Shown: piece after piece, positions 1-64,000 of the stretch | How positions within the stretch are numbered: the first letter of the stretch is position 1 | Layout: every line of letters starts with the position of its first letter | From: Escherichia phage vB_EcoM_JN03 | Strand: one strand, 5' to 3' | Sequence record: OR885871 | Length of the DNA stretch: 64,000 nucleotides | Notes under the pieces: model-generated | Database searches by the model: none | Told to the model about the DNA's origin: nothing | What the model saw: only the letters and a program-made list of their open reading frames with translations | Made by a program: the position numbers and the translations under genes

Positions 1-156
1 CTCTAACATTGGCGAAGCAAAAAGATCTTGAGGTCTTTGGAATTGCATTATGGGATGGTTCGTCTACTGGGACGCAAGACATGATCAAGCGCATGAAGAA
101 AGCGGGAATAAATGTCAATATCACTCTCATGGGCAAACCCAAAACCAAACGATTGT

Positions 157-164
157 TATAAATA
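157..164 (+). promoter_or_regulatory. T4-type late promoter candidate (TATAAATA)
   Basis: Exact TATAAATA octamer about 28 nt upstream of the ATG at 192; same spacing as the minus-strand late promoter at 51348-51355. Confidence 0.4.
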
Positions 165-191
165 AATTTGCCACCCATGAGGAGTTATACC

Positions 192-362
192 ATGTTACAA
201 ATACTGTTGGTGCTTTGTGTCGCATTTACCATGTACTTCATGGCGCGCATCTGTTTTATTACTTTAGATGACATGAAGGGTATCCCACGTGACCCCAAAT
301 TCATCTTTCTGAAGAAGTTTGCCAAAAAGTTCTCAGAAAACTTTATTTATCATCTACCATGA
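192..362 (+). CDS. small hydrophobic (membrane) protein, 56 aa
   Basis: ATG at 192 with GAGGAG 7 nt upstream; hydrophobic N-terminus MLQILLVLCVAFTMYF; the longer TTG-initiated ORF in the track lacks an RBS. Confidence 0.4.
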   Translation: MLQILLVLCVAFTMYFMARICFITLDDMKGIPRDPKFIFLKKFAKKFSENFIYHLP

Positions 363-392
363 TTAAATACCCCCAAAATTGGGGGTATTTTT

Positions 393-1121
393 ATGAACGC
401 ACAAATCTACGATGTCCTTTCCTCTGGTAACGCATTTAGCAATCCGCTTCCGTCCCTCTCCGGTCCCTCACAGGATTTAATCACCAGTGGTAGTACCAAT
501 ATACCATTGATAACTGCCAACGCGACTCCGGAAATGCAGGTGGCTATGTCAGCAGGTGGATTAACACCAGATAAACTTACAGCAGCCACAAACATGTATA
601 GCTCTGCCAACACGGGGATAACGACACTGAACACATATGGCGACCAGAGCATAAATGAAGCGTATTCAAGAATTGGGACTTCCGTTTCATATAAATCAGG
701 TTTGAAAAGTATATCACGGGAACCAAACAATTGTGACCTGATCAACAAAGCATTCGGTGTTATTCAGGATCTAGGCCGCCAATGGTTAAACGCTATGGAA
801 GGCGCTCTCCAGACTGTGACTAACAAGATATCGGAATTGTATGACATGATTATGGAAGGTGCCTCAGAAGGGATGGCAAAACTACAGCAATTGGCTGCTG
901 AAGTAACAGGACATATCAATGAGGCAATAACCGCCGTCAATGGAGTTATAAATGATATCACCGATGGGATAGCTGCAGAACTTGCTCATATTGAAAGTAT
1001 GATCAAAGAATGTCTAAACTTCTCTTTTGCGAATGTTCTTGGAGAATGGGCCAAAGATCTCTGTGCTGGAGGCGTTATTGATAAAATAGGGACTCCAGAA
1101 TTAAAAGAGTCCCTGAAATAA
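393..1121 (+). CDS. hypothetical protein, 242 aa
   Basis: Long ORF, ATG with GGGGGT RBS embedded in an upstream hairpin; no recognisable motifs. Confidence 0.55.
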   Translation: MNAQIYDVLSSGNAFSNPLPSLSGPSQDLITSGSTNIPLITANATPEMQVAMSAGGLTPDKLTAATNMYSSANTGITTLNTYGDQSINEAYSRIGTSVSYKSGLKSISREPNNCDLINKAFGVIQDLGRQWLNAMEGALQTVTNKISELYDMIMEGASEGMAKLQQLAAEVTGHINEAITAVNGVINDITDGIAAELAHIESMIKECLNFSFANVLGEWAKDLCAGGVIDKIGTPELKESLK

Positions 1122-1742
1122 TCAATGTCTAGCGGGGAGAACTCCCACTGGTTCGATACCTTCCATCACCAGGGAGTTCACCCCAACATCACTCATTCGA
1201 ATCCATACTTTACCGCCTGGTCTTATTTCATAGATGTTCATTTCATTACCCACAGCAGATCCATTAACGAAAACACCCTGAGTGGCAATTCGGATCGGAG
1301 ATTTGGTGTTATTAACTATCTGAAATGATATTGCAACGTCTCTGGTGATTTCTACGTCCCTTGCTTGAGTATTCCTTCTGAGTTTGTCAAAGAAAGAAGG
1401 GTTGAAAGTCGCTATGATGCTATTATTCTGAGAGTAATAAATACTTGCGGATAGATATGGGATCTTTCCTTCGTCACCTTTCCTCAATAGGGGAATCGTG
1501 GTTTTCCAGTATGGTCTCAGTGACTGGTTGTTATCATCAAAACAACCAACAGCTTGAAGAGTCTGGAAGTTCTGAAAATCAGATACTACTTGATTCAGAA
1601 TATTTTTATTGCATTTATCAATGTCGGCTGAGATGTTAACAGGTATGGTTCTGATTTCAGGATCCCAGAGGTCGGTTACAGAAATGACGGACGTGACAAA
1701 GATACGGCAACTTGTGAGTGCAAGCACCATTATCATCGTCAT
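1122..1742 (-). CDS. putative lipoprotein, about 207 aa
   Basis: Minus-strand ORF; internal ATG gives MTMIMVLALTSC with a lipobox-like LTSC cysteine; no competing plus-strand ORF over 70 aa; RBS weak. Confidence 0.45.
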   Translation of the reverse strand: MTMIMVLALTSCRIFVTSVISVTDLWDPEIRTIPVNISADIDKCNKNILNQVVSDFQNFQTLQAVGCFDDNNQSLRPYWKTTIPLLRKGDEGKIPYLSASIYYSQNNSIIATFNPSFFDKLRRNTQARDVEITRDVAISFQIVNNTKSPIRIATQGVFVNGSAVGNEMNIYEIRPGGKVWIRMSDVGVNSLVMEGIEPVGVLPARH

Positions 1743-1805
1743 GATCCATTTTCTGAATCCGCGTGTCAGGAACACTAAAACGTTCTCCACAGCAAAGGTG
1801 CTAAC

Positions 1806-2303
1806 ATGACAGGTGTACAATTCAAAAACGAAAATCCTAATTTCGCGGCTTCCGATAAATGGCGCTTAACTATCGGAGACCTGATATTGCTTACTCGTTC
1901 AATACATGACTTCAGTATTCCTGGAGTGTATTCTGAAGGTATCGAGGGTCCATCCCCTGGCGATGTGCTCAACTCCATACCTTCAGAACGTCTCACGTAT
2001 GACCCCATCGTATTTACGTTCGTTATCGATGAGAGTTGGTACAACTGGGAACAGATTTACAATTGGATTGCGTCTAATGCTGGATCTGATTTAGCTGTTA
2101 GCCGCGACATCACCATCGACCTTCTTGATAACATGAATCGACCTATTGGTCTACAATTGTTGTTGGAAGAAGCCCGTCCCACAGCTTTGGATAACGTATT
2201 GGTGGATGTGGATGCTGCGGTTCCCCAACTGGTCACGACTGTTACGTTCAAATATTTGAAACTGACTCCGACTCGCGTCACCCGCGAAATTGATAAACAA
2301 TAA
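1806..2303 (+). CDS. hypothetical protein, 165 aa
   Basis: ATG with AAAGGTG RBS; sits upstream of the uvsY-like/uvsW block. Confidence 0.55.
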   Translation: MTGVQFKNENPNFAASDKWRLTIGDLILLTRSIHDFSIPGVYSEGIEGPSPGDVLNSIPSERLTYDPIVFTFVIDESWYNWEQIYNWIASNAGSDLAVSRDITIDLLDNMNRPIGLQLLLEEARPTALDNVLVDVDAAVPQLVTTVTFKYLKLTPTRVTREIDKQ

Positions 2304-2341
2304 GTTATAATACAGAGAGTTGAAACAGCAGGGAATAAATC

Positions 2342-2797
2342 ATGAGCGAAACAAAACTTGAAACGATGAAAACCGAAGATATAATGGCAGAATTGGAACC
2401 TCTTATTTCGGTAAATCCTGAAGACATGAACTTGGACCAAATGTCATTGAAAATTGGTCGTTCGTGGATGACTGTGCAACGCCATTATATTCGTGAAGGA
2501 AGATATCTGGAGTATCTAACTGGCAAATTCCGCCAAATAGATCTCTATTTACGCCGATTTTATGCAGGGGAATTGCCGCCCAACGTTTATGTTGAACGCC
2601 CATTAAAAGTTCGACCCCTGAAATCTGATATAGATGTATGGGTAAAAGCAGATGATGATTATATCGAATTGTCTAGCATGCTTCAAGAGCAGAAAGCCAA
2701 AGTCAAGTTCATCGAAAGTTGCTTAGATCGTTTGAACAAACTCGGATATGAAGTGAAGAATGCTATTGATTGGCGAAAATATTTGGATGGGATGTAA
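2342..2797 (+). CDS. putative recombination mediator (UvsY-like)
   Basis: 151-aa protein whose C-terminal half loosely matches the T4 UvsY pattern as recalled from memory; positioned two genes upstream of uvsW, as in T4. Confidence 0.4.
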   Translation: MSETKLETMKTEDIMAELEPLISVNPEDMNLDQMSLKIGRSWMTVQRHYIREGRYLEYLTGKFRQIDLYLRRFYAGELPPNVYVERPLKVRPLKSDIDVWVKADDDYIELSSMLQEQKAKVKFIESCLDRLNKLGYEVKNAIDWRKYLDGM

Positions 2798-3543
2798 TGG
2801 TTTCTCTACAGGCTTTGCGCAAACTTAATGACTTTGAAAATCGTCATCATACATTTCAGCAATATTCCTTGCCGTTTAAGGAACTGACTTGCGTAACTAC
2901 CGAAAATGGTCGTCACTATGTTTCTCCCACTGGAGTCAAACTGACTTCAGTGACGACCATGTTAGGGCGTACTGGTGACCACACATGGTTAGAAGCCTGG
3001 CGGGACAAGTTGGGGCATGAAGCTGCTGATATAGAAACGCATCGTTGCGCAGACCGTGGGGAAAAACTTCATTTGGCTTGTGAGTTGTATCTCAAAAACA
3101 GACCAATGAAAGAAGTTCTGGAAGCTGCAGGGGAATACGTGTTTATGTTCAAACAGGTTTTCCCCTACCTTAACAAAATGAGCAAGATATATGCACAAGA
3201 GATTCCATTATATAGCGAAGTCCTGGGTCTTGCTGGTCGTGTTGACCTCATCGGGGTTTACGAAGGAATTCCAAGCATAATCGATTTCAAAACATCCAAC
3301 ACCCTAAAAACTCGAAGCATGATAGAAGATTATAGTATTCAATTGTGTCTATACTCAGTCATGTTTCAACAAATGTTTAATGTCAAGATAGAGCGTTTAA
3401 TCAATATTATATCCAACGAAAATGCCCTTGTTCCCACCATAATCGAATTCGATCGCAAAGACGTTATTTCTAAAATGTTTGACCGTGTCCGTCTGTATCA
3501 CAAAATGGACAAAGAACAGAAAGGAATCTGGGCGGATCGCTAA
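2797..3543 (+). CDS. PD-(D/E)xK-type nuclease-like protein
   Basis: TAATG overlap with the upstream gene; motifs GRVDLIGV and IIDFKTS resemble D...(D/E)xK nuclease signatures. Confidence 0.4.
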   Translation: MVSLQALRKLNDFENRHHTFQQYSLPFKELTCVTTENGRHYVSPTGVKLTSVTTMLGRTGDHTWLEAWRDKLGHEAADIETHRCADRGEKLHLACELYLKNRPMKEVLEAAGEYVFMFKQVFPYLNKMSKIYAQEIPLYSEVLGLAGRVDLIGVYEGIPSIIDFKTSNTLKTRSMIEDYSIQLCLYSVMFQQMFNVKIERLINIISNENALVPTIIEFDRKDVISKMFDRVRLYHKMDKEQKGIWADR

Positions 3544-3572
3544 ATACTCCATAATATTGGGGGAAATTAGTG

Positions 3573-5072
3573 ATGTCTGAGATCCAAATAGTCAAAGTGA
3601 ACGAAGTTAGAATGCGGATCCTTGCCGAGGATTATATCCGTGAAGAACTCAACGATTACTTCAAATTTGAAGATCCTAATTTCCAACCGAATCCGTTCAG
3701 TAAATGGGACGGCGTAGTGCGGTTGTTCACAAAGAGTTCTGGGCTTATCGACATCGGCCTGTTATTTGAGGTGTTCAAATTCTGTAAGATGAACGGTTAC
3801 ACCATCAAATTAGATCCGGCCTTAAAATATATTCAAGATATTCCGGATGAAGAAATTCATGCGTTCATCGATACATTGAATGCGGTGTACCGAGACGAAA
3901 ACAAACAATATCAAAAAGCGATTGTCCGCGATTATCAATTTGATTCTGTTGCCACAGCAATACGCCAAAGCAGATGTGTCCTCGAAGCTGCCACGAGTGC
4001 TGGCAAATCCTTTATTTTGTACATCATGGCGCGTTACTACAGGCAACGCAGAGATGCCCTCGAAAGTAATCTGAGGACGTTAATCGTTGTACCATCCATT
4101 CATTTGGTGACTCAGTTGTATGACAACTTCGAAGAATATAGCCACGGGACAGAATGGAAACCATTGATGAATGTCCAGACAATATACGAAGGGGCAACGA
4201 AAGAGATTTTCAAACCCATAGTTATTTCAACTTGGCAAGGTATCCAGAACCAACCCAAAGAGTGGTTCCATCAATTTGGAGATATCGTCGTCGACGAAGT
4301 ACATACATCAAAATCAGATAAATTGTCTTACATCTTGAATAACTGTATTAACGCTGATCAACGTTTGGGAGTAACCGGAACCCTGGCGAATACAAAGGTC
4401 GCAGGGTTACAAGTCGTTGCTCACTTTGGCGCATATCATAAAATTATTACAGCGCGCGATTTAATCGATCTAGGATTTGCGGCGGACATCAATGTTAATA
4501 TGATTGAAGTCATACATCCTATGGCAGACTGTATTGAAATGCACGGTGCTGAGTATCAAAAGGAAATAGAATTCCTCATTGCTAACGAACGCCGCAATGA
4601 ATTGATAGCTCGAATGGCTCTATCTTTGAAAGGGAACGTCGCAGTAATGTTCGAACGTATCGATGCACACATGATGTTGGTTTATGAAATGCTATCGGCA
4701 GTCAAGAAAAACGTATTCGTCATCAACGGGGAAGTCAAGACAGAAGTTCGTAAACAGATTCAGGCTGCTATGGAAGAAGGGGAAGATATAACACTGTTAG
4801 CATCATATGGCACTATGCAACAGGGCGTATCTATCAAAAAACTCCATCATCTGATTTTGGCCCATCCCAGCAAATCTTATATCCGTGTTATACAGACATT
4901 GGGGCGTTTGATGCGTCAGCATTCCTCTAAGGATGTTGCGCGAATCTGGGACCTGGTAGACAACCTGCGCTACAACGGTTCTTACAACCATGCTCTCAGG
5001 CATTCTCATGAGAGATATAAATTTTATCTTATGGAGCGCCACCCTGTTAAAATGAAAAAAGTGGCGCTCTAA
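3573..5072 (+). CDS. uvsW: UvsW-like SF2 DNA helicase
   Basis: Walker A ATSAGKS, DEVH-type box VVDEVHT, C-terminal HPSKSYIRVIQTLGRLMR; blocks recalled from T4 UvsW (VISTWQGIQNQPKEW, ARIWDLVDN) are present. Confidence 0.85.
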   Translation: MSEIQIVKVNEVRMRILAEDYIREELNDYFKFEDPNFQPNPFSKWDGVVRLFTKSSGLIDIGLLFEVFKFCKMNGYTIKLDPALKYIQDIPDEEIHAFIDTLNAVYRDENKQYQKAIVRDYQFDSVATAIRQSRCVLEAATSAGKSFILYIMARYYRQRRDALESNLRTLIVVPSIHLVTQLYDNFEEYSHGTEWKPLMNVQTIYEGATKEIFKPIVISTWQGIQNQPKEWFHQFGDIVVDEVHTSKSDKLSYILNNCINADQRLGVTGTLANTKVAGLQVVAHFGAYHKIITARDLIDLGFAADINVNMIEVIHPMADCIEMHGAEYQKEIEFLIANERRNELIARMALSLKGNVAVMFERIDAHMMLVYEMLSAVKKNVFVINGEVKTEVRKQIQAAMEEGEDITLLASYGTMQQGVSIKKLHHLILAHPSKSYIRVIQTLGRLMRQHSSKDVARIWDLVDNLRYNGSYNHALRHSHERYKFYLMERHPVKMKKVAL

Positions 5073-5077
5073 CTATT

Positions 5078-5443
5078 TCAAAGATCTTGGTTCACATAGG
5101 CGGGGGTTGCCTCGCCTTCTTTGTTGGAACCAAATAAACAGTCGATCGTGCCAATACATTGTTGTAGCACTTTCGGCTCAAGAATCTGAGAAAACAATTC
5201 TTCATTAGATGCCAGCAATGGAACAACTTTCACTTCCCGCGCCTGGCCTTGTTGAATAATGCCAACATACAGACCTTTGTTATTTGGGAGTAATGGTATC
5301 ACCATCATCGGTGTCACAACAAACCCCGATGTACAGAAAAGGCTTTGTAAATAAACGCCTTTTAATGACGAACGTTGTTCTGATATGGAAAGAATTGCTT
5401 CTTGGTCTTCCCCTACTGCGTATAAACCAACAAATTGCTTCAT
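5078..5443 (-). CDS. hypothetical protein, 121 aa
   Basis: Minus-strand ORF convergent with uvsW; ATG start with weak GAGAAA RBS. Confidence 0.4.
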   Translation of the reverse strand: MKQFVGLYAVGEDQEAILSISEQRSSLKGVYLQSLFCTSGFVVTPMMVIPLLPNNKGLYVGIIQQGQAREVKVVPLLASNEELFSQILEPKVLQQCIGTIDCLFGSNKEGEATPAYVNQDL

Positions 5444-5781
5444 ATGTATTTCTCGCGTGTTAGCAAACTTGGCTACATAATAATGTCATGCTCTGTTTAG
5501 ACCAAATAAAATATTTTACTTGTTGAATAAAAATCGCTTTCTTGTTGAACAATCCGTGCGTAATATACGAGTTGTGAGCTTTGCGAGCAACGAGTATTAT
5601 CACGAGCGAAGCGAGTAGACTGATAAAGAAAGGTTTTATTAAAACAGAATATTATAAATGCCGTCAGGCATTTATTTATCGCGCGTAGGGCAATTTATCA
5701 CTTGTTCTATAACTACAAACACGCGATACTAATTTGCGTCAAATATGACTTGAACCCCACTATATTTTGAGGATACAACTA

Positions 5782-6450
5782 ATGCAAGAGATCACTCTCT
5801 CCGAACGCACTTTACAACTGCTGGCTAACTTTGAAACCATCTGCCCCTCTATCGTTCTGGCACCTGGTAAAAAGTTGCGCACTGTTAACGATTCCAGTAC
5901 AGTTATCGCTATTGCCGACATTGACGAAGACTTCCCGTTCGAATTCCCGATTCTGGATCTGACCAAATTGCTGGCAATCCAGCGTCTGCCGAGTTTTAAA
6001 GGCGGTAAAATTGAAATGTCGGAAGACCACATTTTGCTGAAAGGTGAAAACTCCCAACTGCAATTCTGGCGTTCCGCTAAAGAACTGACTGTCGTTCCAG
6101 CAGACAGCATCGATCTTCCGTCTGTAGAATTTGAAGCAACAGTCACTCCTGAAAAAATGAAAGAGCTGACTCGCGCCTGTTCTACTCTGGGCCACAAAAC
6201 TGTACGCCTGGTGGCCAGCGGCGGTAAAACTCGTCTGGTGGGCACGACCACTACTATCGACAATTCCAACGATTACACTGTTGAGTTGGGTGAAACAACT
6301 CTGGGTGATTTTGCTATGCCTGTTGATGTGGTCAACCTGAAAATGATCGAAGGCAACTACGTGATCCGCGCCTGTGCCGAAATGCAACTGGTTAACTTCC
6401 AATCCGCAGACGGCACCATCAACTATTACGTCGGCATGCAGCTGGATTAA
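5782..6450 (+). CDS. 45: DNA polymerase sliding clamp (gp45-like)
   Basis: About 222 aa, GAGGA RBS, highly biased codon usage; loose similarity to T4 gp45 and immediately upstream of clamp-loader genes. Confidence 0.75.
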   Translation: MQEITLSERTLQLLANFETICPSIVLAPGKKLRTVNDSSTVIAIADIDEDFPFEFPILDLTKLLAIQRLPSFKGGKIEMSEDHILLKGENSQLQFWRSAKELTVVPADSIDLPSVEFEATVTPEKMKELTRACSTLGHKTVRLVASGGKTRLVGTTTTIDNSNDYTVELGETTLGDFAMPVDVVNLKMIEGNYVIRACAEMQLVNFQSADGTINYYVGMQLD

Positions 6451-6480
6451 TCAATAACGATTCGGCGCTTTATTATCGGT

Positions 6481-6505
6481 GGCGGGGGTTTCCCCGCCCT
6501 TTGAA
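6481..6505 (+). terminator. weak hairpin/attenuator between gp45 and gp44
   Basis: GGCGGGG-gttt-CCCCGCC stem-loop followed by a short T run. Confidence 0.35.
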
Positions 6506-6528
6506 ACGTTTTATCTAAAGAGGCTGCA

Positions 6529-7518
6529 ATGTCTAACATCACTATCGTCACAGATCAATACGCGTGGGAAAACAAATATCGTCCTGACAATCTGGATGAG
6601 ATCGTCCTCCCTTCAGACGTCCGTGCAAAAATCCATGGCTATGTTACATCAGGCAATGGAAACATCCCCTCAATGCTGTTCTATTCCCCTCAGCCTGGCA
6701 CGGGCAAGACTACTTCTGCTCTGGCTGTGTGCAACGAAATCGGTTGTATCAAACCGTTGATGATCAATGCGTCACTGGATAACAGCATTGATGTCATCCG
6801 TGACCGTGTTATTCAATACGCAACTGGCGTCAGTGTTTTCGGTGGCCGCAAAGTCGTTATCCTCGATGAAGTTGAGCGACTTTCCATGGCGGCGCAGGAA
6901 TCCCTGAAAGGCATCGTAGAGAAAGTCTCCAAAAACTGCTCCTTCATCCTGACGACTAATGCGAAACAGCGCGTTAACGAACCTCTGCGTTCCCGCTGTC
7001 GTGAAATTGATTTTATCTGGTCCGAAAAGGAAGCAGATGAAGTTAAACTCCAATTCATGCGTCGTTGCGCAACTATCCTGACAGAGGAAGGTATTCCGTA
7101 TGAAGCTGGTGTAATTGCTTCCATTGTGAAAGCATATTTCCCAGATAATCGCAAAATTATGGGAACTCTTCAGGATAATGCCACCACGTTTGGTAAAATC
7201 GATGAACGCGCTCTGGCACAGGTTAAAGCAGGGGAATTCCAAGCGCTGGTTGATTTCCTGAAAACCAATGATTGGGCTGGGATGAAGCAGTGGGTGACCG
7301 ACAACCAAAACTACATCACTGAAGATTTTTATTCCCGTTTCTTCCATTTCTGCGTTCCCCAGAACAAGGAAAAGACTCCTTTGATTCAAAAAGAGTCAAT
7401 CCCTGATCTGGTATGTGTCTGTGGTCAGTCTCAGATTGAACATCGTTCCGTCGGCGACGTCTGGTTACACGGCGTTTACTTCTTGACTAACGTCATGCTC
7501 AACATCAAATGGAAGTAA
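6529..7518 (+). CDS. 44: clamp loader large subunit (gp44-like AAA+ ATPase)
   Basis: Walker A PQPGTGKTT, Walker B ILDEVE, SRC-like arginine motif; AAAGAGG RBS. Confidence 0.9.
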   Translation: MSNITIVTDQYAWENKYRPDNLDEIVLPSDVRAKIHGYVTSGNGNIPSMLFYSPQPGTGKTTSALAVCNEIGCIKPLMINASLDNSIDVIRDRVIQYATGVSVFGGRKVVILDEVERLSMAAQESLKGIVEKVSKNCSFILTTNAKQRVNEPLRSRCREIDFIWSEKEADEVKLQFMRRCATILTEEGIPYEAGVIASIVKAYFPDNRKIMGTLQDNATTFGKIDERALAQVKAGEFQALVDFLKTNDWAGMKQWVTDNQNYITEDFYSRFFHFCVPQNKEKTPLIQKESIPDLVCVCGQSQIEHRSVGDVWLHGVYFLTNVMLNIKWK

Positions 7519-7522
7519 TATT

Positions 7523-7945
7523 ATGGCCGCTCCGTCACTGTTCGATTACCTCGGTGCGTTGAATAGCACCAAAGAGAATCTGTTGATGACCGAAGACCCC
7601 GAAATCAGAAAGGCATTTGATCCTTTCATGACTCGGCGCGGCCTTGCTCAGAGTAAAGACACGCTTGTGGTTGCTGAACAAATGAACCGCTTCCATGCCA
7701 TTACTCCTTGGATGCAATGGAACCTGGCGTTTCATAGCATTCCGGCAAAACGTCGCTATGACAAGTGGTCTAAGAAGGGAGCTATGGATCCTGATGTAAA
7801 ATTGATTTCTGAGTATTATTACATCAGTCCTGAAAAGGCTTCAGAATATGTTCGATTCCTGCCGAAAGAAGTCCTGGCTGAAATCAAGGCGAAGGTCGAA
7901 CGTTCCAACAGCAACGAAAAAGCCAAACCGCGCAAGGCTAAGTAA
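7523..7945 (+). CDS. 62: clamp loader small subunit (gp62-like)
   Basis: Follows gp44 with a 4-nt gap; IPAKRRYDKWSKK resembles the T4 gp62 segment as recalled. Confidence 0.65.
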   Translation: MAAPSLFDYLGALNSTKENLLMTEDPEIRKAFDPFMTRRGLAQSKDTLVVAEQMNRFHAITPWMQWNLAFHSIPAKRRYDKWSKKGAMDPDVKLISEYYYISPEKASEYVRFLPKEVLAEIKAKVERSNSNEKAKPRKAK

Positions 7946-7974
7946 TTCAAATAATTGTTAAAGGGGTATGAGTC

Positions 7975-8439
7975 ATGGCGCGTAATACGCTGGACATCTT
8001 AAAACTTTCAGCTGTCAACGATGAGGCCAGCATTGTTGACTGTATGGTTGAAGTTCAATTGAACCAAGACAAACCAGGGATTTTCCTGGGTATCAAGGAA
8101 ACGCTGAGTCGGATAGGGGTTAACACTCGTCAAGAGCCTAACACCTTGTATCAAACGTGCCATATTCTGCATAAATTTGGCAGATATCACATCGTGCATT
8201 TCAAGCATTTGTTCATGCTAGATGGGCACTACAACGGCTTTACGCGTGAAGATGTCCTGCGTATGAATCGGATTATACGGCTTCTGGAGCAATGGAATAT
8301 GGTTAAGATCTTGCATCCGGAACAAATAACCGAAGTGGCTGACATGTCTCGGATCAAAGTTGTAAAACATGACCAAGTTTCTGAGTGGAAATTGGTTCCA
8401 AAATACACCATTCGCCCAAGTCGGGCAAAAAGCGAATAA
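7975..8439 (+). CDS. regA: translational repressor RegA
   Basis: ETLSRIGV...LYQTCHILHKFGRYHIVHFKHLFMLDGH...WKLVPKYTI matches the T4 RegA pattern; conserved position after gp62. Confidence 0.8.
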   Translation: MARNTLDILKLSAVNDEASIVDCMVEVQLNQDKPGIFLGIKETLSRIGVNTRQEPNTLYQTCHILHKFGRYHIVHFKHLFMLDGHYNGFTREDVLRMNRIIRLLEQWNMVKILHPEQITEVADMSRIKVVKHDQVSEWKLVPKYTIRPSRAKSE

Positions 8440-8455
8440 CTGGAGTCGCTATATT

Positions 8456-9319
8456 ATGACAACTACATTTAATAAAAACGTGAGATTGAATTTGGCTTTT
8501 GGTAATGCGGCTGGAGATATTACAGCCCCTGACTTCGGTAAAATTCGCAATCAGGCCAAACTGGTTCTGGAAGAGACCCGCGAATTACTGGAAGCGGCTT
8601 ATTTCGATCATGACATCAAACTTGAGCTGGTGGCAACTCCAAAAGAAGACACCGATGATGTTGATATGGATAAAATCCTGAAAGCCATCATGGACGCTCA
8701 GGGTGATATCACAACTGTTAATGACGGCGTGGCCCATATCGCTGGGTTTAATGGTGATGAATGTTTACAACGCGTGTTTGCCTCTAACATGAGCAAATTT
8801 ATTCGCTCAGAAGATGAAGTCGGTCCGGCACTGGAATATTATTATTCACGCGGTTTCCCAGATGGCCAGTTACGCGTTGAAGGTGAATTCCCTCAGGCAT
8901 GCATCAAAGTGAATGAGACTGTGATGTGGAATGGCAAAGAATATCCGAAAGGAAAATTCCTGAAAAACATGGCTGTGTTCAAAGAGCCTGATTTCTCTGA
9001 TATGCTGACGAATACCCCTTCCCGTCAGATCAATGACATCGTTGCCAGCATGGCAATTGAAGAAGGTCAGGTATTTATTGATGATCTGAACGGCGTGGCG
9101 TTGGTATCTCCAAAAACGTTGGAAGTAATTCTTTCTATGGCAGTTGAAAAATCTTCTCGACCCGTAGATGTTAACGGCCAAATTGAAAGTTATGTGCCAG
9201 CGTATATCATTAACGATACCAATATGCCTAAGCTGTGTGGGGTGTGGGGTGCTAATGTTCGTGTATACGCGTGCGCACCTGTTCAAAACACTGTGACACA
9301 CCTCTCTCGCTTCGATTAA
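8456..9319 (+). CDS. MazG-like all-alpha NTP pyrophosphohydrolase domain protein (N-terminal) with unknown C-terminal domain
   Basis: N-terminal AKLVLEETRELLEAAYFDHD and NMSKFIRSE resemble MazG/HisE EExxE/D motifs; 287 aa. Confidence 0.35.
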   Translation: MTTTFNKNVRLNLAFGNAAGDITAPDFGKIRNQAKLVLEETRELLEAAYFDHDIKLELVATPKEDTDDVDMDKILKAIMDAQGDITTVNDGVAHIAGFNGDECLQRVFASNMSKFIRSEDEVGPALEYYYSRGFPDGQLRVEGEFPQACIKVNETVMWNGKEYPKGKFLKNMAVFKEPDFSDMLTNTPSRQINDIVASMAIEEGQVFIDDLNGVALVSPKTLEVILSMAVEKSSRPVDVNGQIESYVPAYIINDTNMPKLCGVWGANVRVYACAPVQNTVTHLSRFD

Positions 9320-9342
9320 TATAATCCGTTATTCACTAAACA

Positions 9343-9369
9343 ACAGAGGCTATAATGGCCTCTGTTTTT
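9343..9369 (+). terminator. rho-independent terminator
   Basis: ACAGAGGC-tataatg-GCCTCTGT hairpin followed by TTTTTG. Confidence 0.6.
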
Positions 9370-9388
9370 GTATTCTAGAGAGGATACC

Positions 9389-10612
9389 ATGAAAGATAAA
9401 CCATATGACATCCCATATTGCGGTGTCCGTGAAACCAAAATCAAATCAGCCCATCCTATGTTAAGTTCATTCCACCGCCAGCTGGCATATGAATGGATGA
9501 GGGATCGTTATGCGATACATGTCAAGAAGGACGTGCAATGCCTTCCAGCGCCATGGACGGATAATCCGGTATTACGCCAAGTCAAGTTTTGTAACGTGCG
9601 GAGAGAGCACGATAGGCAGTCTCGAAATTTGATCAATAATATCATCCTCGATCAGGATCTCACGCTATCTGACAAAATGTTCAACTGTGTATTGTTCCGC
9701 ATGTACAACATGTGGGAACCTATACAGGCTTTGGGTGGTCCATGGACGATCGAAGAATTCGGAAACATAAATCTTGAATGGTGTCGAGATGTTCTTCAGG
9801 AATTCGAATCTAAAGGTGGCAAAGTTTTCACCAATGCGTTTAATACAGGCGGTCTGAAACAATGCCTGGCTTTCCCTGAACTAGTTGTCAACCACAAGGA
9901 GCAACGCTTTGGCGGCATGAAAGTAAAAGTCCATCGGGTTGGCGGTGTTATAGATGAAATGGATTACAAGGTTGCCAAGAAGCTGGCCGAAGATAATCCT
10001 GGTGAATACAAAATAGAAGGCTGGGAACCATACATGCCGATGCGAGTCATCCGCTCTTTGAAGGCATTCGTCAACAAACACCCTCATTACTTTGATCGCC
10101 TCAGGGAATTTAGCCGTCCCGACTCTGTTTACCAGGCGATGTATGACGACATTGAGGGGCTTGGACCATTCTTGGCATACCAGATTTGGGTTGATTTTAC
10201 ATACATCGATGAATATCCATTCAGTGAAAACCACTTCACTATCGCTGGTCCAGGTTGCCGTGCTGGTATCGATCTGTTATTTTTGGACAAGGACGGCATG
10301 ACGCATGAAGAATGCATATTCTGGGTTCGTGATCATCAAGATCAATTGTTCGCTCAGTATGGGTATAAACGTAATGAATTTTGGTCGGCAGAAGAACCGG
10401 AAGATCGTTGCATGAATGTTATGCAGCTGGAGAACATGTTCTGTGAACTTCAGAAATATACCCGCTGCGTTGAGGCGGTGATGCGCGGGGAGAAACCTCG
10501 AGGAAAGGTGGGGTATGACGGGAATGGCAGTGCGTATAAGCAACGTTGTGATGAAGTCGTCCTCAAACGTGGTTCCGTGAATCTTTTAGAACGTTTGAAG
10601 AAACCTGAATAA
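9389..10612 (+). CDS. hypothetical enzyme-sized protein, 407 aa (candidate nucleotide/base-modification enzyme)
   Basis: ATG with GAGAGGA RBS; no P-loop; no family recognisable by eye; occupies the position where T4 has DNA polymerase. Confidence 0.55.
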   Translation: MKDKPYDIPYCGVRETKIKSAHPMLSSFHRQLAYEWMRDRYAIHVKKDVQCLPAPWTDNPVLRQVKFCNVRREHDRQSRNLINNIILDQDLTLSDKMFNCVLFRMYNMWEPIQALGGPWTIEEFGNINLEWCRDVLQEFESKGGKVFTNAFNTGGLKQCLAFPELVVNHKEQRFGGMKVKVHRVGGVIDEMDYKVAKKLAEDNPGEYKIEGWEPYMPMRVIRSLKAFVNKHPHYFDRLREFSRPDSVYQAMYDDIEGLGPFLAYQIWVDFTYIDEYPFSENHFTIAGPGCRAGIDLLFLDKDGMTHEECIFWVRDHQDQLFAQYGYKRNEFWSAEEPEDRCMNVMQLENMFCELQKYTRCVEAVMRGEKPRGKVGYDGNGSAYKQRCDEVVLKRGSVNLLERLKKPE

Positions 10613-10727
10613 AGATTCCCTTTACTTCATTCTTCAATAACTCTTTTCAACGTATTATTGACCTCACTTAAACGAAGCGCCCTGGCAAACGGGGCGCACA
10701 TTTGAACTGAAACAGGAAGACTATACC

Positions 10728-12746
10728 ATGGCAGAATTCAAACCCTTCGCAACGGCAGTTAATAACAACGTGCTGGCGATGTCCGCAACTGGTCTGTTCA
10801 TGACCAATATCGATAAAGATGCTCTTTGGGATCTGTATCTGGAATCTTTCCCTGCTGGTACCAACCCGCTCTACCGTGAGCGTACCGAGCACGACTGTAC
10901 CTGCTGTAAACAATTCATCCGTAACATCGGCGGTGTGGTCACCATCGACTCCGACCTGAACGTGATTTCCATCTGGGACAACATTGATCTGGGTAATGAA
11001 TATGACGTGGTGGCTGCGGCGCTGTCGGCGTATGTCAAACAACACGCAATCGTCGATGTTTATTTTAACGATTCTGCCAAAGTCGGCCTGTCTCACAATC
11101 ACGAATCTGGTGAAGATGGCAAAATCCGTACTTATAATCATTTCCATACCCAATTACTTGGTAGCTATGTTCTGCGTCCGGACGCAATCGCTTCGAAAAA
11201 AGGTGAAATCCGCCAGGCTATTGAATTGTTTGAACGCGGTCTGCGTGAAATTACTCTGGAATCAGCTGAAATCGTTCTGGAACTGATTGACCAGAATTCT
11301 CTGTATCGCGGCGCAGAACACAAAGCAGCAGTGAAGGGATTTGTTGAAACCAAAAAGGCATATGAACAAGTCCCCGAATCAGCCCGTTCTCTTTGGGCAT
11401 GGCATACTGGATACCGTTCAAACAATCATGTTCCACACGGCATCCGTAACACAGTTATCGGCACTCTGCTGACAGATATCAGCGAAGGCGTGGAACTGGA
11501 AAAGGCTGTTAAATCGTTTGAATCCAAAGTTGCTCCGGCGAACTACAAACGTCCGACAGCGCTGGTTTCAAAATCCATGATCGAAAACGCTCAGAAAGAA
11601 GTTATTGCTCTGGGTTTGGAAGACTCACTGGCGCGTCGTTATGCGGTTTATGATGATCTGACAATCAACAACGTTCTGTTCGCAGATCTGGCTGCTCAGA
11701 AAGCGATGGATCCGTTTGCACAGCTGGCCGCCGAAGTGAAAACTCCGACCAAGTCCCTGGAAAAAGTTGAAGAGATCAGCGTTGATGATTTCCTGAGCAA
11801 TGTTCTGCCAAAAGCGCATTCAATGGAAGTGCTTGTAGAGAATTCTCATACTAGCAACCTGATGTCCCTGGTTGCTCCGGCGAACCCAGATGCGCCTAAC
11901 TTGTTCAAGTGGAACAACGGTTTCTCCTGGTCTTACAATGGTGAAGTGGCCGATTCCATTAAAGAACGTGTAAAGGCTGCTGGCGGTAAAGTTGACGGGT
12001 ATCTGCGCGTTTCCTTGGCGTGGCACAATAACGACGACCTCGATCTGCATATGTTCAACAACATGGAGCACGTTTACTTCCGCGATCGCCGCTCTATGAC
12101 AGGTGCCCATCTGGATATCGATATGAACGGTATGGATGGTATTGATCCAAACCGCGCTCCGGTGGAAAATATCATCTTTACAGATGAAAGCAAGCTGCGC
12201 GATGGTGAATACCGTTTCGAAATCCACAACTACAATCAACGTGAAAAAATCGACGAAGGGTTTGAAGTAGAAGTAGAATACAAAGGCGCAACGCATCGTT
12301 TCAGCCATCCTGGCCTGAAAGATCAGGGGCGTATCACTGCAGTCATCCTGACTGTTAAAGACAAACAAGTTGTTGGCATTAAGTCCGAACTGGCTAATGT
12401 TGATAAGTCTAAAGAAGTTTGGGGTATCAAGACTGCGACCTTCCAGAAAGTACAGCTGGTCCTGAACTCACCAAACCATTGGGATGGCGAGCAGACAGGC
12501 AACAAGCACGTGTTCTTCATCCTGGAAGGTTGTGCTAATCCTGAAGGTACTCGTGGTTTCTACAACGAATATCTGAAGCCAGAACTGGATAAACATCGTA
12601 AGGTTTTTGAAATGTTGGGTAGTAAAATGAAAGTCCAGCCGAATGAAAACCAACTGTCCGGTCTGGGATTCTCGACGACGCAACGCAACCACGTGTTCGT
12701 CAAAGTGTCCGGCGCGTTTAACCGTACTGTAAAAGTCATTTTCTAA
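10728..12746 (+). CDS. large hypothetical protein, 672 aa, codon-optimised
   Basis: AGGAAG RBS; strongly host-optimal codons; Cys cluster HDCTCCKQF; acidic segments WHNNDDLDLH and HLDIDMNGMDGID; no Walker motifs. Confidence 0.7.
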   Translation: MAEFKPFATAVNNNVLAMSATGLFMTNIDKDALWDLYLESFPAGTNPLYRERTEHDCTCCKQFIRNIGGVVTIDSDLNVISIWDNIDLGNEYDVVAAALSAYVKQHAIVDVYFNDSAKVGLSHNHESGEDGKIRTYNHFHTQLLGSYVLRPDAIASKKGEIRQAIELFERGLREITLESAEIVLELIDQNSLYRGAEHKAAVKGFVETKKAYEQVPESARSLWAWHTGYRSNNHVPHGIRNTVIGTLLTDISEGVELEKAVKSFESKVAPANYKRPTALVSKSMIENAQKEVIALGLEDSLARRYAVYDDLTINNVLFADLAAQKAMDPFAQLAAEVKTPTKSLEKVEEISVDDFLSNVLPKAHSMEVLVENSHTSNLMSLVAPANPDAPNLFKWNNGFSWSYNGEVADSIKERVKAAGGKVDGYLRVSLAWHNNDDLDLHMFNNMEHVYFRDRRSMTGAHLDIDMNGMDGIDPNRAPVENIIFTDESKLRDGEYRFEIHNYNQREKIDEGFEVEVEYKGATHRFSHPGLKDQGRITAVILTVKDKQVVGIKSELANVDKSKEVWGIKTATFQKVQLVLNSPNHWDGEQTGNKHVFFILEGCANPEGTRGFYNEYLKPELDKHRKVFEMLGSKMKVQPNENQLSGLGFSTTQRNHVFVKVSGAFNRTVKVIF

Positions 12747-12784
12747 TTGATTTTGACCACAAATTCGTAATAAGGAACAATGAA

Positions 12785-13156
12785 ATGTTTGATCAAGCAA
12801 CCCGTTTAAAACTGCGTTTCAACTCTAACAAAGGTCTGCTGTCTGTTGAGCAGGTTTGGGATCTGAACCTGAATGCCCTAAACGAACTGGCGAAAGACCT
12901 CAGCCGTCAGGTGAAGGAAGCCGCCAGCGATGAAGAAGATTTCATCGGCGTGAAAAGCGCAGTCGACTCTCAGTTACAACTGCGTTTCGATATCGTGAAA
13001 GCTATCATCGGTGTTAAACTGAAAGAACGTGACGAAAGCGCAACCGCCGCCGAACGTAAAGCGAATAACCAGGCGATCATGGAACTGATCCAGCGTAAGA
13101 AACAGCAGGAACTGGAAGGTCTCTCTGTTGAAGAACTGGAAAAACTCCTGAAATAA
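12785..13156 (+). CDS. hypothetical protein, 123 aa, charged and probably helical
   Basis: AAGGAA RBS; followed by the terminator at 13180. Confidence 0.55.
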   Translation: MFDQATRLKLRFNSNKGLLSVEQVWDLNLNALNELAKDLSRQVKEAASDEEDFIGVKSAVDSQLQLRFDIVKAIIGVKLKERDESATAAERKANNQAIMELIQRKKQQELEGLSVEELEKLLK

Positions 13157-13179
13157 TCTGTCGGCTCCGGCCTGAGCAA

Positions 13180-13205
13180 CCCCGCCGTGTGCGGGGTTTC
13201 TTTTG
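13180..13205 (+). terminator. rho-independent terminator
   Basis: CCCCGC-cgtgt-GCGGGG hairpin followed by TTTCTTTTGG. Confidence 0.6.
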
Positions 13206-13215
13206 GACAAAGAAT

Positions 13216-13452
13216 ATGAAACAAATTACTAAGACAGTACAAATCACCCAATATCAAACGGATGACGGCAGAGTGTTCGATACTCTTGGTCAGGCCGAAC
13301 ATTATGAGAAGATGAAGTCCGGTATTCGCAAGGTATGCCCTTCTTGTGATGGCAAAGGTCGCGACTCTCCGTCTGGCGACGGGCGTGATATGACGACTTG
13401 TCATTATTGTGGTGGTAAAGGCTGGGTAGAAAAGAAAGAGATATGGGGTTAA
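13216..13452 (+). CDS. small zinc-ribbon protein (CxxC...CxxC), 78 aa
   Basis: CPSCDGKG and CHYCGGKG motifs (DnaJ-type CxxCxGxG zinc finger). Confidence 0.5.
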   Translation: MKQITKTVQITQYQTDDGRVFDTLGQAEHYEKMKSGIRKVCPSCDGKGRDSPSGDGRDMTTCHYCGGKGWVEKKEIWG

Positions 13453-13862
13453 TGAAACCTGTCATCTGTGATTACTGCGGCCTTCCTGCCAAATACGTCA
13501 GTGGTGATGTACTCTACCCTCATCGCCCAGATCTACACAAACTGAAGTTCTGGGTATGCTCGCCATGCGACGCTCGTGTGGGTTGCCATACCCATGGGGA
13601 TGGTAGACAACCTCTGGGAAGGATGGCGAATGCCGCTCTCCGTGCTGCTAAGCAGGAAGCTCATAGGTCGTATGACCCTATCTGGAAAAGTGGGCAGAGG
13701 AGCAGGAGTGATGCTTACAGCTGGCTGGCTCATAATCTGGGGATCAAGAAGCGCGATTGCCATATCGGCTTGTTCGATATCGATATGTGCCGTAAAGTAG
13801 TCGCTGTGTGTAATCAACTAGAGGTGTCAAACGATGTCAAAGGAAATACAAGAATCTTTTGA
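13452..13862 (+). CDS. Cys-rich zinc-binding protein, 136 aa
   Basis: TAATG coupling to the upstream gene; CDYCG...CSPCD cysteine pairs. Confidence 0.5.
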   Translation: MKPVICDYCGLPAKYVSGDVLYPHRPDLHKLKFWVCSPCDARVGCHTHGDGRQPLGRMANAALRAAKQEAHRSYDPIWKSGQRSRSDAYSWLAHNLGIKKRDCHIGLFDIDMCRKVVAVCNQLEVSNDVKGNTRIF

Positions 13863-14085
13863 AAAGTTATCTCAGGTAATGACCGACTGCAACCGCCGAA
13901 ATTATTGCGATGAAGCGTATACGCAATTGAAAACCGTCGTCGAATCTGAGTTGAATAACCTTTCAACTTTTAAAGATATTCAGACCGAAGTGCTATATCT
14001 GTCGGATGAAGATTTAAGGCGTTGTCCCCGCAAGATTTACCAATTACTGGATCGTTTGGTGAAAGTGGGGGTGGATAATGGGTAA
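13834..14085 (+). CDS. hypothetical protein, 83 aa
   Basis: GAGGTG RBS 7 nt upstream. Confidence 0.45.
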   Translation: MSKEIQESFEKLSQVMTDCNRRNYCDEAYTQLKTVVESELNNLSTFKDIQTEVLYLSDEDLRRCPRKIYQLLDRLVKVGVDNG

Positions 14086-14803
14086 TCGTGAAGGGATTAA
14101 ACTCACACAAGAACTTCTGAAGTCACATATTGCTGAAGTGATTTATGAAGACCGTGAAGTCGGTGGCCATCGTGTCATTACATGCCACTTCAAGATGGAC
14201 AATGGCTTCGTCGTCTGGGGGAAGAATAGTTCAACTTCTATCGACCCAGCCAACTTTGATGAAGAGTTGGGTAAGAAACTGGCCTATGAAAAGACCTTCT
14301 CCCAGCTGTGGGAACTGGAAGCATATCGCGCGATGGTAGAAAGGCAGATTATCGATGTGTCCGTCAAAGATGCTAAGATCAACATTGATGAATATGTGTC
14401 AGAAAGGGAAGCGATACATGAGATGGGTGGTTCTGAATTCCTTAAGGGTAAAGGACAATCCGTCGTGTTTCGTCATCCCAAGGATCCAAGTCGGGGATTT
14501 CGAGTTGAATTTGTTCGCACCGATAATGAACGTTATAACGAACGGCGTAATGGTGAAGCAAGATCTTTGGTGGAAGCGTATCTTCGCTCATTCATGACTT
14601 CTGAAGAACTAAATTCTGAACTTGTCTTGCGTTTGGCGAAAACGTGTAATGCTGCTTCAGGGGATTATCCGTGGTGTGACCTGTCAGAAGACAAACGCCA
14701 AGCAGCTTGTGATCGTGTTAAGAAATTCTTGTTAGATCCGAAAGCCCAACCTGGTGATTCCGTGGGGGCGCTGTATAGAGCCATCGTGGTGTCCTACTTG
14801 TGA
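14078..14803 (+). CDS. hypothetical protein, 241 aa
   Basis: GGGGGTGG RBS; overlaps the upstream stop. Confidence 0.55.
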   Translation: MGNREGIKLTQELLKSHIAEVIYEDREVGGHRVITCHFKMDNGFVVWGKNSSTSIDPANFDEELGKKLAYEKTFSQLWELEAYRAMVERQIIDVSVKDAKINIDEYVSEREAIHEMGGSEFLKGKGQSVVFRHPKDPSRGFRVEFVRTDNERYNERRNGEARSLVEAYLRSFMTSEELNSELVLRLAKTCNAASGDYPWCDLSEDKRQAACDRVKKFLLDPKAQPGDSVGALYRAIVVSYL

Positions 14804-14848
14804 TTTTCAAAAGTCTTTCAAAATCAATAACGTCCGGCAAATTGCTGG

Positions 14849-14877
14849 GCGTTTCAATTAACAAGCCAAGGTATAAT
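14849..14877 (+). promoter_or_regulatory. sigma70-type early promoter candidate
   Basis: GTTTCA -35-like element and perfect TATAAT, about 25 nt upstream of the ATG at 14903. Confidence 0.4.
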
Positions 14878-14902
14878 GGTCTAATTGTAAAGCGAGGAAA
14901 TC

Positions 14903-15097
14903 ATGTCCGTAAAAATGAAAATTGATATGACCAAACCATTTTTGCGTTCAGGAGTTGACTCTCTTGACTCACAGTTTAAACCCAGCGAAGTTTTAATCCA
15001 ACAGATTGAGACTAATCGCGAATTCATAGAACACATGCTGGTGAAGCCGGAAGGTGAAGCCGTCCATACCACTAAAGAAGGTAATAACGATGATTGA
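14903..15097 (+). CDS. small protein, 64 aa, translationally coupled to the vWA gene
   Basis: GAGGAA RBS; stop overlaps the vWA ATG by 8 nt. Confidence 0.45.
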   Translation: MSVKMKIDMTKPFLRSGVDSLDSQFKPSEVLIQQIETNREFIEHMLVKPEGEAVHTTKEGNNDD

Positions 15098-17306
15098 ATC
15101 ATTAACATTTAAGAATGCGGTTGCGACCGTCGCGCCGTCTAACCATGTAATCGTTGTGGATATCTCCGGTTCCATGTATCGTTCACTTCCAGAAGTCCGT
15201 AAGCATCTGAAGGAGAACCTGCCTTCCCTGGTGAAACCGGAAGATACTGTGAGCATCCTTTACTTTTCATCTCGCGGTGATTTCGGAACGGTATTTGCCG
15301 GACGTCAGATTAACAGTGCAACTGACCTCAGTGAGATCAATAATCTAATTGACCGTTTCCTGAAGCCTTCTGGTTGTACTGGTTTTGTTGAGCCGCTGAA
15401 ACTGGCTGCGGAAACTGCCATTAGCCTGAATAAACCTGGTTATGTTAACAACCTGGCATTCATGACCGACGGGTATGACAACTGCTGGCGTTCTAATGAA
15501 ATCCTGGATGCCGCTGAAGTACTGCCCAAAGCGTTTGATAACATTACCTTCATCGAATACGGTTGGTATTGTAATCGCGAACTGCTGGGGCTAATGGCAG
15601 AACGTTCTGGTGCGACCCACGTATTCGCCGAAGGACAGAATGAATATCAGACCGAATTGGAAAACGTGCTGAAAACTTCTTCACCGAAAGTTGTAGTCGA
15701 TGTTCCTCTGGTTTATACCCATGCCATTTATGTTGAAAATGGCGTGGCGACTGTTTTAGCTGTGCATCCTGATGAAGAGCACCCTATTGGCCACGTCAGC
15801 ATCCCTGAAAGCGTTTCTCAGCTGTGGGTTGTAAACCCCAACATGATCGACCAGCTGGATAATCTGGCAGACATCCAAGCGGCATACGTGCTGGCATTTT
15901 ACGGCGTGTATACCATGGACGCAGATTTGGTTTGGGCTGCGCTGAAGAAAACGGGAGATGTTCGTTTCATCAAACAATACAGCAACTGTTTCACCAAGCA
16001 GGACTATTCCAACATCAAAGTCGATCTGACCCAGGCTATCGTGGATGAAACTCTGCGCGGCGTAGATGGCATCGATTACAATATGGTTCCGGCTGAAGAC
16101 GCCACCACCATTGTTGATGTTCTGACGTATTTGGCTGAAGCAGATGTCTCTATCGTCACCAAGCATCCGCTATTCTCTTACAAGAGCATTGGGCGCGGTA
16201 CTATACAAAAAGTTGACGACACCGAAGACAAGTTGGCCGAAGAGATTGCGAATGCGACTTCTAAAGAAGAGCGTAAAGCCCTGGCGCTCAAACTGGCCGA
16301 GCACGAAGATTGGACGCCGGAATTCAATCCAGCAGATGATAAAGGGATTGTCCCGATCAGCAATTTGGTCTATAATTCAGAACGTCCTAACATCAGTGTG
16401 CAGACAGTTCAACACGGAACGGTTATTGTGCCTGAGTTTGTACAGAAGAAATATGAACTTCCTGAAGAGCTGGGAACCTGGCGTTATCGCAATTACACCA
16501 TTGTCAAGGATGGTATCATCAACCTGAAAACAATGCCTATCACTGCAGATTCTCCGATTGTTCGGGCTAAGGTGGCACAGGATTTGACTGCCATGGGTGT
16601 TCATGTGTTTGGTGGGCCGGAAGTCTTCATTGTAAATCTGGAAAGTGTCCCAATGGTTAACCGCGCCATGACAAAGAATATCAGTGCTGCTGAATTCTTT
16701 GCAGACAATGTGCGCCGTGAAGCATTGAAGGCAAAGCAAAAAGTTCTGAAATTCTACCGTGATGAACTGGTTGGCAAAGGCAACGCTACTGGTCTGGCTT
16801 CAAAATATGGCAAAGAAGCGGCTGATTTCCTGTCAGCAAACGGCATTCGCGACTATGGATTTTCACCGAAGACTTCTTCTGTAGAATCAACCGATGTCTA
16901 TATGAGTCGTGAATTGAATGTGAAAATCAAAGGCGCATCTTCACTGCCGAGCATCGCGTCTGTTATCAAAAAACAGACGGACGGTAAAAAACTGAATGTC
17001 GCTGATCAGCTGATCGCTAATGCCCTGGCCGAATACAATGCGTTTGTTAAATCGCCGATGATCACCAGCGTACCGGAAGAGACTCAGAAAAAGCTGATCG
17101 AAAGTTGGATTGGTGATGCAGCAAAAGCAGCTATCAACGAAGTTCGATCTCTGAACAAAACGCTGTCCAAGGTAGTTTATGGGATTGTTGCAGGCCATGG
17201 TTGGTTTACCGACCTGGATTTGGAAGAATCCACTATGGATGTGGAAGTTGATGGGGTGAAATACACTGTCACTGCCGAACTGGCTGAAAAAGAAGTCAAA
17301 ATCTAA
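15090..17306 (+). CDS. von Willebrand factor A (vWA) domain protein with MIDAS motif, 738 aa
   Basis: N-terminal VVVDISGSM (DxSxS MIDAS) followed by T and D motifs typical of vWA folds; long C-terminal region of unknown function; optimised codons. Confidence 0.75.
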   Translation: MIESLTFKNAVATVAPSNHVIVVDISGSMYRSLPEVRKHLKENLPSLVKPEDTVSILYFSSRGDFGTVFAGRQINSATDLSEINNLIDRFLKPSGCTGFVEPLKLAAETAISLNKPGYVNNLAFMTDGYDNCWRSNEILDAAEVLPKAFDNITFIEYGWYCNRELLGLMAERSGATHVFAEGQNEYQTELENVLKTSSPKVVVDVPLVYTHAIYVENGVATVLAVHPDEEHPIGHVSIPESVSQLWVVNPNMIDQLDNLADIQAAYVLAFYGVYTMDADLVWAALKKTGDVRFIKQYSNCFTKQDYSNIKVDLTQAIVDETLRGVDGIDYNMVPAEDATTIVDVLTYLAEADVSIVTKHPLFSYKSIGRGTIQKVDDTEDKLAEEIANATSKEERKALALKLAEHEDWTPEFNPADDKGIVPISNLVYNSERPNISVQTVQHGTVIVPEFVQKKYELPEELGTWRYRNYTIVKDGIINLKTMPITADSPIVRAKVAQDLTAMGVHVFGGPEVFIVNLESVPMVNRAMTKNISAAEFFADNVRREALKAKQKVLKFYRDELVGKGNATGLASKYGKEAADFLSANGIRDYGFSPKTSSVESTDVYMSRELNVKIKGASSLPSIASVIKKQTDGKKLNVADQLIANALAEYNAFVKSPMITSVPEETQKKLIESWIGDAAKAAINEVRSLNKTLSKVVYGIVAGHGWFTDLDLEESTMDVEVDGVKYTVTAELAEKEVKI

Positions 17307-17314
17307 ATTCAACT

Positions 17315-17339
17315 GGCGGGGAAACCCGCCTTCATTTTG
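17315..17339 (+). terminator. rho-independent terminator
   Basis: GGCGGG-gaaa-CCCGCC hairpin followed by TTCATTTTG. Confidence 0.6.
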
Positions 17340-17343
17340 AGAT

Positions 17344-17661
17344 ATGCTTATGTCAAACAAACCAACTTATGTTGAAGTAATGCGTGTTCTGGCTCAGTAC
17401 GCTTGTGACAACCTGAACATGGAAACTTGGCGCAACGGGGATCACAAGGACAAGTTTGATAACATTGATGATAATATCGATGCTTTAGCGCCGTTACGGG
17501 TTAAGAATGATCTCGGCGGTGACGATCTTGACATGATTGAGCTGGTCATGGAAATCGAAGAAGAGTACGATGTAGAAATTAGTGACGAGTGGGTGGGTAA
17601 ACATGGAGATGATCCTACCCTCGGAGAGTTAGCTGAACTCGTCGTTGCCCTGCGCAAGTAA
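17344..17661 (+). CDS. acyl-carrier-protein-like protein lacking the phosphopantetheine-attachment serine
   Basis: DLGGDDLDMIELVMEIEEEYDVEISDE aligns with the ACP core [27 protein letters not shown], but the DSL serine is replaced by Asp. Confidence 0.6.
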   Translation: MLMSNKPTYVEVMRVLAQYACDNLNMETWRNGDHKDKFDNIDDNIDALAPLRVKNDLGGDDLDMIELVMEIEEEYDVEISDEWVGKHGDDPTLGELAELVVALRK

Positions 17662-17667
17662 CTGAAG

Positions 17668-17696
17668 ATCCCCAACGTTTGTTGGGGATTTTTACT
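17668..17696 (+). terminator. terminator hairpin (repeat A, copy 1)
   Basis: ATCCCCAAC-gttt-GTTGGGGAT 9-bp stem followed by TTTTTACTTTT. Confidence 0.6.
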
Positions 17697-17704
17697 TTTA
17701 GGGG

Positions 17705-17733
17705 TTTACTTCTATAAGGCAAATGCGTATTAT
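17705..17733 (+). promoter_or_regulatory. T4-type early promoter (GTTTAC -35, 17-bp spacer, TATTAT -10)
   Basis: GTTTACT at 17704-17710, 17-nt spacer, TATTAT; copy 1 of a repeated cassette. Confidence 0.55.
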
Positions 17734-17782
17734 TGAATTCATCGGGCGGGGCGTTCCCGTTCATTGAAAGAAGGTATATATT

Positions 17783-18013
17783 ATGTCTGCTGTATCACGC
17801 GTTGTTGACCTCACCCCATTTTGCCTGAACAATATTGCTAACCCTAAATTGGTATTGTTTAAAGATCCCTCTAATTTCTGCTGGCTGGCAAGTTGTGATA
17901 CCCACAACGGACGTCGTGCTGTTTGGGAGTTTCCCGCAACTGATGAAGGTAGAATTTCCGCTATAAGAAAATTAGAACTGGAAAATTCAAGCCGAGAAAT
18001 TAAACAGGCATAA
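17783..18013 (+). CDS. small protein, 76 aa
   Basis: AAGGT RBS; bracketed by repeated terminator-promoter cassettes. Confidence 0.45.
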   Translation: MSAVSRVVDLTPFCLNNIANPKLVLFKDPSNFCWLASCDTHNGRRAVWEFPATDEGRISAIRKLELENSSREIKQA

Positions 18014-18023
18014 CTTTTATTAA

Positions 18024-18088
18024 ATCCCAACAAACGTTGGGGATTTTTACTTTTAGGGGTTTACTTCTATAAGGCAAATGCGTATTAT
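18024..18088 (+). repeat. repeat A copy 2: terminator hairpin plus early promoter cassette
   Basis: About 65 bp nearly identical to 17668-17733; stem 18024-18044 with loop gttt flipped to aaac; TTTACT 18060-18065, TATTAT 18083-18088. Confidence 0.6.
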
Positions 18089-18139
18089 TCAATAACTGGC
18101 GAACGATGGGTTCACCAGGTTGAAAGGTAAGATTATATC

Positions 18140-18379
18140 ATGAAGAACAAAATGGTAGAAACTTCAGTGGAGATTGATCGTAATTGGGGCTTGCTCCGCG
18201 CTAAAGGGTTCCGTCGTGTGTATGCGACCAAAGAAGTATATGCCCAGCGCCGCGATGTTATCATCAGCAAGAAGGGAAAAGATTGGGTTGCCGAAGAAGT
18301 CGATGTCGAAACAGGCGTCGTCGGAAAGGTGAAAGCCAAGGCCGCGATCCTCTTCGCTCTTCTGAAGCACATCAGTTAA
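18140..18379 (+). CDS. small basic protein, 79 aa
   Basis: AAAGGTAAG RBS; own promoter from repeat A copy 2. Confidence 0.45.
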   Translation: MKNKMVETSVEIDRNWGLLRAKGFRRVYATKEVYAQRRDVIISKKGKDWVAEEVDVETGVVGKVKAKAAILFALLKHIS

Positions 18380-18399
18380 TTCTATAACTTAGGGTGGGG

Positions 18400-18438
18400 T
18401 ATGATTACCCCGCCTATTTGAAATGCAGGAACTATACC
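18400..18438 (+). repeat. repeat B copy 1: hairpin plus conserved translation-initiation region
   Basis: GGGGTA-tgat-TACCCC hairpin then CCGCCTATTTGAAATGCAGGAACTA immediately before the ATG; a second copy lies at 18958-18998. Confidence 0.5.
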
Positions 18439-18945
18439 ATGACCGATCAACAAATTCAAGATTTATTTTACCTCGTCCATGATAAGTCCCATATTATGCG
18501 CCCTGGCACTGTTTCTCCTGTCGTCCGTGATCTGGTGCAAGAATTACGCGAACCGCAGATGACCACACTTTATCGTGGGTTGCCTAAAGAGGACGTTGTG
18601 CGTTTAGAGATGATGTTTGAACGAGGCGACATGTTCCAGACATGGGATTCTTGTCTTAGCTTCAGTGAATTGAAGCATGTGGCCAAAAAATTTTCTAAAT
18701 CGTATGGAACCAGAGCTGTTGCTCGCATTTGTTACAAACATCGAAACGGACTCCCAGAGGGGCTTAATGTCTTTGGTTCTCTAGAAAAATTTGTGAACAA
18801 AGACGATGAATCAGAAATGGATATGCTGGACTTGGCGTCCATGGAGAAAGAATGGATATTCTGCCAGCCTCGCGTCTTCCCAGTTTCAAGAAAAATGGCA
18901 ACAGATGGGACGATGGTTTTTACCGTATCACTTATTACTCTATAA
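18439..18945 (+). CDS. hypothetical protein, 168 aa
   Basis: ATG preceded by AGGAA within repeat B; N-terminus MTDQ shared with the next gene. Confidence 0.5.
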   Translation: MTDQQIQDLFYLVHDKSHIMRPGTVSPVVRDLVQELREPQMTTLYRGLPKEDVVRLEMMFERGDMFQTWDSCLSFSELKHVAKKFSKSYGTRAVARICYKHRNGLPEGLNVFGSLEKFVNKDDESEMDMLDLASMEKEWIFCQPRVFPVSRKMATDGTMVFTVSLITL

Positions 18946-18957
18946 ACCCACGGCGGG

Positions 18958-18998
18958 GTATCTTTGCCCCGCCTATTTGAAATGCAGGAACTAATATC
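18958..18998 (+). repeat. repeat B copy 2
   Basis: GGCGGGG-tatcttt-CCCCGCC hairpin then CTATTTGAAATGCAGGAACTA before the ATG at 18999. Confidence 0.5.
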
Positions 18999-19277
18999 AT
19001 GACAGATCAAAGAAGTATTGCTCGTTCGGAAATCAAAGATATTATACAGAGCAAAACCAACGAAACTCATGCTCAATCCAGAATGCTATCTCGATTTGTT
19101 GAAATTAAGTTTGACATTGAAGAGAATAACAATCGGAGAGCGCTGGAGGGAATGTTGGCGATTATCTTGGGCCATGTCACCAATTCAGCATACGACATGG
19201 ATGATTTAACTCGTTTGTTGAACGCCCAGAATAACGTTGGGACTTCTGTTCGCGAATTGCTGTTTAAGTCCGAATGA
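18999..19277 (+). CDS. hypothetical protein, 92 aa
   Basis: Starts MTDQ like the upstream paralogous 5' end; RBS lies within repeat B. Confidence 0.45.
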   Translation: MTDQRSIARSEIKDIIQSKTNETHAQSRMLSRFVEIKFDIEENNNRRALEGMLAIILGHVTNSAYDMDDLTRLLNAQNNVGTSVRELLFKSE

Positions 19278-19314
19278 ACTAACTAAGGGATAACCCTATA
19301 TCCCGAGGTGTGTC

Positions 19315-19764
19315 ATGTTCCTTACATCCTTTATTGACTGGATGAATATCATAAATGGTCTGAGGATCCCTGTTGGGAACCTCGGGCTTTCTCGTTCTTC
19401 TATGCCGCAAATCGATGCCGACAAACAAGAAGATTTTCACAAATATCTTGAAGACAACGGCGTGTCCATAGATGCTGCGCAAGTACCCATCAAAATGCTT
19501 CGTCTTACCCAGAACGAAATCAATAAAATGAAGGTCTGGAAGATTATGAAGCAGATCAGAAATAAGAAGCCCATGGGTCGAGTTTGGGTGTCTTCTGACA
19601 ATTACGTTGTTGACGGGTCTCACCGATTTGTCGCTGCGTTGAACATGGACGGCAAACAGCGCATGAAGGTCTACAAAGTTGATTTGCCAGCGATGGAATT
19701 TGTTAAACTCGCTAAACAGTTTCAGGGTGTGCGATACAGAACGGTCAGCGATACCCGTTTCTGA
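19315..19764 (+). CDS. ParB/Srx-fold (ParB-like nuclease domain) protein
   Basis: LRLTQNEINKM...VVDGSHRFVAA resembles the ParB N-terminal DGxHR motif. Confidence 0.5.
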   Translation: MFLTSFIDWMNIINGLRIPVGNLGLSRSSMPQIDADKQEDFHKYLEDNGVSIDAAQVPIKMLRLTQNEINKMKVWKIMKQIRNKKPMGRVWVSSDNYVVDGSHRFVAALNMDGKQRMKVYKVDLPAMEFVKLAKQFQGVRYRTVSDTRF

Positions 19765-19843
19765 ATACGATAGTTTATTGAAACCCTTTACTCAACATGG
19801 TGACATCCCTATCATTTTATCCAATGAAATAAGGAGAATCACC

Positions 19844-20533
19844 ATGAAACGTTTAATCATCGGGGTTGTGCTGGCTGGTCTGGCACTTCCTGCCACCGCC
19901 AAGCTGAACTCCACAGGTGAAAAACTGTGGTCTGATCTTTCCTACTGTGCTGGGTTCTCCCAAGCTGTTGCTATAGACAAAACTGGTTCCATAGAGAACT
20001 TTGCTGAACTCTGGGCCACAGGTAACGTCACAGATGCCGTTGTAAACGCTGGTATTGAGTTTAATCGATATAAGCAAGGCGCGTTCAACCTGAAAGGATA
20101 TATGAACGACGAAGCATTTAACCGAGGAGGCATGGAGGCGAGCGATCTTATTATGACTGGTCGTATGGACACACAAGGACGAATGACCGTAAGACAGTGC
20201 CGTTCTCTCCCTTCTCCAGCATTACAAAAAGGTGTGCAGGTTGGCCGACGTCAGCTGGACCTCATCAATGATGGAAACCAATGTATCCGAGTATTTGAAT
20301 ATAGCGCTGATCAAGAATCTGATCGAAGACTGAAAAAGGAATGGCGGACTCGCGCCCTTGGCCTGAGAGCATGGCTGGTGGAAAATGATCATTATTATGA
20401 AGACCGTGTTCAGAATGGTTTGAAAGATCTTTCCACTAATTTGTCTGTCAATCTTGATGATCCCAGGCTTGCCCGTGAACTCAAGCAAACAAGAATTGAC
20501 TGTGATAATATGATGAAGGAGAACGAAAGATGA
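19844..20533 (+). CDS. secreted/periplasmic protein with signal peptide, 229 aa
   Basis: AAGGAG RBS; N-terminus MKRLIIGVVLAGLALPATA is a classic signal peptide. Confidence 0.55.
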   Translation: MKRLIIGVVLAGLALPATAKLNSTGEKLWSDLSYCAGFSQAVAIDKTGSIENFAELWATGNVTDAVVNAGIEFNRYKQGAFNLKGYMNDEAFNRGGMEASDLIMTGRMDTQGRMTVRQCRSLPSPALQKGVQVGRRQLDLINDGNQCIRVFEYSADQESDRRLKKEWRTRALGLRAWLVENDHYYEDRVQNGLKDLSTNLSVNLDDPRLARELKQTRIDCDNMMKENER

Positions 20534-20850
20534 AAATCAAAATCTTATTGTTATTCCTGTACACTTTCATGTCTTCCCAAGTATTGGCAGCTCCGGCCAG
20601 TAAGTTGAATATTTGTGCTGCTTGGTTGTCTACATATCAACAATTCCATCCGGATGATAAGGATACATCAATCCTTTTATCTGATTATGAAGGTGAATTG
20701 AAACGCCTTGATCTCTATAGTGTGGACCAGATAGAGAATGCGCTTGATTTACCCATGATGGAATCTGCTGCAGACAACAGCAAACAGACTATTAAAGATT
20801 TGACCATGTGCCGTGAAATTGCAACTAATTTCGTTGGAAATCAAAGATAG
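20530..20850 (+). CDS. small secreted protein with signal peptide, 106 aa
   Basis: ATGA overlap with the upstream gene, GAAGGAG RBS; N-terminus MKIKILLLFLYTFMSSQVLA. Confidence 0.5.
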   Translation: MKIKILLLFLYTFMSSQVLAAPASKLNICAAWLSTYQQFHPDDKDTSILLSDYEGELKRLDLYSVDQIENALDLPMMESAADNSKQTIKDLTMCREIATNFVGNQR

Positions 20851-20899
20851 TTTCAGGTTAAAATTTTATTCCCCATTGAACTGAAAGGTGTATTTCGTG

Positions 20900-21691
20900 A
20901 TGATCATTACCAAAAAGATCGCTGAGGCGATCGTTGAAAAGAATAAAATGTTCGCACCTAGCAAAGCAAAGGTTATTCTGATCCATGATGATGGTCGCGT
21001 GGTCTTCGCTGAAAAATTTGAGCAAGGGTGCGCTTTCTGGTTTGCAGACACTATGCGTGAAAGCAAGCTACAGGGCATCATTTACAAATTAACTCTGGTT
21101 GCCAAGCGCAACGATCAGGGTGACTGGGTTACGGTTTGTGATTTCAGCTCCAAGGTTGATACTCGACCAAAATCTCGCCAAGAGAGAATTCTGGAAGCTC
21201 AGGAAAAACTTGTTGCTGCTCGTACTTCACCAGTCATTAAGCCAGCAGTCATCTCCCCTTCTATTGATCTGCCGCCTGTCAGCCAAAAGGCTGTTGAGCA
21301 ATATGCAGAAAAACGAAAAGAAGAACCCGTGAAGTCTCCAGTTGAGAATAAAGAAGAATCTGAATTTATTTCAATCAGGCAGTTATGTCCGCAAGAAAGA
21401 CGATTTTCTTCACCAAATGATTTATTCGTGTCTTTCCGGTCTAATGGGAAGATTATATTGTGCAAAACCCTACGGGAACAATTGCAGTGGACTAACATCA
21501 ATATGATGGTGAGTCGGAACTTCAAACGATTCGCAATCGGTGAAGGTAAAGATTATCCTGTTAATAAGAGCGGAACATATGCAAATCGTCATATGTGCGA
21601 CAAATTGTCTTTCCCAAACGATTCCGGAACCATCCGCGTTCGTTTAGAATGGGATGAAAGTTTGAACATGTATGTCGGTGATATAAAATAA
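20900..21691 (+). CDS. hypothetical protein, 263 aa
   Basis: ATG with AAAGGTG RBS; no recognisable motifs. Confidence 0.5.
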   Translation: MIITKKIAEAIVEKNKMFAPSKAKVILIHDDGRVVFAEKFEQGCAFWFADTMRESKLQGIIYKLTLVAKRNDQGDWVTVCDFSSKVDTRPKSRQERILEAQEKLVAARTSPVIKPAVISPSIDLPPVSQKAVEQYAEKRKEEPVKSPVENKEESEFISIRQLCPQERRFSSPNDLFVSFRSNGKIILCKTLREQLQWTNINMMVSRNFKRFAIGEGKDYPVNKSGTYANRHMCDKLSFPNDSGTIRVRLEWDESLNMYVGDIK

Positions 21692-21704
21692 TTCAATAAC
21701 ATTA

Positions 21705-21735
21705 GGGCGGTTATTATTAAACCGCCTTTTATTTG
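21705..21735 (+). terminator. rho-independent terminator
   Basis: GGCGGT-loop-ACCGCC hairpin followed by TTTTATTTG. Confidence 0.55.
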
Positions 21736-21748
21736 AGAGATCTATATT

Positions 21749-22417
21749 ATGAACAACAAGAGCCGTATTATCATCGGGGCTGACCAGGGTAATTTATATT
21801 TTGAAAGATCTGGTGTTGTCGCCCACGCTATCCTTCCCACTGGAATTTCCGTTTATTGTGTGGAACATCCTGACCCTGCAGTTAAACGTCTTTGCTATGT
21901 CTCCCGTGAAAATGGACTAATTGTATTGCCAGAAGGCGCGATTATGCGCGCTCGTTTTTGGCCGATCGATTTTAATTCCATGAGCAATAGGGAGATCGAC
22001 GCCCGTTTCTTCGTACATAATATGAACCGGACTCTGAAAAATGAAACTCAGAGAGTTGTTCATTTCGACAATGAAACTCATGGAGTGACGTTAGAATTCA
22101 GAACTCGTGGTGAAGCTCTTCAGGTGAAGAAATCAAGCTGGAAAACTGAAGGGACGTTCACATATGATTATGCGTTAATCGACAAATTGTGTAATCAGTT
22201 TCGCATTAGCCTGACTGCCAACGACGATTTAGGTCAGTATGTTGTATGGACAGCCCGTTCACCACATATGAACGGTATCATGATGGAGAGTGAAACTCGT
22301 AATCGCGCTGTGCTCCAACTGCTGCTGTTAGACGCGTATTCTCGCAACCCGTTGGAATATCTGTCTCGGGAACAGATTGATAACGCGCTTTCTCATTGTA
22401 ACCGTCTGGAGGTGTAA
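21749..22417 (+). CDS. hypothetical protein, 222 aa
   Basis: Long ORF with ATG start; first gene of an overlapping/coupled operon. Confidence 0.5.
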   Translation: MNNKSRIIIGADQGNLYFERSGVVAHAILPTGISVYCVEHPDPAVKRLCYVSRENGLIVLPEGAIMRARFWPIDFNSMSNREIDARFFVHNMNRTLKNETQRVVHFDNETHGVTLEFRTRGEALQVKKSSWKTEGTFTYDYALIDKLCNQFRISLTANDDLGQYVVWTARSPHMNGIMMESETRNRAVLQLLLLDAYSRNPLEYLSREQIDNALSHCNRLEV

Positions 22418-22418
22418 T

Positions 22419-22706
22419 ATGTCCGGCGTATGGTGTGATGTATTGTTGGTAAGATTTTCAAACGGGATGGATAATCAGATCATTTCATTCTTTTATCCTG
22501 TTCCCTTTTCTTCTATGGGTCTGACTGTCAAGCGCGTTCTTGACATAGAAGAAAAACTCAACACGATGCCGTATATGGCGCGACCACACGTGCTGGGTTG
22601 TGAACTGTTAAACGAAATGATGATTGACGAGAATCTTGTTGAAACAATTATCACGCGTGAACAGATGAAAACCATACTGTCTCAGGGAGAACCCCATGTC
22701 GAATAA
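22419..22706 (+). CDS. hypothetical protein, 95 aa
   Basis: GGAGGTG RBS; overlaps the next gene by 11 nt. Confidence 0.4.
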   Translation: MSGVWCDVLLVRFSNGMDNQIISFFYPVPFSSMGLTVKRVLDIEEKLNTMPYMARPHVLGCELLNEMMIDENLVETIITREQMKTILSQGEPHVE

Positions 22707-23016
22707 ACCGTTTGAACTTAAATTTCGCGTTTGGCATATTCCCCAGGTTCCTGGGATCGCTTTTCATGTTGAGGTTCCAACATTTGAAGAAGCGCAGCGC
22801 CTGAAGAATACTCTGGCTGATTACGACCTGTTTCAGTATAACAATAACATCAAGCCGGATTATTGTAATGCTTCCGGCGTTCAAATATACCAACATGATC
22901 TGACTGAAGAAGATCTAAATGATATGGGTCTGGATGATCGTTGGGTTGATATCGAAGATATTGACGAACTCAACGATTATTTTGATCATCTGCGTAGCAC
23001 AGGGTGGGAAATATGA
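22696..23016 (+). CDS. hypothetical acidic protein, 106 aa
   Basis: AGGGAG RBS; ATGA overlap with the downstream membrane-protein gene. Confidence 0.45.
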   Translation: MSNKPFELKFRVWHIPQVPGIAFHVEVPTFEEAQRLKNTLADYDLFQYNNNIKPDYCNASGVQIYQHDLTEEDLNDMGLDDRWVDIEDIDELNDYFDHLRSTGWEI

Positions 23017-23222
23017 TCGGGTTAATCCGTTATCTGTTCATATTCGTAATTTCAACATTCATTTTATTTTTCTTTTTCAAATACTTGAAAGAGACTAAAA
23101 TCTACCGAAGTAAACGTTGGCGTAAACGGGTGAGGGTAACTTTCCTGCTGCTGATTTCTTCGGTTACAATAACTGCACTCACATTGGGTGCTTATATTTA
23201 CATTTTTGAAGGAGTACATTGA
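23013..23222 (+). CDS. small two-helix membrane protein (NfeD-like partner candidate), 69 aa
   Basis: Two hydrophobic segments separated by a basic loop (RSKRWRKRVR); TGATG coupling to the SPFH gene. Confidence 0.5.
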   Translation: MIGLIRYLFIFVISTFILFFFFKYLKETKIYRSKRWRKRVRVTFLLLISSVTITALTLGAYIYIFEGVH

Positions 23223-24013
23223 TGTTCAAGAAACTGGTATTTGGCGCAATTATGGTCCTAGCAGCAAGCATTCTTTCGGGCTGCGGCGGTGTTATCGATG
23301 AAGGAAACGTCGGTGTTCGAACCCAATGGGGTGAAGTGGACATGAACCCTGTAACCGCAGGTATCTACACCAGTTTCGTTTCAAGTGTAGATGTCTATAC
23401 GACTAAAGAAGCCGTCGTGAGTCTGACGAAAATGACGCCAAAGGCCAAAGACAACCTGACCTTGGAAGATCTGGATGTGGATGTTTATTACACACCGAAC
23501 GTCGCAAAGGTTCCGTGGTTCCATACCAAATTTGCAGGTCAGAGCGCTGAACTCGGTGACGGCACGATAGCGGTGGGATTCAACCTGGTTAAAACCGCCG
23601 CAGCATCCTCAACGATGGACGCCGTTTCCTCTTTGGATTCTATGACAATTCACACCCAACGGGCTGAGTTAGAAAAGATGATCAAGGAACGCACCCAGCA
23701 GCAATTGGAAACTGCTGCGCCTGGCATGTTCACAATCACACGTGTGTTGGTGAAAAAGGCGCTGACAGATCCTTCGATTGAGCAATCTATCCGTGATAAT
23801 GTCATGGCCGACAAACGTTTGGATACAGCAAGAAAGAACGTTGAAATTCGCGACCAAGAAGCCAGGGCGAATCAGAAACTGACGACATCTCTGACACCTG
23901 AATATTTACAACACGAATATAACATGGTGTTGCAATCTTGCGCCAACAGCGGGAAATGTACTCTGATTGTTGATGGTTCTGGCTCAAGTAAAATGCTAAA
24001 CGTCGGCAAATAA
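23222..24013 (+). CDS. SPFH/Band-7 (stomatin/prohibitin-like) lipoprotein
   Basis: Signal peptide with lipobox LSGCGG, then GNVGVRTQWGEV and a coiled region typical of the SPFH family. Confidence 0.6.
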   Translation: MFKKLVFGAIMVLAASILSGCGGVIDEGNVGVRTQWGEVDMNPVTAGIYTSFVSSVDVYTTKEAVVSLTKMTPKAKDNLTLEDLDVDVYYTPNVAKVPWFHTKFAGQSAELGDGTIAVGFNLVKTAAASSTMDAVSSLDSMTIHTQRAELEKMIKERTQQQLETAAPGMFTITRVLVKKALTDPSIEQSIRDNVMADKRLDTARKNVEIRDQEARANQKLTTSLTPEYLQHEYNMVLQSCANSGKCTLIVDGSGSSKMLNVGK

Positions 24014-24096
24014 ACGCTTTATTCAATAGTATTTGTTAGGTAAGCTGTAGTCCTCTTGTAGTGAAACATCGTAAACAACCAACTGGAGTAATCCGA

Positions 24097-24375
24097 ATGA
24101 ACCGTACTGATTTTATCGCCCACATCGCCCAAACCCAGGGTATGACCAAAGGCGAAGCAGAGAAGATCGTGGCATCCTTTATCAACGGCGTGAAAACTGC
24201 AGTCGCAGCTGGCCAATCTGTCCAATTCGTAGGCTTCGGCGCGTTCGAAGTTAAACATCAGGAAGCGCGCACTGGCCGCAACCCGCTGAACGGACAACAG
24301 ATCCAGATCGAAGCGAAAAATGTAGTTAAATTCAAAGTCGGTGAAGGTCTGAAAGCTGCTGCCAACGGCCAGTAA
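24097..24375 (+). CDS. HU/IHF-family DNA-binding protein
   Basis: MNRTDFIAHIAQ...FVGFGAFEVKHQEARTGRNPLNGQQIQIEAKNVVKFKVGEGLK matches the HU fold including the GRNP arm motif; GGAG RBS. Confidence 0.8.
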   Translation: MNRTDFIAHIAQTQGMTKGEAEKIVASFINGVKTAVAAGQSVQFVGFGAFEVKHQEARTGRNPLNGQQIQIEAKNVVKFKVGEGLKAAANGQ

Positions 24376-24424
24376 TCACATCCAGAGCGGTCGCGCCTAG
24401 CACAGCGTGTTAGGCTAAAAGAGA

Positions 24425-24453
24425 AAGCCGAGGTTAATGCCTCGGCTTTTTCG
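24425..24453 (+). terminator. rho-independent terminator
   Basis: AAGCCGAGG-ttaatg-CCTCGGCTT hairpin followed by TTTTCG. Confidence 0.6.
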
Positions 24454-24500
24454 TTGTTGGGATTCGGGTAAACTATAACAGAATCCAAAGGAGGAACAAC

Positions 24501-26222
24501 GTGACAGCATTTAATCAACACCGAAAGGCGATTGACGCCATAGGCCGTAAGGTTCCTATGGAAGAAATACAACGCCTTGCCAAAGATGAATTCCCATATG
24601 ACAAAGCGAACCCAGGCCAGATGGAATGCATCGTCGAAGCCATAGATGCGCTTATCAACAAAAAGGTTAAACATGTCATCATTGAAGCTCCGACAGGCGT
24701 CGGTAAATCTTTGATTGGCACTACCATTCATAAAGTGATTCGTCATCTGGTTTTACAGGCTGATCCTTATGGGCAATTTCGCACTTCTATCAGCACCCCG
24801 ACCAAAGGTCTGCAAGATCAGTATGCTGCTGAAAAAGCAGTATCGATCGATATCCTGAAAGGCAAGAAGAATTATCGTTGCCACGTACATCCAGATGTGT
24901 ATTACAATGCTGTCCAATGCCGTATAGCATGCCGTGACGGGCATTGTAGCAAACGCCGCTGTCCTTATGTACAGGCGCGTAATTTGTGGACGGATATTTC
25001 ATCATTGCGTTGTACTAATGCTGCCATGATGATCGAAATGTGTACAACAATCTGCATGAAGCCCGAAAACCGTTCCGATATGCTGATCCTTGACGAGTGC
25101 CATAAAATGCCCTCTACGCTCCTAGAGCACACGATCATGGAATACAATACAAAGGCCGTGGAGGGGCTGCGTTCTATCCCTGAGGGCAAGGAGATCGTCT
25201 CTACCATTGGTGATATCGTAGAACGCACCAAGGACTATGTCCTGGGCAAGTTATATTCTTTGTCTGGTGAACTACATTCAATGTTTGAAGACCTCCATCT
25301 CAAAGTAGAAAATTTGTTGGAAGTCCTTGAAGAATTGGTCGAAGATGATCGCTTGAGTGAAAGCCAAGTGATGAAACTCGCAGACATTATAGATGTCTTG
25401 CATAACTTGAGTGATTATTGCGGTATTATGTCACAAACCCAAGCAAGTACATTTATTGTGCAAGAAAAGGGGGAAGATTTTATCCGGTTTAAACCTGTTA
25501 TGCCTTCTGATGTAAGTGAATTCGGGTTATTCCGAAAAGCCGATTATCACGTTCATATGTCAGCAACGATCTGTGGTATAGATTCTTATGCTCGTTCATT
25601 GGGTATTCGACAGGGGGATTATCATTCCATTCAGATCGGCAACCCTATCCCAATTGAAAACAGAAAAGTCAACTATATGCCCATAGTGAAGATGACTAAC
25701 AATATGGGCGACTATGAAATGAAAAGGTTGACGGAATATATTGATGAAATAATCGCGTTCCACCCAGGTCAGTCCGGCATTATCCATACAGTGAGTTATG
25801 ATCGCGCCTTGGCAATACAAAAATTTAGTAAATATCAGAATTTTATCCATGTTCCGCGCACCCGAAAGGCGTTGATGGATATTATGGAAAATGCTTTTAG
25901 AACAAAGTCCCCATGTGTCATTGCCAGTCCGGCTATGGAAGAAGGTTATGATTTCAAAGGGGATTACAGCCGTTTCCAAATACTGATCAAAGTCCCTTAT
26001 GATTATCTGGGTGATCCACTGATAGCACATATCAATTCAGTGGATCCGTCGGCATACTTCCGCAACGCAGTACTGCGCATTGTTCAAATGTGTGGGCGTT
26101 CGGTCAGGGGTGTTGATGACTGGGCTGCGACATACATCATTGATTCATCCTTTGAATCTCTTATGATGCGCAACCCAGAATTCTTCCCAACCTGGTTCAC
26201 CGATGCAGTGTTTGAGGTTTAA
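24501..26222 (+). CDS. DinG/XPD-like SF2 helicase with Fe-S cluster cysteines
   Basis: GTG start with AAAGGAGG RBS; Walker A APTGVGKS, DECH box LILDECH, and four cysteines between them (CHVH...CRIACRDGHCSKRRCPY) typical of Rad3/XPD/DinG. Confidence 0.7.
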   Translation: MTAFNQHRKAIDAIGRKVPMEEIQRLAKDEFPYDKANPGQMECIVEAIDALINKKVKHVIIEAPTGVGKSLIGTTIHKVIRHLVLQADPYGQFRTSISTPTKGLQDQYAAEKAVSIDILKGKKNYRCHVHPDVYYNAVQCRIACRDGHCSKRRCPYVQARNLWTDISSLRCTNAAMMIEMCTTICMKPENRSDMLILDECHKMPSTLLEHTIMEYNTKAVEGLRSIPEGKEIVSTIGDIVERTKDYVLGKLYSLSGELHSMFEDLHLKVENLLEVLEELVEDDRLSESQVMKLADIIDVLHNLSDYCGIMSQTQASTFIVQEKGEDFIRFKPVMPSDVSEFGLFRKADYHVHMSATICGIDSYARSLGIRQGDYHSIQIGNPIPIENRKVNYMPIVKMTNNMGDYEMKRLTEYIDEIIAFHPGQSGIIHTVSYDRALAIQKFSKYQNFIHVPRTRKALMDIMENAFRTKSPCVIASPAMEEGYDFKGDYSRFQILIKVPYDYLGDPLIAHINSVDPSAYFRNAVLRIVQMCGRSVRGVDDWAATYIIDSSFESLMMRNPEFFPTWFTDAVFEV

Positions 26223-26986
26223 TAACCCGCAATAAACGATAAATGGCACTTGATATTTGGTTCAAGTGTCGTTATCGTGATAATCATATTGTCCACATCT
26301 TGGCTGAAAGATATATTTGCGATCGGTTTGGTTTGAACATGATTATACAGGCTATAAATCAGATCTTCACCACGATAACCGATTTTGCCATCAGTGTCCT
26401 GCCAATGACCGAGGGTAGACTCTCGAGCGTGTACTCGGAATTCGACCATATGAAACAATGCTTTTGGGATGGTCTTCAGTATGCTGGTCCCAACAACCGG
26501 AATATCAATAGAAGAGTCGTTGGAGTTTCCTTCATAAACAGATTCCCAACCAAATATTGGATCACCTCCTGCCACAGGAGTTCTTTTCCAGTATTGGAAT
26601 TCTGGGTTGCCCGAAGCGTTCTTTTGTAGGAGGATTACTTCACCGCCTTCAAAATTGGAAGTGTCTATATCGTCCCTTGCTAATAAATCTGCCGGAGAAC
26701 CAATAAATTTCCAAGTTTCGCGATCTAAAATAGACTTATAATAATCGGTGAATACGTTGCTGTCGTTAGCTGCATTGATTGCGTCTTTAAGACCTTCACC
26801 TGTGACCATCTCATTAAGTTTTAGCCACATGTTTTTGACAGCTGACGCAGCTGCGACTTGACCTTCAGTCCCACCCGCCGTGTAGTCATAAATGATGTCC
26901 AGCTTTTGTATGGAATCATTTATAGACAAGAGCAAACGCTCAATTTCTGGGGCGGTCAGACTGAAACGATATGCGCGTTCTGACAT
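26219..26986 (-). CDS. hypothetical protein, 255 aa
   Basis: Minus-strand ORF with GAGGAA RBS; convergent with the DinG-like gene; TATAAGTA near-late-promoter upstream. Confidence 0.55.
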   Translation of the reverse strand: MSERAYRFSLTAPEIERLLLSINDSIQKLDIIYDYTAGGTEGQVAAASAVKNMWLKLNEMVTGEGLKDAINAANDSNVFTDYYKSILDRETWKFIGSPADLLARDDIDTSNFEGGEVILLQKNASGNPEFQYWKRTPVAGGDPIFGWESVYEGNSNDSSIDIPVVGTSILKTIPKALFHMVEFRVHARESTLGHWQDTDGKIGYRGEDLIYSLYNHVQTKPIANISFSQDVDNMIITITTLEPNIKCHLSFIAGY

Positions 26987-27028
26987 GATTCGTTCCTCAT
27001 CGATAAAACCAGTTTGGGATACTTATAC

Positions 27029-27556
27029 ATGATTGAAATATACACTGACGGGGCATCGTCCCCTCAGAAGACACGAGCCGCTGGTTGGGCATTTGCCATC
27101 AGTCCAATCACTGGAGAGCAATGGAAAGTGTTTTATGGGTATTTACCCCCGCCGTCAACGAACAATATAGCTGAGTTACTCGGGGTTATAAACGCAATGA
27201 AGATCCTATGGAAATTCTCTAATTGCGGTGAACGCTGCATTCCCCCAGCCCGCATCATATCCGACAGCCAATATGTTATCAATAGCGTTTTGGAGTGGCG
27301 TCGTAAATGGGAATATGAAGGAATGCCGCCTAAGAACACAGAACTTCTGCTCGAGTTGTTCGATTATTATGACAAAGTTTGTTCAATTTGTGAACTTGAA
27401 TTAAAATGGGTGAAAGGTCATGCAGGAACGATGGGCAACGAAATTGCGGATCAGTGGAGCGTTAGAGCCAAAGAAGATAGTTCAATGGTTCTTGAAAATA
27501 ACCGTTTCTCGGTCAAGAAAGTCGTTGGTTCTTTCAATGAATTCATTGGTATTTGA
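27029..27556 (+). CDS. RNase H (type 1)
   Basis: IYTDGAS, TNNIAEL, IISDSQYVIN and KWVKGHAGTMGNEIADQ match RNase HI catalytic motifs. Confidence 0.8.
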   Translation: MIEIYTDGASSPQKTRAAGWAFAISPITGEQWKVFYGYLPPPSTNNIAELLGVINAMKILWKFSNCGERCIPPARIISDSQYVINSVLEWRRKWEYEGMPPKNTELLLELFDYYDKVCSICELELKWVKGHAGTMGNEIADQWSVRAKEDSSMVLENNRFSVKKVVGSFNEFIGI

Positions 27557-27567
27557 GGATTATCACG

Positions 27568-28359
27568 ATGGGTATGAATTTTGTAGACAGGGGTGATAAC
27601 GTCACCAAATATTTCACAGACGAAGATAATGACCGTGTTGTTGGAATATTGAGAGATTGGATTCCGGCTCGCAAAAAGGCTTTGGCCGAAGGAACACCCC
27701 TACCAAGAATCCCCAATTATGTGGCCATGAATGTTCAGATGATTATTAAGAACATGAGTATGCGCTACAACTATCGTGATTATCCATACCGCGAAGACAT
27801 GGTCAGTGAGGCCGTTGTCAACATCCTTCGTTACCTCCATACATTTGACGTCAGTCATATCGGCAAGAAAGGAAAAATCAATTTCTTCTCTTGGGTAACG
27901 ATGTGCGCCGACCGTTCATTCGCCAAGAAACTCACCAGTGAAGAAGAACACAATTATATCAAGTTGCGTTCATTTGAAGAAGCAGGTGGTTTCGCTGCAT
28001 TATCAGATGACCCAGACTTCCAGCAACAGACATTCGTAGACAGCACTGGTATAACAATGGACTTCCGTGAGCGTATCGGAAATTTTGAAACTAAGAAAGA
28101 AGCCCAGCGCGAAAAGGAACGCCAAAAGCAAATCGCCATCAAAGAAGAGGAAAAGAATAAGAAAATTCCTCGCGGTATACTTCAATGTCTCACAAAGAGT
28201 GAAAATACCATTACCGCCGACGCCGAAGATAATTCAGACTATGACTTCGGCTCTACTCAATTCAATCTGGAAGACGAAATATGTTCTATGGAACCAGATT
28301 GGGAAGAAGCAAAGAAACGAGCATTAGAACGGGAGCAACAAAATAATGGCGATTGCTAA
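27568..28359 (+). CDS. 55: late-promoter sigma factor (gp55-like) with extended charged C-terminus
   Basis: N-terminal about 150 aa resembles T4 gp55 as recalled (NYVAMNVQMII...AVVNILRYLHTFD...FFSWVTMCADRSFAKK); TATAAATA motifs upstream of minus-strand structural genes are consistent. Confidence 0.6.
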   Translation: MGMNFVDRGDNVTKYFTDEDNDRVVGILRDWIPARKKALAEGTPLPRIPNYVAMNVQMIIKNMSMRYNYRDYPYREDMVSEAVVNILRYLHTFDVSHIGKKGKINFFSWVTMCADRSFAKKLTSEEEHNYIKLRSFEEAGGFAALSDDPDFQQQTFVDSTGITMDFRERIGNFETKKEAQREKERQKQIAIKEEEKNKKIPRGILQCLTKSENTITADAEDNSDYDFGSTQFNLEDEICSMEPDWEEAKKRALEREQQNNGDC

Positions 28360-29461
28360 AATTGGCGATTTACATATCGGGAGCCGTAATGGTTCCCGTT
28401 ACGTTCGAGAATTCATAAAGAATTATCTCATCAATTATTTTATTCCAGAATTGGTTGACGCCGATATTAAAGAAGTGTGGCAATTTGGTGATACGTTTGA
28501 TGTTCGCAAATTCATGTATGGTCGTGATAAAGATTGGTTGAAAGATGAATTGACGCCAGCGCTGCGCAAAGCAGGTATTAAATGGAATGGCATCGTAGGC
28601 AACCATGATATCACGTTAGAAGAGTCCAATCGCATTAACTGGCCTTCTTATCTTAATGAATTGGCACCAGATGTTTATCATTATTACAGTGAACCAACTG
28701 AAGTAATGATTGAAGGTGTCAAGACCCTCCTACTGCCGTGGATTAACAAAGAGAACTATGATGCGTCCATTAAAGCGATACAAGATACAGACGCCAAGTA
28801 CTGTTTTGCGCATCTGGAGTTGGCAGGGTTCAAAATGTACCAGTCCTCTGTATGTGATAAAGGTCAGATCGACTTGGCGCTCCTTTCGAAATTCGAGCGC
28901 GTGGATACCGGACATTTCCATACCCGTTCGATGGAAGGTAACATTCAGTATATTGGGACTCCTTATCATCTTACCTGGGAAGACCACAAAGACGGGACGA
29001 ACCGAGGATTCTATGTAGACGACATGAATGGCGGGGAATTGTTTATCCCCAACAACGAACAACAAACGTTGTTCCGGTTCGTGGAATACGACTACACACA
29101 AATGTCTTCTGATACTGAAGGTAATTGGATCGACCCCGATTGGTTAAACAATGTTTTGGGCATTGAAGGGCAAATCGTTAAGGTGATTGTACAGAACCGT
29201 GACAATGCCAAGCATTATGAAAAGTTCTGTGACGCATTGAAGCGCTGTAAATGCATCGATTACAACTTCATCGATCGGACGATTACTGTTGCTTCCGAGA
29301 AGGTAGAAGTCACTGAAGAGATGGTGGCCACTGATGCTGTGGAAGTCCTGAAGAAAGATATCCGCGCCGCCAATAATATCCAGCGCCCTGAAAATGTTTG
29401 CAAATTAGCAGAACAATTCTATAATGCTGCCCAACAACGCCTGAACACATTGGATGCATAA
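28346..29461 (+). CDS. 47: Mre11/SbcD-like recombination nuclease (gp47-like)
   Basis: Phosphoesterase motifs GDLH, GDTFD, GNHD and GHFH in the canonical order. Confidence 0.85.
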   Translation: MAIAKIGDLHIGSRNGSRYVREFIKNYLINYFIPELVDADIKEVWQFGDTFDVRKFMYGRDKDWLKDELTPALRKAGIKWNGIVGNHDITLEESNRINWPSYLNELAPDVYHYYSEPTEVMIEGVKTLLLPWINKENYDASIKAIQDTDAKYCFAHLELAGFKMYQSSVCDKGQIDLALLSKFERVDTGHFHTRSMEGNIQYIGTPYHLTWEDHKDGTNRGFYVDDMNGGELFIPNNEQQTLFRFVEYDYTQMSSDTEGNWIDPDWLNNVLGIEGQIVKVIVQNRDNAKHYEKFCDALKRCKCIDYNFIDRTITVASEKVEVTEEMVATDAVEVLKKDIRAANNIQRPENVCKLAEQFYNAAQQRLNTLDA

Positions 29462-29463
29462 TA

Positions 29464-31797
29464 ATGAGCAATGTAGACCTATTATCAAAATTTGGTTCGC
29501 TGTTGAAAGAAGCGGACACTCCTGTTTCTGTTGAAGCACCATTTGAAATCCGTGGGGAAATTACCCACAAACTGACTTTCCATCGCGGTCGCGCTAAAAA
29601 CTTCCGTTCCATCGGTAATGAATTCATGGAAATTGATTACCAACGCAATTCGGCAACCTTGGTTACATCCGATGACAATGGGGCGGGCAAATCTACAATG
29701 CTTGTTTGGCTGTTGTTCTTCGTTCTGTATAATGACACATACAGCAAGAAAGAAAAGAAAGCCGGATTAGTCAATTCCCAAAACAAAAAGGAATGCGTGG
29801 GTGAAGTTGAGTTCTCTACTCGCGGAAGTGAATGGAAAGTCCGTCGTGGTATCAAACCTGATTTCGTAGAAGTCTATCAGATGGTAGACGGTGAGTGGAA
29901 GAAGGTCGTGAATGATGCGGCCAAAGCCGACATGAACAAATATATCGTGAACCTGATTGGCGTAGACCAGAAGATGTTTGAGAACTCCCTGGTTCTGGGC
30001 AAAGAGAAGTTCATCCCATTCACGGAAATGTACACTGCCGACCGTCGCGCTATGGTAGAGACAATCTGGGATTTGGGGTTCTTCAGTCTGATGAATGAAG
30101 ATGTAAAAGCATCTATCAAGACAGTAACGAATGAACTCACGACGGTCACCAATGATTACGCCTTTCATGATGTGAATCTAAAAGGCCAGCAAGCGCAGTT
30201 GGAACAGATCAATAATTCCAATGCGATGATCCAGCAACAATCTGCGGATATTCTTGTCCAAGAGAAGGAACGTCTGAATAGCCTGAATTCAGATATCGGC
30301 GCAGTGCAGGAACAACTGACAGAGTCCCGTGCTCAAGACTCTAAATTGGAATCAGAATTATCAGATGTTCGAAATAGACTGAATGCCGAAATGAAAGGGG
30401 ATATCGATGCCATCAATGAAGAGTATGCGGCCAAAATCCAAGCGGTTCAGGATGAGGCTGATACCAAGGCTGAAGACTATGAGCGTATCGAGGTGTCTGA
30501 TGGCGAACGTTCATTACAAGAAATTCGGGAGAGAATGGCGGTAGTCGCGGAACGTAAAAATGATCTGGTCAGCCAACGGAATGCTAACCTGGATGAACTG
30601 AACAAAGCATTAGCGCGGCGTCAGCAGGGTGAGAACTTCCGTATCAAATTCGTAACAGAAATGGAAGGACATGAATCTGCCATCAAACGTTTCCACGATA
30701 TGGGCACTTGCCCTACGTGTACGCAATTAGTGTCGGACGATACCAAATCACGCATTGAAAGTCAATATTATCCACAAATCAGTGAACTGACTGACAAGAT
30801 TCTTCAGGTTGATACAGCCCTAGAAGAAGTGAATTCCCTGATTGAGAATTACAATGTCAGAGATTCAGAATTATCTTCTCAGATTTCGGTTATTGACAAA
30901 GAACTGGATGCTTTGCGCAATGAAATCCGAGAAGCGGAATCAGCGATCGCTACATTAAAACGCGACATCCAAGGATTCTATGATGTCGCTGCTGTTGAGA
31001 AAACATCTTTACAGCGGGAACAACAGTCCAAAATTAACGACGTCCTCAAGGCCGTAGACACCCGTTACGAAGATATCACGACGTCAATCCGTCAAGCGCG
31101 TGAGCAGCTCTCTAAGAGTATCAACGACACGGCTGATAAACTCACCAGCCTGAAATCACGCCGTGCCCCTCTGGAGGCATCCATTGCCGATTTAGAGCGT
31201 AAATTGGCGGTTAAGCCGACACCAACTGACGCCCTGGAAGGAGAGATCGCTCGCATCACGGCATTAATGGAAGATCTGAATGCGCGGCGCGTAGAGTTGG
31301 ATGAGAAATTGCAAGACCTGAACCATCTTCTGTTCTTCCTAAAAGATGATCAGACCAAGGCTCGAATTATCAGCCTGTATTTGCCTTTCCTCAATAGTAA
31401 AATAAACGAGTATCTTGAAGCACTCAATATGTTCTTGGATATTGCTGTTGATGATACATTTGAAATCACCATGAGCGCTGCAGGTCGTAAAGGGCAAAGC
31501 ATCTTCTCGTTATCTACTGGTCAGCGTAGTCGCCTGAACCTGGCTGTGACATTAGCTTTACGAGATGTTGCAAACCTCAAGGCGTCGGTGCAATGTAACC
31601 TGTTTGTGCTAGATGAAATCCTTGAGAACATGAGCGAGCGCGGCGTACAAGAATCGGTTGAGATGCTGAAGCATAAATTTGGCGGGAACAATCTGTTCGT
31701 TATCAGTCAACGCGAGCAGGAATTCCAAGAGTATTTCCAACACAACATCCGTTATGGTCTGCGTAATGGCATGACTGAAGTGATTAAGAAGGATTGA
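29464..31797 (+). CDS. 46: Rad50/SbcC-like ATPase (gp46-like)
   Basis: N-terminal Walker A DDNGAGKST, long coiled-coil middle with a CPTC zinc hook, C-terminal signature LSTGQRSRL and Walker B LFVLDE. Confidence 0.85.
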   Translation: MSNVDLLSKFGSLLKEADTPVSVEAPFEIRGEITHKLTFHRGRAKNFRSIGNEFMEIDYQRNSATLVTSDDNGAGKSTMLVWLLFFVLYNDTYSKKEKKAGLVNSQNKKECVGEVEFSTRGSEWKVRRGIKPDFVEVYQMVDGEWKKVVNDAAKADMNKYIVNLIGVDQKMFENSLVLGKEKFIPFTEMYTADRRAMVETIWDLGFFSLMNEDVKASIKTVTNELTTVTNDYAFHDVNLKGQQAQLEQINNSNAMIQQQSADILVQEKERLNSLNSDIGAVQEQLTESRAQDSKLESELSDVRNRLNAEMKGDIDAINEEYAAKIQAVQDEADTKAEDYERIEVSDGERSLQEIRERMAVVAERKNDLVSQRNANLDELNKALARRQQGENFRIKFVTEMEGHESAIKRFHDMGTCPTCTQLVSDDTKSRIESQYYPQISELTDKILQVDTALEEVNSLIENYNVRDSELSSQISVIDKELDALRNEIREAESAIATLKRDIQGFYDVAAVEKTSLQREQQSKINDVLKAVDTRYEDITTSIRQAREQLSKSINDTADKLTSLKSRRAPLEASIADLERKLAVKPTPTDALEGEIARITALMEDLNARRVELDEKLQDLNHLLFFLKDDQTKARIISLYLPFLNSKINEYLEALNMFLDIAVDDTFEITMSAAGRKGQSIFSLSTGQRSRLNLAVTLALRDVANLKASVQCNLFVLDEILENMSERGVQESVEMLKHKFGGNNLFVISQREQEFQEYFQHNIRYGLRNGMTEVIKKD

Positions 31798-31799
31798 AC

Positions 31800-31973
31800 A
31801 TGAACTGGGATCATCTGTGGTTGGCTATCAGTGTCTTTATGTTCTTTGATGCGTTGTTGGGAACGTACGAGATGAGTAGGGAGTCCAGAGTCGGGGTGAT
31901 GGTTTGTTGTTCCCTTATCGGCGTGGTATCCCTTTATTTCGCTATTGGGTTTGCCGCAGAGATCTTCAAATGA
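31800..31973 (+). CDS. small membrane protein, about 57 aa (absent from the ORF track)
   Basis: ATG 3 nt after the gp46 stop with AAGAAGGA RBS; hydrophobic MNWDHLWLAISVFMFF...GVMVCCSLIGVVSLYFAIGF; stop overlaps the next ATG (ATGA). Confidence 0.35.
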   Translation: MNWDHLWLAISVFMFFDALLGTYEMSRESRVGVMVCCSLIGVVSLYFAIGFAAEIFK

Positions 31974-32299
31974 AAGTTGTCCACTTCAAGAAGGAACCAT
32001 ACGACGTCTACATTGGCCGTCCTGGCAAATGGGGAAACCCGTTCGAGGTCAAAGACCACGGGCGGGGAAACTGTATTGAGTTGTTTGAAGACGACTTGTA
32101 TGTGCGCCTGATTGAAGGGGATATCACCGAAGATGAACTCCTTGAATTAGATGGAAAGACCTTGGGATGCTGGTGTAAGCCGCGCCCATGTCATGGAGAT
32201 GTTTATGTCAAAGTGATCGGTCGTATTAAACTATTCCGTAAGTTGGGTAAATCTTTTACTGAATATTTGAGACAAACATATGTCAGAAGAGAAAGATGA
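31970..32299 (+). CDS. DUF4326-like protein
   Basis: GRPGKWGNPF near the N-terminus and GCWCKPRPCHGDV match what I recall as the DUF4326 signature. Confidence 0.45.
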   Translation: MKVVHFKKEPYDVYIGRPGKWGNPFEVKDHGRGNCIELFEDDLYVRLIEGDITEDELLELDGKTLGCWCKPRPCHGDVYVKVIGRIKLFRKLGKSFTEYLRQTYVRRER

Positions 32300-32564
32300 A
32301 ATTCAGATTGCTTGTGATATCGCTGTCGAGTTATGGAATCAGCGAAACAAACATTATCAGGTGACGTTGACCCCAAAGCGTTATCTAGAGCAAGGTGGCT
32401 TAATAGTCGTTGATGCCGTGTTAGGTTTCAACAAATATACTGACATGCAAATCTTGGACGGGGATTTCACTATTGCTTCCAATACAGCTTGGGATGATCC
32501 TATGGAATTTGTCTACGGTTGGTTGGAATGCATAGAGGAATCATACCATCTGATCTACGAATAA
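32280..32564 (+). CDS. hypothetical protein, 94 aa
   Basis: ATG start overlapping the upstream gene; terminator follows. Confidence 0.45.
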   Translation: MSEEKDEIQIACDIAVELWNQRNKHYQVTLTPKRYLEQGGLIVVDAVLGFNKYTDMQILDGDFTIASNTAWDDPMEFVYGWLECIEESYHLIYE

Positions 32565-32566
32565 GG

Positions 32567-32600
32567 TGAAGGGCACTAAATATCACGTGCCCTTTATCTT
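32567..32600 (+). terminator. rho-independent terminator
   Basis: GGGCAC-loop-GTGCCC hairpin followed by TTTATCTTTT. Confidence 0.6.
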
Positions 32601-32661
32601 TTAACCCTGTCAGGAGGCTCCAGCGAGCTGCAAGTCGACAAACCACATAAGGAACGCCATC

Positions 32662-33276
32662 ATGACGATGACAACGTTGAAGGCCATGGCCTTGTCCGTG
32701 ACCTTTACCATTGCCAGCGGGAATGTGCACGCTTCCCAAAATACAAGTCAATGTGTTTATGATTTCTCTGAGCAACAACTTAATACGCTGGCAACTGCCT
32801 ATCACATAGGCAAGACGCAAGACCTTGGTTATACTCTGGCCGCCATATCTTGGCGAGAGAGCCGCGCTGGTGAAGATGTAGTGTCAATGCGATACGGTCT
32901 CAAGGCGGCCAACATGGGAGCCTTTCAGAACAAGGTGAAGACAGTTGGTGATCGCGAGGGTTGTAAGAATCGCAAGTGCTATGCCAATGTCGCCATCAAG
33001 TTGTTGACCGACCAAGAATATGCCGCGCAAGCCGCCCTCGATGAGATGCAGTTCTGGCTGACCTATCACAAGCAGAATGTACGCAAGTCTCTTTCCTCTT
33101 ACAATGCTGGCTTCGCCCGTAATCCCGCATCGAACGCCTATGCCGCCGACGTCGTGAAGAAAGCTAAATATCTTCAGAAATGTGTGTCCTTCAAAGGGCG
33201 TTCCATCTCTGAGGTGGATCCTCAGGTGATCGCCATGAACAAGCGCACGATAGAGAAACTGAAGAGGACAAGATAA
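32662..33276 (+). CDS. secreted lytic transglycosylase-like protein (SLT motifs)
   Basis: Signal peptide MTMTTLKAMALSVTFTIASGNVHA; family-1 LT-like motifs ES (ISWRESRAGE), GxxQ (MGAFQ) and YNAG; elevated GC and different codon preference from neighbours. Confidence 0.55.
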   Translation: MTMTTLKAMALSVTFTIASGNVHASQNTSQCVYDFSEQQLNTLATAYHIGKTQDLGYTLAAISWRESRAGEDVVSMRYGLKAANMGAFQNKVKTVGDREGCKNRKCYANVAIKLLTDQEYAAQAALDEMQFWLTYHKQNVRKSLSSYNAGFARNPASNAYAADVVKKAKYLQKCVSFKGRSISEVDPQVIAMNKRTIEKLKRTR

Positions 33277-33914
33277 TGAACATCACTCCATCCCAGACCG
33301 GATATGAACATATCTTGGTCTTCATTGCCCTACAGGGTGCGAAGGAAGGCATCATCGTATCCGAGTATTCAGGTACGGTTCGCCTTGCTGACTACGTCGC
33401 GCCGGAGGCATTCATTAAGAAGTGCATTGATGCATGGTGCCTCTATGCCCTCGGCACGTATCCTGCTCCTCCTGATGGCGAGCTGTTGTTTACCGTACCG
33501 ACTCCGGCTGCTGGCGATACAGACGCGATCTTTGCCGATATGCTGGCCAAGGGGTATCTGGTGTATGACATAACTCACGATGTCTATTCCTTCACCTCCC
33601 TGAACACTGTGTTTGGGTTCACCATAACCTCTGAAGCCAACATCCCTGACTGGGGTATCTTGGCCTGGGGTGTTGACGGCCTGGGCGCAACCTACGCAAC
33701 GTCTGATGTTGGTCCTGTTCTGATTGATGAGGGTGTAACCATGGAGCAGTACCTTGCTCAGTTCCCCCAACACAACATCACGGGTAGCGATATCATTTTG
33801 GTCCAGCCTGGCGCTGTTGCCCTCCCCCGCCTCGTGGACGGATGGAAGCCTCAGCTGAAGGACATCATTGCAGGGATCAGGTCCCATATTCCTGTGGTGA
33901 ACCCAACACCGTAA
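33276..33914 (+). CDS. hypothetical protein, 212 aa (GC-rich islet)
   Basis: TAATG coupling to the transglycosylase gene; shares its GC-rich composition. Confidence 0.5.
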   Translation: MNITPSQTGYEHILVFIALQGAKEGIIVSEYSGTVRLADYVAPEAFIKKCIDAWCLYALGTYPAPPDGELLFTVPTPAAGDTDAIFADMLAKGYLVYDITHDVYSFTSLNTVFGFTITSEANIPDWGILAWGVDGLGATYATSDVGPVLIDEGVTMEQYLAQFPQHNITGSDIILVQPGAVALPRLVDGWKPQLKDIIAGIRSHIPVVNPTP

Positions 33915-33928
33915 AATAATTCAATAAA

Positions 33929-33972
33929 AGGGGCTTTCGCCCCTTTACTTCTTCAATATCCTTCCCTATACT
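33929..33972 (+). promoter_or_regulatory. terminator hairpin fused to early promoter (CTTTAC, N17, TATACT)
   Basis: AGGGGC-tttc-GCCCCT hairpin then TTTACT 33944-33949, 17-nt spacer, TATACT 33967-33972. Confidence 0.55.
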
Positions 33973-34020
33973 TCATTCCATAAGCAGTACGACACCAACT
34001 TGAAACGAAGGAACTATATT

Positions 34021-34380
34021 ATGGCTATCACCACAAAAACTGAATTGAACGCGATCCTGAAAGAAGCTGGCTTCGGTAGTATCAAACGCCAGGGCAAGGT
34101 TTTACGCGATGGCGGTAAAATCGTAAAGGGTATCATGTTGGGAAGTACTGGCCCGTTGAGCATCAGCTCCCCTCAGTATGACAATCTTCGTAAACTGGCG
34201 CGTGAACTTCTCCAAGAAGACCTCCATATCACGACGCAAGAAACCAATTATGTGGTTTTGGAATGCAACAAATTCATCGTCAGCCTTTACATCTGCAGCA
34301 CCCGCTCATATCCGGTGTCTGAAGGTTATGACCCAATGTATCTGACCCATTATGCTCAGGTTACTGTCAAAGTAAAATAA
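34021..34380 (+). CDS. hypothetical protein, 119 aa
   Basis: GAAGGAA RBS; terminator-like hairpin downstream. Confidence 0.45.
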   Translation: MAITTKTELNAILKEAGFGSIKRQGKVLRDGGKIVKGIMLGSTGPLSISSPQYDNLRKLARELLQEDLHITTQETNYVVLECNKFIVSLYICSTRSYPVSEGYDPMYLTHYAQVTVKVK

Positions 34381-34464
34381 TCAAATTCAACGGGGGGCTT
34401 CGGCTCCTCTTTTGTTTTCGCTAATTAAGGAAAACCGCACCGATTTATTATCAGGAGAATTACA

Positions 34465-36852
34465 ATGGCCATCCCATCTTTCTTGAACTTTCTTGAAGAG
34501 TCTAAACAATTAGACGAAGCGTTTAACTCATCCCCGTATGAATTGACATTCGGCAAGAAGAACGCTGGTGACATTTTCTTCACATTTGTTGATGAAGACG
34601 AAAAAGAATTCCGTATTCAATTCTATACCCCACAAGGTCTAGGCAAGAATGTTCGCCAAGTCTTTATCGGTCAGAAGCGTGGTTCCACATATCCCGATGC
34701 CATCGGTCGTTTCAAGAATCCAATGCGTGTTATCGCATCCATGATTGAAGCAACAAAGCAATTCATGGCGACGCCTTTGGGGAAAACCATTGACGGCTTT
34801 GCAATTAACTTCTCCAAGAAAGCATTGGAGCGTGGTGTTACCCTCCTGCCGAAGATTATCCGTCAGTCCGGCCTGAAGCAAAAGCTCAATGTCATGGACC
34901 TGACGTATACCCCTATCCCTGATCGTGCATTCGTATGGGTTGTGCGTAAAGGCAAGGATCCTGCTCAGGTATTCGATGGTCCGAAAATGAAAGGTGTCAC
35001 ATGGGATGATCCGGACAAAGTCGGTGACGTCCCGGTTCAGAACAATACTCCGGATGTGGGAGTTGTGGCTGGTTCTTCTGAAATCGAAGTCAACCGCGAT
35101 GACAACGGTTGGAAACTCACCAAAGCTAGTCGTACTCAGCCTATGCTGGTCTGGTCTGGTAAAGAACGTGGGCGGACTATTACCGCCAATATCGCACCTC
35201 ACGCGGATATACCTGGGGTGTATGCTGGTAGTATCATGAACGAGAAACGGATCCGCGCTCAATCTCCAGACGCTATTGTACGCCAACTGGGATTACCGCA
35301 GATCCCTGTGAATATTCTGAATGATTTCACCAAGCAGTCGTCCATCTTCTGGAAAGAGATGACGGGGGATTCTGGAAAAATAGACATGCAGAATTTGCCA
35401 AAAACAGGATCTGTGGATGACTTACGAAATCAGGGTTATATTGCTCGCCTTCTGGGGATTGTAGACACATATGCTCCACAACAGGTCGGTATGTATGCAG
35501 GTGAAAAACTAACACGAATCGGCGCGGGCAAATATCGTACTTCGGGTGGTCTGGACATTCAGGTTTATTTCTGGGGAATTGTCAACGGAAAACTTTCTGT
35601 AGAAGTAGTATCAGATTTGTCTGGTCATGACCAACTTATGCTGGAAGGAGATGTGAAAAACGCCGCTTATGAAATAGTGGGCGCAATCTCCCGTGCAGCC
35701 GATTCTCAATTTGCTGGAGAAGTAGAATGCCGTGTGGTTCCGATCAATGGTGCCCCATATCCGATTCAAAAAATTTCCCGTTCTCAGGGATATTCTTACG
35801 TTGATTGTGGTTCTTTCACATTGAAGATCGCTGACGCTCTGCTGAATCGGTTTACCTTGGGCAAGGCGGTCAAACTTGATCTGATGAAAGAGTTTCCTCG
35901 TACAACATTCAAAGTCCGCTATGATTGGCGTGGAAAAGATACTCTGTTGGTTCAATCTTCCGACGAGCGTACTATCTTTGGTGAAATCAACACCAATTCC
36001 AGTGAAAATGCAGTGATCACTGCAAACATCAAAGTGCCAAGCAATGCTAAATTTTTTGGTGAAACCGTTCATGGCTTCTCTGTAGCGTGGGATTTCCAGT
36101 TCCCTGCTGGTAGCAAGTTGCAAGCCGCAAGATTCGTTACCAACGTAACTTACGATTTTGATCGAAACAAAGCCAACATCACCACCATGTTGGCTGAAAA
36201 TGGTCGAAATGTAGTAGACAGCAATGGATATGATATTTCGTTGTCTGTCAAATCAGTGCAAGATGCATTGGATGAGATTTCTCGACGCCTGAAAGACGCG
36301 GCTTCGCAACTGAGCCACCTCAGTTCATCAAACTATAACCCTAACAATCTATTCCTGAATGACATCACTGTCAGTAAATTTGGCGCAATTATGTTCCAAG
36401 ACAAAGATTTGGCACAGTCCAGGAACCGCACGGCAGTCATTGATGCTCTGGCTCGGGCTAAAGATCAGGCTGCTGGAGGTAAGAATGCAGGTGATCTGGC
36501 CACCTATGCCGAATCCATTCGTGACAGCGCTCCTAATGGACGAGATCTGGATTGGCAGGTATACACAGCCAGTAATGGTACAGTTCTGAATGTTGCTTGG
36601 GATATCACTTTCCGTCGCAATACGACCGAAGGAGCATATCGTGAATTCAAGGATCAGATCAACCGTGCCAACCAATACCTGCAAACGGTATACAACGACG
36701 CGAAATCTAAAGGCTATAATCCTACCGTGCCAAATCTCATGACTCTTGAACGCGCTCGCCAATCCGACGAATGGGCTATGAGTAATGGCGATAGTGCATA
36801 CAGTGAATATGAACAATCGCTGGGCGGTAATCTTCAGATTAGTCTGAAATAA
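34465..36852 (+). CDS. large hypothetical protein, 795 aa
   Basis: AGGAGA RBS; contains LGLPQIPVNILNDF, echoed at the C-terminus of the next-but-one protein. Confidence 0.65.
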   Translation: MAIPSFLNFLEESKQLDEAFNSSPYELTFGKKNAGDIFFTFVDEDEKEFRIQFYTPQGLGKNVRQVFIGQKRGSTYPDAIGRFKNPMRVIASMIEATKQFMATPLGKTIDGFAINFSKKALERGVTLLPKIIRQSGLKQKLNVMDLTYTPIPDRAFVWVVRKGKDPAQVFDGPKMKGVTWDDPDKVGDVPVQNNTPDVGVVAGSSEIEVNRDDNGWKLTKASRTQPMLVWSGKERGRTITANIAPHADIPGVYAGSIMNEKRIRAQSPDAIVRQLGLPQIPVNILNDFTKQSSIFWKEMTGDSGKIDMQNLPKTGSVDDLRNQGYIARLLGIVDTYAPQQVGMYAGEKLTRIGAGKYRTSGGLDIQVYFWGIVNGKLSVEVVSDLSGHDQLMLEGDVKNAAYEIVGAISRAADSQFAGEVECRVVPINGAPYPIQKISRSQGYSYVDCGSFTLKIADALLNRFTLGKAVKLDLMKEFPRTTFKVRYDWRGKDTLLVQSSDERTIFGEINTNSSENAVITANIKVPSNAKFFGETVHGFSVAWDFQFPAGSKLQAARFVTNVTYDFDRNKANITTMLAENGRNVVDSNGYDISLSVKSVQDALDEISRRLKDAASQLSHLSSSNYNPNNLFLNDITVSKFGAIMFQDKDLAQSRNRTAVIDALARAKDQAAGGKNAGDLATYAESIRDSAPNGRDLDWQVYTASNGTVLNVAWDITFRRNTTEGAYREFKDQINRANQYLQTVYNDAKSKGYNPTVPNLMTLERARQSDEWAMSNGDSAYSEYEQSLGGNLQISLK

Positions 36853-36903
36853 GTCATAGCCCCTTCGGGGGCTAAATACATCAAAATCCTTAGGAGATCC
36901 ACG

Positions 36904-37449
36904 ATGAAACCGTTTATCGAATATTTTAAAGAACAAGCTCAACAACCGCAAACACATGGCGGCATACAAGGCAAAAGTGTAACCATCACCAAACAGGCCG
37001 ACGGAACCCAATGGTGTACTGGTGCCACCGTAACCCAGATCACTCCAGATAATCAGGCCGACATCTATAATCTGGAATTGACTAATGGCAACACCATCAA
37101 AGTGAAGCTAACTCCAGACCAGACCCACGGCATTACCCAAGGCCAAGAAGTCGTTGCCGTCCATGATGGGTTTGAATTCTTCTTCGGCAAGTCGGCTGAC
37201 AAAGGTCAGGTTACTGAAACGGAAGGCTGGCGTTTCGTCGGTGACCGTGGCGCTCATATTCTGATGTATGACGCAAAAGTTGGCGGTGCCTCCACTATCC
37301 TTCGCAGTCCAACAGATCGAACCAAATTTGTTGGTGGTCTCATCAACGGCAGAAAAATTTTGGGTAATTCCCCAGAAGAACTGGCGGCAAAATTAGGTCT
37401 TCCAAAAATTCCTGATAATTTATTAAAATCATTTTTTGGTAAAAAGTGA
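36904..37449 (+). CDS. hypothetical protein, 181 aa
   Basis: AGGAGA RBS; C-terminal LGLPKIPDNLLKSF motif. Confidence 0.5.
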   Translation: MKPFIEYFKEQAQQPQTHGGIQGKSVTITKQADGTQWCTGATVTQITPDNQADIYNLELTNGNTIKVKLTPDQTHGITQGQEVVAVHDGFEFFFGKSADKGQVTETEGWRFVGDRGAHILMYDAKVGGASTILRSPTDRTKFVGGLINGRKILGNSPEELAAKLGLPKIPDNLLKSFFGKK

Positions 37450-37504
37450 TTACAAAATACAATCCCCCTAAATACAGGGGGATTTTCTTTTAGGGGTAAA
37501 TATC

Positions 37505-37858
37505 ATGGTCAATGCGAGTATATTCATCAACCGTGGACTGCTTGCTATAGCCCACTCTCATGCCCTCCACTTCGTTACAACGTCCTATGCCAAGCACAAG
37601 GCGCTCGGGGAGTTCTACGGGGAACTGGAGGACTTGCTGGACACCTTTACGGAAGCGTATATTGGTGCGGGAGGTATATACATTCCAGGATTCGAGAACA
37701 TCAAATTGTACAATCCTGAACCGATATCGTATATCAACAGCGTGGTCATCGACGTTAATGGGATCTACAATCAGTGTGATAGTCATCTTCAAAATACGCT
37801 TGACGAAATCAAGACTCTGTGCTATCAAACGATTTACAAACTGAAGCAATTGTCTTAA
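37505..37858 (+). CDS. hypothetical protein, 117 aa
   Basis: ATG after a terminator-like hairpin with AGGGGT RBS. Confidence 0.45.
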   Translation: MVNASIFINRGLLAIAHSHALHFVTTSYAKHKALGEFYGELEDLLDTFTEAYIGAGGIYIPGFENIKLYNPEPISYINSVVIDVNGIYNQCDSHLQNTLDEIKTLCYQTIYKLKQLS

Positions 37859-37921
37859 CTCAATAGAACATCCTTCAGGTTATAATTTTGCCCATTCGTC
37901 ATCAATAGGATACAGATAACA

Positions 37922-38539
37922 ATGGGCAAAATATTCATACCTTCGCATTCAGAAGGTTGTCAAATCGCTGCAAAATTTCTACACAAACAAATGAATTGTG
38001 GTGCTGTGTTCGTAGAACCAAATTCATTCGATAATCGTGAATCCCCTGACGCCATCGGGTTCAGACCTGGGGGTTGTTCTATATTAATGGAAGTTAAAGT
38101 CTCCCGCGCCGACTTCCTGACAGACAAAAAGAAACCTCATCGCATGAATCCTTCCATAGGCATGGGAGCATATCGTTTCTATGTTTGCCCAGCAGATGTT
38201 ATTAAAATTGAAGACCTCCCTCCCAAATGGGGTTTGTTGTACTTCACCCCTAGAAAATCTTTGAAGCCCGTTCACGTTCCGAATATGCAATATTCCTCTT
38301 TGTCTTCACCGGAACATTATGCATCATATTTGTCTAAATCTTTGGGCAAAAGAAGACATACAGATATCCCTCCTTATCTATTAGGGTACAAACAGATGCT
38401 GGAAGAATTCGCCCACTTTGAACGCAATCAGGTTGCGGAACAAAATATTCTGTATGGGGCTTGGCGACAGCTTTGCATAGCTCAAAGTCGCGGGGTGGAT
38501 TATAATGTGACAGAAGTGTTCCAGAGGCCAAATATCTAA
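37922..38539 (+). CDS. PD-(D/E)xK-like nuclease-fold protein (tentative)
   Basis: SPDAIGF...ILMEVKV spacing resembles a PD...ExK catalytic core; TAATG coupling to the primase gene. Confidence 0.35.
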   Translation: MGKIFIPSHSEGCQIAAKFLHKQMNCGAVFVEPNSFDNRESPDAIGFRPGGCSILMEVKVSRADFLTDKKKPHRMNPSIGMGAYRFYVCPADVIKIEDLPPKWGLLYFTPRKSLKPVHVPNMQYSSLSSPEHYASYLSKSLGKRRHTDIPPYLLGYKQMLEEFAHFERNQVAEQNILYGAWRQLCIAQSRGVDYNVTEVFQRPNI

Positions 38540-39603
38540 TGAAATTCTTGGACGAACAATACATCAATTTTCTCGCCCCCCGACTTGATAAATTCAGTTG
38601 GGAACGTGTTGGCGCTGTCGCCAAATTTCGTTGCCCATTATGTGGGGATTCTAAGAAGAGTGCCAACAAGCGTCGTGGTCACTTCTTTTATGATCGTGAT
38701 GACGATGTGTTTCGTTTCAAGTGCCACAACTGTAATGAAATGAGCGGTTGGGCGTTTGAATTCTGGTTGAAGAAGTTTGACGAGCGTCTGTATAATGAAT
38801 ACAACCTTGAAAAATTCAGGATCATGGGGGATACCAGTTCCCGCCCGTTACAAAAACTCAAACCACTACAGCGCCTGACCCAGACAGCACGTATCGGTTC
38901 TCAGGTCGCCAAACGGGATGAAGAGCACCTTGGGAATATGATACGCCTTGATCTTCTTGACCGTGATCATATCGCCCGTCGTTATGTTGAAGGCAGGGGT
39001 ATGCCGGAGAGCACGTTATCTTTGTTGTATTACAGCAGGAATTTTCGTCAAGATCTTCTGAGTTTCGAAACGGATGTTGAGAAGCAGAAGAAGATACCCG
39101 AAGATGAGCGGCTGGTAATCCCATTCTGGACCCAAGACGGGCGCATGAAGATAGTTCAGGGGCGCGCATTCGGCGATAACCTTCCTGATGGGGTATTACG
39201 GTATGCCACTGTCAAGCCTAAGAACGAAGATACTAAGATCTACGGGGAAGAGCGCATCATTTGGAACAAAACAAAGTTGGTAGTAGAAGGTCCAATTGAT
39301 AGCTTGTTTCTACCCAATTGTCTTGCGACTGCCGATGCCGACTTATTAAGTGCTAAGGGAGACATCTATATCCCCGATAACCAATACAGGAACAAACAAG
39401 TTTGTGACGGTATACAGAAGATGATAGACAGCGGAGTCAAAGTCGTTCTGTTTCCACCGGAAATACCGTGGAAGGATATCAATGATATGGTTCACCCCGA
39501 TAAGGGAAATATCCCGATACGTGATCTGCTTCAGATCATAGCCAAGAACGTATATCAGGGACTGTCGGCGTCCTTACGATTTTCTGACTTGAGGAAGATA
39601 TGA
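38539..39603 (+). CDS. 61: DNA primase (gp61-like)
   Basis: N-terminal zinc ribbon CPLCGD...CHNC followed by a Toprim-like region (EGPIDSLFL, DAD); size matches T4 gp61. Confidence 0.7.
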   Translation: MKFLDEQYINFLAPRLDKFSWERVGAVAKFRCPLCGDSKKSANKRRGHFFYDRDDDVFRFKCHNCNEMSGWAFEFWLKKFDERLYNEYNLEKFRIMGDTSSRPLQKLKPLQRLTQTARIGSQVAKRDEEHLGNMIRLDLLDRDHIARRYVEGRGMPESTLSLLYYSRNFRQDLLSFETDVEKQKKIPEDERLVIPFWTQDGRMKIVQGRAFGDNLPDGVLRYATVKPKNEDTKIYGEERIIWNKTKLVVEGPIDSLFLPNCLATADADLLSAKGDIYIPDNQYRNKQVCDGIQKMIDSGVKVVLFPPEIPWKDINDMVHPDKGNIPIRDLLQIIAKNVYQGLSASLRFSDLRKI

Positions 39604-39809
39604 TGGATTTGAAAGAACTGAATAGTATGGACGATGAAGAGATTCTTCGCGGGTATATGCAAGCCCGTGAAGGATATGTCCTATCTGGCTTAGAATCTAA
39701 GAGTTTCATCCATGGTTGGAGGAATGGAATGGTGGACTTCGGCGGTTGTCCTATCACTGAAGAACAAATGGATTTGGCTCGCCAGTATTTGAAAAAGAAG
39801 CCGACCTAA
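39600..39809 (+). CDS. small protein, 69 aa
   Basis: ATGA overlap with the primase stop. Confidence 0.4.
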   Translation: MMDLKELNSMDDEEILRGYMQAREGYVLSGLESKSFIHGWRNGMVDFGGCPITEEQMDLARQYLKKKPT

Positions 39810-39837
39810 AACTTTTTAACTCAAAAACCTTCTCTCT

Positions 39838-39865
39838 AGGCCTCATTCTACGAGGCCTTTTAAAA
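39838..39865 (+). terminator. rho-independent terminator
   Basis: AGGCCTC-loop-GAGGCCT hairpin followed by TTTTAAAA. Confidence 0.6.
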
Positions 39866-39902
39866 TACTTCAAAAATAATTTAAAAATTTATTGAAAAAG
39901 AC

Positions 39903-39931
39903 TTTACTCTTCAATAATCATGCACTATTAT
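39903..39931 (+). promoter_or_regulatory. T4-type early promoter (CTTTAC, N17, TATTAT)
   Basis: TTTACT 39903-39908, 17-nt spacer, TATTAT 39926-39931, about 80 nt upstream of the codon-optimised gene at 40009. Confidence 0.55.
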
Positions 39932-40008
39932 AGTTCACATAGGGCGGTACACAACACCCCGCCGAATGAAAAGTGAAACGACCCAACTACATTATGAGGA
40001 ATTACATC

Positions 40009-40497
40009 ATGGCTACTACCAAAACTCTGATCACCAACGGCACCATCTCTTTTGAACTGAACACCGAAGTTGCAAAAGTTGAAATGTTCCGCATCGCTCA
40101 GGCAGCTGGCTTCACTGGTGGCAAAACTTCCTTCATGAATCTGCTGAACGGCAAAGTGAAAGCGACCAACGGCTTCACCCTGGTAGAGCAGGTTGTCGTA
40201 GACAAAGCCGTGGTTGCCAAGACTGCTGACAAGGTTGGCATGCTGAAAGACCTGGGCCATGACATCCACGTTGTCGAAGCGAACACCGAAACTTACGGCA
40301 CCATCGTAGTCGGTAAAGGTCGCATTCAGCTGAACCCGCTGAACAACGGAACCTTCTCCGTGATGGTATTCCCGAAAAAGGGTTATGACAACAGCGATAT
40401 CGTGAAAGCCGCTGGCGGTGAAGCGAAATCCCAGTATGTCAAAATGGGTAAACTGAGCGCCGACGCAGTAGAAACTCTGGTGAACAAACTGGCTTAA
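40009..40497 (+). CDS. abundant-type hypothetical protein, 162 aa (strongly optimised codons)
   Basis: GAGGAA RBS 7 nt upstream; own early promoter; codon usage like gp32 and gp45; no recognisable domain. Confidence 0.6.
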   Translation: MATTKTLITNGTISFELNTEVAKVEMFRIAQAAGFTGGKTSFMNLLNGKVKATNGFTLVEQVVVDKAVVAKTADKVGMLKDLGHDIHVVEANTETYGTIVVGKGRIQLNPLNNGTFSVMVFPKKGYDNSDIVKAAGGEAKSQYVKMGKLSADAVETLVNKLA

Positions 40498-40547
40498 CCG
40501 CAAGGGGGAAACCTCCCCCTTTCAAAGTTTTGGTAGGAGAATGAGAC

Positions 40548-40736
40548 ATGAGTAGAGCAATTATCCAAGCCTCTCCTGGCGCTCTATGGGTTGCCGACCG
40601 AATTCCCAACGCGCACTTTCCTCAGTTCCAAGAGGAACTGGAACAAGCGATGTTGAAAATATTTGAAAAATATGGGTATGATTCCGAAGTTAGGACTTCC
40701 TTCAAAGAAATCATGCCTATCGTCGTAGTCAGATAA
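40548..40736 (+). CDS. small protein, 62 aa
   Basis: AGGAGA RBS; preceded by a GGGGG-aaacct-CCCCC hairpin. Confidence 0.4.
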   Translation: MSRAIIQASPGALWVADRIPNAHFPQFQEELEQAMLKIFEKYGYDSEVRTSFKEIMPIVVVR

Positions 40737-40805
40737 TCGACACTAAATCCTCAAGTTCGACTTTCACTTTAAATACCTTCGCATACATTGCGGAGGTATT
40801 TTCTT

Positions 40806-41600
40806 ATGGCCATTCTAAAACTTGGCAACCGAGGTTCTGAAGTCAAAGCACTTCAACAAAGCCTCAACAAAATCGGTTTCTCCCTTACAGCCGATGGCAT
40901 ATTTGGTAAGGCAACAGAGAATGCTGTCAAATCCGTTCAGGCAGGTGCTGGATTGGTTATTGATGGTATTGCTGGGCCAAAGACCTTCTATGCTATCCGC
41001 AACGCTGGAGACGCTCATCAGGAACATCTGACCGAAGCGGACTTGGTTGACGCAGCACGTGAACTTGGTGTTGAGCTGGCCAGTATGAAAGCTGTGAATC
41101 AGGTAGAATCCCGTGGCACAGGTTTTACCAAAACTGGCAAGATCAAAACTCTGTTTGAGCGCCACATCATGTACAAAAAGGTGACGGCCAAATTCGGGCA
41201 AGCAAGAGCCAATGCTCTGTACCAACTCTACCCAACATTGGTTAACCCCAATTCTGGCGGGTATATCGGCGGAGACGCGGAGTTGGAACGCCTTCAGGGT
41301 GCAATCGCCCTTGACGAGGACTGCGCTTACGAGAGTGCTTCCTACGGCCTATTCCAGATCATGGGGTTCAACTGCCAAATCTGTGGCTATTCAAATGCCA
41401 AAGAGATGTTCACTGATTTCCTGACTGGTGAACGCGCTCATCTTCTGGCATTTGTGAAATTCATCAAAGCTGACGCCAATATGTGGAAAGCCCTGAAGAA
41501 TAAGAATTGGGCCGAGTTTGCTCGTCGGTACAATGGTCCGGCATATGCGAAAAACCAGTATGATACTAAACTGGCGGCAGCATACAAGAGTTTCTGCTAA
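40806..41600 (+). CDS. endolysin: peptidoglycan-binding domain plus muramidase-like catalytic domain
   Basis: N-terminal PG_binding_1-like LKLGNRGSEVKALQQSLNKIGF...DGIFGKATENAVKSVQ; C-terminal domain with GLFQIMGFN resembles DUF3380/GH108-type muramidases. Confidence 0.7.
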   Translation: MAILKLGNRGSEVKALQQSLNKIGFSLTADGIFGKATENAVKSVQAGAGLVIDGIAGPKTFYAIRNAGDAHQEHLTEADLVDAARELGVELASMKAVNQVESRGTGFTKTGKIKTLFERHIMYKKVTAKFGQARANALYQLYPTLVNPNSGGYIGGDAELERLQGAIALDEDCAYESASYGLFQIMGFNCQICGYSNAKEMFTDFLTGERAHLLAFVKFIKADANMWKALKNKNWAEFARRYNGPAYAKNQYDTKLAAAYKSFC

Positions 41601-41606
41601 TTCTCA

Positions 41607-41631
41607 AGGCCGGAAACGGCCTTTTTCTTTA
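41607..41631 (+). terminator. rho-independent terminator
   Basis: AGGCCG-gaaa-CGGCCT hairpin followed by TTTTTCTTT. Confidence 0.65.
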
Positions 41632-41707
41632 TCTGATATACAGGTATGCTGGGCGTGTCGCTTAATTAAAGGTGTCGACAACCCCTGTAGATATAGGAAG
41701 GTTCAAC

Positions 41708-42547
41708 ATGCAATCTGCGTCTAAAGTTGTATCCATGAAGCCAGCGAAGACAAAATCTGCTCGTAAGAAAGACACCATCCAGAAGGAAGAAGACTGGATG
41801 AAGTTTTCCAAAGGCGATTTCAAAATTGCTCCGTTCAATGGCCTCTCAGAAAATCAGAACCTCGCATATCAATCCGCACTCAATGAACATCTCACTATCG
41901 CTATCGGTCCGGCAGGTACAGGCAAATCCTATTGTGGTGCATCTGCTGCAGCAAAACATCTGATTGACAAAACCATCAACAAGATTATCATCACGCGTTC
42001 TCCCCTTCCAACTGGCACCACAGCAGGGTTCCGGCCTGGTGACACATATGAAAAGCTGATGCCTTATTTGATGCCGCTCATACAGACATTCAAAAAGGTT
42101 CTCAAAACAGATACGGGTTCCGACGGTTTCTTCAACTATCTGTGGGAGAAACGCATCATAGAAATTCAAGACCTTGAAACTGTAAAGGGGATGACTTTCG
42201 ATGATTGTTTCCTGATTATCGAAGAAGCGCAGGAATGCGATATGGAGCAGCTGAAAAACTTGTTGACTCGTGCTTCAGATTCTTCGTACATCTTCGTGAA
42301 TGGAGATATCAAACAGTCTAACAAGCGATTGCGTGATAGTGCGTTACAGACGTATGTAGATTCCTTTAAAGACTTCAACAATAAGCTGGAAACAGGTTCC
42401 TTGCAAATTGACGGTGTAGAAATCGGAGATGAATATCCAGAGTGGGTTCAACCATTCAGCATCATCGAATTCGATAAGTCTGATCGTAATGGTCGCGGCA
42501 ACTTCACCCGCCTGATGTTAGAAATTAACGACCTGTACAACATTTAA
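41708..42547 (+). CDS. phoH: PhoH-like ATPase
   Basis: Walker A GPAGTGKS, ITRSP motif and DE box (IIEEAQE) in PhoH order; AGGAAGG RBS. Confidence 0.8.
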   Translation: MQSASKVVSMKPAKTKSARKKDTIQKEEDWMKFSKGDFKIAPFNGLSENQNLAYQSALNEHLTIAIGPAGTGKSYCGASAAAKHLIDKTINKIIITRSPLPTGTTAGFRPGDTYEKLMPYLMPLIQTFKKVLKTDTGSDGFFNYLWEKRIIEIQDLETVKGMTFDDCFLIIEEAQECDMEQLKNLLTRASDSSYIFVNGDIKQSNKRLRDSALQTYVDSFKDFNNKLETGSLQIDGVEIGDEYPEWVQPFSIIEFDKSDRNGRGNFTRLMLEINDLYNI

Positions 42548-42629
42548 GTAACTCACCAACTTCCCCGCCGCCTTCAATCCACGAGGGCGGCGTATAATAA
42601 AACCTGCGTAAACAAACCCGAGGAACACC

Positions 42630-44906
42630 ATGATTAACGTTATTAAACGTGACGGATCTTCTGTCCCCTTTGATATTGAAAGACCCCACACTGTTCTGGA
42701 ACGCGCATGCGACGGATTGACGGGCGTCTCAATGTCAGAAGTGATTGCTGCATCGAAGATTCAGTTCACCGACAACATGAGAACAGATCGCATTCAGGAT
42801 ATCATTATCCAAGCTGCGGCCACCTTAATTTCTGTTGATAAACCCAATTATCAATATGTTGCTGCCCGCCTGAAGTCGTATGACCTGCGAAAGGTTGTCT
42901 ATGGTCAATACAAGCCACCTCATTTGCTGGATATCTTTGCAAAGAACACCAAGCTGGGTGTTTATGACCGCGAATTCCTCGAACTTTACTCTAAAGAAGA
43001 ATTCGAAGAACTTAACACAGTCATCAACCACAAACGCGACAAGAATTTCACTTGGGCAGCAATGGGCCAGCTGACTCAAAAATATCTTTTGCGTGATCGT
43101 TCTTCTGACAGCAAAGTGTATTATGAAACCCCTCAAGTCATGTACATGGCAATCGCTATGGCATTATTCTCAGCGTGGGATAAAGAAAGCAGACTGACAA
43201 TGGTGAAGAAGTTCTATGAATACGCCAGTACAGGCAAATTCAGTCTTCCAACACCTATTATGTCCGGCGTCCGCACCCCGACCCGACAGTTCAGCTCTTG
43301 TGTATTGATCAAAACTGGTGATACATTGGACTCAATTAATGCCACTGCGAAAAGCATCGTGGATTATGTTTCCAAACGTGCTGGCATCGGATTCGATGTT
43401 GGGGCAATTCGTGGCATCGGTAGCCCTATCCGTAAAGGGGAAATGGTCCATACAGGTCTGGTTCCATTCATCAAGTATTTGACTGGTGCCCTGAAGTCTT
43501 GCTCTCAAGGCGGTATCCGTGGTGGATCGGCAACATGCTATGTTCCCATCTGGCATTATCAATTTGATGATGTCGTTGTTCTCAAAAACAACCGTGGATT
43601 GGAAGAGAACCGTGAACGCCGTATCGACTATGGGATTCAGATTAACCGCGTCATGTTCGAGCGCCTGGTGAACAAACAGCCTCTATACCTGTTTGATCCA
43701 AAAGACAACCGCGAAATGTATGAAGCATTTTTCGCAGACGTCAATAAATTCCGCGAAATGTACGACAATATGATCAAGGCCGCCGACGCCGGATTATGTC
43801 GTTCCAAAAAGCTGCAAGCTGAAGAAGTGTTCCAAATGCTACTAGACCAGCGTTCTGACACTGGACGGATCTACATCGCATTCGTTGATCACATGAACGA
43901 GTATAGTCCGTTCAATTTGGACACGATTTATAGCTCTAATCTGTGTTTAGAAATCGCGCTTCCGACTCGTGAGTTCCAACAGTATGATGATGAAGATGGT
44001 CGCATTGCCCTGTGTACACTCGCATCATTTAACCTGACGGCATTTGAAGATCCAACAGAAATGGAAGATGTTGCTTTCGTTCTGGTTTCAGCTTTGGATA
44101 TGTTGTTGGAATATCAGGACTATCCAGCTCGCCAAGCCCGTTTGGCCGTAGAAGAATATCGTCCTCTGGGTATCGGTATCGTCAACGTCGCACATTTCCT
44201 GGCCAAGAATTTCACGGGTTATGGATCGCCTATCGGATTAGAACTTCTAGACAAGTGGATGGCGCATCTTCATTTCTACTTGGTCAAAGCGTCCAACCGT
44301 CTGGCCATGCGTTTCGGATCTTGTAAGAAATCAACTATCCATGATTCCGGATTTGTAACAGCCGACCTTCAGCCTCTCCCGCTGGACATCCTACCCAATG
44401 GCAAAAAGCCTGTTGGGCAAGCCTATGGTCTTGACTGGGAAGGTCTTAAGCAGAACCTATCCGAGTATGGGATCCGTAACGCCACGTTGTTAGCCGTAGC
44501 ACCAACTGAAAGCTCCTCTCAGGTGCTGAACGCAACGAACGGTATAGAGCCACCAAAAGGTCTCATCAGCATCAAAGGCAGCAAGGACGGCGTCTATAAA
44601 CAGATCGTTCCGGATGTAGAAGCCCTTGGTCCTCTATATGACCTGAAATGGAATCTGGATTGTATTGAATACCTGAAGACGGCTGCGGTCATACAACGTT
44701 GGGTAGATCAATCTATCAGTACCAACACATGGTATGACCCAGAGAAATATCCAGAAGGCAAGATCCCGCGCTCTCTTATGATGCAGGATATTCTGTCTTT
44801 CTACATGTGGGGTGGTAAAACTCTGTATTACAACACCAACAAAGACTCCAAGGAAGATGAAGAGTTGAAACAAGTTGAAGAAATTTGTGATACCTGTGTT
44901 GTTTGA
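42630..44906 (+). CDS. nrdA: ribonucleotide reductase class Ia large subunit
   Basis: N-terminal ATP-cone (VIKRDGS...), catalytic Cys/Asn/Glu blocks (SNLCLEI, PTESSS) and a C-terminal CxxC tail. Confidence 0.9.
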   Translation: MINVIKRDGSSVPFDIERPHTVLERACDGLTGVSMSEVIAASKIQFTDNMRTDRIQDIIIQAAATLISVDKPNYQYVAARLKSYDLRKVVYGQYKPPHLLDIFAKNTKLGVYDREFLELYSKEEFEELNTVINHKRDKNFTWAAMGQLTQKYLLRDRSSDSKVYYETPQVMYMAIAMALFSAWDKESRLTMVKKFYEYASTGKFSLPTPIMSGVRTPTRQFSSCVLIKTGDTLDSINATAKSIVDYVSKRAGIGFDVGAIRGIGSPIRKGEMVHTGLVPFIKYLTGALKSCSQGGIRGGSATCYVPIWHYQFDDVVVLKNNRGLEENRERRIDYGIQINRVMFERLVNKQPLYLFDPKDNREMYEAFFADVNKFREMYDNMIKAADAGLCRSKKLQAEEVFQMLLDQRSDTGRIYIAFVDHMNEYSPFNLDTIYSSNLCLEIALPTREFQQYDDEDGRIALCTLASFNLTAFEDPTEMEDVAFVLVSALDMLLEYQDYPARQARLAVEEYRPLGIGIVNVAHFLAKNFTGYGSPIGLELLDKWMAHLHFYLVKASNRLAMRFGSCKKSTIHDSGFVTADLQPLPLDILPNGKKPVGQAYGLDWEGLKQNLSEYGIRNATLLAVAPTESSSQVLNATNGIEPPKGLISIKGSKDGVYKQIVPDVEALGPLYDLKWNLDCIEYLKTAAVIQRWVDQSISTNTWYDPEKYPEGKIPRSLMMQDILSFYMWGGKTLYYNTNKDSKEDEELKQVEEICDTCVV

Positions 44907-44926
44907 TTAGGTCTATACAACACAAA

Positions 44927-44952
44927 CGTTTAATATCAGGGGTGATTCGTCA
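44927..44952 (+). terminator. hairpin/attenuator between nrdA and nrdB
   Basis: AGGGGTGA-ttcg-TCACCCCT hairpin; weak T tract. Confidence 0.4.
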
Positions 44953-44976
44953 CCCCTTATTCATCAGGAAAGAAAC

Positions 44977-46080
44977 ATGAACGAACAAAAGAAATTTTCA
45001 GTATTTGACCCATCTTCAGATAATACAGGTTTGCCGTTCTTTGGCGACCCTGTGAGCATTCAGCGCTATGACAAAGTCGCATGGCCTTTTGTACAGAAAT
45101 GGTATGAAAAAGGTCTTAGTCAATTCTGGCGTCCGGAAGAAGTAGACGTGACCAAAGACAAAGCCGACTTCGCCACCCTGACTGAAGCCGAGAAGCACAT
45201 CTACTTCTCCAACCTGAAACGTCAGGTCATGTTGGACTCTATTCAGGGTGCCGCCCCCGACGAGGCGTTTAAGGTGTGGACTTCAACGCCTGAAATACAG
45301 TTCGCTGTACAGGAATGGTGTCGACAGGAATCTATTCACTCCCTGTCGTACACGCACATCCTGCGCAATACGGTGAACGACCCTGGTATCGTGTTTGACC
45401 ACCTCTTGGACGTTGCCGAAATCGTAGACTGTGCCAAGCAGATCAGCACCTACTACGACGACATGATCACGTACAGCGGCATGCGTATGGCTGGACGCGC
45501 GTTCACCCGTGAAGACATCATGAACGCCAAGCGTGCATTCTGGCGTGCTCTGTTTGCTGCTAACTCCCTCGAAGGCGTCCGTTTCTATGTTTCATTTGCG
45601 TGTTCTTGGGCTTTCATGCAATTCCTCAACAAAATGGAAGGCAACGCTAAAATCATTCGTCAGATTGCTCGTGATGAGCAAGATCACCTCATCCTGACCC
45701 AGACTTTCCTGAACCGTCTGCCACTGATGGACCCTGATTTTGCCATTATTAGAGAAGAACTGCGCGGCGAAATGACCCAGATGTATGTCGACGTTGTCAA
45801 CCAAGAAAAAGAATGGGCGAATTATCTGTTCAAAGACGGCTCAATGCTGGGACTGAATGCCAATATCCTTCATCAAATGGTGGACTGGTTGGCAACACAC
45901 CGTATGGGAGCCATTGGCCACCCATATCCAGGACAAGCCCGTAAAGACAATCCGGTGCCATGGATAAATGAGTGGCTAGATAATAAAACAATGCAATATG
46001 CATTACAGGAAGCGGAAGCCCCTGATTATCTGACTGGTGTCCTTACTGGATCAGTCTCCGACGGTCTGAAATTTGCCTAA
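44977..46080 (+). CDS. nrdB: ribonucleotide reductase small subunit
   Basis: Di-iron carboxylate ligand pattern (ExxH twice) and a tyrosyl radical region; size 367 aa. Confidence 0.85.
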   Translation: MNEQKKFSVFDPSSDNTGLPFFGDPVSIQRYDKVAWPFVQKWYEKGLSQFWRPEEVDVTKDKADFATLTEAEKHIYFSNLKRQVMLDSIQGAAPDEAFKVWTSTPEIQFAVQEWCRQESIHSLSYTHILRNTVNDPGIVFDHLLDVAEIVDCAKQISTYYDDMITYSGMRMAGRAFTREDIMNAKRAFWRALFAANSLEGVRFYVSFACSWAFMQFLNKMEGNAKIIRQIARDEQDHLILTQTFLNRLPLMDPDFAIIREELRGEMTQMYVDVVNQEKEWANYLFKDGSMLGLNANILHQMVDWLATHRMGAIGHPYPGQARKDNPVPWINEWLDNKTMQYALQEAEAPDYLTGVLTGSVSDGLKFA

Positions 46081-46089
46081 AGGTGAGAA

Positions 46090-46314
46090 ATGATTACGAT
46101 TTATTCCAAACAAGGTTGTGCGCAATGTTTACAAGCTGAAAACATCTGTCGCATTCGCGGTATTGAACACCAAATTCTGAAGCTAGACAAAGACTACAAG
46201 CTGGAAGAATTACAGAAAATCACTGGTAAGCAACGCATGTCTATGCCCGTGATTGTTCTGGCTGACCAAACCGTGACCGACGTTACTGGACTCGCCGCAA
46301 GTTTGAAACGCTGA
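46090..46314 (+). CDS. glutaredoxin/NrdH-like redoxin
   Basis: 74 aa with CAQC active-site motif directly after nrdB. Confidence 0.55.
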   Translation: MITIYSKQGCAQCLQAENICRIRGIEHQILKLDKDYKLEELQKITGKQRMSMPVIVLADQTVTDVTGLAASLKR

Positions 46315-46323
46315 TCTTTCAAA

Positions 46324-46368
46324 GCCCCTAACCCAGGGGCTTTACTTTTCAAAAACCTGGTTTATAGT
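46324..46368 (+). promoter_or_regulatory. terminator hairpin fused to early promoter (CTTTAC, N16, TATAGT)
   Basis: GCCCCT-aaccc-AGGGGC hairpin then TTTACT 46341-46346 and TATAGT 46363-46368. Confidence 0.5.
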
Positions 46369-46416
46369 ATTCTAGGTCACGGCAACAACGCCACATTTGA
46401 CCAGAAGGACTATATC

Positions 46417-46803
46417 ATGTATCTGAACACACCAGCCGTATTAGAAGCCACCATCTCTTTCCCTATCCAAGGCCTGGCGAAGTCCAGAGCGTTCCTTAAA
46501 CAAGTCCCCTTTGCGTTTAACGTCCACGGGGAGAGATACCCGCGCTCTATCCTGCGTGCCCTGCGTGATGCCCTGCGTAACGGGGCGGCGCTGACCAAGG
46601 AAGAGTTGCGATCTAAAGAAGTGCACATGATCGACCCGGAACTGTTATCTGAAGAACCAGAACTGTACCAAGATTTCCAAAACGACGCCCGTAAAGCTCA
46701 GCTGATGTACGAGAACGACCAGCTGATGTTCAAGAAGGGCGATGACGCTCTGTACGTGGTAGACAAGGGCACAAACCTGCCTCTGGTACTCTTCATCAAG
46801 TAA
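46417..46803 (+). CDS. hypothetical protein, 128 aa
   Basis: GAAGGA RBS. Confidence 0.5.
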   Translation: MYLNTPAVLEATISFPIQGLAKSRAFLKQVPFAFNVHGERYPRSILRALRDALRNGAALTKEELRSKEVHMIDPELLSEEPELYQDFQNDARKAQLMYENDQLMFKKGDDALYVVDKGTNLPLVLFIK

Positions 46804-46811
46804 CCCGACCA

Positions 46812-46857
46812 GCCCCTCATCGAGGGGCTTTACTTCTATAAATCCTGCGCTTATACT
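46812..46857 (+). promoter_or_regulatory. terminator hairpin fused to early promoter (CTTTAC, N17, TATACT)
   Basis: GCCCCTC-atc-GAGGGGC hairpin then TTTACT 46829-46834, 17-nt spacer, TATACT 46852-46857. Confidence 0.55.
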
Positions 46858-46907
46858 TCCCAGTAATTCATTGGCCAACGCCACAAATTGAAAGCGGGTA
46901 CTACATC

Positions 46908-56167: not shown

Positions 56168-56872
56168 ATGGCTAAGAACGCTATGGGTGAAGAAGACCCG
56201 TTGTTGCTTCCCGCCGAGATGGACGCCCCAGAACTGGTCAAGCGTTACATCCGCAAATATCGTCAACATTTTGGGCCGGAAGCGAAGCGTAATATCCGTC
56301 GTTCTCATGTGTGGTTTATGGAGCGCGTATCGAAAGATGCGAACTTATCTCCGAATCACATGATGAAAGCATTCGCTGAAAATAAACGTCCTGTTCAGGG
56401 TGTGCGTTATATTGTTGGTCGCATGTATTATTTCAAATATGATGCGCTGACTAAAGATGAACTCCCGTATTGGGATATGTATCCTCTGGTGTTCTTCTTC
56501 AATTTTGTGAAGGGGGATGGGGTGAAATTCGGTGAACGTGGTGTAACCTATCTTTATGGCCTAAACCTCCATTATTTACCGCCTAAACTCAGATTGTTGG
56601 TATTTGAAGATCTCATTAAATTGAGAAATGAACGGGCATATCGTTCTAAAACACGTTTGAGACTTACCTGGGATGCGCTAAAGCGGTTTGCGAATCACCC
56701 TTTGTACAATCATTGTGTGAAATTATACCGTGCAGATCAATTTCGTTCACAACTTTATGAAATTGAACCGCAATATTGGGAGGTCGTTTTGTTTATGCGT
56801 ACTGCTCGATTCCAGAAACAGAGTCAGATGTCTGTTTGGAAGGACGCACGTCGTAAACACAAAAATGGTTAG
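56168..56872 (+). CDS. hypothetical protein, 234 aa
   Basis: AAGGAG RBS 8 nt upstream; no family recognised; hairpin downstream. Confidence 0.55.
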   Translation: MAKNAMGEEDPLLLPAEMDAPELVKRYIRKYRQHFGPEAKRNIRRSHVWFMERVSKDANLSPNHMMKAFAENKRPVQGVRYIVGRMYYFKYDALTKDELPYWDMYPLVFFFNFVKGDGVKFGERGVTYLYGLNLHYLPPKLRLLVFEDLIKLRNERAYRSKTRLRLTWDALKRFANHPLYNHCVKLYRADQFRSQLYEIEPQYWEVVLFMRTARFQKQSQMSVWKDARRKHKNG

Positions 56873-56933
56873 TTCTAAAAGCCGTTCTACGTGATAATTC
56901 GCGAACGGCTTTCTATAAACATGAGGTTATGAT

Positions 56934-57680
56934 ATGTCACAGCTACATCGTATTTTTGGTATTGAATTCAGTTCTAATTGCGTTCGCTATGATCGCACCC
57001 ATAAAGATTCGGGTGGTAAAACCGGATATGAACTCGGTAGCCAGTTGGGATATTCCAAGGAACAATTGTTTAATCAGCACAGGCTGAATGAAACGGATCT
57101 TCTTAAGGTTATGGGTATTGAACTTGATTCCGAAGCCAGCTTGGATCTGGGCGACGAAATTCGTTTTGGCAAACCAGAAGCATTGGAATTCATTGAAGAC
57201 TTCGTTTCTGGTTATACCCAGGCCGCTACGAACCGCCGCGCTGCTAATGATGCAGTGGGTAAATTCTACTTTGCGGCGAAATATCTTGCCGACAAACGTA
57301 TACAGATGGAAGCGGAATTCAGTAAAGAAAATCTGAAAGCGGTTTTCGGCGAAGAAGGCGATTTCCGTTTAATGCCAGAATCTGGCACTGATTCAGCTCG
57401 TGATTTCTTTGAAAAACCATTTGTGGTCAAAGGCTGTAAAATTCTTACCGACGAAGACCACGCTTTCGCAATCCATACTGAAGTCGTTTACAATGAAGAG
57501 AATTGCCTTGTTATTTCCAGATTGTTCAACAGTCTGTCATATACAGCGTATTCTTTGATTGAACGTTGTATGGAAGAAGAGCATCGTCAGGTAGTGGTGA
57601 ACAAAATTCGCTTACATGTTGAGCAGAATTTTAACGGGTTTGGTTGTGAATCCGGCGAAATTCCTAATTTCTATCTGTAG
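56934..57680 (+). CDS. hypothetical protein, 248 aa
   Basis: ATG start after a hairpin. Confidence 0.5.
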   Translation: MSQLHRIFGIEFSSNCVRYDRTHKDSGGKTGYELGSQLGYSKEQLFNQHRLNETDLLKVMGIELDSEASLDLGDEIRFGKPEALEFIEDFVSGYTQAATNRRAANDAVGKFYFAAKYLADKRIQMEAEFSKENLKAVFGEEGDFRLMPESGTDSARDFFEKPFVVKGCKILTDEDHAFAIHTEVVYNEENCLVISRLFNSLSYTAYSLIERCMEEEHRQVVVNKIRLHVEQNFNGFGCESGEIPNFYL

Positions 57681-57697
57681 CACAAGCAGGGGGCTGT

Positions 57698-57985
57698 ATG
57701 AAGAAATATGTTCGCCTGAACACGGTACTGGAATCTGTAATCGAATATTTCATAATGCAGCACCTGAGAGCAGAAAATGATCATGTGAGCGATGCTTTGA
57801 CTTATGACCACCGGATAGTGGTTCATTCCGTCGAAATAGTGGACGACGAATTGTTGATTGCTAACATAGAACATGCTCTCTGGGATGAAGTGTTAGATCA
57901 GTATGTTCAACCGAAGTTCACACAGATCGAGTTGTCTGCCATGTGGCCACCTGAAACAGTTTTCAATATTGATATACAAAGTTAA
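57698..57985 (+). CDS. hypothetical protein, 95 aa
   Basis: ATG start. Confidence 0.4.
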   Translation: MKKYVRLNTVLESVIEYFIMQHLRAENDHVSDALTYDHRIVVHSVEIVDDELLIANIEHALWDEVLDQYVQPKFTQIELSAMWPPETVFNIDIQS

Positions 57986-58062
57986 TATTCACGCCAGTCC
58001 GCGCTGATACAGCGTTCCGTTGTCTAACACAGAAGTGTTAACCAACTTTTCAATAAAAAGTG

Positions 58063-58091
58063 GTTTACATCTTCTAAAAAGGCAGTATATT
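58063..58091 (+). promoter_or_regulatory. T4-type early promoter (GTTTAC, N17, TATATT)
   Basis: GTTTAC 58063-58068, 17-nt spacer, TATATT 58086-58091, about 70 nt upstream of the ATG at 58159. Confidence 0.5.
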
Positions 58092-58158
58092 AATGTTCCA
58101 GACGCACAGTTGAACATTAGACTGCCAAAGAAGGTTACTACACAAAAGGGTTTTTATT

Positions 58159-59118
58159 ATGTCCTATATTCTTCATATCGAGTCCGGCCTGAAATTTGAA
58201 ATTGATGGTAAAACCGCTGCTGATCTTCAAGCAGAAATCAAAGGTGCAGACCTTATCATTGGCAATGTAACATTACGCCGTATGATGGAAGGCGTCCTCC
58301 AGTCAGCCAACGGCTTTGAACTCATTGAAGGTCTGAGCCAGGAAGAGAAAGAAGAAACTCTCGAAGCTCTTGACCGCGCTGAAGCCGAAAAAGTTAAACC
58401 GACCGAAGATGCGGGGGTTAAACAGGGCGACGGTGAATCAAATCCGGTGATTGACGCCGAAGAAACGGTTGGGCAACCTGTCGGTGATCAAAATTCCCAG
58501 ACCGTCGAAGACGGTTCTCTTGAAGTCAACAAAGACGGTTCCATTTCCCTGGTAGTTGAAGGCGAAGAAGTTCTTGACGAAGAAGCGCAAGCCCGTGCTG
58601 AAGAAGTTCGCCGTCGCATGCTGGGCACAACCGTTGCTGAAGCAATCGCCGACGTTGAAAATCCGAAGGATGATCAGGCTTTAGCGAACGCGAAGGCGGT
58701 TCTGGCCAAGAAATCTTCTGAAATGCGCCCTGCATCTTCTACCGAAGAACGCAAGCGTCGTCATAACAAGCGTGAAGAAATGGTTGAAGCGGCTCGCGCA
58801 TCCAATTATGGTCCTATCCTGGCTGCGGTTGAATCGGGGGTTGTGCCTGGGGTTTATTTGAGCTATGTGAATCCGGATATGCGCTGGTTCCAGTTCCCTG
58901 TTACCGAATTGGCAGATGAAGCCAATCCACACGCCCGCACCAATACTTATGTTGATCTGGCGCCGATCGTTTCCGGCGGCTGGGGGTTCAGTCTGTATGT
59001 GAATGGTAAATCATTCACCAAACGCCAGAAAATCAAAGAAACTGATGCCGAATCTCTGGTGAAAGCAATCAATGAATGGTTACCACAGGCGTTGGCCGAA
59101 GCGAAAGCTGCTGCGTAA
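58159..59118 (+). CDS. acidic hypothetical protein, 319 aa, codon-optimised
   Basis: Own early promoter and downstream terminator; central region very rich in Glu/Asp. Confidence 0.55.
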   Translation: MSYILHIESGLKFEIDGKTAADLQAEIKGADLIIGNVTLRRMMEGVLQSANGFELIEGLSQEEKEETLEALDRAEAEKVKPTEDAGVKQGDGESNPVIDAEETVGQPVGDQNSQTVEDGSLEVNKDGSISLVVEGEEVLDEEAQARAEEVRRRMLGTTVAEAIADVENPKDDQALANAKAVLAKKSSEMRPASSTEERKRRHNKREEMVEAARASNYGPILAAVESGVVPGVYLSYVNPDMRWFQFPVTELADEANPHARTNTYVDLAPIVSGGWGFSLYVNGKSFTKRQKIKETDAESLVKAINEWLPQALAEAKAAA

Positions 59119-59145
59119 TTTAATTCAGAAGCGTTCAATAGATAA

Positions 59146-59175
59146 AGGGGCTGCTATAATAGCAGCTCCTTTTGT
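59146..59175 (+). terminator. rho-independent terminator
   Basis: AGGGGCTGCT-ataat-AGCAGCTCCT hairpin followed by TTTTGTTT. Confidence 0.6.
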
Positions 59176-59190
59176 TTATTGGAGCATGTC

Positions 59191-59853
59191 ATGTCTTATT
59201 CGCTCAAAGGGCTGTTGAAGCGCCCTGTGCATTTGTTTGTCAAACCACCTGCTGTAGAAGGGGAATATTCGGCACGAGGAGAGTTGTATTACATTAAAGG
59301 CTCCAATGGTAGTGGTAAGTCTACTGTGCCTTCTTATTTGGCGGAGAATGATCCTCAGGCGTATGTCGTAACCCATAACAGTAAGATCATGCTCACGGTT
59401 TGTCCATCTTACAATATTGTCTGTGTCGGTAAATATGACAAGTCTAAGTCCAAAGGGGTTGATTCTCTGAAGGATACTGAGCAGATGTTGTTCGCGTTGT
59501 CTATTGCTGACCAACCAGAATACCTGAAATATGATGTGATTTTTGAAGGCATCATTCCGTCTACATTATTGAGTTCTTGGATTCCCCGCCTGACACGCCC
59601 ACCACGTGAATTGGTCGTCCTCTTTATGGATACCCCTCTTGAAACCTGTATTGCCCGTGTTAAATCGCGTAACGGTGGCGCAGACTTCAATGAAAGTCTG
59701 GTGGTCGAGAAGTGGGAGAGAGTTCATGATCACCGTCAACGGCATAAAGGCTTGTTCCCTACCGTTCCCGCAGGTATGATGAAGTCCGATGGCCTGACTG
59801 TAGAGCAGGCTGTTTTTGCGTTTCTCAATCGTGATTTTGGGAGTATTGATTGA
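59191..59853 (+). CDS. P-loop kinase (candidate nucleotide or DNA-base kinase)
   Basis: Classical Walker A GSNGSGKST near the N-terminus; about 220 aa; first gene of the nucleotide-metabolism block. Confidence 0.6.
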   Translation: MSYSLKGLLKRPVHLFVKPPAVEGEYSARGELYYIKGSNGSGKSTVPSYLAENDPQAYVVTHNSKIMLTVCPSYNIVCVGKYDKSKSKGVDSLKDTEQMLFALSIADQPEYLKYDVIFEGIIPSTLLSSWIPRLTRPPRELVVLFMDTPLETCIARVKSRNGGADFNESLVVEKWERVHDHRQRHKGLFPTVPAGMMKSDGLTVEQAVFAFLNRDFGSID

Positions 59854-60893
59854 TGGAAATTTTTGCTCTAAATAATAATGACATGCTTAAGAAAGCTGTG
59901 TTGGCTATCCGTGAACACGGGATTGAGTCAGATCCTGGCAACGCAGAGATTAACACTGACGGCACTCGTTTTATTGATGGCGTGACGATTACGGTGGCTG
60001 ACCCTCGAGATCGTTGGTTATCTGTTGAAGGTCGTAATTCATCTGCGCTTGCTGCGATTGGTGAAACATTCTGGGTTCTGTCAGGCCGCAATGACATCCG
60101 TTTCCTTTCCCGAGTCCTCCCTCGTGCGGTCAACTTCTCGGATGATGGCGTAACGTGGCGTGGTGCTTACGGACCACGTCTGTACAACTATGGCCAGCTG
60201 GATAGTGTCATCAACCGTTTGCGCAATAACCCCAACACCCGTCAGGCGTATCTCACCATCTATGATCCAGCTCTGGACTCAGATGAAAGTTTGGCCGCGC
60301 ATAGTGAAACAGGAGAAGCCAAGACTAAAGACATGATCTGTAATCTGGCTTTATTGTTCAGTATAACAGAAGGGCGGTTGAACATCACGGTCATCAATCG
60401 AAGTCAGGATGTCCTCTGGGGTATGAGTTCAATCAACTTCATTGAATTCTCCATTTTGCAGGAAGTATTGGCGAAGGTGCTGAACGTGGAAGTCGGGAAT
60501 TATAAACTGTTCTCGAATAACCTTCACTATTATAACAACGAAGTCAGTCGGAAGCAACTCGGGAACATAACCAACAAGACCCGAACTTCTATTGGTATGT
60601 ACAATTCTTTGTTGGAATTCTCTTCGGAAAAGGTGAAATGTCAAGAAAACATCCAAAATCTGTTCCTCGGTGTACTTCATCGCTGTGACATTGGCAGTGA
60701 ATTTGGTAAAATCAGAGAGCATTTGAAGGAATATAACGCAGATACAGGTTTGATGATGGATATGTCATATTGTCTGTGGTGTCGCCTTAATGATACTAAA
60801 ATTGATAAACGTCGGATTGCTGATGATGGTCTTCGTAATGCGTTGTTGCAATCACCCGTTGACCGTAAACACATGTGGGGGTATGGGGAATGA
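59853..60893 (+). CDS. thymidylate-synthase-family pyrimidine hydroxymethylase (dUMP/dCMP hydroxymethylase-like)
   Basis: NPNTRQAYLTIYDP...C...RSQDVLWGM parallels T4 gp42 NPDSRRGIMIYTRP...C...RSNDVVFGF; an Asn lies near the base-specificity position (tentative). Confidence 0.7.
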   Translation: MEIFALNNNDMLKKAVLAIREHGIESDPGNAEINTDGTRFIDGVTITVADPRDRWLSVEGRNSSALAAIGETFWVLSGRNDIRFLSRVLPRAVNFSDDGVTWRGAYGPRLYNYGQLDSVINRLRNNPNTRQAYLTIYDPALDSDESLAAHSETGEAKTKDMICNLALLFSITEGRLNITVINRSQDVLWGMSSINFIEFSILQEVLAKVLNVEVGNYKLFSNNLHYYNNEVSRKQLGNITNKTRTSIGMYNSLLEFSSEKVKCQENIQNLFLGVLHRCDIGSEFGKIREHLKEYNADTGLMMDMSYCLWCRLNDTKIDKRRIADDGLRNALLQSPVDRKHMWGYGE

Positions 60894-61459
60894 AATACCC
60901 TAATCTAGAATTTTTTACGGGGCGCAAGCGCTCCGGCAAGGACTTCTGTTTGGAGTCCCTCATCAGCTTTCACCATTTACAGGGTGATATGGACATCCAG
61001 CGCTTATCTTTCTCAGACGAGTTGCGTCGGGTGGCTCATTACATCTATCCTTGGTTGCCAGAGGAAGTAGAGGACGACATCAAGGACTTGCCATATGTTC
61101 ACCCAGATAACCCCAAGGGATTAACCCCAAGGCAGATCTGGCTTCATCTCGGCAGCGATACGGGCTTGCGTTACGTACAACCAGACCTGTTTCTGTCATT
61201 CTTTAAACGATATCAACTTCCTTTGGTGGAACAGAACCCACACGTTCATTATATCGTGAGTGATTTGCGCACCCCTCAGGAATATGAATGGGCGCTGAGC
61301 ACTAAATGTCCCATCACCCGCATTTCAAAGGCGGATCGCGGTGGTATCATAGAGGATGACATTGAGGCTTTCATTGATAAGATGGAAGTTGATTATGAAT
61401 TTGTCAATCCGTTTGAAGGTTGGCAACCGTTCGTCAAATTTTATAGGGATCGGAAATGA
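60890..61459 (+). CDS. 1: deoxynucleoside monophosphate kinase (gp1-like)
   Basis: Unusual P-loop FFTGRKRSGKD matches T4 gp1 FLSGVKRSGKD; ATGA coupling to the hydroxymethylase. Confidence 0.7.
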   Translation: MKYPNLEFFTGRKRSGKDFCLESLISFHHLQGDMDIQRLSFSDELRRVAHYIYPWLPEEVEDDIKDLPYVHPDNPKGLTPRQIWLHLGSDTGLRYVQPDLFLSFFKRYQLPLVEQNPHVHYIVSDLRTPQEYEWALSTKCPITRISKADRGGIIEDDIEAFIDKMEVDYEFVNPFEGWQPFVKFYRDRK

Positions 61460-62001
61460 TCACAGCAGAGCATATTAAAAGTCTGCTCGAACTTCAAAAG
61501 GCCACCAACGTGGCCTATTTTGGGGAAGAGTGGAAGAAGCGCTGGACCGAAGTGGCGATAGCAAACTCCATCTATCGTGAGTGGGCAGAGTTTCTAGACG
61601 AAACAACCATAGACTGGAAGATCTATGGGGGTGGTAAGCATTGGCGACAAGTGGATGCCATATACGAGTTGGTGGACGTTGTTCACTTCATGCTCTGTGC
61701 TGTCCTGCAGGAGGAAGACAAACCACACGATATTCCAGAAATGGTGAGATTCGTTCAGGCGCAGCCAATTCAAACCCCTCACGACCTCAGGAAAGTGACT
61801 GAACTGTTCACGTATTTCATGTCACACCCTCTTCGGAATGTTTTGGCTACCTTCTTGGCAGCGGCTTGCGGATATTTGGGGCTGGATGCTGAGACCTACA
61901 TGCTGGCCCACAAGCGCAAGAACGATCGCAATCGTCTACGTGCTGCTGGCGGTGCGAACTATGATAAGTCCGCGGAAACCCCTTTGACTCTGGAGTTCTA
62001 A
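61456..62001 (+). CDS. all-alpha nucleotide pyrophosphatase candidate (gp56/dimeric-dUTPase-like)
   Basis: Position and size match T4 dCTPase; acidic helical segments (WAEFLDETTIDW...VDVVHFMLCAVLQEED); assignment tentative. Confidence 0.4.
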   Translation: MITAEHIKSLLELQKATNVAYFGEEWKKRWTEVAIANSIYREWAEFLDETTIDWKIYGGGKHWRQVDAIYELVDVVHFMLCAVLQEEDKPHDIPEMVRFVQAQPIQTPHDLRKVTELFTYFMSHPLRNVLATFLAAACGYLGLDAETYMLAHKRKNDRNRLRAAGGANYDKSAETPLTLEF

Positions 62002-62531
62002 TGTTTACAGTCGTCGTATCATATTACGCGGAACACGCCCCGCAAATGGCACAGAACTTTGCTGAGTTTATTAAACCTGGCAGACATGTCGTTATCGCGA
62101 CCAAATTCAACAAAGAACCAGATGGTGCGGCTACTGTAACGCAACATATTACAACACCAGAGCCGGAAACACTTTTTAAACGCATTGAAGATTTTGCTTT
62201 TGGCGGGGAAGAAATTCCAGAGTCATTACAGCATATCTATTTTGAAGATGCGATATATTATGTTCATGCTATTCCAAAGGATGTTACAACTGAACAAATG
62301 ATGTATATCCTGAATATCGCATTGAATGTTTCTTGTGTCAACAGGGCACAGCACAATCGTCTGCGTAATATGTATTTAACAGAACGCGGGGGTTCCGAAA
62401 TTAACGATGAAAAACTCCCGTCAATAATGGCGATTCATGAAGCAATCAATATATTGTCCAAGAAAGTCTTGGGCACCGATTTATTAATTACGATCAACAA
62501 GCAAGAGGAAACGAAATGGCCGATTCATTGA
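62001..62531 (+). CDS. hypothetical protein, 176 aa
   Basis: TAATG coupling to the upstream gene. Confidence 0.45.
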   Translation: MFTVVVSYYAEHAPQMAQNFAEFIKPGRHVVIATKFNKEPDGAATVTQHITTPEPETLFKRIEDFAFGGEEIPESLQHIYFEDAIYYVHAIPKDVTTEQMMYILNIALNVSCVNRAQHNRLRNMYLTERGGSEINDEKLPSIMAIHEAINILSKKVLGTDLLITINKQEETKWPIH

Positions 62532-63601
62532 TGGCTCGCATGCTCAAGACAGCAAAGAAACTGGACCCGAATGCCGAAGTGCTGTCAAAGACCGATGCGC
62601 TGAAGCCTGACATTATTTGCAGTACGGGTATTCCTATTCTGAATTTGGCCTGGTCCGGTCGTATTGATGGTGGTCTGATATCAGGCATCAAACAGTTGGT
62701 GGGGGATTCTCGTACATTCAAAACCATGTTTGGGCTGGTGGATGTTAAGGCTTACATGGATAAGTTTCCTGATGCAATTTGTATCTTCGCGGATTCAGAA
62801 GGCGGTGCGAATGAAAACTACTGGACATCTATGGGTATTGACATGGACCGTGTCTTGTATCTGCCGATTGAAAACGTTGAAAAGACGAAGATCAAGCTGA
62901 CACAGCTTCTGAACGATGCACAGAAAGGTGACAAGATCATCGTATTCATTGACTCAATCAGCCAGTTGCCGTCTACCAAAGAAGTTGATGATGCCATCGC
63001 GGGCAAAGACACGCAAGATATGACCCGCGCTCGCGCTCTCAATAGTTTTTGGCGTGTTATCACCCCGTTGGTCACTGAAAAGAAATTCGTTTTGGTATGG
63101 ATCAACTCGTACTATGATGAAATCGGGAACCAATACGCCGAGCCGAACATCAAAGGCGGTAAACAGGGGTTCCTGTCTTCTAACCAATTGTGGTTCATCA
63201 CGCGTTCTCAAGTTAAAGAAGACAAAGACCTTTTGGGATGGCAGTTTACAGTCAACATTATGAAAGGCCGCTTTGTCCGTGAAAAAGCCAAGTTCCCTGT
63301 CACTGTGTTGTATGAAGGCGGTATTGACCGTTGGTCCGGTATGTTAGAAATTGCGCGCATGCTGGGGTATGTGGATTTGGTGAGTGGTTCTTGGTATCAA
63401 CGCACTGCCAAAGGCGGGTTTGATCCAGAAAAAGAAAAGAAATATCGTAAGGCAGAGCTGGGGGATGACTTCTGGTATCCGCTGCTGGAAAACCCAGACT
63501 TTGTTGACGATGTGAACAACATGTTCGGTATCTCTCAGAGTTCGGTTATGCCTGCAGATATGCTGGAGCGCCTCGATAATGTCATCAAAACAACCGAGTA
63601 A
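62516..63601 (+). CDS. uvsX: RecA-like recombinase UvsX
   Basis: Walker A GDSRTFKT, DAICIFADSE and IIVFIDSISQL blocks, DMTRARAL and GIDRWSGMLE parallel T4 UvsX. Confidence 0.85.
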   Translation: MADSLMARMLKTAKKLDPNAEVLSKTDALKPDIICSTGIPILNLAWSGRIDGGLISGIKQLVGDSRTFKTMFGLVDVKAYMDKFPDAICIFADSEGGANENYWTSMGIDMDRVLYLPIENVEKTKIKLTQLLNDAQKGDKIIVFIDSISQLPSTKEVDDAIAGKDTQDMTRARALNSFWRVITPLVTEKKFVLVWINSYYDEIGNQYAEPNIKGGKQGFLSSNQLWFITRSQVKEDKDLLGWQFTVNIMKGRFVREKAKFPVTVLYEGGIDRWSGMLEIARMLGYVDLVSGSWYQRTAKGGFDPEKEKKYRKAELGDDFWYPLLENPDFVDDVNNMFGISQSSVMPADMLERLDNVIKTTE

Positions 63602-63908
63602 TATTGCAGGGGGAGGAGACTCCCCCGTTAATTACAAAATCATCGACCCTGGTTCTGATCAGTTAGCAATAATCGAAATAACGGAAGGCAAATTCCGTGG
63701 CGTTCAATTTCGTATAGGGAAAGTGGGTGTCCATTTAGATAATGGAGAGCCTCGGTTATCCTTTACAACAGATATATTGAAGAAACCATGGCGTTTGTTA
63801 TTTGTTAATTTGAAAGAAAATGACTTGTTCACTGTGGTGTCTGGGGATATCTTAGTTGATCTGATACAGCAAAATGCTCAGGATTACAACAAAATTTTGG
63901 TGGGGTAG
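63579..63908 (+). CDS. hypothetical protein, 109 aa
   Basis: ATG overlapping the uvsX 3' end. Confidence 0.4.
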   Translation: MSSKQPSNIAGGGDSPVNYKIIDPGSDQLAIIEITEGKFRGVQFRIGKVGVHLDNGEPRLSFTTDILKKPWRLLFVNLKENDLFTVVSGDILVDLIQQNAQDYNKILVG

Positions 63909-64000
63909 TTGCCAATGTTACTCGAATCTGTCGTGCTTTCCCAATTAATCTATAACGAAGAATATCAAAGAAAGATCCAGCCGTATTTGAAAGCCGATTA

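Follow-up and report, generated by a model that had tools for sequence, protein, structure and literature searches.

In phage ViI, hypermodification of thymidine starts from the nucleotide pool, where 5-hmdUTP replaces dTTP through a TS-like hydroxymethylase, a dNMP kinase, and an NTP pyrophosphatase, and the phage replicates DNA containing 5-hmdU. The DNA kinases gp67 and gp243 phosphorylate the 5-hydroxymethyl group (the kinase activity of ViI gp67 has been demonstrated; PMC8989533), the clade-2 protein gp247 adds serine, and decarboxylation by gp226 then gives 5-NeOmdU on ~40% of T positions. At the remaining ~60%, ViI DNA has plain T (PMC5889632). No 5-hmdU is left in the virion DNA of ViI-like phages, all of it having ended up as thymine or as the hypermodified base (PMC8989533). 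On DNA treated with kinase, purified gp247 yields O-serinylthymidine, the precursor of 5-NeOmdU, and in phage M6 the proteins gp54 and gp51 are enough without the M6 clade-1 protein gp55 (PMC8989533). Only gp247, gp51, and gp46 have been shown to transfer an amino acid or amine onto 5-PmdU DNA.

Another ViI protein, gp160, is the "aG/PT-PPlase1" of Lee et al. 2018 and was already described in 2013 and 2018 (PMC5889632). It was among the five proteins used when the synthesis of 5-aminoethoxymethyl-dU was rebuilt in 2018, and it was present in one of the five lysates that were sufficient for the synthesis of 5-NeOmdU (PMC5889632). The 2021 table of assigned functions omits gp160, and a search of the literature found no role or biochemical activity reported for it, no reaction assigned to clade-1 proteins, and no enzyme assigned to the step from 5-hmdU (5-PmdU) to thymine in DNA. 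In SP10 gp186, the kinase domain does not need the fused clade-1 domain for its activity (PMC8989533), which shows that the former is independent but reveals no positive activity of the latter.

Gene Order Downstream of regA

The window analyzed here is the whole stretch of 64,000 nucleotides of Escherichia phage vB_EcoM_JN03 (OR885871). Its genome is that of a Kuttervirus (ViI-like, Ackermannviridae), and 264 phage records match in a megablast search with this stretch. As judged from the list of ORFs and from Pfam matches, the window has the 45-44-62-regA genes in the order and strand of the T4 record, where one finds 45-44-62-regA-43, all on one strand. These are, on the plus strand, a gp45-like sliding clamp (5767..6450; Pfam gp45-slide_C, E 8e-4; ViI Vi01_135c is annotated gp45), the gp44 large subunit of the clamp loader (6529..7518; Pfam AAA, Gp44_lid, and DNA_pol3_delta2), its gp62 small subunit (7523..7945; Pfam Phage_clamp_A, E 1.2e-11), and the translational repressor RegA (7975..8439; Pfam Translat_reg, E 4e-35; phrog_242). 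The gp45-like ORF is listed with a TTG start, and its real start may be further downstream.

The initial annotation had described this T4-like order and had remarked that the polymerase gene does not follow regA. Both observations are borne out by the ORFs, the Pfam matches, and the T4 record, as there is no DNA polymerase gene directly 3′ of regA in the window; in phage ViI, the polymerase is at 145128-148124 of NC_015296, ~56 kb away. What follows regA on the plus strand are two ORFs, coding for proteins of 287 residues (8456..9319) and 407 residues (9389..10612). Each has the ribosome-binding site that had been ascribed to it, with GGAG ~10 nt 5′ of the ATG of the former and GAGAGGA 5 nt 5′ of the ATG of the latter. 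Between the two genes sits a putative terminator-like hairpin (9342..9366, plus strand), found by a consensus scan and from the sequence, with an 11-bp stem and then a T-run.

The arrangement had been read as a synteny break, caused by an insertion of both genes at a conserved junction, and this part of the initial reading fails. All 23 Ackermannviridae loci from IMG/VR share the order 62-regA-MazG-like-407aa, which rules out a recent insertion of the two genes. Moreover, regA followed by a MazG-like gene is also found outside Ackermannviridae, in Pseudomonas phage Cygsa01 and in locus L037. The "synteny break" is the fixed, normal gene order of the whole family.

The MazG-Like Protein

The 287-residue protein, the ortholog of ViI orf00161, is 86% identical to ViI Vi01_131c and is made of a conserved N-terminal domain (approximately residues 1–185) and a variable, lineage-specific C-terminal extension (~100 residues). 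Its label of MazG-like stands in part. In its favor are the names of the PHROG families that it matches (phrog_2144, E 1e-135; phrog_671, E 2e-18), a distant homolog, and a set of acidic residues, but it has no direct match in Pfam or NCBIfam, MazG and PRA-PH HMMs included, even at E 10. The distant homolog, from phage Pa BHU-17, is 32% identical to the 287-residue protein (tblastn E 4e-18) and matches both PRA-PH (31.6 bits, for a cut-off of 21.3) and MazG (22 bits). The acidic residues E40, E43, D80, and D84 are invariant in six homologs down to 36% identity and in 23 Ackermannviridae sequences. In MazG and HisE, the acidic residues lie on two helices and follow the pattern ExxE...E/DxxD, whereas the second spacing of the 287-residue protein is DxxxD. 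It further differs from them by an added beta-rich region and by the variable C-terminal extension. Sequence and profile searches of PDB gave no significant match that would point to the four-helix bundle of the superfamily, and the AF2 model, based on only 23 aligned sequences, is poor (pLDDT 46.9). Going by its sequence, the protein is presumably an all-alpha NTP pyrophosphohydrolase of the MazG/HisE type that edits the nucleotide pool.

The window codes for a second NTP pyrophosphatase, of the dUTPase_2 family (61456..62001, plus strand; PF08761, E 6e-9), which is part of the hydroxymethylase module, and related loci show the TS...dUTPase_2 arrangement again. Because this separate enzyme lies in the hydroxymethylase module, a dTTPase role is likelier there than in the 287-residue protein. 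The analogy with gp18 of phage SH-Ab 15599 (PMC13458397) also suggests that the dUTPase_2-family protein is more likely to be the dTTPase/dUTPase. The 287-residue protein resembles MazG/HisE and phage dTTPases/dUTPases such as SH-Ab 15599 gp18 in that it sits among replication genes. Its gene is not specifically linked to the hypermodification genes, and the MazG-like gene was rejected as a fixed partner of clade 1: it is absent from the clade-1 neighborhoods of two loci (L005 and L006), stands apart in L037, and is present in N4-like phages, a Samunavirus, and other phages.

The Clade-1 Protein and Its Genomic Partners

The 407-residue protein had been presented as an orphan without recognizable motifs, which turns out to be wrong. 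It matches PF18723 with 280.7 bits (cut-off 25; E 1.7e-83) over profile positions 5–278 of 281, and sequence comparison identifies it as the Kuttervirus ortholog of ViI gp160 (Vi01_130c, orf00160, YP_004327501). The two proteins are 82% identical over all 407 residues, belong to the same Pfam family, and occupy the same place after regA and the MazG-like gene, with no difference of substance between them. PF18723 is the family formerly called "aGPT-Pplase clade 1" and now called "5-hmdU DNA kinase, helical domain" (HMUDK_hel). In many Kuttervirus records, the gene is labeled "hypothetical protein." Clade-1 proteins are widespread, with matches (E ≤ 0.001) to 2357 representative clusters in the protein library.

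The 407-residue protein has the HhH DNA-glycosylase-like fold that characterizes PF18723, and its AF2 model has a pLDDT of 91.6 and a pTM of 0.89. A Foldseek search of BFVD with this model matches SP10 gp186 and a PhiW-14 clade-1 protein, as well as ADDT-domain proteins at E 5e-3. When the 407-residue protein was searched against PDB, by sequence and by profile, nothing significant came up; ViI gp247, searched against PDB by sequence, does not find even gp46. In the broad alignment, residues ~165–212 (~45 residues) are a lineage-specific insertion, made of two strands and a helix according to DSSP on the AF2 model.

Conservation was counted among 148 representatives, mutually at most 50% identical. 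Among the clade-1 representatives, R40 and D75 are each present in 134 of 134, R72 in 133 of 134, D269 in 140 of 141, E353 in 135 of 137, and C352 and K356 each in 134 of 137. The 407-residue protein has R72, D75, Q265, D269, a GPG hairpin, and C352-E353-x2-K356, each at least 96% conserved, and the E-x3-C-E-x2-K-Y motif is also present in M6 gp55, PaMx11 gp50, and SP10 gp186C. The initial annotation had proposed that homologs be inspected for catalytic-looking residues, and these are indeed conserved across the 148 representatives.

The clade-2 aGPT-Pplase proteins (PF18724), such as ViI gp247, M6 gp51, and PaMx11 gp46 (PDB 8Z2M/8Z2N), have pathway and genomes in common with clade 1, but transferase activity is proven for clade 2 only. 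The Glu and Cys essential to gp46, E243 and C247, are part of a look-alike "ETilCKwK" near the C-terminus. Each clade carries a similar Glu-x3-Cys...Lys motif on what appears to be an equivalent C-terminal helix, and both have a GP[FW][LI]x[YF][QK] HhH-like segment. The E348-x3-C352 of the 407-residue protein is at the same relative position as E243/C247 of gp46; because homology between the two clades is not significant, C352 corresponds to C247 by position and motif only. In an hhalign comparison of the clades, the motif segment is the sole one to be paired, with a probability of 0.33 and with a four-sequence alignment on the clade-2 side. PF18724 has no match in the 407-residue protein at E 0.01, and the BLASTP comparison with gp247 is not significant (E 0.16). 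Clade 1 has a signature of its own, consisting of KFxNVRRExDR, FLAYQxxVDxTY, and the adjacent C-E. It pairs with HMUD1 kinases, whereas in Ackermannviridae-like loci ADDT adjoins HMUD2.

A co-occurrence of homologs with hydroxymethylase and kinase genes had also been proposed as a check, and a dUMP-hydroxymethylase-like gene and 5-hmdU DNA kinases are found both in the window (59179-60893) and in related loci. The genome with the 407-residue gene thus encodes a 5-hmdU DNA kinase of the HMUD1 type, the ortholog of ViI gp67 (59179..59853, plus strand; PF18748, E 2.6e-113), and a protein of the thymidylate synthase family (59850..60893, plus strand; PF00303, E 1.8e-15; ViI thyA/orf00066), which is presumed from PMC8989533 to be a dUMP hydroxymethylase. 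The related ViI genome additionally has HMUD2 and ADDT. In relatives, the HMUD1-type kinase is either fused to clade-1 proteins or adjoins them. There are PF18723-PF18748 fusions in SP10 gp186 and, from metagenomes, in P0120 and locus L041, and the kinase is directly 5′ of the clade-1 gene in M6, PaMx11, and two further loci (L077 and L078). The three fusions have the same PF18723 domain and the same conserved motif as the 407-residue protein, P0120 being 41% identical to it over 95% of the query. They differ in that the kinase of the window is a separate gene ~49 kb away and in that the 407-residue protein has the extra insertion at 165–212. Relatives 45–48% identical to the 407-residue protein show pol43-HMUD2-ADDT-clade1...HMUD1-TS clusters; the set of related loci comes from a narrower alignment and is therefore biased to closer relatives. 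In ~30 loci of small phages, there is PF18723 and no kinase, ADDT, or TS was found within 10 kb, a weak negative, given that the census relied on purpose-built kinase, ADDT, and TS HMMs of 2–5 sequences each.

Possible Roles of the Clade-1 Protein

The general idea that the two genes have functions tied to nucleotide pools or DNA modification proved to be a good one. The more precise proposal, that the 407-residue protein is a base-modifying transferase, is only partly upheld: the earliest prediction for the family was that of a group transferase modifying thymine, but the proven step belongs to the paralog gp247. Because gp247 performs the transferase step and gp55 is dispensable, a transferase activity of the 407-residue protein itself is unproven. 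The joint reading that we favor, and hold to be fairly probable, is that the 407-residue protein is a catalytic clade-1 enzyme of post-replicative hypermodification and the 287-residue protein a pool editor of the MazG/HisE type. The clade-1 protein would itself be the catalyst, rather than a passive helical appendage. It would bind DNA by its HhH motif, flip out the phosphorylated base, and act jointly with the HMUD1-type kinase, and its Cys352/Glu353, with E348, K356, D269, R72, and D75, may carry out a C6-thiolate chemistry like that of the clade-2 enzymes.

As to the reaction, the option that we favor, although at less than even odds, is that where a clade-2 transferase co-exists the clade-1 protein turns 5-PmdU in DNA into canonical thymine; the plain T and the lack of 5-hmdU in virion DNA show that such a step exists. 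It would then be a "thymine synthase" working at the level of the polymer, with the conserved Cys/Glu and some reductant, and clade-1 protein and clade-2 transferase would jointly set the sequence-specific pattern of modified and plain T. No cofactor or reductant site for thymine formation was identified in the 407-residue protein. SP10 apparently has the clade-1 domain alone, yet glutamyl-thymine is made. This and the PF18723 loci without kinase, ADDT, or TS fit a clade-1 transferase better than a protein making only thymine.

Pfam's current name for the family, the "helical domain" of a kinase, counts against catalysis and matches an explanation that we find unlikely, in which the 407-residue protein is a noncatalytic partner of the kinase that binds DNA, flips or selects 5-hmdU according to sequence context, and presents it to gp67. 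The repeated fusion or adjacency with HMUD1 kinases is consistent with such a partner, and so are gp160 and M6 gp55, both without reported activity and dispensable in vitro. A targeting factor is also plausible because the kinases alone phosphorylate only ~23% of 5-hmdU and because modification is sequence-specific (PMC8989533). However, a near-invariant Cys-Glu-x2-Lys and invariant Arg/Asp in 148 divergent sequences would be unusual for a mere binding module, and the Cys-Glu motif resembles the Glu/Cys pair on which the clade-2 enzyme depends. Furthermore, the SP10 kinase domain needs no clade-1 domain for its activity, and many homologs have no kinase within 10 kb, although this last negative is weak.

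A second group transferase, which would add to 5-PmdU either serine in different sequence contexts or some other nucleophile, appears slightly less probable than a kinase partner. What it makes would be a minor or unstable product, or the same one as that of gp247. This reading corresponds to the original prediction for the family (Iyer et al. 2013, as cited in later papers), and SP10 makes alpha-glutamylthymine with the clade-1 domain as its only detected Pplase. Locus L005 has two clade-1 paralogs and no ADDT seen within 15 kb, and TS is paired with clade 1 in pelagiphages (PMC9599517). Yet the virion DNA of ViI-like phages has a single noncanonical nucleoside, gp247 was required in the lysate reconstitutions, and neither donor nor product is known. 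It is very improbable that the protein is a true DNA glycosylase that removes bases such as unprocessed 5-hmU or uracil in the service of repair, quality control, or counter-defense. The HhH-GPD glycosylases (AlkA, Ogg, EndoIII, MutY) and the queuine-salvage enzyme DUF2419/QNG1 are 6–13% identical to the 407-residue protein, whose conserved Cys-Glu motif is foreign to glycosylases. This family-specific motif, together with the tight linkage to genes for the kinase, ADDT, and hydroxymethylase, speaks for modification chemistry, and base excision would be destructive on a genome first made wholly of 5-hmdU.

In conclusion, both genes belong to the normal, conserved gene set of ViI-like Salmonella phages. 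The annotation is corrected in that the Kuttervirus "hypothetical protein" is a member of a described thymidine-hypermodification family. The scientific value that is left is narrow but real, as clade 1 is widespread and strongly conserved at catalytic-looking positions, and assigning the step from 5-hmdU to thymine in DNA would complete the pathway for restriction-resistant DNA.

Gene Order Downstream of regA

The window derives from a Kuttervirus (Ackermannviridae) of the ViI-like Salmonella phages, and its segment 8300–10700, which matched 264 phage records, is 99.4% identical to phage STP55. The genes for gp45 (5767–6450), gp44 (6529–7518), gp62 (7523–7945), and RegA (7975–8439), all on the + strand and identified as ORFs with Pfam matches, are followed by ORFs of 287 aa (8456–9319) and 407 aa (9389–10612). 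The initial annotation had given both a ribosome-binding site, and a Shine-Dalgarno sequence is indeed present upstream of each. Its observation of genes after regA is confirmed, and the difference from T4 is real, as the T4 record has the order 45-44-62-regA-43. The local insertion that it proposed at this junction was not borne out: the order 62-regA-MazG-like-407 aa is kept in 23/23 Ackermannviridae loci from IMG/VR. The polymerase gene of ViI lies elsewhere (145128–148124), with an HMUD2-type 5-hydroxymethyl-dU (5-hmdU) DNA kinase 1.5 kb and an amino acid:DNA transferase (ADDT) 3 kb downstream of it. Between the 287-aa and 407-aa ORFs, a terminator-like hairpin on the + strand (9342–9366; 11-bp stem and T-run, with TATAAT in the loop) suggests that the two genes may not share a single simple transcription unit.

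The 672-aa ORF directly downstream of the 407-aa gene (10728–12746, +) is conserved across Ackermannviridae and shows 56% identity in L034, a contig matching Serratia phage phiMAM1; it has no match in Pfam or NCBIfam, and the PHROG families that match it are of unknown function. Also conserved in L034 is a 750-aa protein (15054–17306, +; phrog_2426, unknown function) whose N-terminal domain is of the von Willebrand factor A type; the long rest of the protein is unassigned. The UvsW-like helicase is a single 500-aa ORF here (3570–5072) and is annotated as three short CDSs in the closely related Salmonella phage 38 (4422–5775 of locus L001), a split that probably reflects frameshifts or sequencing mistakes in the phage 38 entry.

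Identity and Fold of the 407-aa Protein

Described at first as an orphan, the 407-aa protein matches PF18723 in Pfam (E = 1.7e-83), and shares 100% identity with its counterpart in phage SF02 and 82%, along the entire protein, with its ViI orthologue Vi01_130c, noted orf00160. Because gp numbering in Lee et al. tracks the ViI orf numbers (gp67 is YP_004327432, orf00067; gp247 is YP_004327568, orf00247), the protein is the orthologue of gp160. PF18723, currently named "5-hmdU DNA kinase, helical domain," is taken to be the former alpha-glutamyl/putrescinyl thymine pyrophosphorylase (aGPT-Pplase) clade 1, on three bases: the BFVD entries of the family retain the old name; PF18724, which gp247 matches and which is now called "Amino acid:DNA transferase," adjoins it by accession, and the 2021 paper names gp247 "aGPT-Pplase2" (PMC8989533); and the earlier Pfam names of these entries agree. 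gp160 is "aG/PT-PPlase1" in the 2018 list, where it is among five recombinant lysates sufficient for producing 5-aminoethoxymethyl-dU (5-NeOmdU) on 5-hmdU DNA (PMC5889632). The functional interpretation first proposed was right in direction, but published work had already described and annotated the protein.

With 65 divergent homologues as input, AlphaFold2 gave a confident model (pLDDT 91.6, pTM 0.89), with disorder only at 380–407. Foldseek searches of the PDB alone gave nothing significant; against BFVD, the hits include SP10 gp186 and a clade-1 protein of PhiW-14, along with weaker hits to ADDT-domain proteins (E = 5e-3). The large PF18723-type family comprises 2357 representative clusters (E ≤ 0.001). 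Among 148 representatives, R40, R72, D75, R104, Q265, D269, Y272, the G287-P-G289 hairpin, and C352-E353-x2-K356 are near-invariant (C352 in 134/137, E353 in 135/137, D269 in 140/141), and M6 gp55, PaMx11 gp50, and SP10 gp186C, all PF18723, all have the motif E-x3-C-E-x2-K-Y. Clade-2 enzymes cannot do without one Cys and a Glu close to it, and their reaction is proposed to pass through an exocyclic methylene (PMC8989533). The essential E243 and C247 of the clade-2 protein gp46 lie close to the C-terminus, in QEVETILCKWK, the only segment that hhalign pairs between the clades, without statistical significance; gp160-type and gp247-type proteins have no direct sequence similarity.

A further structural match in BFVD is Q56ED1 (ORF233c of the T4-like Aeromonas phage 31, 795 aa, no assigned name; E = 5e-6, query-normalised TM 0.60), which suggests that clade-1-like domains may also occur in phages without known thymidine hypermodification.

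Genomic Neighbors and the MazG-Like Protein

Clade-1 genes are fused to an HMUD1 kinase, the other type of 5-hmdU DNA kinase, in SP10 gp186, the metagenomic protein P0120, and locus L041, and directly follow one in M6, PaMx11, and two IMG/VR loci (L077, L078). The metagenomic phage contig L005 (10001–13244) has a PF18723-HMUD1 fusion (609 aa) and, after a 145-aa ORF, another PF18723 paralogue that stands alone (339 aa); a clade-2 transferase is absent from the 15 kb seen. About 30 IMG/VR loci with a PF18723 gene (within L042–L076; contigs of ~5–170 kb, most <60 kb) have no detectable kinase, ADDT, or thymidylate synthase (TS)-like gene within 10 kb, a weak negative given the thin partner HMMs. 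In one of them, L050 (10001–11008), the gene is flanked by a TraI_2-like ORF and a dCMP deaminase, near a D5-type primase and PolA. In the window, a compact nucleotide module (59179–62531, +), followed by UvsX, encodes an HMUD1-type kinase, a TS-like protein (hydroxymethylase), a 194-aa kinase-like ORF, a dUTPase_2-family pyrophosphatase, and a "Phage ACT-like domain" protein (PF24021, E = 2.5e-86).

Upstream of this HMUD1 kinase is a 319-aa ORF (58159–59118, +) with no Pfam match and weak similarity (24% identity, E = 7e-6) to an ORF of 275 aa in the metagenomic locus L006 (11398–12225), itself located between the clade-1 and TS-like genes; the 319-aa ORF may encode another pathway-associated protein.

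Gene order varies among relatives. In T4, imm.1 and imm come after the polymerase gene, with the DNA-modification genes 42 and beta-gt next. In several relatives of the Kuttervirus studied here (L038, L040), the polymerase gene is followed by HMUD2, ADDT, and clade 1. Compact clusters of the form pol43-HMUD2-ADDT-clade 1...HMUD1-TS-like-dUTPase_2 are found in L006 and L038–L040 (45–48% identity to the 407-aa protein), in contrast with L037 (7308–16326), which has HMUD2-ADDT-clade 1-45-44-62-regA...MazG-like. In Kuttervirus, regA, MazG-like, and clade 1 are together, with pol-HMUD2-ADDT elsewhere. The differences among L037, L038, and L040 hint at a move of the latter block, and we infer that the Kuttervirus order could stem from its relocation, the clade-1 gene staying put.

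The 287-aa protein has no match in Pfam, NCBIfam, or PDB by sequence or profile, and its AlphaFold2 model is poor; the PHROG families matching it are named MazG-like or nucleotide pyrophosphohydrolase. Homologues of its conserved N-terminal domain (~185 residues) occur in Serratia phage phiMAM1, Pseudomonas phage Cygsa01 (likewise placed after 45-44-62-regA), N4-like Pectobacterium phages, and Samunavirus Pa BHU-17, the last scoring above the Pfam PRA-PH threshold and reaching that of MazG. E40, E43, D80, and D84 are invariant in all these homologues. We conclude that the 287-aa protein is a putative member of the all-alpha NTP pyrophosphohydrolase superfamily. The C-terminal ~100 residues are variable, and this part is absent in the phiMAM1-like L034 (190 aa) and in Cygsa01 (175 aa). 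The protein is not a consistent neighbor of hypermodification genes across related loci. By analogy with gp18 of phage 15599 (PMC13458397), the dUTPase_2-family enzyme of the hydroxymethylase module is the better dTTPase/dUTPase candidate.

Possible Reaction of the 407-aa Protein

In ViI-like phages, replicated DNA carries 5-hmdU instead of T, the hydroxymethyl group is phosphorylated by DNA kinases (gp67 and gp243 in ViI), and clade-2 gp247 transfers serine via its side-chain oxygen, followed by decarboxylation by the PLP enzyme gp226 (PMC8989533). Purified gp247 makes O-serinylthymidine on kinase-treated DNA, M6 gp54 and gp51 are enough without clade-1 gp55, gp160 is missing from the 2021 function table, and virion DNA lacks 5-hmdU (PMC8989533). 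In ViI, 5-NeOmdU occupies ~40% of T positions (PMC5889632). Among the papers that we could search, none names an enzyme for thymine formation or assigns clade 1 a function.

The 407-aa protein is best read as a putative catalyst that flips the base out and acts on phosphorylated 5-hmdU, given its fold, the polar and nucleophilic residues conserved throughout the family, and its tight association with the kinase and the other pathway genes. Alternatively, it might serve the kinase in a structural way only, as a "helical domain," but this is harder to fit with the almost universal Cys-Glu pair, with homologues lacking a nearby kinase, and with the SP10 gp186 kinase domain being active by itself (PMC8989533). 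As for the reaction of such a catalytic enzyme, the favored candidate in this phage, at a rather low probability, is the thymine branch, i.e., conversion of the remaining 5-hmdU to thymine, because ViI-type phages have a proven transferase and only one odd nucleoside, and the leftover 5-hmdU must become thymine. On the other hand, SP10 appears to have clade 1 only, yet makes glutamyl-thymine; this and the existence of stand-alone homologues speak for clade 1 being capable of transferase activity too. The residual interest of the 407-aa gene lies in the reaction of a widespread and well-conserved enzyme family.

What the first reader, a model, noticed from the sequence alone, without database searches (positions are those of the whole stretch)
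10728..17661. Uncharacterised three-part module: codon-optimised 672-aa protein, vWA/MIDAS protein and a serine-less ACP-like protein
Three consecutive genes with their own terminators form a compact block sitting where a T4-like genome is expected to continue with replication genes after regA. The 738-aa protein starts with a textbook MIDAS motif (VVVDISGSM) followed by about 550 aa of unknown sequence. The 672-aa protein has a Cys cluster and acidic metal-binding-like segments but no nucleotide-binding loop. Both use strongly host-optimal codons, implying high expression, and a small coupled ORF (14903-15097) leads into the vWA gene. I know of no characterised phage system with this composition; it may be a metal-dependent protein-protein or protein-nucleic-acid machine for host takeover or anti-defence.
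Basis: partly seen in the sequence, partly recalled or inferred. Interest (0 to 1): 0.78.

Follow-up and report, generated by a model that had tools for sequence, protein, structure and literature searches.

The report
Two unrelated phage gene units, not one
The supposed three-protein machine in this Salmonella/E. coli phage is really two independent, still uncharacterised gene units: a very widespread large protein that always travels with a small partner, and a metal-site adaptor protein paired with a carrier-protein look-alike that has lost its active serine.

Summary
The window is a Kuttervirus (Ackermannviridae, ViI/CBA120-like) genome. The ORFs, the MIDAS motif, the Ser-less ACP, the ATGA-coupled 64-aa ORF and the codon bias are all real. 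The three genes are not consecutive, though: six other ORFs lie between them.

They are also not one module.
- **672-aa protein.** It is DUF8224 (PF26675), a very large phage family with 9,367 50%-identity clusters. Its constant partner is the overlooked 123-aa gene next to it: 80/80 loci anchored on DUF8224 and 80/80 anchored on the small gene hold both. Only Ackermannviridae loci have the vWA or ACP genes nearby (0/62 others).
- **LIMEstone1.** DUF8224 is truncated and the partner is gone, yet vWA and ACP are kept.
- **vWA protein.** In 37 non-Ackermannviridae loci it has no ACP, and only one has DUF8224 nearby.
- **ACP-like protein.** It is Ackermannviridae-only, sits directly after vWA (24/24), and always has Asp or Glu at the phosphopantetheine serine.

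Structure models show a TerD-like acidic β-sandwich and an invariant CxxC…H in DUF8224. The vWA protein has an ArnB/ITIH-like vWA plus β-sandwich. Functions remain unknown; the mechanisms I propose are inferences.

The parts
10653..10697 (+). Promoter-like -10 (TATTAT, 10653-10658) and a leader hairpin (10677-10697) upstream of the 672-aa gene. Both are conserved in LIMEstone1, even though the ORF there is decayed.
   Evidence: Sequence read. The same leader is seen in L004, where the record annotates TATTAT as a putative promoter.
10728..12746 (+). DUF8224 (PF26675) protein, 672 aa. It has an N-terminal alpha/beta domain with an invariant C57-x-x-C60 and H138, a helical middle with invariant R275/R303/R304, and a TerD-like acidic beta-sandwich (about residues 420-555; D437, D439, D463, D465, E480, N481). 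The C-terminal beta domain carries a conserved SPNxW...H...E motif.
12785..13156 (+). 123-aa partner of DUF8224: a conserved N-terminal motif (KLRF..KG.L..E.LWDL.L) followed by a long helical, coiled-coil-like tail. It has the second-highest CAI in the window (0.57).
   Evidence: 80/80 and 80/80 reciprocal adjacency
13178..13206 (+). Strong intrinsic terminator closing the DUF8224 + 123-aa unit.
13189..14803 (+). Four lineage-variable small genes that belong to neither unit: 87 aa (DnaJ-type CxxCxGxG zinc finger, weak hit), 139 aa (DUF3268 zinc finger), 83 aa, and 241 aa (N4 gp49/Sf6 gp66 family N-terminus).
   Evidence: Presence in 2, 15, 4 and 18 of 18 Ackermannviridae loci respectively; all four are absent from LIMEstone1.
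14903..15097 (+). 64-aa ORF translationally coupled to the vWA gene (ATGA overlap at 15090-15093/15095-15097). It is conserved in Ackermannviridae.
15090..17306 (+). vWA/MIDAS protein, 738 aa. The vWA domain (about 1-195) plus a beta-sandwich resemble ArnB, ITIH1 and Sec23/24. Residues from about 300 to 738 have no match.
17315..17330 (+). GC-rich hairpin followed by a T-rich tract between vWA and the ACP-like gene (possible partial terminator).
   Evidence: A terminator is annotated at the equivalent site in LIMEstone1.
17344..17661 (+). ACP-fold protein, 105 aa, with Asp61 in place of the phosphopantetheine-bearing Ser. The helix II recognition segment is close to that of real ACPs. It is found only in Ackermannviridae.
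17671..17738 (+). Terminator hairpin plus T-run, followed by a promoter-like TTTACT-17-TATTAT, closing the vWA/ACP unit. The cassette is repeated at 18026-18093.

Best explanation
The 6.9-kb block is not one machine. It holds two independent units brought together by lineage-specific synteny in Ackermannviridae (shown).

Unit 1 (10653-13206) is a self-contained operon with its own promoter and terminator. It encodes a DUF8224 protein and a 123-aa helical partner. This pair is a very widespread accessory cassette of large virulent phages. It usually lies among DNA replication and repair genes (shown).

Inferred for unit 1: the two proteins form an abundant early or middle complex. The large subunit would bind Zn through CxxC...H and Ca through the TerD-like acidic beta-sandwich. 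It would use its invariant Arg/Tyr-rich surface on a nucleic acid or nucleotide substrate. The role would be conditionally dispensable, of the host-takeover or anti-defence type. I put about 0.25 on this mechanistic part.

Unit 2 (14903-17738) is 64-aa ORF + vWA + ACP-like. The vWA protein is a MIDAS-dependent protein-binding adaptor that works on its own in other phage lineages (shown: independent distribution and a conserved MIDAS).

Inferred for unit 2: in Ackermannviridae the adaptor has acquired a non-acylatable ACP-fold partner. The carboxylate that replaces the carrier Ser (Asp or Glu in every homologue) would serve as the acidic ligand that completes MIDAS metal coordination. I put about 0.2 on this.
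For: Separate units: a strong terminator follows the 123-aa gene, and hairpins follow vWA and ACP. Variable genes lie in between.

DUF8224/123-aa linkage: all 80 DUF8224-anchored IMG/VR loci have a same-strand 123-aa homologue. It is directly downstream in 77 and directly upstream in 3. All 80 loci anchored on the small gene have DUF8224 within 4 kb. The pair was also seen in CR8, Vibrio PG11, CcrSwift and CRW-SP2. Both genes have top-ranked CAI, comparable to the sliding clamp.

Independence from vWA/ACP: 0 of 62 non-Ackermannviridae DUF8224 loci have vWA or ACP. Of 37 non-Ackermannviridae vWA loci, none has ACP and one has DUF8224. PMBT1, L009 and L010 agree.

Dispensability: DUF8224 is truncated to residues 1-268 in LIMEstone1 and split in the Vi01 record.

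Neighbours: PolA in 19, ligase in 15 and a DnaB-like helicase in 9 of 66 loci.

ACP-like: only Asp or Glu occurs at the Ser position in 16 homologues. It is directly downstream of vWA in 24/24 Ackermannviridae loci. Only 20 clusters exist in 5.8 billion proteins.
Against: The 80-locus samples are the best-scoring relatives (at least 44% identity for DUF8224). The more distant homologues SP15_131 and AXL1 gp11 lack a detectable 123-aa neighbour. The Zn, Ca and nucleic-acid roles rest only on motif conservation and a fold match. Pfam TerD itself does not hit. That vWA works without ACP elsewhere weakens the idea that ACP is its ligand. Within Ackermannviridae all three genes are syntenic in 23 of 24 loci. 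One unrelated contig (L230) also has DUF8224 and its partner 4.5 kb from a vWA homologue, so a looser functional link is not excluded.
Confidence: 0.6

Rival explanations
1. One reading: DUF8224, vWA and the ACP-like protein cooperate as one metal-dependent machine.
For: The three genes are syntenic in 23 of 24 Ackermannviridae loci. One unrelated 138-kb contig (L230) has DUF8224 and its partner 4.5 kb upstream of a vWA homologue, and another contig carries both about 25 kb apart. The beta-sandwich of DUF8224 weakly resembles DUF2135 (4/28 and 7/67 members, E about 0.02). From memory, not tested here, DUF2135 is fused to VIT-vWA proteins in bacteria, and ITIH (a VIT-vWA protein) is a top structural match of the vWA protein.
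Against: The genes are distributed independently in 62/62 and 36/37 non-Ackermannviridae loci. LIMEstone1 lost DUF8224 and its partner but kept vWA and ACP. The units have separate terminators with variable genes between them. The DUF2135 similarity is below significance.
Confidence: 0.1
2. The vWA protein is a virion component: a packaged or injected protein, or a minor tail protein.
For: LIMEstone1 virion mass spectrometry found 6 peptides at 11% coverage, and the record says 'confirmed structural protein' (PMC3296691). One spectrum was found in CsCl-purified Sajous1 (PMC10892097). Some GenBank records label homologues 'minor tail protein' or 'tail protein'.
Against: The gene lies on the strand and in the region of early and middle replication genes, here and in T4-like phages. 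No TATAAATA late-promoter motif is nearby; there are only 3 in the window, at 157, 51354 and 56148. The same proteomes also detect clearly non-structural enzymes such as DNA ligase, gp44 and RegB. PHROG 2426 carries no function.
Confidence: 0.2
3. The ACP-like protein is a decoy of host ACP. It would dock on host ACP-client enzymes through a preserved helix II, but it cannot be phosphopantetheinylated, so it would block or redirect host lipid or other ACP-dependent metabolism independently of vWA.
For: Helix II (DDLDMIELVMEIEEEYDVEISDE) is nearly identical to that of real ACPs, with matches of E 5e-8 to B. subtilis ACP. It scores 30-40 bits on ACP models yet falls below every equivalog cut-off. 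The protein is very acidic (pI 4.2). The Ser is always replaced by Asp or Glu, a possible phospho-mimic. A 2026 preprint predicts a phage ACP-host FabZ contact for another phage ACP.
Against: The strict adjacency to vWA (24/24) and the conserved 25-residue N-terminal extension suggest a phage partner. There are no data on host binding.
Confidence: 0.2
4. DUF8224 and its partner belong to the thymidine hypermodification (5-NeOmdU) pathway of ViI-like phages.
For: The gene immediately upstream (9389-10612) is the homologue of ViI gp160, the aG/PT-PPlase1 (PF18723, E 2e-83). A MazG-like pyrophosphatase precedes it. In SP-15, a phage with hypermodified thymidine, the DUF8224 homologue follows a ThyX-type gene.
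Against: Five other ViI gene products were sufficient to reconstitute 5-NeOmdU in lysates (PMC5889632). No gp160 or MazG homologue lies within 10 kb in the 62 other DUF8224 loci. DUF8224 is decayed in LIMEstone1, which keeps the gp160 homologue.
Confidence: 0.05
5. The 672-aa protein is a DNA-directed RNA polymerase, as some GenBank records state.
For: Records for FrontPhageNews, Se-B, pSC20 and Vibrio PG11 carry this label. The labels for the Utah Vi01-like phages appear to come from the structure-based (Phyre2) annotation that paper describes.
Confidence: 0.02

Closest known systems
TerD-family / DUF2135 / protease P-domain-type Ca-binding beta-sandwiches (e.g. Klebsiella TerD 2kxt, SCO6318 2qz7)
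   Different: The Pfam TerD model does not hit. The domain is an insert in a 670-aa multidomain protein with about 500 further residues of unknown fold. No ter operon genes are nearby. Ca binding is untested.
ArnB / ITIH heavy chain / Sec23-Sec24 trunk type vWA + beta-sandwich proteins
   Different: About 440 C-terminal residues have no match. There is no FHA/zinc-ribbon partner (ArnA), VIT domain, MoxR ATPase or Ter genes nearby. The protein is phage-encoded and sits among early and middle genes.
Bacterial acyl carrier protein AcpP (PF00550)
   Same: It matches the PP-binding HMM and has strong helix II similarity. It is a small, very acidic protein.
   Different: The phosphopantetheine Ser is Asp or Glu in every homologue, so it cannot carry acyl groups. 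It has a conserved 25-residue N-terminal extension, scores below all NCBIfam ACP cut-offs, and has no phage fatty-acid or polyketide genes nearby.
DUF8224 (Pfam PF26675)
   Same: Homologues at 48-97% identity carry this precomputed Pfam assignment over a uniform length of about 670 aa.
   Different: Nothing differs: this protein is an ordinary member. The family itself has no known function, and the held literature has no paper mentioning it.

Membership tests
vWA / MIDAS domain proteins (PF00092) | vWA Rossmann-like fold | tested here: met
vWA / MIDAS domain proteins (PF00092) | Complete MIDAS motif DxSxS...T...D | tested here: met
   D24, S26 and S28 are at least 90% conserved; T97 and D127 are invariant in 73 homologues of 34-90% identity.
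vWA / MIDAS domain proteins (PF00092) | Divalent metal bound at the MIDAS and ligand carboxylate coordination | not testable with these tools
   Needs metal analysis or a structure of the complex.
Acyl carrier protein (PF00550, functional carrier) | PP-binding four-helix domain | tested here: met
   PF00550, 30.7 bits against a cut-off of 20.8. PDB ACP hits down to E 5e-8.
Acyl carrier protein (PF00550, functional carrier) | Conserved Ser of the D-S-L motif that receives 4'-phosphopantetheine | tested here: not met
   Asp61 aligns with that Ser. All 16 Ackermannviridae homologues have Asp or Glu there. The protein therefore has the ACP fold but is not a functional carrier.
Acyl carrier protein (PF00550, functional carrier) | Reaches the curated NCBIfam ACP cut-offs | tested here: not met
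   The best score is 40.5 bits against a cut-off of 71.
DUF8224 (PF26675) | Match to the family model over the full length | tested here: met
   The model is absent from the local Pfam copy. All 118 full-length or nearly full-length homologues listed, from 97% identity down, carry the precomputed PF26675 assignment; the one exception is a 452-aa fragment. The name DUF8224 is shown.
TerD family / Ter stress-response system | TerD beta-sandwich fold | tested here: met
TerD family / Ter stress-response system | Match to the TerD sequence model | tested here: not met
   No Pfam TerD hit at E <= 1 in 67 full-length or 28 domain-only sequences. No PDB TerD hit by profile search.
TerD family / Ter stress-response system | Genomic association with terZABCDEF, TerY or TelA genes | tested here: not met
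   None is annotated or detected in the window region or in related loci.
DNA-directed RNA polymerase (GenBank label for the 672-aa protein) | Polymerase fold or family match | tested here: not met
   No such match.
Virion structural protein (vWA protein) | Reproducible, stoichiometric detection in purified virions | tested here: inconclusive
   6 peptides in LIMEstone1 against 1 spectrum in Sajous1. Non-structural enzymes were also detected in both studies.
Thymidine hypermodification pathway (5-NeOmdU) | Belongs to the gene set needed for the modification, or co-occurs with 5-HMUDK and aGPT-Pplase genes | tested here: not met
   It is not among the five sufficient ViI genes. No gp160 homologue is near DUF8224 in 62 non-Ackermannviridae loci.

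The most novel reading that the evidence does not exclude
The most novel reading has two parts. First, DUF8224 and its obligate about 125-aa partner could be a new two-component, Zn/Ca-dependent phage system. It is one of the largest uncharacterised phage families and is spread by horizontal transfer across unrelated large virulent phages. It would act on nucleic-acid ends or nucleotides, alongside the replication and repair genes, to overcome a host barrier. Second, the Ser-to-Asp/Glu ACP could be the first example of a phage ACP mimic that serves as a MIDAS ligand or hijacks host ACP clients.
Probability: 0.2. Interest if true: 0.75.

Novelty: new variant of a known kind. Interest (0 to 1): 0.42.

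Why it matters
The finding should be reframed. Someone wishing to study this region should not look for a three-protein complex. There are two separate targets.

The first is the DUF8224 + small-partner cassette. It is present in thousands of phage lineages, strongly conserved, apparently highly expressed, and dispensable in some isolates. That profile is typical of host-interaction or counter-defence functions.

The second is the vWA + non-acylatable ACP pair of Ackermannviridae. These phages are widely used for Salmonella, E. coli O157, Klebsiella and Dickeya biocontrol. Knowing what these abundant accessory proteins do bears on host range and on the safety of therapeutic phages.

The strict pairing of DUF8224 with its partner was not found in the held literature. 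It gives an immediate handle for co-expression and structure work.

Tried and rejected
- **Sequence searches of the 672-aa protein.** Searches against the PDB found nothing significant, whether with the single sequence, the full profile or a profile of the TerD-like domain alone.
- **Family libraries.** Pfam, NCBIfam and PADLOC gave no family for the 672-aa, 123-aa, 83-aa or 64-aa proteins. PHROGs gave only 'unknown function' families.
- **Fold searches.** Foldseek against BFVD returned only uncharacterised phage homologues. The afdb50 library was not available.
- **The 123-aa profile.** It gave only a chance-level match (E 0.6) to the SdhE-like protein 1puz, and no recurrent Pfam family.
- **A third conserved neighbour.** None was found for either unit beyond sub-lineage synteny.
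- **DUF8224-partner fusion proteins.** None among about 270 DUF8224 sequences.
- **Literature.** Searches for DUF8224, phage TerD-like proteins, Kuttervirus transcriptomics and phage ACPs found nothing bearing on these genes. The Aravind Ter paper is not held.
- **Late promoter.** The TATAAATA scan found none near the units.
Full report
**What the window is.** The region 10728-17661 is 97-98% identical at the DNA level to many Salmonella and E. coli Kuttervirus genomes (Ackermannviridae; CBA120, Det7, SFP10, ViI relatives). Annotated relatives show the same gene order: sliding clamp, clamp loader, regA, a MazG-like pyrophosphatase, a roughly 410-aa 'hypothetical', then the block in question.

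**Check of the observation.**
- The 738-aa protein carries VVVDISGSM and a Pfam VWA hit. Its MIDAS residues D24, S26, S28, T97 and D127 are conserved across 73 homologues down to 34% identity.
- The 105-aa protein passes the Pfam PP-binding threshold. Asp61 occupies the position of the phosphopantetheine-bearing Ser of the DSLD motif, as shown by HMMER alignments to B. subtilis ACP structures.
- The 64-aa ORF ends in an ATGA overlap with the vWA start.
- A codon adaptation index gives 0.50 for the 672-aa gene and 0.41 for vWA, against a window median of 0.31 and 0.51 for the sliding clamp.
- The genes are not 'three consecutive genes'. ORFs of 123, 87, 139, 83, 241 and 64 aa lie between the 672-aa and vWA genes.
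- The strong terminator is after the 123-aa gene, not after the 672-aa gene.

**The 672-aa protein and its real partner.** It belongs to a very large family. More than 7,500 clusters were found in the word-indexed search. The exhaustive profile search found 9,367 50%-identity representatives at E <= 1e-3. Almost all listed members are about 670 aa long and carry Pfam PF26675, which is DUF8224.

In phage GenBank records the family occurs in many lineages:
- Ackermannviridae, Mydovirus and Vequintavirinae;
- phiCbK-like siphoviruses and N4-like Vibrio phages;
- Bacillus myoviruses, including SP-15;
- Ma-LMM01 and jumbo phages.

In CR8, Vibrio PG11 and CcrSwift the gene directly downstream is a 123-140-aa homologue of the window ORF 12785-13156, with pairwise E of 1e-13 to 1e-24.
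- In 80 IMG/VR loci anchored on DUF8224, all 80 have this small gene on the same strand. It is directly downstream in 77, mostly 10-60 nt away, and directly upstream in 3.
- In 80 loci anchored on the small gene, all 80 have DUF8224 within 4 kb.
- Both samples are the best-scoring relatives. Two distant homologues (SP15_131 at 30% identity, and AXL1 gp11, which lacks the beta-sandwich insert) have no detectable small partner next to them.
- No fused DUF8224-partner protein was seen.
- The small gene has the second-highest CAI in the window (0.57).

The pair is preceded by a promoter-like TATTAT and a conserved leader hairpin. It is closed by a strong terminator.

The CxxC is kept even in the 25-30% identical SP-15 and AXL1 proteins. 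Weak, sub-threshold sequence echoes link the sandwich to DUF2135, proprotein-convertase P-domains and the Tk-SP jelly roll. Nothing supports the 'DNA-directed RNA polymerase' label found in some records.

The family is much smaller than DUF8224: 234 clusters. It occurs in Ackermannviridae and also in T4-like Slopekvirus and related 175-180-kb phages, in PBS1 and in Rhizobium phages. In those phages it sits among early genes and has no DUF8224, small partner or ACP nearby.

**The ACP-like protein.** Only 20 clusters exist in 5.8 billion proteins, all from Ackermannviridae. In all 16 aligned homologues the carrier Ser is Asp or Glu (DDLD or DELD). Helix II stays close to that of true ACPs. The protein falls below every NCBIfam ACP cut-off.

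**Test of the three-part module.**
- Of 61 vWA-anchored viral loci, the 24 Ackermannviridae loci all have the ACP-like gene directly downstream.
- Of those 24, 23 have DUF8224 and its partner 2-4.5 kb upstream.
- LIMEstone1 keeps the 64-aa ORF, vWA and ACP. It has only residues 1-268 of DUF8224 and no small partner.
- The 37 non-Ackermannviridae loci have no ACP, and only one (L230) has DUF8224 nearby.
- None of the 62 non-Ackermannviridae DUF8224 loci has vWA or ACP within 10 kb.
- The genes between the two units vary even within Kuttervirus.
- No further conserved neighbour exists for either unit.
- The commonest neighbours of the DUF8224 pair are PolA, a DNA/RNA ligase and a DnaB-like helicase.

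What is left is two units joined by lineage-specific synteny.

**How it most likely works (inference).**

Unit 1: DUF8224 and its partner probably form an abundant early or middle complex. A structural or catalytic Zn would sit at CxxC...H, and Ca at the TerD-like acidic sandwich. An invariant Arg-rich surface suggests a phosphate-bearing ligand. The setting among replication and repair genes points the same way. The wide horizontal spread, together with the loss in LIMEstone1 and the split CDS in the Vi01 record, suggests a conditionally dispensable host-interaction role. The Vi01 split comes from two 1-nt gaps at A-runs and may be a sequencing error.

Unit 2: the vWA protein is a MIDAS-dependent protein-binding adaptor. 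MIDAS sites complete their metal coordination with a ligand carboxylate, which is established for integrin I-domains. The conserved Asp/Glu that replaces the ACP Ser is therefore a candidate ligand. The alternative is that the ACP-like protein is a decoy for host ACP-client enzymes.

Whether vWA is packaged in virions is unresolved. LIMEstone1 gave 6 peptides and Sajous1 gave 1 spectrum.

**Comparison with what is known, and novelty.** Each protein is an ordinary member of a sequence family already present in hundreds of deposited genomes. Their functions are not known. A carrier protein with a conserved acidic substitution of its active Ser, fixed next to a MIDAS protein, is a new variant of known kinds. 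The obligate DUF8224-partner pairing is not mentioned in the held literature. Interest is moderate: these are real and tractable 'dark matter' targets, but the striking claim of a novel three-part machine does not hold.

Noticed in passing
window 9389-10612 (long ORF call starts at 9368): The 'hypothetical' gene immediately upstream of the finding matches PF18723 (HMUDK_hel, E 1.8e-83). It is the homologue of ViI orf00160/gp160 (Vi01_130c), the aG/PT-PPlase1 used to reconstitute the 5-NeOmdU thymidine hypermodification (PMC5889632). With the MazG-like gene at 8456-9319, this places DNA-hypermodification genes right after regA.
   Followed up: partly
window 17671-17738 and 18026-18093: A 68-nt cassette is present twice, 355 nt apart, at 93% identity. 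It consists of a terminator hairpin, a T-run and a promoter-like TTTACT-17-TATTAT. The differences fall in the hairpin loop (GTTT against AAAC). It looks like a reusable terminator and early-promoter module flanking small genes.
   Followed up: partly
L094 (Vi01 NC_015296) 5301-7320, equivalent to window 10728-12746: In the type phage Vi01 the DUF8224 gene is annotated as two CDS (Vi01_129c and Vi01_128c). The cause is two single-base gaps at A-runs around codons 481-488, inside the conserved VENI motif. Sajous1, pSC20 and SP1 records also show split annotations. This is either a homopolymer sequencing error or recurrent pseudogenisation.
   Followed up: partly
L004 (LIMEstone1) 3900-6761: In LIMEstone1 a homing endonuclease (F-LimVI) sits just upstream of the decayed DUF8224 gene, of which only residues 1-268 remain. 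The 123-, 87-, 139-, 83- and 241-aa genes are missing. A 111-aa ORF there is annotated 'nadV nicotinamide phosphoribosyl transferase'.
   Followed up: partly
GenBank MN871475.1 and OR844942.1 (hits H28, H32): Records named 'Pseudomonas phage Pa-sanjiao' and 'Enterococcus phage Efm 3-10' encode a DUF8224 protein 99.6% and 97.8% identical to this Salmonella Kuttervirus protein. The genomes look like Kuttervirus genomes. Host mislabelling or contamination is likely.
   Followed up: no
window 39994-40497: A 167-aa ORF has the highest codon adaptation index in the window (0.64) and no Pfam match. It is presumably a very abundant protein of unknown identity.
   Followed up: no
window 13189-13452 and 13443-13862: Two small Cys-rich proteins sit between the two units. 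One has a weak DnaJ-type CxxCxGxG zinc-finger hit; the other is a DUF3268 zinc finger (E 5e-37). Their presence varies among Ackermannviridae loci (2/18 and 15/18).
   Followed up: partly
L230 / L165 (IMGVR_UViG_3300036546_000172, 137,942 bp) and IMGVR_UViG_3300017769_000001 (L071, L205): Two non-Ackermannviridae viral contigs carry both a DUF8224 + partner pair and a homologue of the 738-aa vWA protein, 4.5 kb and about 25 kb apart, without an ACP-like gene. These are the only hints of a looser link between the two units outside Ackermannviridae.
   Followed up: partly
window 7975-8439 and 8369-9319: The mechanical ORF call for the MazG-like gene overlaps regA by 70 nt. Annotated relatives start it at the position equivalent to 8456, so the overlap is probably an artefact of taking the first start codon.
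   Followed up: no

Follow-up and report, generated by a model that had tools for sequence, protein, structure and literature searches.

We report that two adjacent genes for small cysteine-rich proteins in Escherichia phage vB_EcoM_JN03 (sequence record OR885871; the window, i.e. the whole stretch of DNA that was analysed, comprises 64,000 nucleotides), here referred to as ORF1 and ORF2, are best described as independent and already catalogued accessory genes that adjoin each other through a cassette indel, with ORF2 probably acting as a Zn-dependent nucleic-acid-binding accessory and ORF1 probably as a protein-binding protein. We assign this reading as a whole a probability of roughly 0.6. 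ORF2, in which an N-terminal four-Cys zinc ribbon is predicted to pack against a three-helix domain, would act together with the DNA replication and recombination functions of the phage as a Zn-dependent nucleic-acid-binding accessory, and the zinc knuckle of ORF1 would bind a host or phage protein.

A sequence-only reading had described the locus as a 78-aa gene with two CxxCxGxG motifs followed by an adjacent, TAATG-coupled 136-aa gene with CxxC pairs, and both the sequence and the list of open reading frames agree exactly with this description (Table 1). The ORF1 stop codon and the ORF2 start codon have one base in common within the TAATG. ORF2 contains eight Cys residues in total, four of which form the two CxxC pairs C6/C9 (13467-13478) and C36/C39 (13557-13568). 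Stop/start overlaps are the rule in this operon and are found at the ORF1/ORF2, ORF2/ORF3 and ORF3/ORF4 junctions. ORF3, which in the comparison of Ackermannviridae loci emerges as a second variable cassette, is context only and lies outside any ORF1/ORF2 system.

Table 1. Features of the ORF1/ORF2 locus (positions refer to the window).
Feature	Position	Strand	Remarks
Terminator-like hairpin	13178..13205	+	AACCCCGC-CGTGT-GCGGGGTT followed by a T tract; between the 123-aa gene and ORF1
ORF1	13216..13452	+	ATG 13216, stop TAA 13450-13452; 78 aa
ATGAAAC direct repeat, left copy	13216..13222	+	7 nt; bounds the 236-bp ORF1 cassette
ORF1, first CxxCxGxG	13336..13359	+	CPSCDGKG, residues 41-48; exact motif, read from the sequence
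ORF1, second CxxCxGxG	13399..13422	+	CHYCGGKG, residues 62-69; exact motif, read from the sequence
ATGAAAC direct repeat, right copy	13452..13458	+	includes the ORF2 start codon
ORF2	13452..13862	+	ATG 13452-13454, stop TGA 13860-13862; 136 aa; DUF3268 (PF11672)
ORF2, zinc-ribbon core	13467..13568	+	C6-x2-C9 ... C36-x2-C39; the four Cys are invariant
ORF3	13834..14085	+	83 aa, acidic, phrog_9847; overlaps the 3' end of ORF2 by 29 nt
ORF4	14078-14803		N-terminus matches the Phage_gp49_66 domain; overlapped by ORF3

The hairpin upstream of ORF1 has a stem of 8 bp, including 6 GC pairs, and its stem-loop (13178-13198) is strong and located 17 nt upstream of ORF1. It is kept in Kuttervirus relatives with or without ORF1 and is near-identical in Det7 and in the loci L013 and L015, with one base different in the loop of L013. 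A sigma-70-like site at 13128-13157 was rejected as a promoter; it precedes the terminator, and such sites are no more numerous in the region than in shuffled sequence. An alternative start of ORF2 at the upstream ATG 13443, which gives a 139-aa protein and is used in the PhiSH19 annotation, was likewise rejected, and 13452 is taken as the conserved start because relatives without ORF1 possess the MKP start only.

Sequence comparison identifies the phage carrying both genes as a Kuttervirus (Ackermannviridae) with 99.4% identity to Salmonella phage Se_AO1, and PhiSH19, Se-B, ST-W77 and numerous further Kuttervirus genomes match the region at 96-98% identity, the hosts of these relatives being Salmonella and E. 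coli. Dozens of deposited Kuttervirus genomes already carry both genes in identical or near-identical form. The labels in related records read 'hypothetical protein' and for ORF1 once 'putative chaperone protein', and the ORF2 homologue appears as 'Protein of unknown function (DUF3268)' in the 2011 PhiSH19 paper (PMC3220722). Since the ORF1 protein is identical to deposited proteins from ST-W77, CBA120 (orf149), PhiSH19 and others, and ORF2 is 89-99% identical to deposited homologues, we rate the finding as already known: Pfam and PHROG already list the families of both genes (DUF3268, PHROG 1934 and PHROG 12574) with no assigned function. No annotated or experimental function for either family was found in PHROG, NCBIfam, PADLOC, BFVD or the literature; NCBIfam and PADLOC scans of both proteins gave no match above threshold, and papers on the timing of transcription in Kuttervirus and on CxxCxGxG proteins of phages contained nothing bearing on ORF1 or ORF2. 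The CxxCxGxG inserts of HMO-2011-type phage DNA polymerases and of Loki gp45 were considered and set aside as belonging to proteins distinct from ORF1.

ORF1 and ORF2 are real genes under purifying selection, with dN/dS values against a diverged metagenomic relative of 0.05 and 0.08, respectively, and of 0.25 for ORF2 against Det7. ORF1 matches phrog_12574 over the full length of the profile (E 2.2e-41; residues 3-78 against positions 1-75 of 75), and an exhaustive HMMER search recovered homologues in 82 representative clusters. Among 42 diverse aligned sequences of this family C62 and C65 are invariant, C41, C44 and G46 are kept in at least 90%, and conservation further extends to a Y..DG..F...A..HE motif at the N-terminus and to a Trp at the C-terminus. 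As a member of DUF3268, ORF2 covers the whole Pfam model (127.5 bits, with a gathering cut-off of 28.4, E 4.5e-37; residues 3-122 cover profile positions 2-120 of 121) and matches phrog_1934 with an E-value of 1.2e-56. Among 114 DUF3268 sequences C6, Y8, C9, C36, C39, R64, H71, W78, R85, Y89 and H104 are invariant and C45, H46, C103 and C113 are kept in at least 90%; all of these residues are present in ORF2. The full-length PHROG and Pfam matches and the low dN/dS values thus bear out the view that these are genuine small Cys-rich phage proteins, and the cysteines, whose loss in homologues had been named as the observation that would speak against it, are conserved in the 42 ORF1-family and the 114 DUF3268 sequences. 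We infer that both proteins almost certainly bind zinc.

The description of the two genes as a pair did not hold. ORF1 (at least 95% identity) is present in 35 phage records, as compared to 196 for DUF3268 (at least 80% identity). Four arrangements were found among the Ackermannviridae loci examined, all of them downstream of the conserved 123-aa gene: DUF3268-ORF4 in Det7, IME250 and most others, DUF3268-ORF3-ORF4 in further Ackermannviridae loci, ORF1-DUF3268-ORF3-ORF4 at the present locus (OR885871), and ORF1-DUF3268-ORF4 in the diverged metagenomic lineage. ORF1 is accordingly missing from Det7, IME250 and most of the Ackermannviridae loci examined. In DNA alignments it constitutes a clean 236-bp indel between two copies of ATGAAAC, and genomes lacking ORF1 have exactly one copy, ...AAAGAATATGAAACCTGTC...; both a deletion across the 7-nt repeats and an insertion could have produced this pattern. 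The TAATG coupling arises because the cassette junction falls at the ORF2 start codon. ORF1 hence occupies the ribosome-binding context that in cassette-free phages belongs to DUF3268, and with the cassette present DUF3268 depends on the TAATG stop-start overlap. The 236-bp indel also provides natural isogenic material, in that the role of ORF1 can be approached by comparing Kutterviruses that carry it with those that lack it.

Outside the Ackermannviridae the two families are found apart. Homologues of ORF1 with 42-53% identity are present in Asteriusvirus jumbo phages (121Q, PBECO4 and 7t3-like) without a DUF3268 neighbour; here a Ser/Thr phosphatase gene precedes it and a gene for a protein of approximately 400 aa and a DNA ligase gene follow it, and the flanking small genes vary and include one for a PTH2-like hydrolase in 121Q. 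The homologue in phage Lewi has again different neighbours and no DUF3268. Conversely, a gene of the ORF1 family is absent from all 68 viral DUF3268 loci examined outside the Ackermannviridae. ORF1 and DUF3268 do not form a conserved two-gene module, and co-occurrence across independent lineages was largely not observed.

These data bear on the alternative that ORF1 is a dedicated partner of DUF3268, e.g. as a chaperone for its folding or zinc loading, as a regulator or as a co-factor, with the coupling setting the stoichiometry. The TAATG overlap of the two genes is consistent with such a role, as is the persistence of the pair in a second Ackermannviridae-like lineage (81% and 74% identity), where a GTG serves as the DUF3268 start codon and immediately follows the stop codon of ORF1. 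Moreover, at two unrelated loci a small protein with two CxxCxGxG is encoded immediately beside DUF3268. One of these, L178 from a Flavobacteriales MAG, has a 51-aa ORF (2703-2858) upstream of DUF3268 on the same strand, of Anti-TRAP/DnaJ type with sub-threshold scores, and the other, L239 from a metagenomic phage, has an ORF of approximately 133 aa just downstream of DUF3268, also on the same strand. They are the only ORFs with at least two CxxCxGxG within the viral, genomic and metagenomic DUF3268 loci scanned outside the Ackermannviridae, which total approximately 1.25 Mb, and the chance of both adjacencies is about 0.04, as a crude estimate that takes some ten genes per locus and a sample of two. 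We regard this as a weak hint of a real association, i.e. as a lead. However, only 2 of the approximately 227 DUF3268 loci scanned outside the Ackermannviridae have an adjacent ORF of this kind, most Ackermannviridae carry DUF3268 on its own, and the ORF1 family occurs without DUF3268 in Lewi and in Asteriusvirus, in the latter always between the same other genes. Stop-start overlaps are also normal in this operon, where ORF2/ORF3 and ORF3/ORF4 overlap as well. Taken together, a dedicated partnership appears decidedly unlikely. A still less probable extension is that DUF3268 represents an unrecognised class of Zn-dependent DNA/RNA-binding proteins, with a fold absent from the PDB, for which DnaJ-type zinc-knuckle proteins are recurrent dedicated partners; the three independent adjacencies of a DnaJ-type zinc-knuckle protein and DUF3268 (Ackermannviridae, a Flavobacteriales prophage at L178, and L239) are consistent with it.

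Structure prediction, suggested with the sequence-only reading as a way to check it, gave a DnaJ-type zinc knuckle for ORF1 and a zinc ribbon with helices for ORF2 (AlphaFold2, Foldseek). In the ORF1 model, computed from the family alignment (pLDDT 90.4), a short strand pair is followed by a helix (24-35) and a beta-hairpin zinc knuckle, such that residues of approximately 10-36 form an N-terminal strand-strand-helix module and the remainder a single zinc knuckle of the DnaJ-CR/anti-TRAP type. Foldseek searches of the PDB placed only DnaJ-type zinc fingers among the best matches, namely DnaJA2 CR, anti-TRAP and BSD2, with probabilities of 0.96-1.0; the E-values are only 0.05-0.3, which is due to the domain being tiny. 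The family profile matches the E. coli DnaJ CR domain (1exk) with an E-value of 3.1e-5. Domain fusions of ORF1 relatives (P0156, P0159 and others) carried no informative second domain.

ORF1 is thus a stand-alone protein built around one DnaJ-CR/anti-TRAP-type zinc knuckle, and it is neither a DnaJ nor an anti-TRAP. With the DnaJ CR (PF00684; 1exk; DnaJA2 7zhs, Foldseek probability 1.0) it shares a beta-hairpin pair on which two CxxCxGxG form a single zinc centre, but DnaJ has four repeats and two zinc centres, and the J domain, the HPD motif, the G/F region and the C-terminal substrate-binding domains of DnaJ are lacking in ORF1, which has its own unrelated N-terminal strand-helix module. A DnaJ/Hsp40 assignment was therefore rejected: there was no J-domain match and no HPD tripeptide, two of the four CxxCxGxG repeats are present, and the scores are below the cut-offs (PF00684, 20.8 against 32.7 bits; NCBIfam TIGR02349, 21 against 377 bits). 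Anti-TRAP (RtpA; PF15777; 2bx9, 3ld0) is, like ORF1, a very small stand-alone protein consisting essentially of one DnaJ-like zinc knuckle, and it gives the best superposition (rmsd 1.9 Å over 40 residues, probability 1.0). ORF1 differs from it in having the extra N-terminal module and in lacking the C-terminal helix, and an assignment as anti-TRAP was rejected on scores below both cut-offs (PF15777, 19.6 against 32 bits; NF058604, 21.1 against 65 bits). The plant Rubisco assembly factor BSD2 (6ekb, 6ekc) is also small with a DnaJ-type zinc finger (Foldseek probability 0.96); no relation to ORF1 was detected at the sequence level, and BSD2 acts in another kingdom on another client.

The zinc knuckles of DnaJ, anti-TRAP and BSD2 are protein-protein binding modules; anti-TRAP acts purely by binding another protein and BSD2 caps a client protein. 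The pI within the ORF1 family is variable (median 6.3), and this lack of consistent basicity favours a protein over a nucleic acid as the ligand. ORF1 is therefore probably a protein-binding module with a host or a phage protein as its target, as judged from fold and family, and the earlier suggestion of a putative early regulator or host-factor binder is plausible for this protein; for ORF2 the gene context instead suggests a link to replication/recombination.

A more specific possibility is that ORF1 serves host takeover or anti-defence in the manner of anti-TRAP, with its knuckle docking onto and blocking a host protein and its N-terminal module providing oligomerisation or specificity, and that ORF2 is unrelated to this role. 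The patchy, cassette-like distribution of ORF1 across unrelated phages, its small size and the fold match to a pure protein inhibitor point in this direction. In addition, its FDTLGQAEHY segment resembles the N-terminus of AcrIIC5 (8f3k; 18 residues, rmsd 0.4 Å, 61% identity), but with E-values of 0.08-3 this resemblance is not significant. The anti-TRAP scores all fall below the curated thresholds; Enterobacteria are not known to possess TRAP, and Salmonella and E. coli regulate trp without it. ORF1 also gave no PADLOC match, the PADLOC models covering defence systems and not anti-defence proteins. On balance we consider an inhibitor of this kind unlikely. The idea overlaps with the protein-binding role that we prefer for ORF1.

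For ORF2 the AlphaFold2 model, computed from 114 sequences, has a pLDDT of 95.6 and a pTM of 0.84 and comprises a zinc ribbon (residues of approximately 1-46, with strands 14-17, 32-36 and 41-45) and a three-helix domain (residues 61-132, with helices 61-79, 85-96 and 110-132). Foldseek searches of the PDB with this model gave nothing significant, the best match being the zinc ribbon of Rpb9 (E 0.4), and those of BFVD gave uncharacterised viral proteins only, including gp150 of Listeria phage P100. Sequence and profile searches of the PDB likewise gave nothing significant and no solved structure for the DUF3268 family, save a marginal, ribbon-only match of the DUF3268 profile to MasE (9o8u_D, E 3.6e-4). 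MasE, the small subunit of 1-methylalkylsuccinate synthase, aligns with the N-terminal 55 residues of DUF3268 and has the same CxxC-(~26)-CxxC spacing, but it lacks the helical domain and belongs to an unrelated context, that of a glycyl-radical enzyme. Fusions of DUF3268 (P0102, P0125 and P0126) carried no informative second domain. The invariant or near-invariant C45, H46, H71, C103, H104 and C113 may constitute a second metal site that ties the ribbon to the helices.

ORF2 has a pI of 9.2, and basicity is a family trait: the median pI of DUF3268 members is 9.07, 91% of them have a pI above 8, and positions 25, 57, 64, 67, 79 and 85 are kept as Lys/Arg, with R25, R57, R64, K67 and R85 as the basic set. 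The family is very widespread. It was detected in 676 of 50,697 phage records (tblastn) and in 565 clusters by profile search, the phage carriers including Ackermannviridae, siphophages of Pseudomonas, Xanthomonas, Vibrio and Stenotrophomonas, and Enterococcus Herelleviridae; it is also present in bacterial genome assemblies from Proteobacteria, Clostridia, Bacteroidota, Paenibacillus and others.

The neighbourhoods of DUF3268 were surveyed at 68 non-Ackermann viral loci, where two genes on each side were subjected to a Pfam scan, and at 80 loci from bacterial genomes, where the neighbours were clustered and the ten recurrent ones scanned. Recurrent neighbours are SSB, PD-(D/E)XK and YqaJ nucleases, AAA_24 (Sak4), RecT, ERF and DNA polymerase A; DEAD and SNF2 helicases, HNH, RusA, NinG and replisome organiser; and DUF4942/DNA methylase, dUTPase and dCTP deaminase, together with one weak match to a G39P-like helicase loader. 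In Kakheti25, for example, DUF3268 is located between SSB and a Cas4-type exonuclease. The neighbourhood is heterogeneous, since the gene resides in a tail-gene island in PhiSTP1 and beside NUDIX/terminase in Mecenats66, and no single fixed partner was found among the loci surveyed; a replication/recombination or 'nin-like' module is the dominant setting. The simplest role for a basic zinc-ribbon protein there is that of a nucleic-acid-binding accessory factor, and the basic character of the family, the predicted zinc ribbon and the replication/recombination setting together suggest that ORF2 is probably a Zn-dependent factor of this type. Given that DUF3268 is this widespread and that its confidently predicted fold has no analogue in the PDB, a function for it would annotate hundreds of phage genomes.

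The nuclease-rich neighbourhoods could also be taken to indicate that DUF3268 is itself an enzyme, e.g. a small metal-dependent nuclease operating via invariant His/Asp/Asn residues, and H24, D27, H46, N60, H71, D75 and H104 are indeed invariant or near-invariant in the family. The DUF3268 profile, moreover, gave a weak match to the Zn/HNH-type restriction endonuclease Hpy99I, which at an E-value of 1.2 is not significant. An enzymatic role is very unlikely in view of the predicted structure: neither a beta-beta-alpha-Me/HNH fold nor any other nuclease fold is present among the Foldseek PDB matches listed for ORF2, and the second CxxC resides in a beta-hairpin knuckle, as in a zinc ribbon, whereas HNH proteins have it in a helix. 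An assignment as HNH nuclease was rejected on these matches and on the order of the secondary-structure elements, which fits a zinc ribbon.

In papers on k-junctions we also encountered the 'DUF3268 RNA motif' of Rfam; the main text of the source paper of this motif does not mention DUF3268. No Rfam family, this motif included, was found at positions 10000-17000 of the window with permissive thresholds, and the same result was obtained at gathering thresholds for 19 bacterial-genome DUF3268 loci and one Enterococcus phage locus. As to the protein family itself, ORF2 and other members of Pfam PF11672 ('zinc-finger-containing domain')/PHROG 1934 have the CxxC...CxxC ribbon, the Cys/His pattern and a typical length of approximately 120-135 aa in common, and the sole difference is a C-terminal tail that is 9-12 residues longer in genomes that also carry ORF3.

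The 236-bp cassette that holds ORF1 (the gene for the small CxxCxGxG protein) is flanked exactly by a 7-nt direct repeat, ATGAAAC (window 13216-13222 and 13452-13458), while Kutterviruses lacking ORF1 carry a single ATGAAAC copy. If microhomology at the start codons of ORF1 and ORF2 mediated a deletion or insertion, this would account for the presence or absence of ORF1. ORF3, which overlaps the 3' end of ORF2 (the DUF3268 gene) by 29 nt, is a second presence/absence cassette; in genomes without ORF3, ORF2 is shorter (124-128 aa) and ORF4 is represented by a divergent allele of the Phage_gp49_66 family (about 46% or about 66% identity). Moreover, other Kutterviruses have a 135-aa Cys-rich, zinc-ribbon-like gene between the genes for the ~402-aa and 672-aa proteins, where the window has a mere 116-nt gap (10612-10728), and therefore this gene is a further variable cassette.

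Coordinates of features at and around the locus (window positions unless stated otherwise)
Feature	Position	Remarks
672-aa protein	10728-12746	Motif TEHDCTCCKQF
Hairpin	13178-13205	Strong, terminator-like; 17 nt 5' of ORF1 start
ORF1 N-terminal strand-helix module	13243-13323	Residues ~10-36; Y.T.DG..FDTLGQAEHY
ORF3	13834-14085	83 aa, acidic; phrog_9847
ORF4	14078-14803	Phage_gp49_66 family
750-aa protein	15054-17306	Weak N-terminal vWA-like match; DISGSM motif; remainder unassigned
135-aa Cys-rich gene	L001 (compared locus) 1525-1932	MKPVKHHRSWKVCPACS...CQVC...; between ~402-aa and 672-aa genes

The hairpin upstream of ORF1 has near-identical versions in relatives, and scanning the stretch from the hairpin to ORF1 for promoters gave none that was convincing; expression of the operon must therefore rely on read-through, or on a kind of promoter outside the coverage of the scan.

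The N-terminal strand-helix module of ORF1 is also present in a 148-aa protein from another compared locus (L099), where the C-terminal part is unrelated. Over 18 residues the module is similar to the N-terminal end of the anti-CRISPR AcrIIC5 (8f3k; rmsd 0.4 Å, 61% identity), a likeness that is not statistically significant (E 0.08-3). Across ~1.25 Mb of unrelated DUF3268 loci only two other ORFs have at least two CxxCxGxG motifs, one in a Flavobacteriales MAG (L178, 2703-2858) and one in a metagenomic phage (L239, ~1514-1915). Both directly adjoin a DUF3268 gene on the same strand, which may hint at a recurrent association of such genes with DUF3268.

For the DUF3268 family, the sole near-significant tie to any solved structure is the alignment of its profile with MasE, the small subunit of 1-methylalkylsuccinate synthase (PDB 9o8u_D, E 3.6e-4; ORF2 residues 4-59, window 13461-13628), and this likeness is confined to the zinc ribbon.

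Across Ackermannviridae the 672-aa gene is kept two genes 5' of DUF3268. The RefSeq record of phage Se-B labels its product "DNA-directed RNA polymerase", an annotation that looks unsupported since the protein had no match in NCBIfam or PADLOC. Finally, the 750-aa protein matched VWA-containing NCBIfam models at E 1.5e-6, far under the model cut-offs.

Follow-up and report, generated by a model that had tools for sequence, protein, structure and literature searches.

The closest described system to the locus analysed here is that of the promoter-early stem-loops (PeSLs), which T4-like phages carry as mobile regulatory cassettes (Arbiol et al. 2010, PMC2839356; Comeau et al. 2014, PMC4122927). 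The T4/PST PeSL promoter consensus is TTTACW-N17-TAYWAT (PMC4122927). In the original PeSL work, promoter and terminator activity was followed with reporter fusions and mini-circles by inverse PCR, whereas the elements described here are known from their sequence. Two other systems are also similar in part. Lambdoid morons are single accessory genes that each have a promoter and a terminator of their own, sporadically present between conserved genes, as here. Their insertion is thought by the PeSL authors to be independent of conserved flanking repeats (PMC2839356), whereas in the present locus it is the regulatory sequences on either side that are repeated and that serve as sites of exchange. 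The gene cassettes of integrons (attC) are likewise small promoter-served units with imperfect palindromes and proposed circular intermediates, but here there is no integrase, the cassettes bring their own (predicted) promoter, and exchange is most simply homologous, with crossovers that are not confined to the hairpin. In the literature searched, PeSLs are mentioned only for T4-like phages; as far as we have found, the cassette shuffling known in those phages has not been reported for Ackermannviridae.

The DNA analysed is a 64-kb stretch (the window) from a Kuttervirus, a member of the Ackermannviridae and not, like the phages that carry PeSLs, of the T4-like family; Salmonella phage SPTD1 matches it at 99.8% identity. 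It contains what is probably a hyperplastic locus of accessory genes, the small genes being set between conserved regulatory linkers that would double as recombination sites, as the Ackermannviridae counterpart of the PeSL cassettes. All of the features described below are on the + strand. The conserved left anchor is an acyl carrier protein (ACP) gene (17350..17661; Pfam PP-binding, E 3.6e-7; PHROG 4154), and the conserved right anchor of the variable region is a 149-aa gene (19315..19764; PHROG 2859). Between them are a 76-aa ORFan (17783..18013; PHROG 22629, unknown function), a 79-aa gene (18140..18379; PHROG 804, unknown function) that is found in every relative examined with 97-100% amino acid identity across genera, a 168-aa gene for a predicted ADP-ribosyltransferase-fold protein (18439..18945), and a 92-aa gene (18999..19277; PHROG 4458) that is a constant member of the locus. 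The annotation of this genome segment includes uvsY, uvsW and gp46/47, which are genes of recombination, and Rfam gave no matches at E <= 1 within 17200-19900. Self-comparison gives two sets of direct repeats, cassette A and cassette B, bearing out the repeats described in the initial annotation of this DNA; two A cassettes enclose the 76-aa ORFan, and two B cassettes the 168-aa gene.

Cassette A is a direct repeat of 68 nt (17671-17738 and 18026-18093) with 93% identity and a period of 355 bp. Its 50-nt core, GGGGATTTTTACTTTTAGGGGTTTACTTCTATAAGGCAAATGCGTATTAT, is 100% identical between the copies and is present at only two sites in the 64 kb, a repeat that was matched in 0/100 shuffles. The two copies differ only in a 4-nt loop and in one base 3' of the -10. 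The loop is GTTT in copy 1 (17677-17680) and its exact reverse complement, AAAC, in copy 2 (18032-18035), which confirms the flipped tetraloop on a retained stem noted in the initial annotation. The copy 1 hairpin, CCCCAAC-GTTT-GTTGGGG (17670..17687), is 9 nt past the ACP stop and is followed directly by the T-tract ATTTTTACTTTTA (17688-17700). Together these are predicted to form an intrinsic terminator, and the T-tract is predicted to double as the A/T-rich upstream region of the promoter. The copy 2 hairpin, (T)CCCAAC-AAAC-GTTGGG(G) (18025..18042), is also terminator-like, with a T-tract next to it (18043-18055). The stems fold at -19.8 kcal/mol (z -5.5) and -9.2 kcal/mol (z -2.5), and in the stem of copy 1 the pairing is kept at 99% over 15 distinct sequences, among which there is one compensatory change (C-G -> U-A).

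Each hairpin is followed by a predicted T4-type early, sigma-70-like promoter, TTTACT-N17-TATTAT, at 17705..17733 in copy 1 and, in identical form, at 18060..18088 in copy 2 (2 matches in the window, with 0.01 expected). The site had been described as GTTTAC-N17-TATTAT; it is indeed present in both copies, but the spacing is GTTTAC-N18-TATTAT, which is the same as TTTACT-N17-TATTAT. Over 19 copies of the cassette the -35, the -10 and the upstream T-tract are invariant, and the spacer varies in sequence at constant length. Between 16.5 and 20.5 kb there is no late-promoter motif (CTAAATA). The consensus match, this phylogenetic footprint and the lack of a late-promoter motif lead us to predict a promoter, a terminator and early timing for cassette A. 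The leader of the 76-aa gene (17738..17782) has a hairpin near the predicted 5' end (-13.7 kcal/mol), a TTGAAA motif and an AAGG Shine-Dalgarno. Cassette A thus resembles the PeSLs in combining an intergenic stem-loop, an A/T-rich region, a predicted sigma-70-like early promoter, a Shine-Dalgarno and an ATG, and its TTTACT-N17-TATTAT fits the T4/PST consensus given above.

Seven TTTACT-N17/18-TAT..T sites are found in the 64 kb, all of them intergenic and on the coding strand, with a common leader and ribosome-site architecture. Five of these promoters have an adjacent hairpin, which abuts the -35 also at 33944, 46341 and 46829, and two tandem pairs flank ORFans. This is a small number in comparison with RB49, which has dozens of PeSLs. 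A further difference from PeSLs is that the sequence of cassette A is locus-specific and is not a dispersed multi-copy family: a 26-mer from it has one occurrence in each related genome, and two in those that carry the 76-aa gene, and genome-wide dispersal was rejected because the 26-mer is confined to one locus in each genome. A metagenome scan for cassette A gave a single LIMEstone-like contig. Early promoters of CBA120 escaped the informatic search of Kutter et al. (2011), promoters, terminators and transcription go unmentioned in a review of the Ackermannviridae from 2024, and our literature searches found no transcript maps or transcription-start studies for Kuttervirus or the Ackermannviridae. 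For Kuttervirus and its sister genera, the locus offers a predicted consensus of a T4-type early promoter with a strong footprint.

Cassette B (18386-18434 and 18945-18993) is a 49-nt direct repeat with 86% identity and a period of 559 bp. The two copies share an exact 25-mer, CCGCCTATTTGAAATGCAGGAACTA, that has no other occurrence. Copy 1 (18386..18450) consists of a hairpin GGGTGGGGTA-TGAT-TACCCCGCC (18392-18415) followed by TATTTGAAATGCAGGAAC, TATACC and ATGACCGATCAA, and copy 2 (18945..19010) of a hairpin GGCGGGGTA-TCTT-TGCCCCGCC (18952-18973) followed by TATTTGAAATGCAGGAAC, TAATATC and ATGACAGATCAA; the hairpins fold at -18.8 and -19.5 kcal/mol. The similarity runs into the first four codons, which in both genes encode MTDQ. 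The two MTDQ-starting genes behind hairpin cassettes are therefore as first reported, and since the 168-aa and 92-aa proteins are otherwise unrelated, the shared N-terminus belongs to cassette B. There is no recognisable promoter in this cassette; the one candidate, a weak TATGAT in the hairpin loop, was rejected because flipped-loop variants destroy it. The 168-aa and 92-aa genes are probably read through from an upstream promoter, and for this reason not every gene of the locus would be independently transcribed: the initial suggestion of independent transcription may hold for the genes behind cassette A, with its predicted promoter, but probably not for those behind cassette B. The hairpin of cassette B is GC-rich and may act as an attenuator or RNA-stability element; the sequence after it is a conserved region of translation initiation. 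In contrast to the PeSLs, this linker has no promoter and yet behaves in the same way.

The initial annotation envisaged a modular hotspot with exchange between repeated cassettes. Comparison with 20+ relatives fits this well: the locus varies from phage to phage and is not invariant, with unit-length indels, alternative cargo and exchange tracts that end inside cassettes. As far as the alignments go, it is a mosaic whose junctions fall in cassettes. CBA120 and Se-G are without exactly 355 bp, comprising a cassette A and the 76-aa ORFan, and retain one cassette A. In maane (L025) and in L027, exactly one cassette B plus the 168-aa gene is absent, and a single cassette B joins the 79-aa gene straight to the 92-aa gene. 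Among relatives, the slot behind cassette A has the 76-aa ORFan, a different ORFan of 79 aa or an ORF of 62 aa, and in some cases none of these. The slot behind cassette B holds the ADP-ribosyltransferase-fold gene, a DenV-like glycosylase gene (Pfam PF03013, E 2.7e-13), or nothing; in some relatives it has a 124-aa signal-peptide protein, either beside the other two or without them. All of this is similar to what is seen with PeSLs, in that tandem copies flank ORFans present or absent among close relatives, and that indels and replacements coincide with cassettes and leave a single or chimeric one.

Exchange of alleles follows the same pattern. Against L023, which is Agtrevirus-like, the identity of the window rises from 44-82% outside to 92-100% between 17667 and ~18945. 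This common block of 1.27 kb runs from cassette A copy 1 to cassette B copy 2, and both breakpoints are in hairpins, the right one being in the loop of cassette B copy 2; at third codon positions the identity is 0.91-0.97 within the block, as against 0.28-0.55 in the flanks. Against Se-G, there are 26 substitutions in 18426-18939, with one in 17307-18425 and one in 18946-19764, and the left end of this allelic tract of the 168-aa gene, at 18426, is inside cassette B copy 1. The ACP gene is itself a swappable module, with 65% amino acid identity to maane where the flanks have 97-100%. The left breakpoint of this swap is a GC-rich hairpin, GGCGGG-GAAA-CCCGCC followed by TTCATTTTG (17315..17330; -15.6 kcal/mol), located between a vWA-domain gene and the ACP gene; the identity is 97-99% before it and 46-69% right after. 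The crossovers map, as with PeSLs, to stem-loop, promoter or ribosome-site parts. Other arrangements are also found. In Mutine, the alternative 79-aa ORFan adjoins the next gene with no second cassette A, so that only one junction is in a cassette. In Taipeivirus Magnus, the 76-aa gene is behind a promoter that has neither terminator hairpin nor second cassette, and this cargo can thus exist without the tandem arrangement. We note that junctions of gain, loss and replacement must be intergenic for viability, and that part of their coincidence with cassettes is imposed by selection.

A second locus has the same organisation. Cassette C1 (46323..46370) is a hairpin AGCCCCT-AACCC-AGGGGCT fused to TTTACT-N18-TAGTAT, and cassette C2 (46811..46857) a hairpin AGCCCCT-CATCG-AGGGGCT fused to TTTACT-N17-TATACT. 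Between them is a 128-aa ORFan (46417..46803; PHROG 32429, unknown function). A 2-kb query from this region was covered to at least 80% in only 17 of the 192 matching records, and most of the records among the matches listed were without ~490 bp. Base-level alignment with CBA120 shows that exactly C1 plus the 128-aa gene are missing (488 bp), and UTK0004 has one chimeric cassette, with the loop of C1 and the spacer of C2. In these alignments the tandem hairpin-promoter pair at 46.3/46.8 kb behaves like the cassette A pair.

The mechanism that we favour is as follows. The hairpin terminator of cassette A would end upstream transcription, and its T4-type early promoter would be read by the host sigma-70 RNA polymerase, while the tail of the cassette would provide a leader of ~50 nt in which a 5' hairpin is combined with a conserved region for ribosome binding. 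Because the linkers are near-identical between tandem copies and between co-infecting relatives, also across genera, the T4-like homologous-recombination machinery of the phage would cross over within them. Crossover between tandem copies would delete the unit between, probably releasing it as a small circle; crossover in linkers would also insert units and swap alleles or unrelated genes, with the neighbours keeping their expression signals. We infer both that cassette homology, rather than selection on outcomes, directs the crossovers, and that there are circular intermediates.

The cassettes could instead be only conserved expression signals, kept alike by selection for their function, with recombination occurring anywhere or through illegitimate events and gene-internal recombinants being lost. 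Function alone does predict strong conservation of the -35, the -10 and the ribosome site, unrelated genes can be gained, lost or replaced only at junctions between genes, cassette A is at a single locus per genome, and the junctions in Mutine and Magnus lack cassettes. We nevertheless consider this unlikely, if well worth weighing. The deletions are exactly one repeat period (355, 559 and 488 bp) and leave one intact, in-register cassette, and UTK0004 carries a chimera of two tandem copies. Tracts of homologous alleles could end within genes, yet they end in cassette B, at 18426 and 18939, and in hairpins. In addition, experiments on the PeSLs of T4-like phages showed crossovers inside such cassettes (PMC2839356).

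Homing endonucleases act near the locus in some relatives. In L015, the 149-aa and 229-aa genes have an endonuclease of the NUMOD3 type between them, of which CBA120 has a degraded remnant. It could be proposed that gene conversion by homing endonucleases, with co-converted flanks, makes the mosaic, and that the cassettes are bystanders. The Ackermannviridae carry many such enzymes (PMC3296691), that of L015 and the CBA120 remnant being downstream of the 149-aa gene, and in Det7, KE31 and SeKF_64 the annotation has others next to the second locus. However, neither 17.3-19.8 kb nor 46.0-47.2 kb of the window has an endonuclease gene, each indel runs exactly from repeat to repeat and is not the insertion of an endonuclease gene, and tracts spreading from a cut site would not be expected to halt at the two B cassettes that enclose one gene. 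We therefore regard this proposal as improbable.

We think it very improbable that a dedicated structure- or site-specific system, similar to that of integrons, moves the cassettes by acting on folded hairpins. The annotation of the 42.5 kb around the locus has neither an integrase nor a recombinase, none was found among the locus proteins, and crossovers are also seen outside the hairpins, in the promoter or ribosome-site part. The attraction of the idea is that some breakpoints are in hairpin loops and that loops are recurrently inverted, and the PeSL authors speculated on a protein that recognises stem-loops (PMC2839356); loop inversion, however, has a simple explanation in replication slippage. 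Tandem segmental duplication of a gene with its upstream region, followed by coding divergence, would account for direct repeats with gene-sized spacing and for the similar sizes of the genes flanked by cassette A (76 and 79 aa), but was rejected as the source of the repeats and has next to no chance of being correct, since the flanked proteins are dissimilar (E 0.26, and at E <= 100 no alignment) while the cassettes are 86-100% identical, and the cargo is sporadic, is found in other genera with the same cassettes, and has unrelated genes in the same slot.

The loop inversions merit further description, as they are undescribed for PeSLs. Three reverse-complement loop pairs are found (GTTT/AAAC, GGTTT/AAACC and TGAT/ATCA), in both cassette types, and five of the six comparable tandem pairs have opposite loop orientations. 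The flipped loop is thus a recurrent polymorphism across the family and not peculiar to the cassette A pair. Its best explanation is recurrent small inversion of the loop between stem arms that are perfectly palindromic, through template switching at the hairpin. Small hairpin-loop inversions are documented in plastid genomes (PMC6824564). There too they are non-coding, with loops of 4-5 nt, perfect inverted repeats of 7-9 bp and two reverse-complement forms, and switch recurrently among close relatives; here, by contrast, they are in predicted phage terminator or attenuator hairpins that also serve as recombination linkers. A doubtful alternative, to which we give a small chance, is that the flips are more than neutral slippage and were left by a step that depends on a hairpin or cruciform and that itself makes the cassettes mobile. 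During recombination-dependent replication, the palindromic stems would then be sites of template switching or of structure-specific cleavage, and there would be an integrase-free, structure-guided exchange of cassettes in the Ackermannviridae, operating also on promoter-less hairpin/ribosome-site linkers.

Homologous crossover within linkers, as favoured here, would extend the PeSL concept past the T4-like phages and suggest that the role of a PeSL can also be taken by a hairpin/ribosome-site linker that lacks a promoter. It would give a mechanism-level account of how phages in therapeutic use gain, lose and swap small early genes, also across genera. The cassettes may be regarded as natural "landing pads", predicted to be transcriptionally insulated, for engineering Ackermannviridae.

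With regard to the cargo, only 31 of ~275 related phage records have the 76-aa gene, and a search of 5.8 billion proteins gave three homologue clusters. The protein has no match in Pfam or NCBIfam, its sole PHROGs match being PHROG 22629, already mentioned. A moderately confident structure model gave no fold match better than E 0.12, and a likeness to Whirly/PUR/PC4-type repeats was rejected as not significant.

The 168-aa protein has zero sequence matches in Pfam, NCBIfam and PDB and only nine homologue clusters; PF26816, a precomputed tag on two of the homologues, was not reproduced by a Pfam search. It matches PHROG 832, 'RNA polymerase ADP-ribosylase', with E 9.5e-16 over a gappy profile. 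Its AF2 model has a pLDDT of 85, and in a Foldseek search of this model against the PDB the top 50 matches are all ADP-ribosyltransferases, the best being HopU1 (E 2.5e-7). Judged from the model, the protein has an ADP-ribosyltransferase fold with the catalytic motifs R, S-x-S and E-x-E, and R46, S74 and E136-x-E138 are invariant in the alignment. The predicted fold matches HopU1, C3, ExoS and Tre1, and in this the protein is like the R-S-E mono-ADP-ribosyltransferases. The T4 genes modA and modB are small phage genes of the early region, in which respect the 168-aa gene is comparable; compared with T4 Alt, ModA and ModB, the RefSeq name 'RNA polymerase ADP-ribosylase' is a putative label. Kutter et al. 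(2011) reported no Alt/ModA homologues, and with its previously unrecognised fold the protein is a candidate for host takeover, in phages whose family is said to be without Alt/Mod enzymes. Of the initial idea that the locus is a home for host-takeover or anti-defence genes, the host-takeover part fits this one predicted fold; another cargo is the DNA-repair glycosylase, the remaining cargo consists of ORFans, and no cargo pointed to an anti-defence role.

One further site, past the right anchor, should be mentioned. The promoter-like sequence TTTACT-N17-TATCAT (19787..19815) has no hairpin and is upstream of the 229-aa gene, and the intergenic stretch in which it is located is more conserved across genera than its flanks.

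The genome is that of a Kuttervirus (Ackermannviridae), and the 2.5 kb around the locus is 99.8% identical to Salmonella phage SPTD1; a nucleotide search with this region matched 275 phage records, and no Rfam family matched it. All of the genes of the locus lie on the + strand, these being a vWA-domain protein of 750 aa that ends at 17306, an acyl carrier protein (ACP; 17350-17661), and ORFs of 76 aa (17783-18013), 79 aa (18140-18379), 168 aa (18439-18945), 92 aa (18999-19277) and 149 aa (19315-19764). As the initial annotation had observed, two regulatory cassettes are each repeated here. Cassette A, a hairpin-promoter unit of 68 nt, flanks the 76-aa ORF (17671-17738 and 18026-18093; 93% identical, spacing 355 bp). 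Its copies share a 50-nt core that is confined to these two sites in the window (0 of 100 shuffles), and differ solely in the hairpin loop, GTTT versus AAAC, which are exact reverse complements, and in one base after the -10. Cassette B, a hairpin with a ribosome-site linker of 49 nt, flanks the 168-aa ORF (18386-18434 and 18945-18993; 86% identical, spacing 559 bp, with an exact 25-mer in both copies). On folding, all four hairpins are more stable than shuffled controls. The cassette B repeat runs on through the first four codons, ATGAC[C/A]GATCAA, which explains why two otherwise unrelated proteins both begin MTDQ. Paralogy of the repeat-flanked genes was ruled out, the proteins being unrelated and the repetition limited to regulatory DNA.

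The promoter had been written as GTTTAC-N17-TATTAT. The hexamers are correct and the spacing is not: the sequence reads GTTTAC-N18-TATTAT, which is the same as TTTACT-N17-TATTAT. It fits the consensus TTTACW-N17-TAYWAT reported for the T4/PST promoter-early stem-loops (PeSLs), which are mobile regulatory cassettes of T4-like phages (PMC4122927). The T-tract, -35 and -10 do not vary among 19 copies of cassette A taken from several genera, and the 18 nt separating GTTTAC and TATTAT take at least five versions of constant length. The hairpin begins 9-13 nt past a stop codon, with ATTTTTACTTTTA behind it. Among 15 distinct sequences its stem is 99% paired and shows a single C-G to U-A compensatory change, and shifted-register controls pair at 57% or less. 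These features are the basis for predicting promoter and terminator function. No credible promoter is present in cassette B; read-through from the promoter of cassette A copy 2 probably drives expression of its genes, and the cassette B hairpins are predicted attenuators or RNA-stability elements. We found no transcript-mapping study for Ackermannviridae in the literature, and the early promoters of CBA120 were described as not identifiable by informatics (Kutter et al., 2011). The cassette supplies a usable consensus for the early promoters of a family for which none had previously been identified.

CTAAATA, annotated in SPTD1 as the late-promoter motif, is present at seven places in the window, none of them between 16.5 and 20.5 kb, in keeping with the predicted early timing of the locus. 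At 32576-32582, 36872-36878 and 37468-37474 it lies inside or right behind GC-rich hairpins (GGGCA-CTAAATAtcac-GTGCCC with TTTATCTTTT; AGCCCCttcgGGGGCTAAATA; CCCCCTAAATACAGGGGG with ATTTTCTTTT). These sites resemble fusions of a terminator with a late promoter, and may be the late-gene counterpart of the early cassettes.

The locus was aligned across four GenBank genomes and 14 IMG/VR genomes found via the ACP gene; Det7, Magnus and phage 241 were added afterwards. The ACP, 79-aa, 92-aa and 149-aa genes are in all 18 tabulated loci, and the slots between them are variable. The ACP/79-aa slot holds the 76-aa ORFan with cassette A on either side in the window, SJ3, Det7 and an Agtrevirus-like relative (L023), a 71% identical homologue in the same setting in phage 241, an unrelated 79-aa ORFan in Mutine and others, and elsewhere a 62-aa ORF. 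In CBA120, Se-G and others it is empty, with exactly 355 bp missing from CBA120 and Se-G and one cassette A left. The 79-aa/92-aa slot contains, in some loci, the 168-aa gene with cassette B on either side; its other states are a DenV-like pyrimidine-dimer glycosylase (Pfam PF03013, E 2.7e-13), a 124-aa signal-peptide protein, combinations of the cargo genes, or nothing. In maane and in another relative (L027) a single cassette B links the 79-aa gene directly to the start codon of the 92-aa gene. The cassette A sequence is restricted to one locus, and the 76-aa gene has a patchy distribution over Salmonella, Escherichia, Klebsiella and Yersinia phages, with only 31 of about 275 related records carrying it.

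It is worth adding that the 79-aa gene (18140-18379; PHROG 804) is in every relative examined, with protein 97-100% identical across genera and a third-codon identity of 0.78-0.95, far above the 0.26-0.57 of its neighbours. In Klebsiella phage Magnus (Taipeivirus; L035 820-1146) the 76-aa gene stands behind a bare CTTTACTT-N17-TAATAT promoter without a terminator hairpin; a second cassette is missing too, the gene being tightly coupled to the one that follows. This layout may be ancestral, or an alternative one.

Exchange tracts also end at the cassettes. Between the window and L023, which has pSal-SNUABM-02 and Shigella phage MK-13 as its closest relatives in GenBank, identity is 44-82% over the vWA and ACP genes and 92-100% from the hairpin of cassette A copy 1 (~17667) as far as the hairpin of cassette B copy 2, in whose 5' arm (~18960) it collapses because a different gene follows. 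The three genes within this block have third-codon identities of 0.97, 0.95 and 0.91, against 0.37, 0.28, 0.54 and 0.55 for the ACP and three downstream genes outside it; the cassette-bounded block was therefore transferred recently, and its similarity is more than protein-level conservation. The ACP gene, too, is a swapped module: the maane allele of 17350-17661 is 65% identical in protein, with flanking genes at 97-100%, and its left breakpoint is immediately after an intergenic hairpin at 17315-17330. Against Se-G there is one substitution in 17307-18425, 26 between 18426 and 18939, and one in 18946-19764. Position 18426 falls inside cassette B copy 1, and the pattern is that of a gene-sized allelic swap delimited by both B cassettes. 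Further downstream, the Rz-like spanin gene (RefSeq annotation; 20534-20850) is another gene-sized mosaic patch, with DNA 17.7% divergent from CBA120 and a third-codon identity of 0.60, its adjoining genes differing by 1-3%.

Scanning the window for TTTAC/TTGAC-type promoters gave seven TTTACT-N17/18-TAT..T sites (17705, 18060, 19787, 33944, 39903, 46341 and 46829), all intergenic and on the coding strand; other -35 variants were mostly within genes. A GC-rich hairpin lies just 5' of five of them. All seven are followed by a leader of 28-62 nt, with a TTGAAA-like motif in six and a good match to the ribosome-site consensus AGGAACTATATC-ATG in five; this consensus is enriched in the window (10 matches, 1.85 expected). 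The sites at 46341 and 46829 form a second tandem pair, AGCCCCT-loop-AGGGGCT fused to TTTACT, flanking a 128-aa ORFan. Coverage of at least 80% of this 2-kb region (45700-47700) is reached by only 17 of 192 matching records, and most records among the matches listed are without ~490 bp of it. By base-level alignment, CBA120 lacks exactly one cassette and the 128-aa gene. UTK0004 has a single chimeric cassette, with the copy 1 loop and the copy 2 promoter spacer, as would be expected of a crossover between tandem copies.

In most of these leaders and both B cassettes, the TTGAAA-like motif lies ~20 nt 5' of the start codon, followed by (A)GGAAC-TATATC-ATG; the leaders sharing it are at approximately 17760-17782, 18118-18139, 18416-18438, 33996-34020, 39985-40008, 46392-46416 and 46885-46907. 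The motif might be a candidate binding site for the phage's own 'translation repressor protein' (so annotated; about 8208-8672). Mislabelling or contamination of database entries probably accounts for two records that match 45700-47700 at 94-98% identity, 'Enterococcus phage Efm 3-10' (38.5 kb) and 'Pseudomonas phage Pa-sanjiao' (158 kb).

Selection alone could place gain and loss junctions at cassettes by coincidence, but this is unlikely, as it leaves unexplained both the in-register single or chimeric cassettes and the allelic tracts that end in cassettes. Homing endonucleases are active nearby in some relatives: L015 has a NUMOD3-type gene (~7134-7967; 277 aa) downstream of the 149-aa gene and before a 229-aa gene, and CBA120 a 91-aa internally deleted remnant of such an endonuclease (L001 ~3611-3886). 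However, the variable segments of the window contain no homing endonuclease gene, and we consider it quite improbable that these enzymes created the mosaic. An integron-like system is less probable still, no integrase or recombinase being annotated in the 42.5 kb around the locus, and tandem duplication with divergence, contradicted by the unrelated flanked proteins, has next to nothing to recommend it.

Comparison with relatives thus supports, with caveats, the original interpretation of small genes exchanged by recombination between repeated cassettes, and the sequence evidence supports describing these as PeSL-type mobile regulatory cassettes in Ackermannviridae. A PeSL comprises a stem-loop terminator, A/T-rich stretch, early promoter, Shine-Dalgarno sequence and start codon; PeSLs cluster in hyperplastic regions and flank ORFans, and recombination between neighbours deletes or inserts genes and makes mini-circles (PMC2839356, PMC4122927). 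The Kuttervirus cassettes are alike in anatomy and behaviour, and have all the defining features at sequence level. They differ in phage family, in their low copy number and locus-specific cassette A, in that a promoter-less cassette (B) has the same role, and in a loop flip-flop undescribed for PeSLs. In the searchable literature PeSLs are mentioned for T4-like phages only, and a 2024 review of Ackermannviridae never mentions promoters or terminators. The T4-like recombination genes uvsY, uvsW and gp46/47 are annotated in the same genome segment, consistent with homology-driven cassette exchange. The PeSL-type reading yields testable predictions.

The 168-aa protein has only nine homologue clusters and no sequence match in Pfam, NCBIfam or PDB. 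Its AlphaFold model (pLDDT 85, pTM 0.78) is confident, and all of its 50 top-ranking fold matches in PDB belong to the R-S-E ADP-ribosyltransferases, among them HopU1 (E 2.5e-7), C3, ExoS/T, Tre1 and iota toxin; R46, S74, E136 and E138 are invariant in the alignment. We are therefore confident in the predicted ADP-ribosyltransferase fold with R-S-ExE residues. A PHROG match is the basis of the RefSeq name, 'RNA polymerase ADP-ribosylase', and the original CBA120 paper stated that ViI-like phages are without Alt/ModA homologues. For the 76-aa cargo, an ORFan of narrow distribution, fold matching gave nothing significant, and the remaining alternative cargo is the DenV-like glycosylase and ORFans. 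With this makeup, the proposal of a home for host-takeover or anti-defence genes is plausible as to takeover for one gene, and anti-defence is supported by no result.

The loop flip recurs across relatives, and is no one-off event. In the cassette A that follows the ACP gene the loop is GTTT in the window, maane, Det7 and L026; AAAC in CBA120, Se-G and four more distant genomes (LIMEstone-like, Agtrevirus-like); GGTTT in Mutine, SJ3, L015 and L018; and AAACC, the reverse complement of GGTTT, in L020 and phage 241. No hairpin with the CCCCAAC/GTTGGGG stem had a loop that was intermediate between paired forms. Because each stem is perfectly palindromic, loop inversion is equivalent to inversion of the whole hairpin. 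The usual explanation of such inversion is template switching at hairpins. For plastid genomes, repeated inversion of loops of 4-5 nt between stems of ~9 bp is well documented (PMC6824564). Five of six comparable tandem pairs, a small and non-independent sample, have opposite loop orientations, and in L023 the copy-1/copy-2 arrangement is the opposite of that in the window. Cassette B behaves similarly: the upstream copy has the loop TGAT, and the downstream copy in L019 and L023 has its reverse complement, ATCA.
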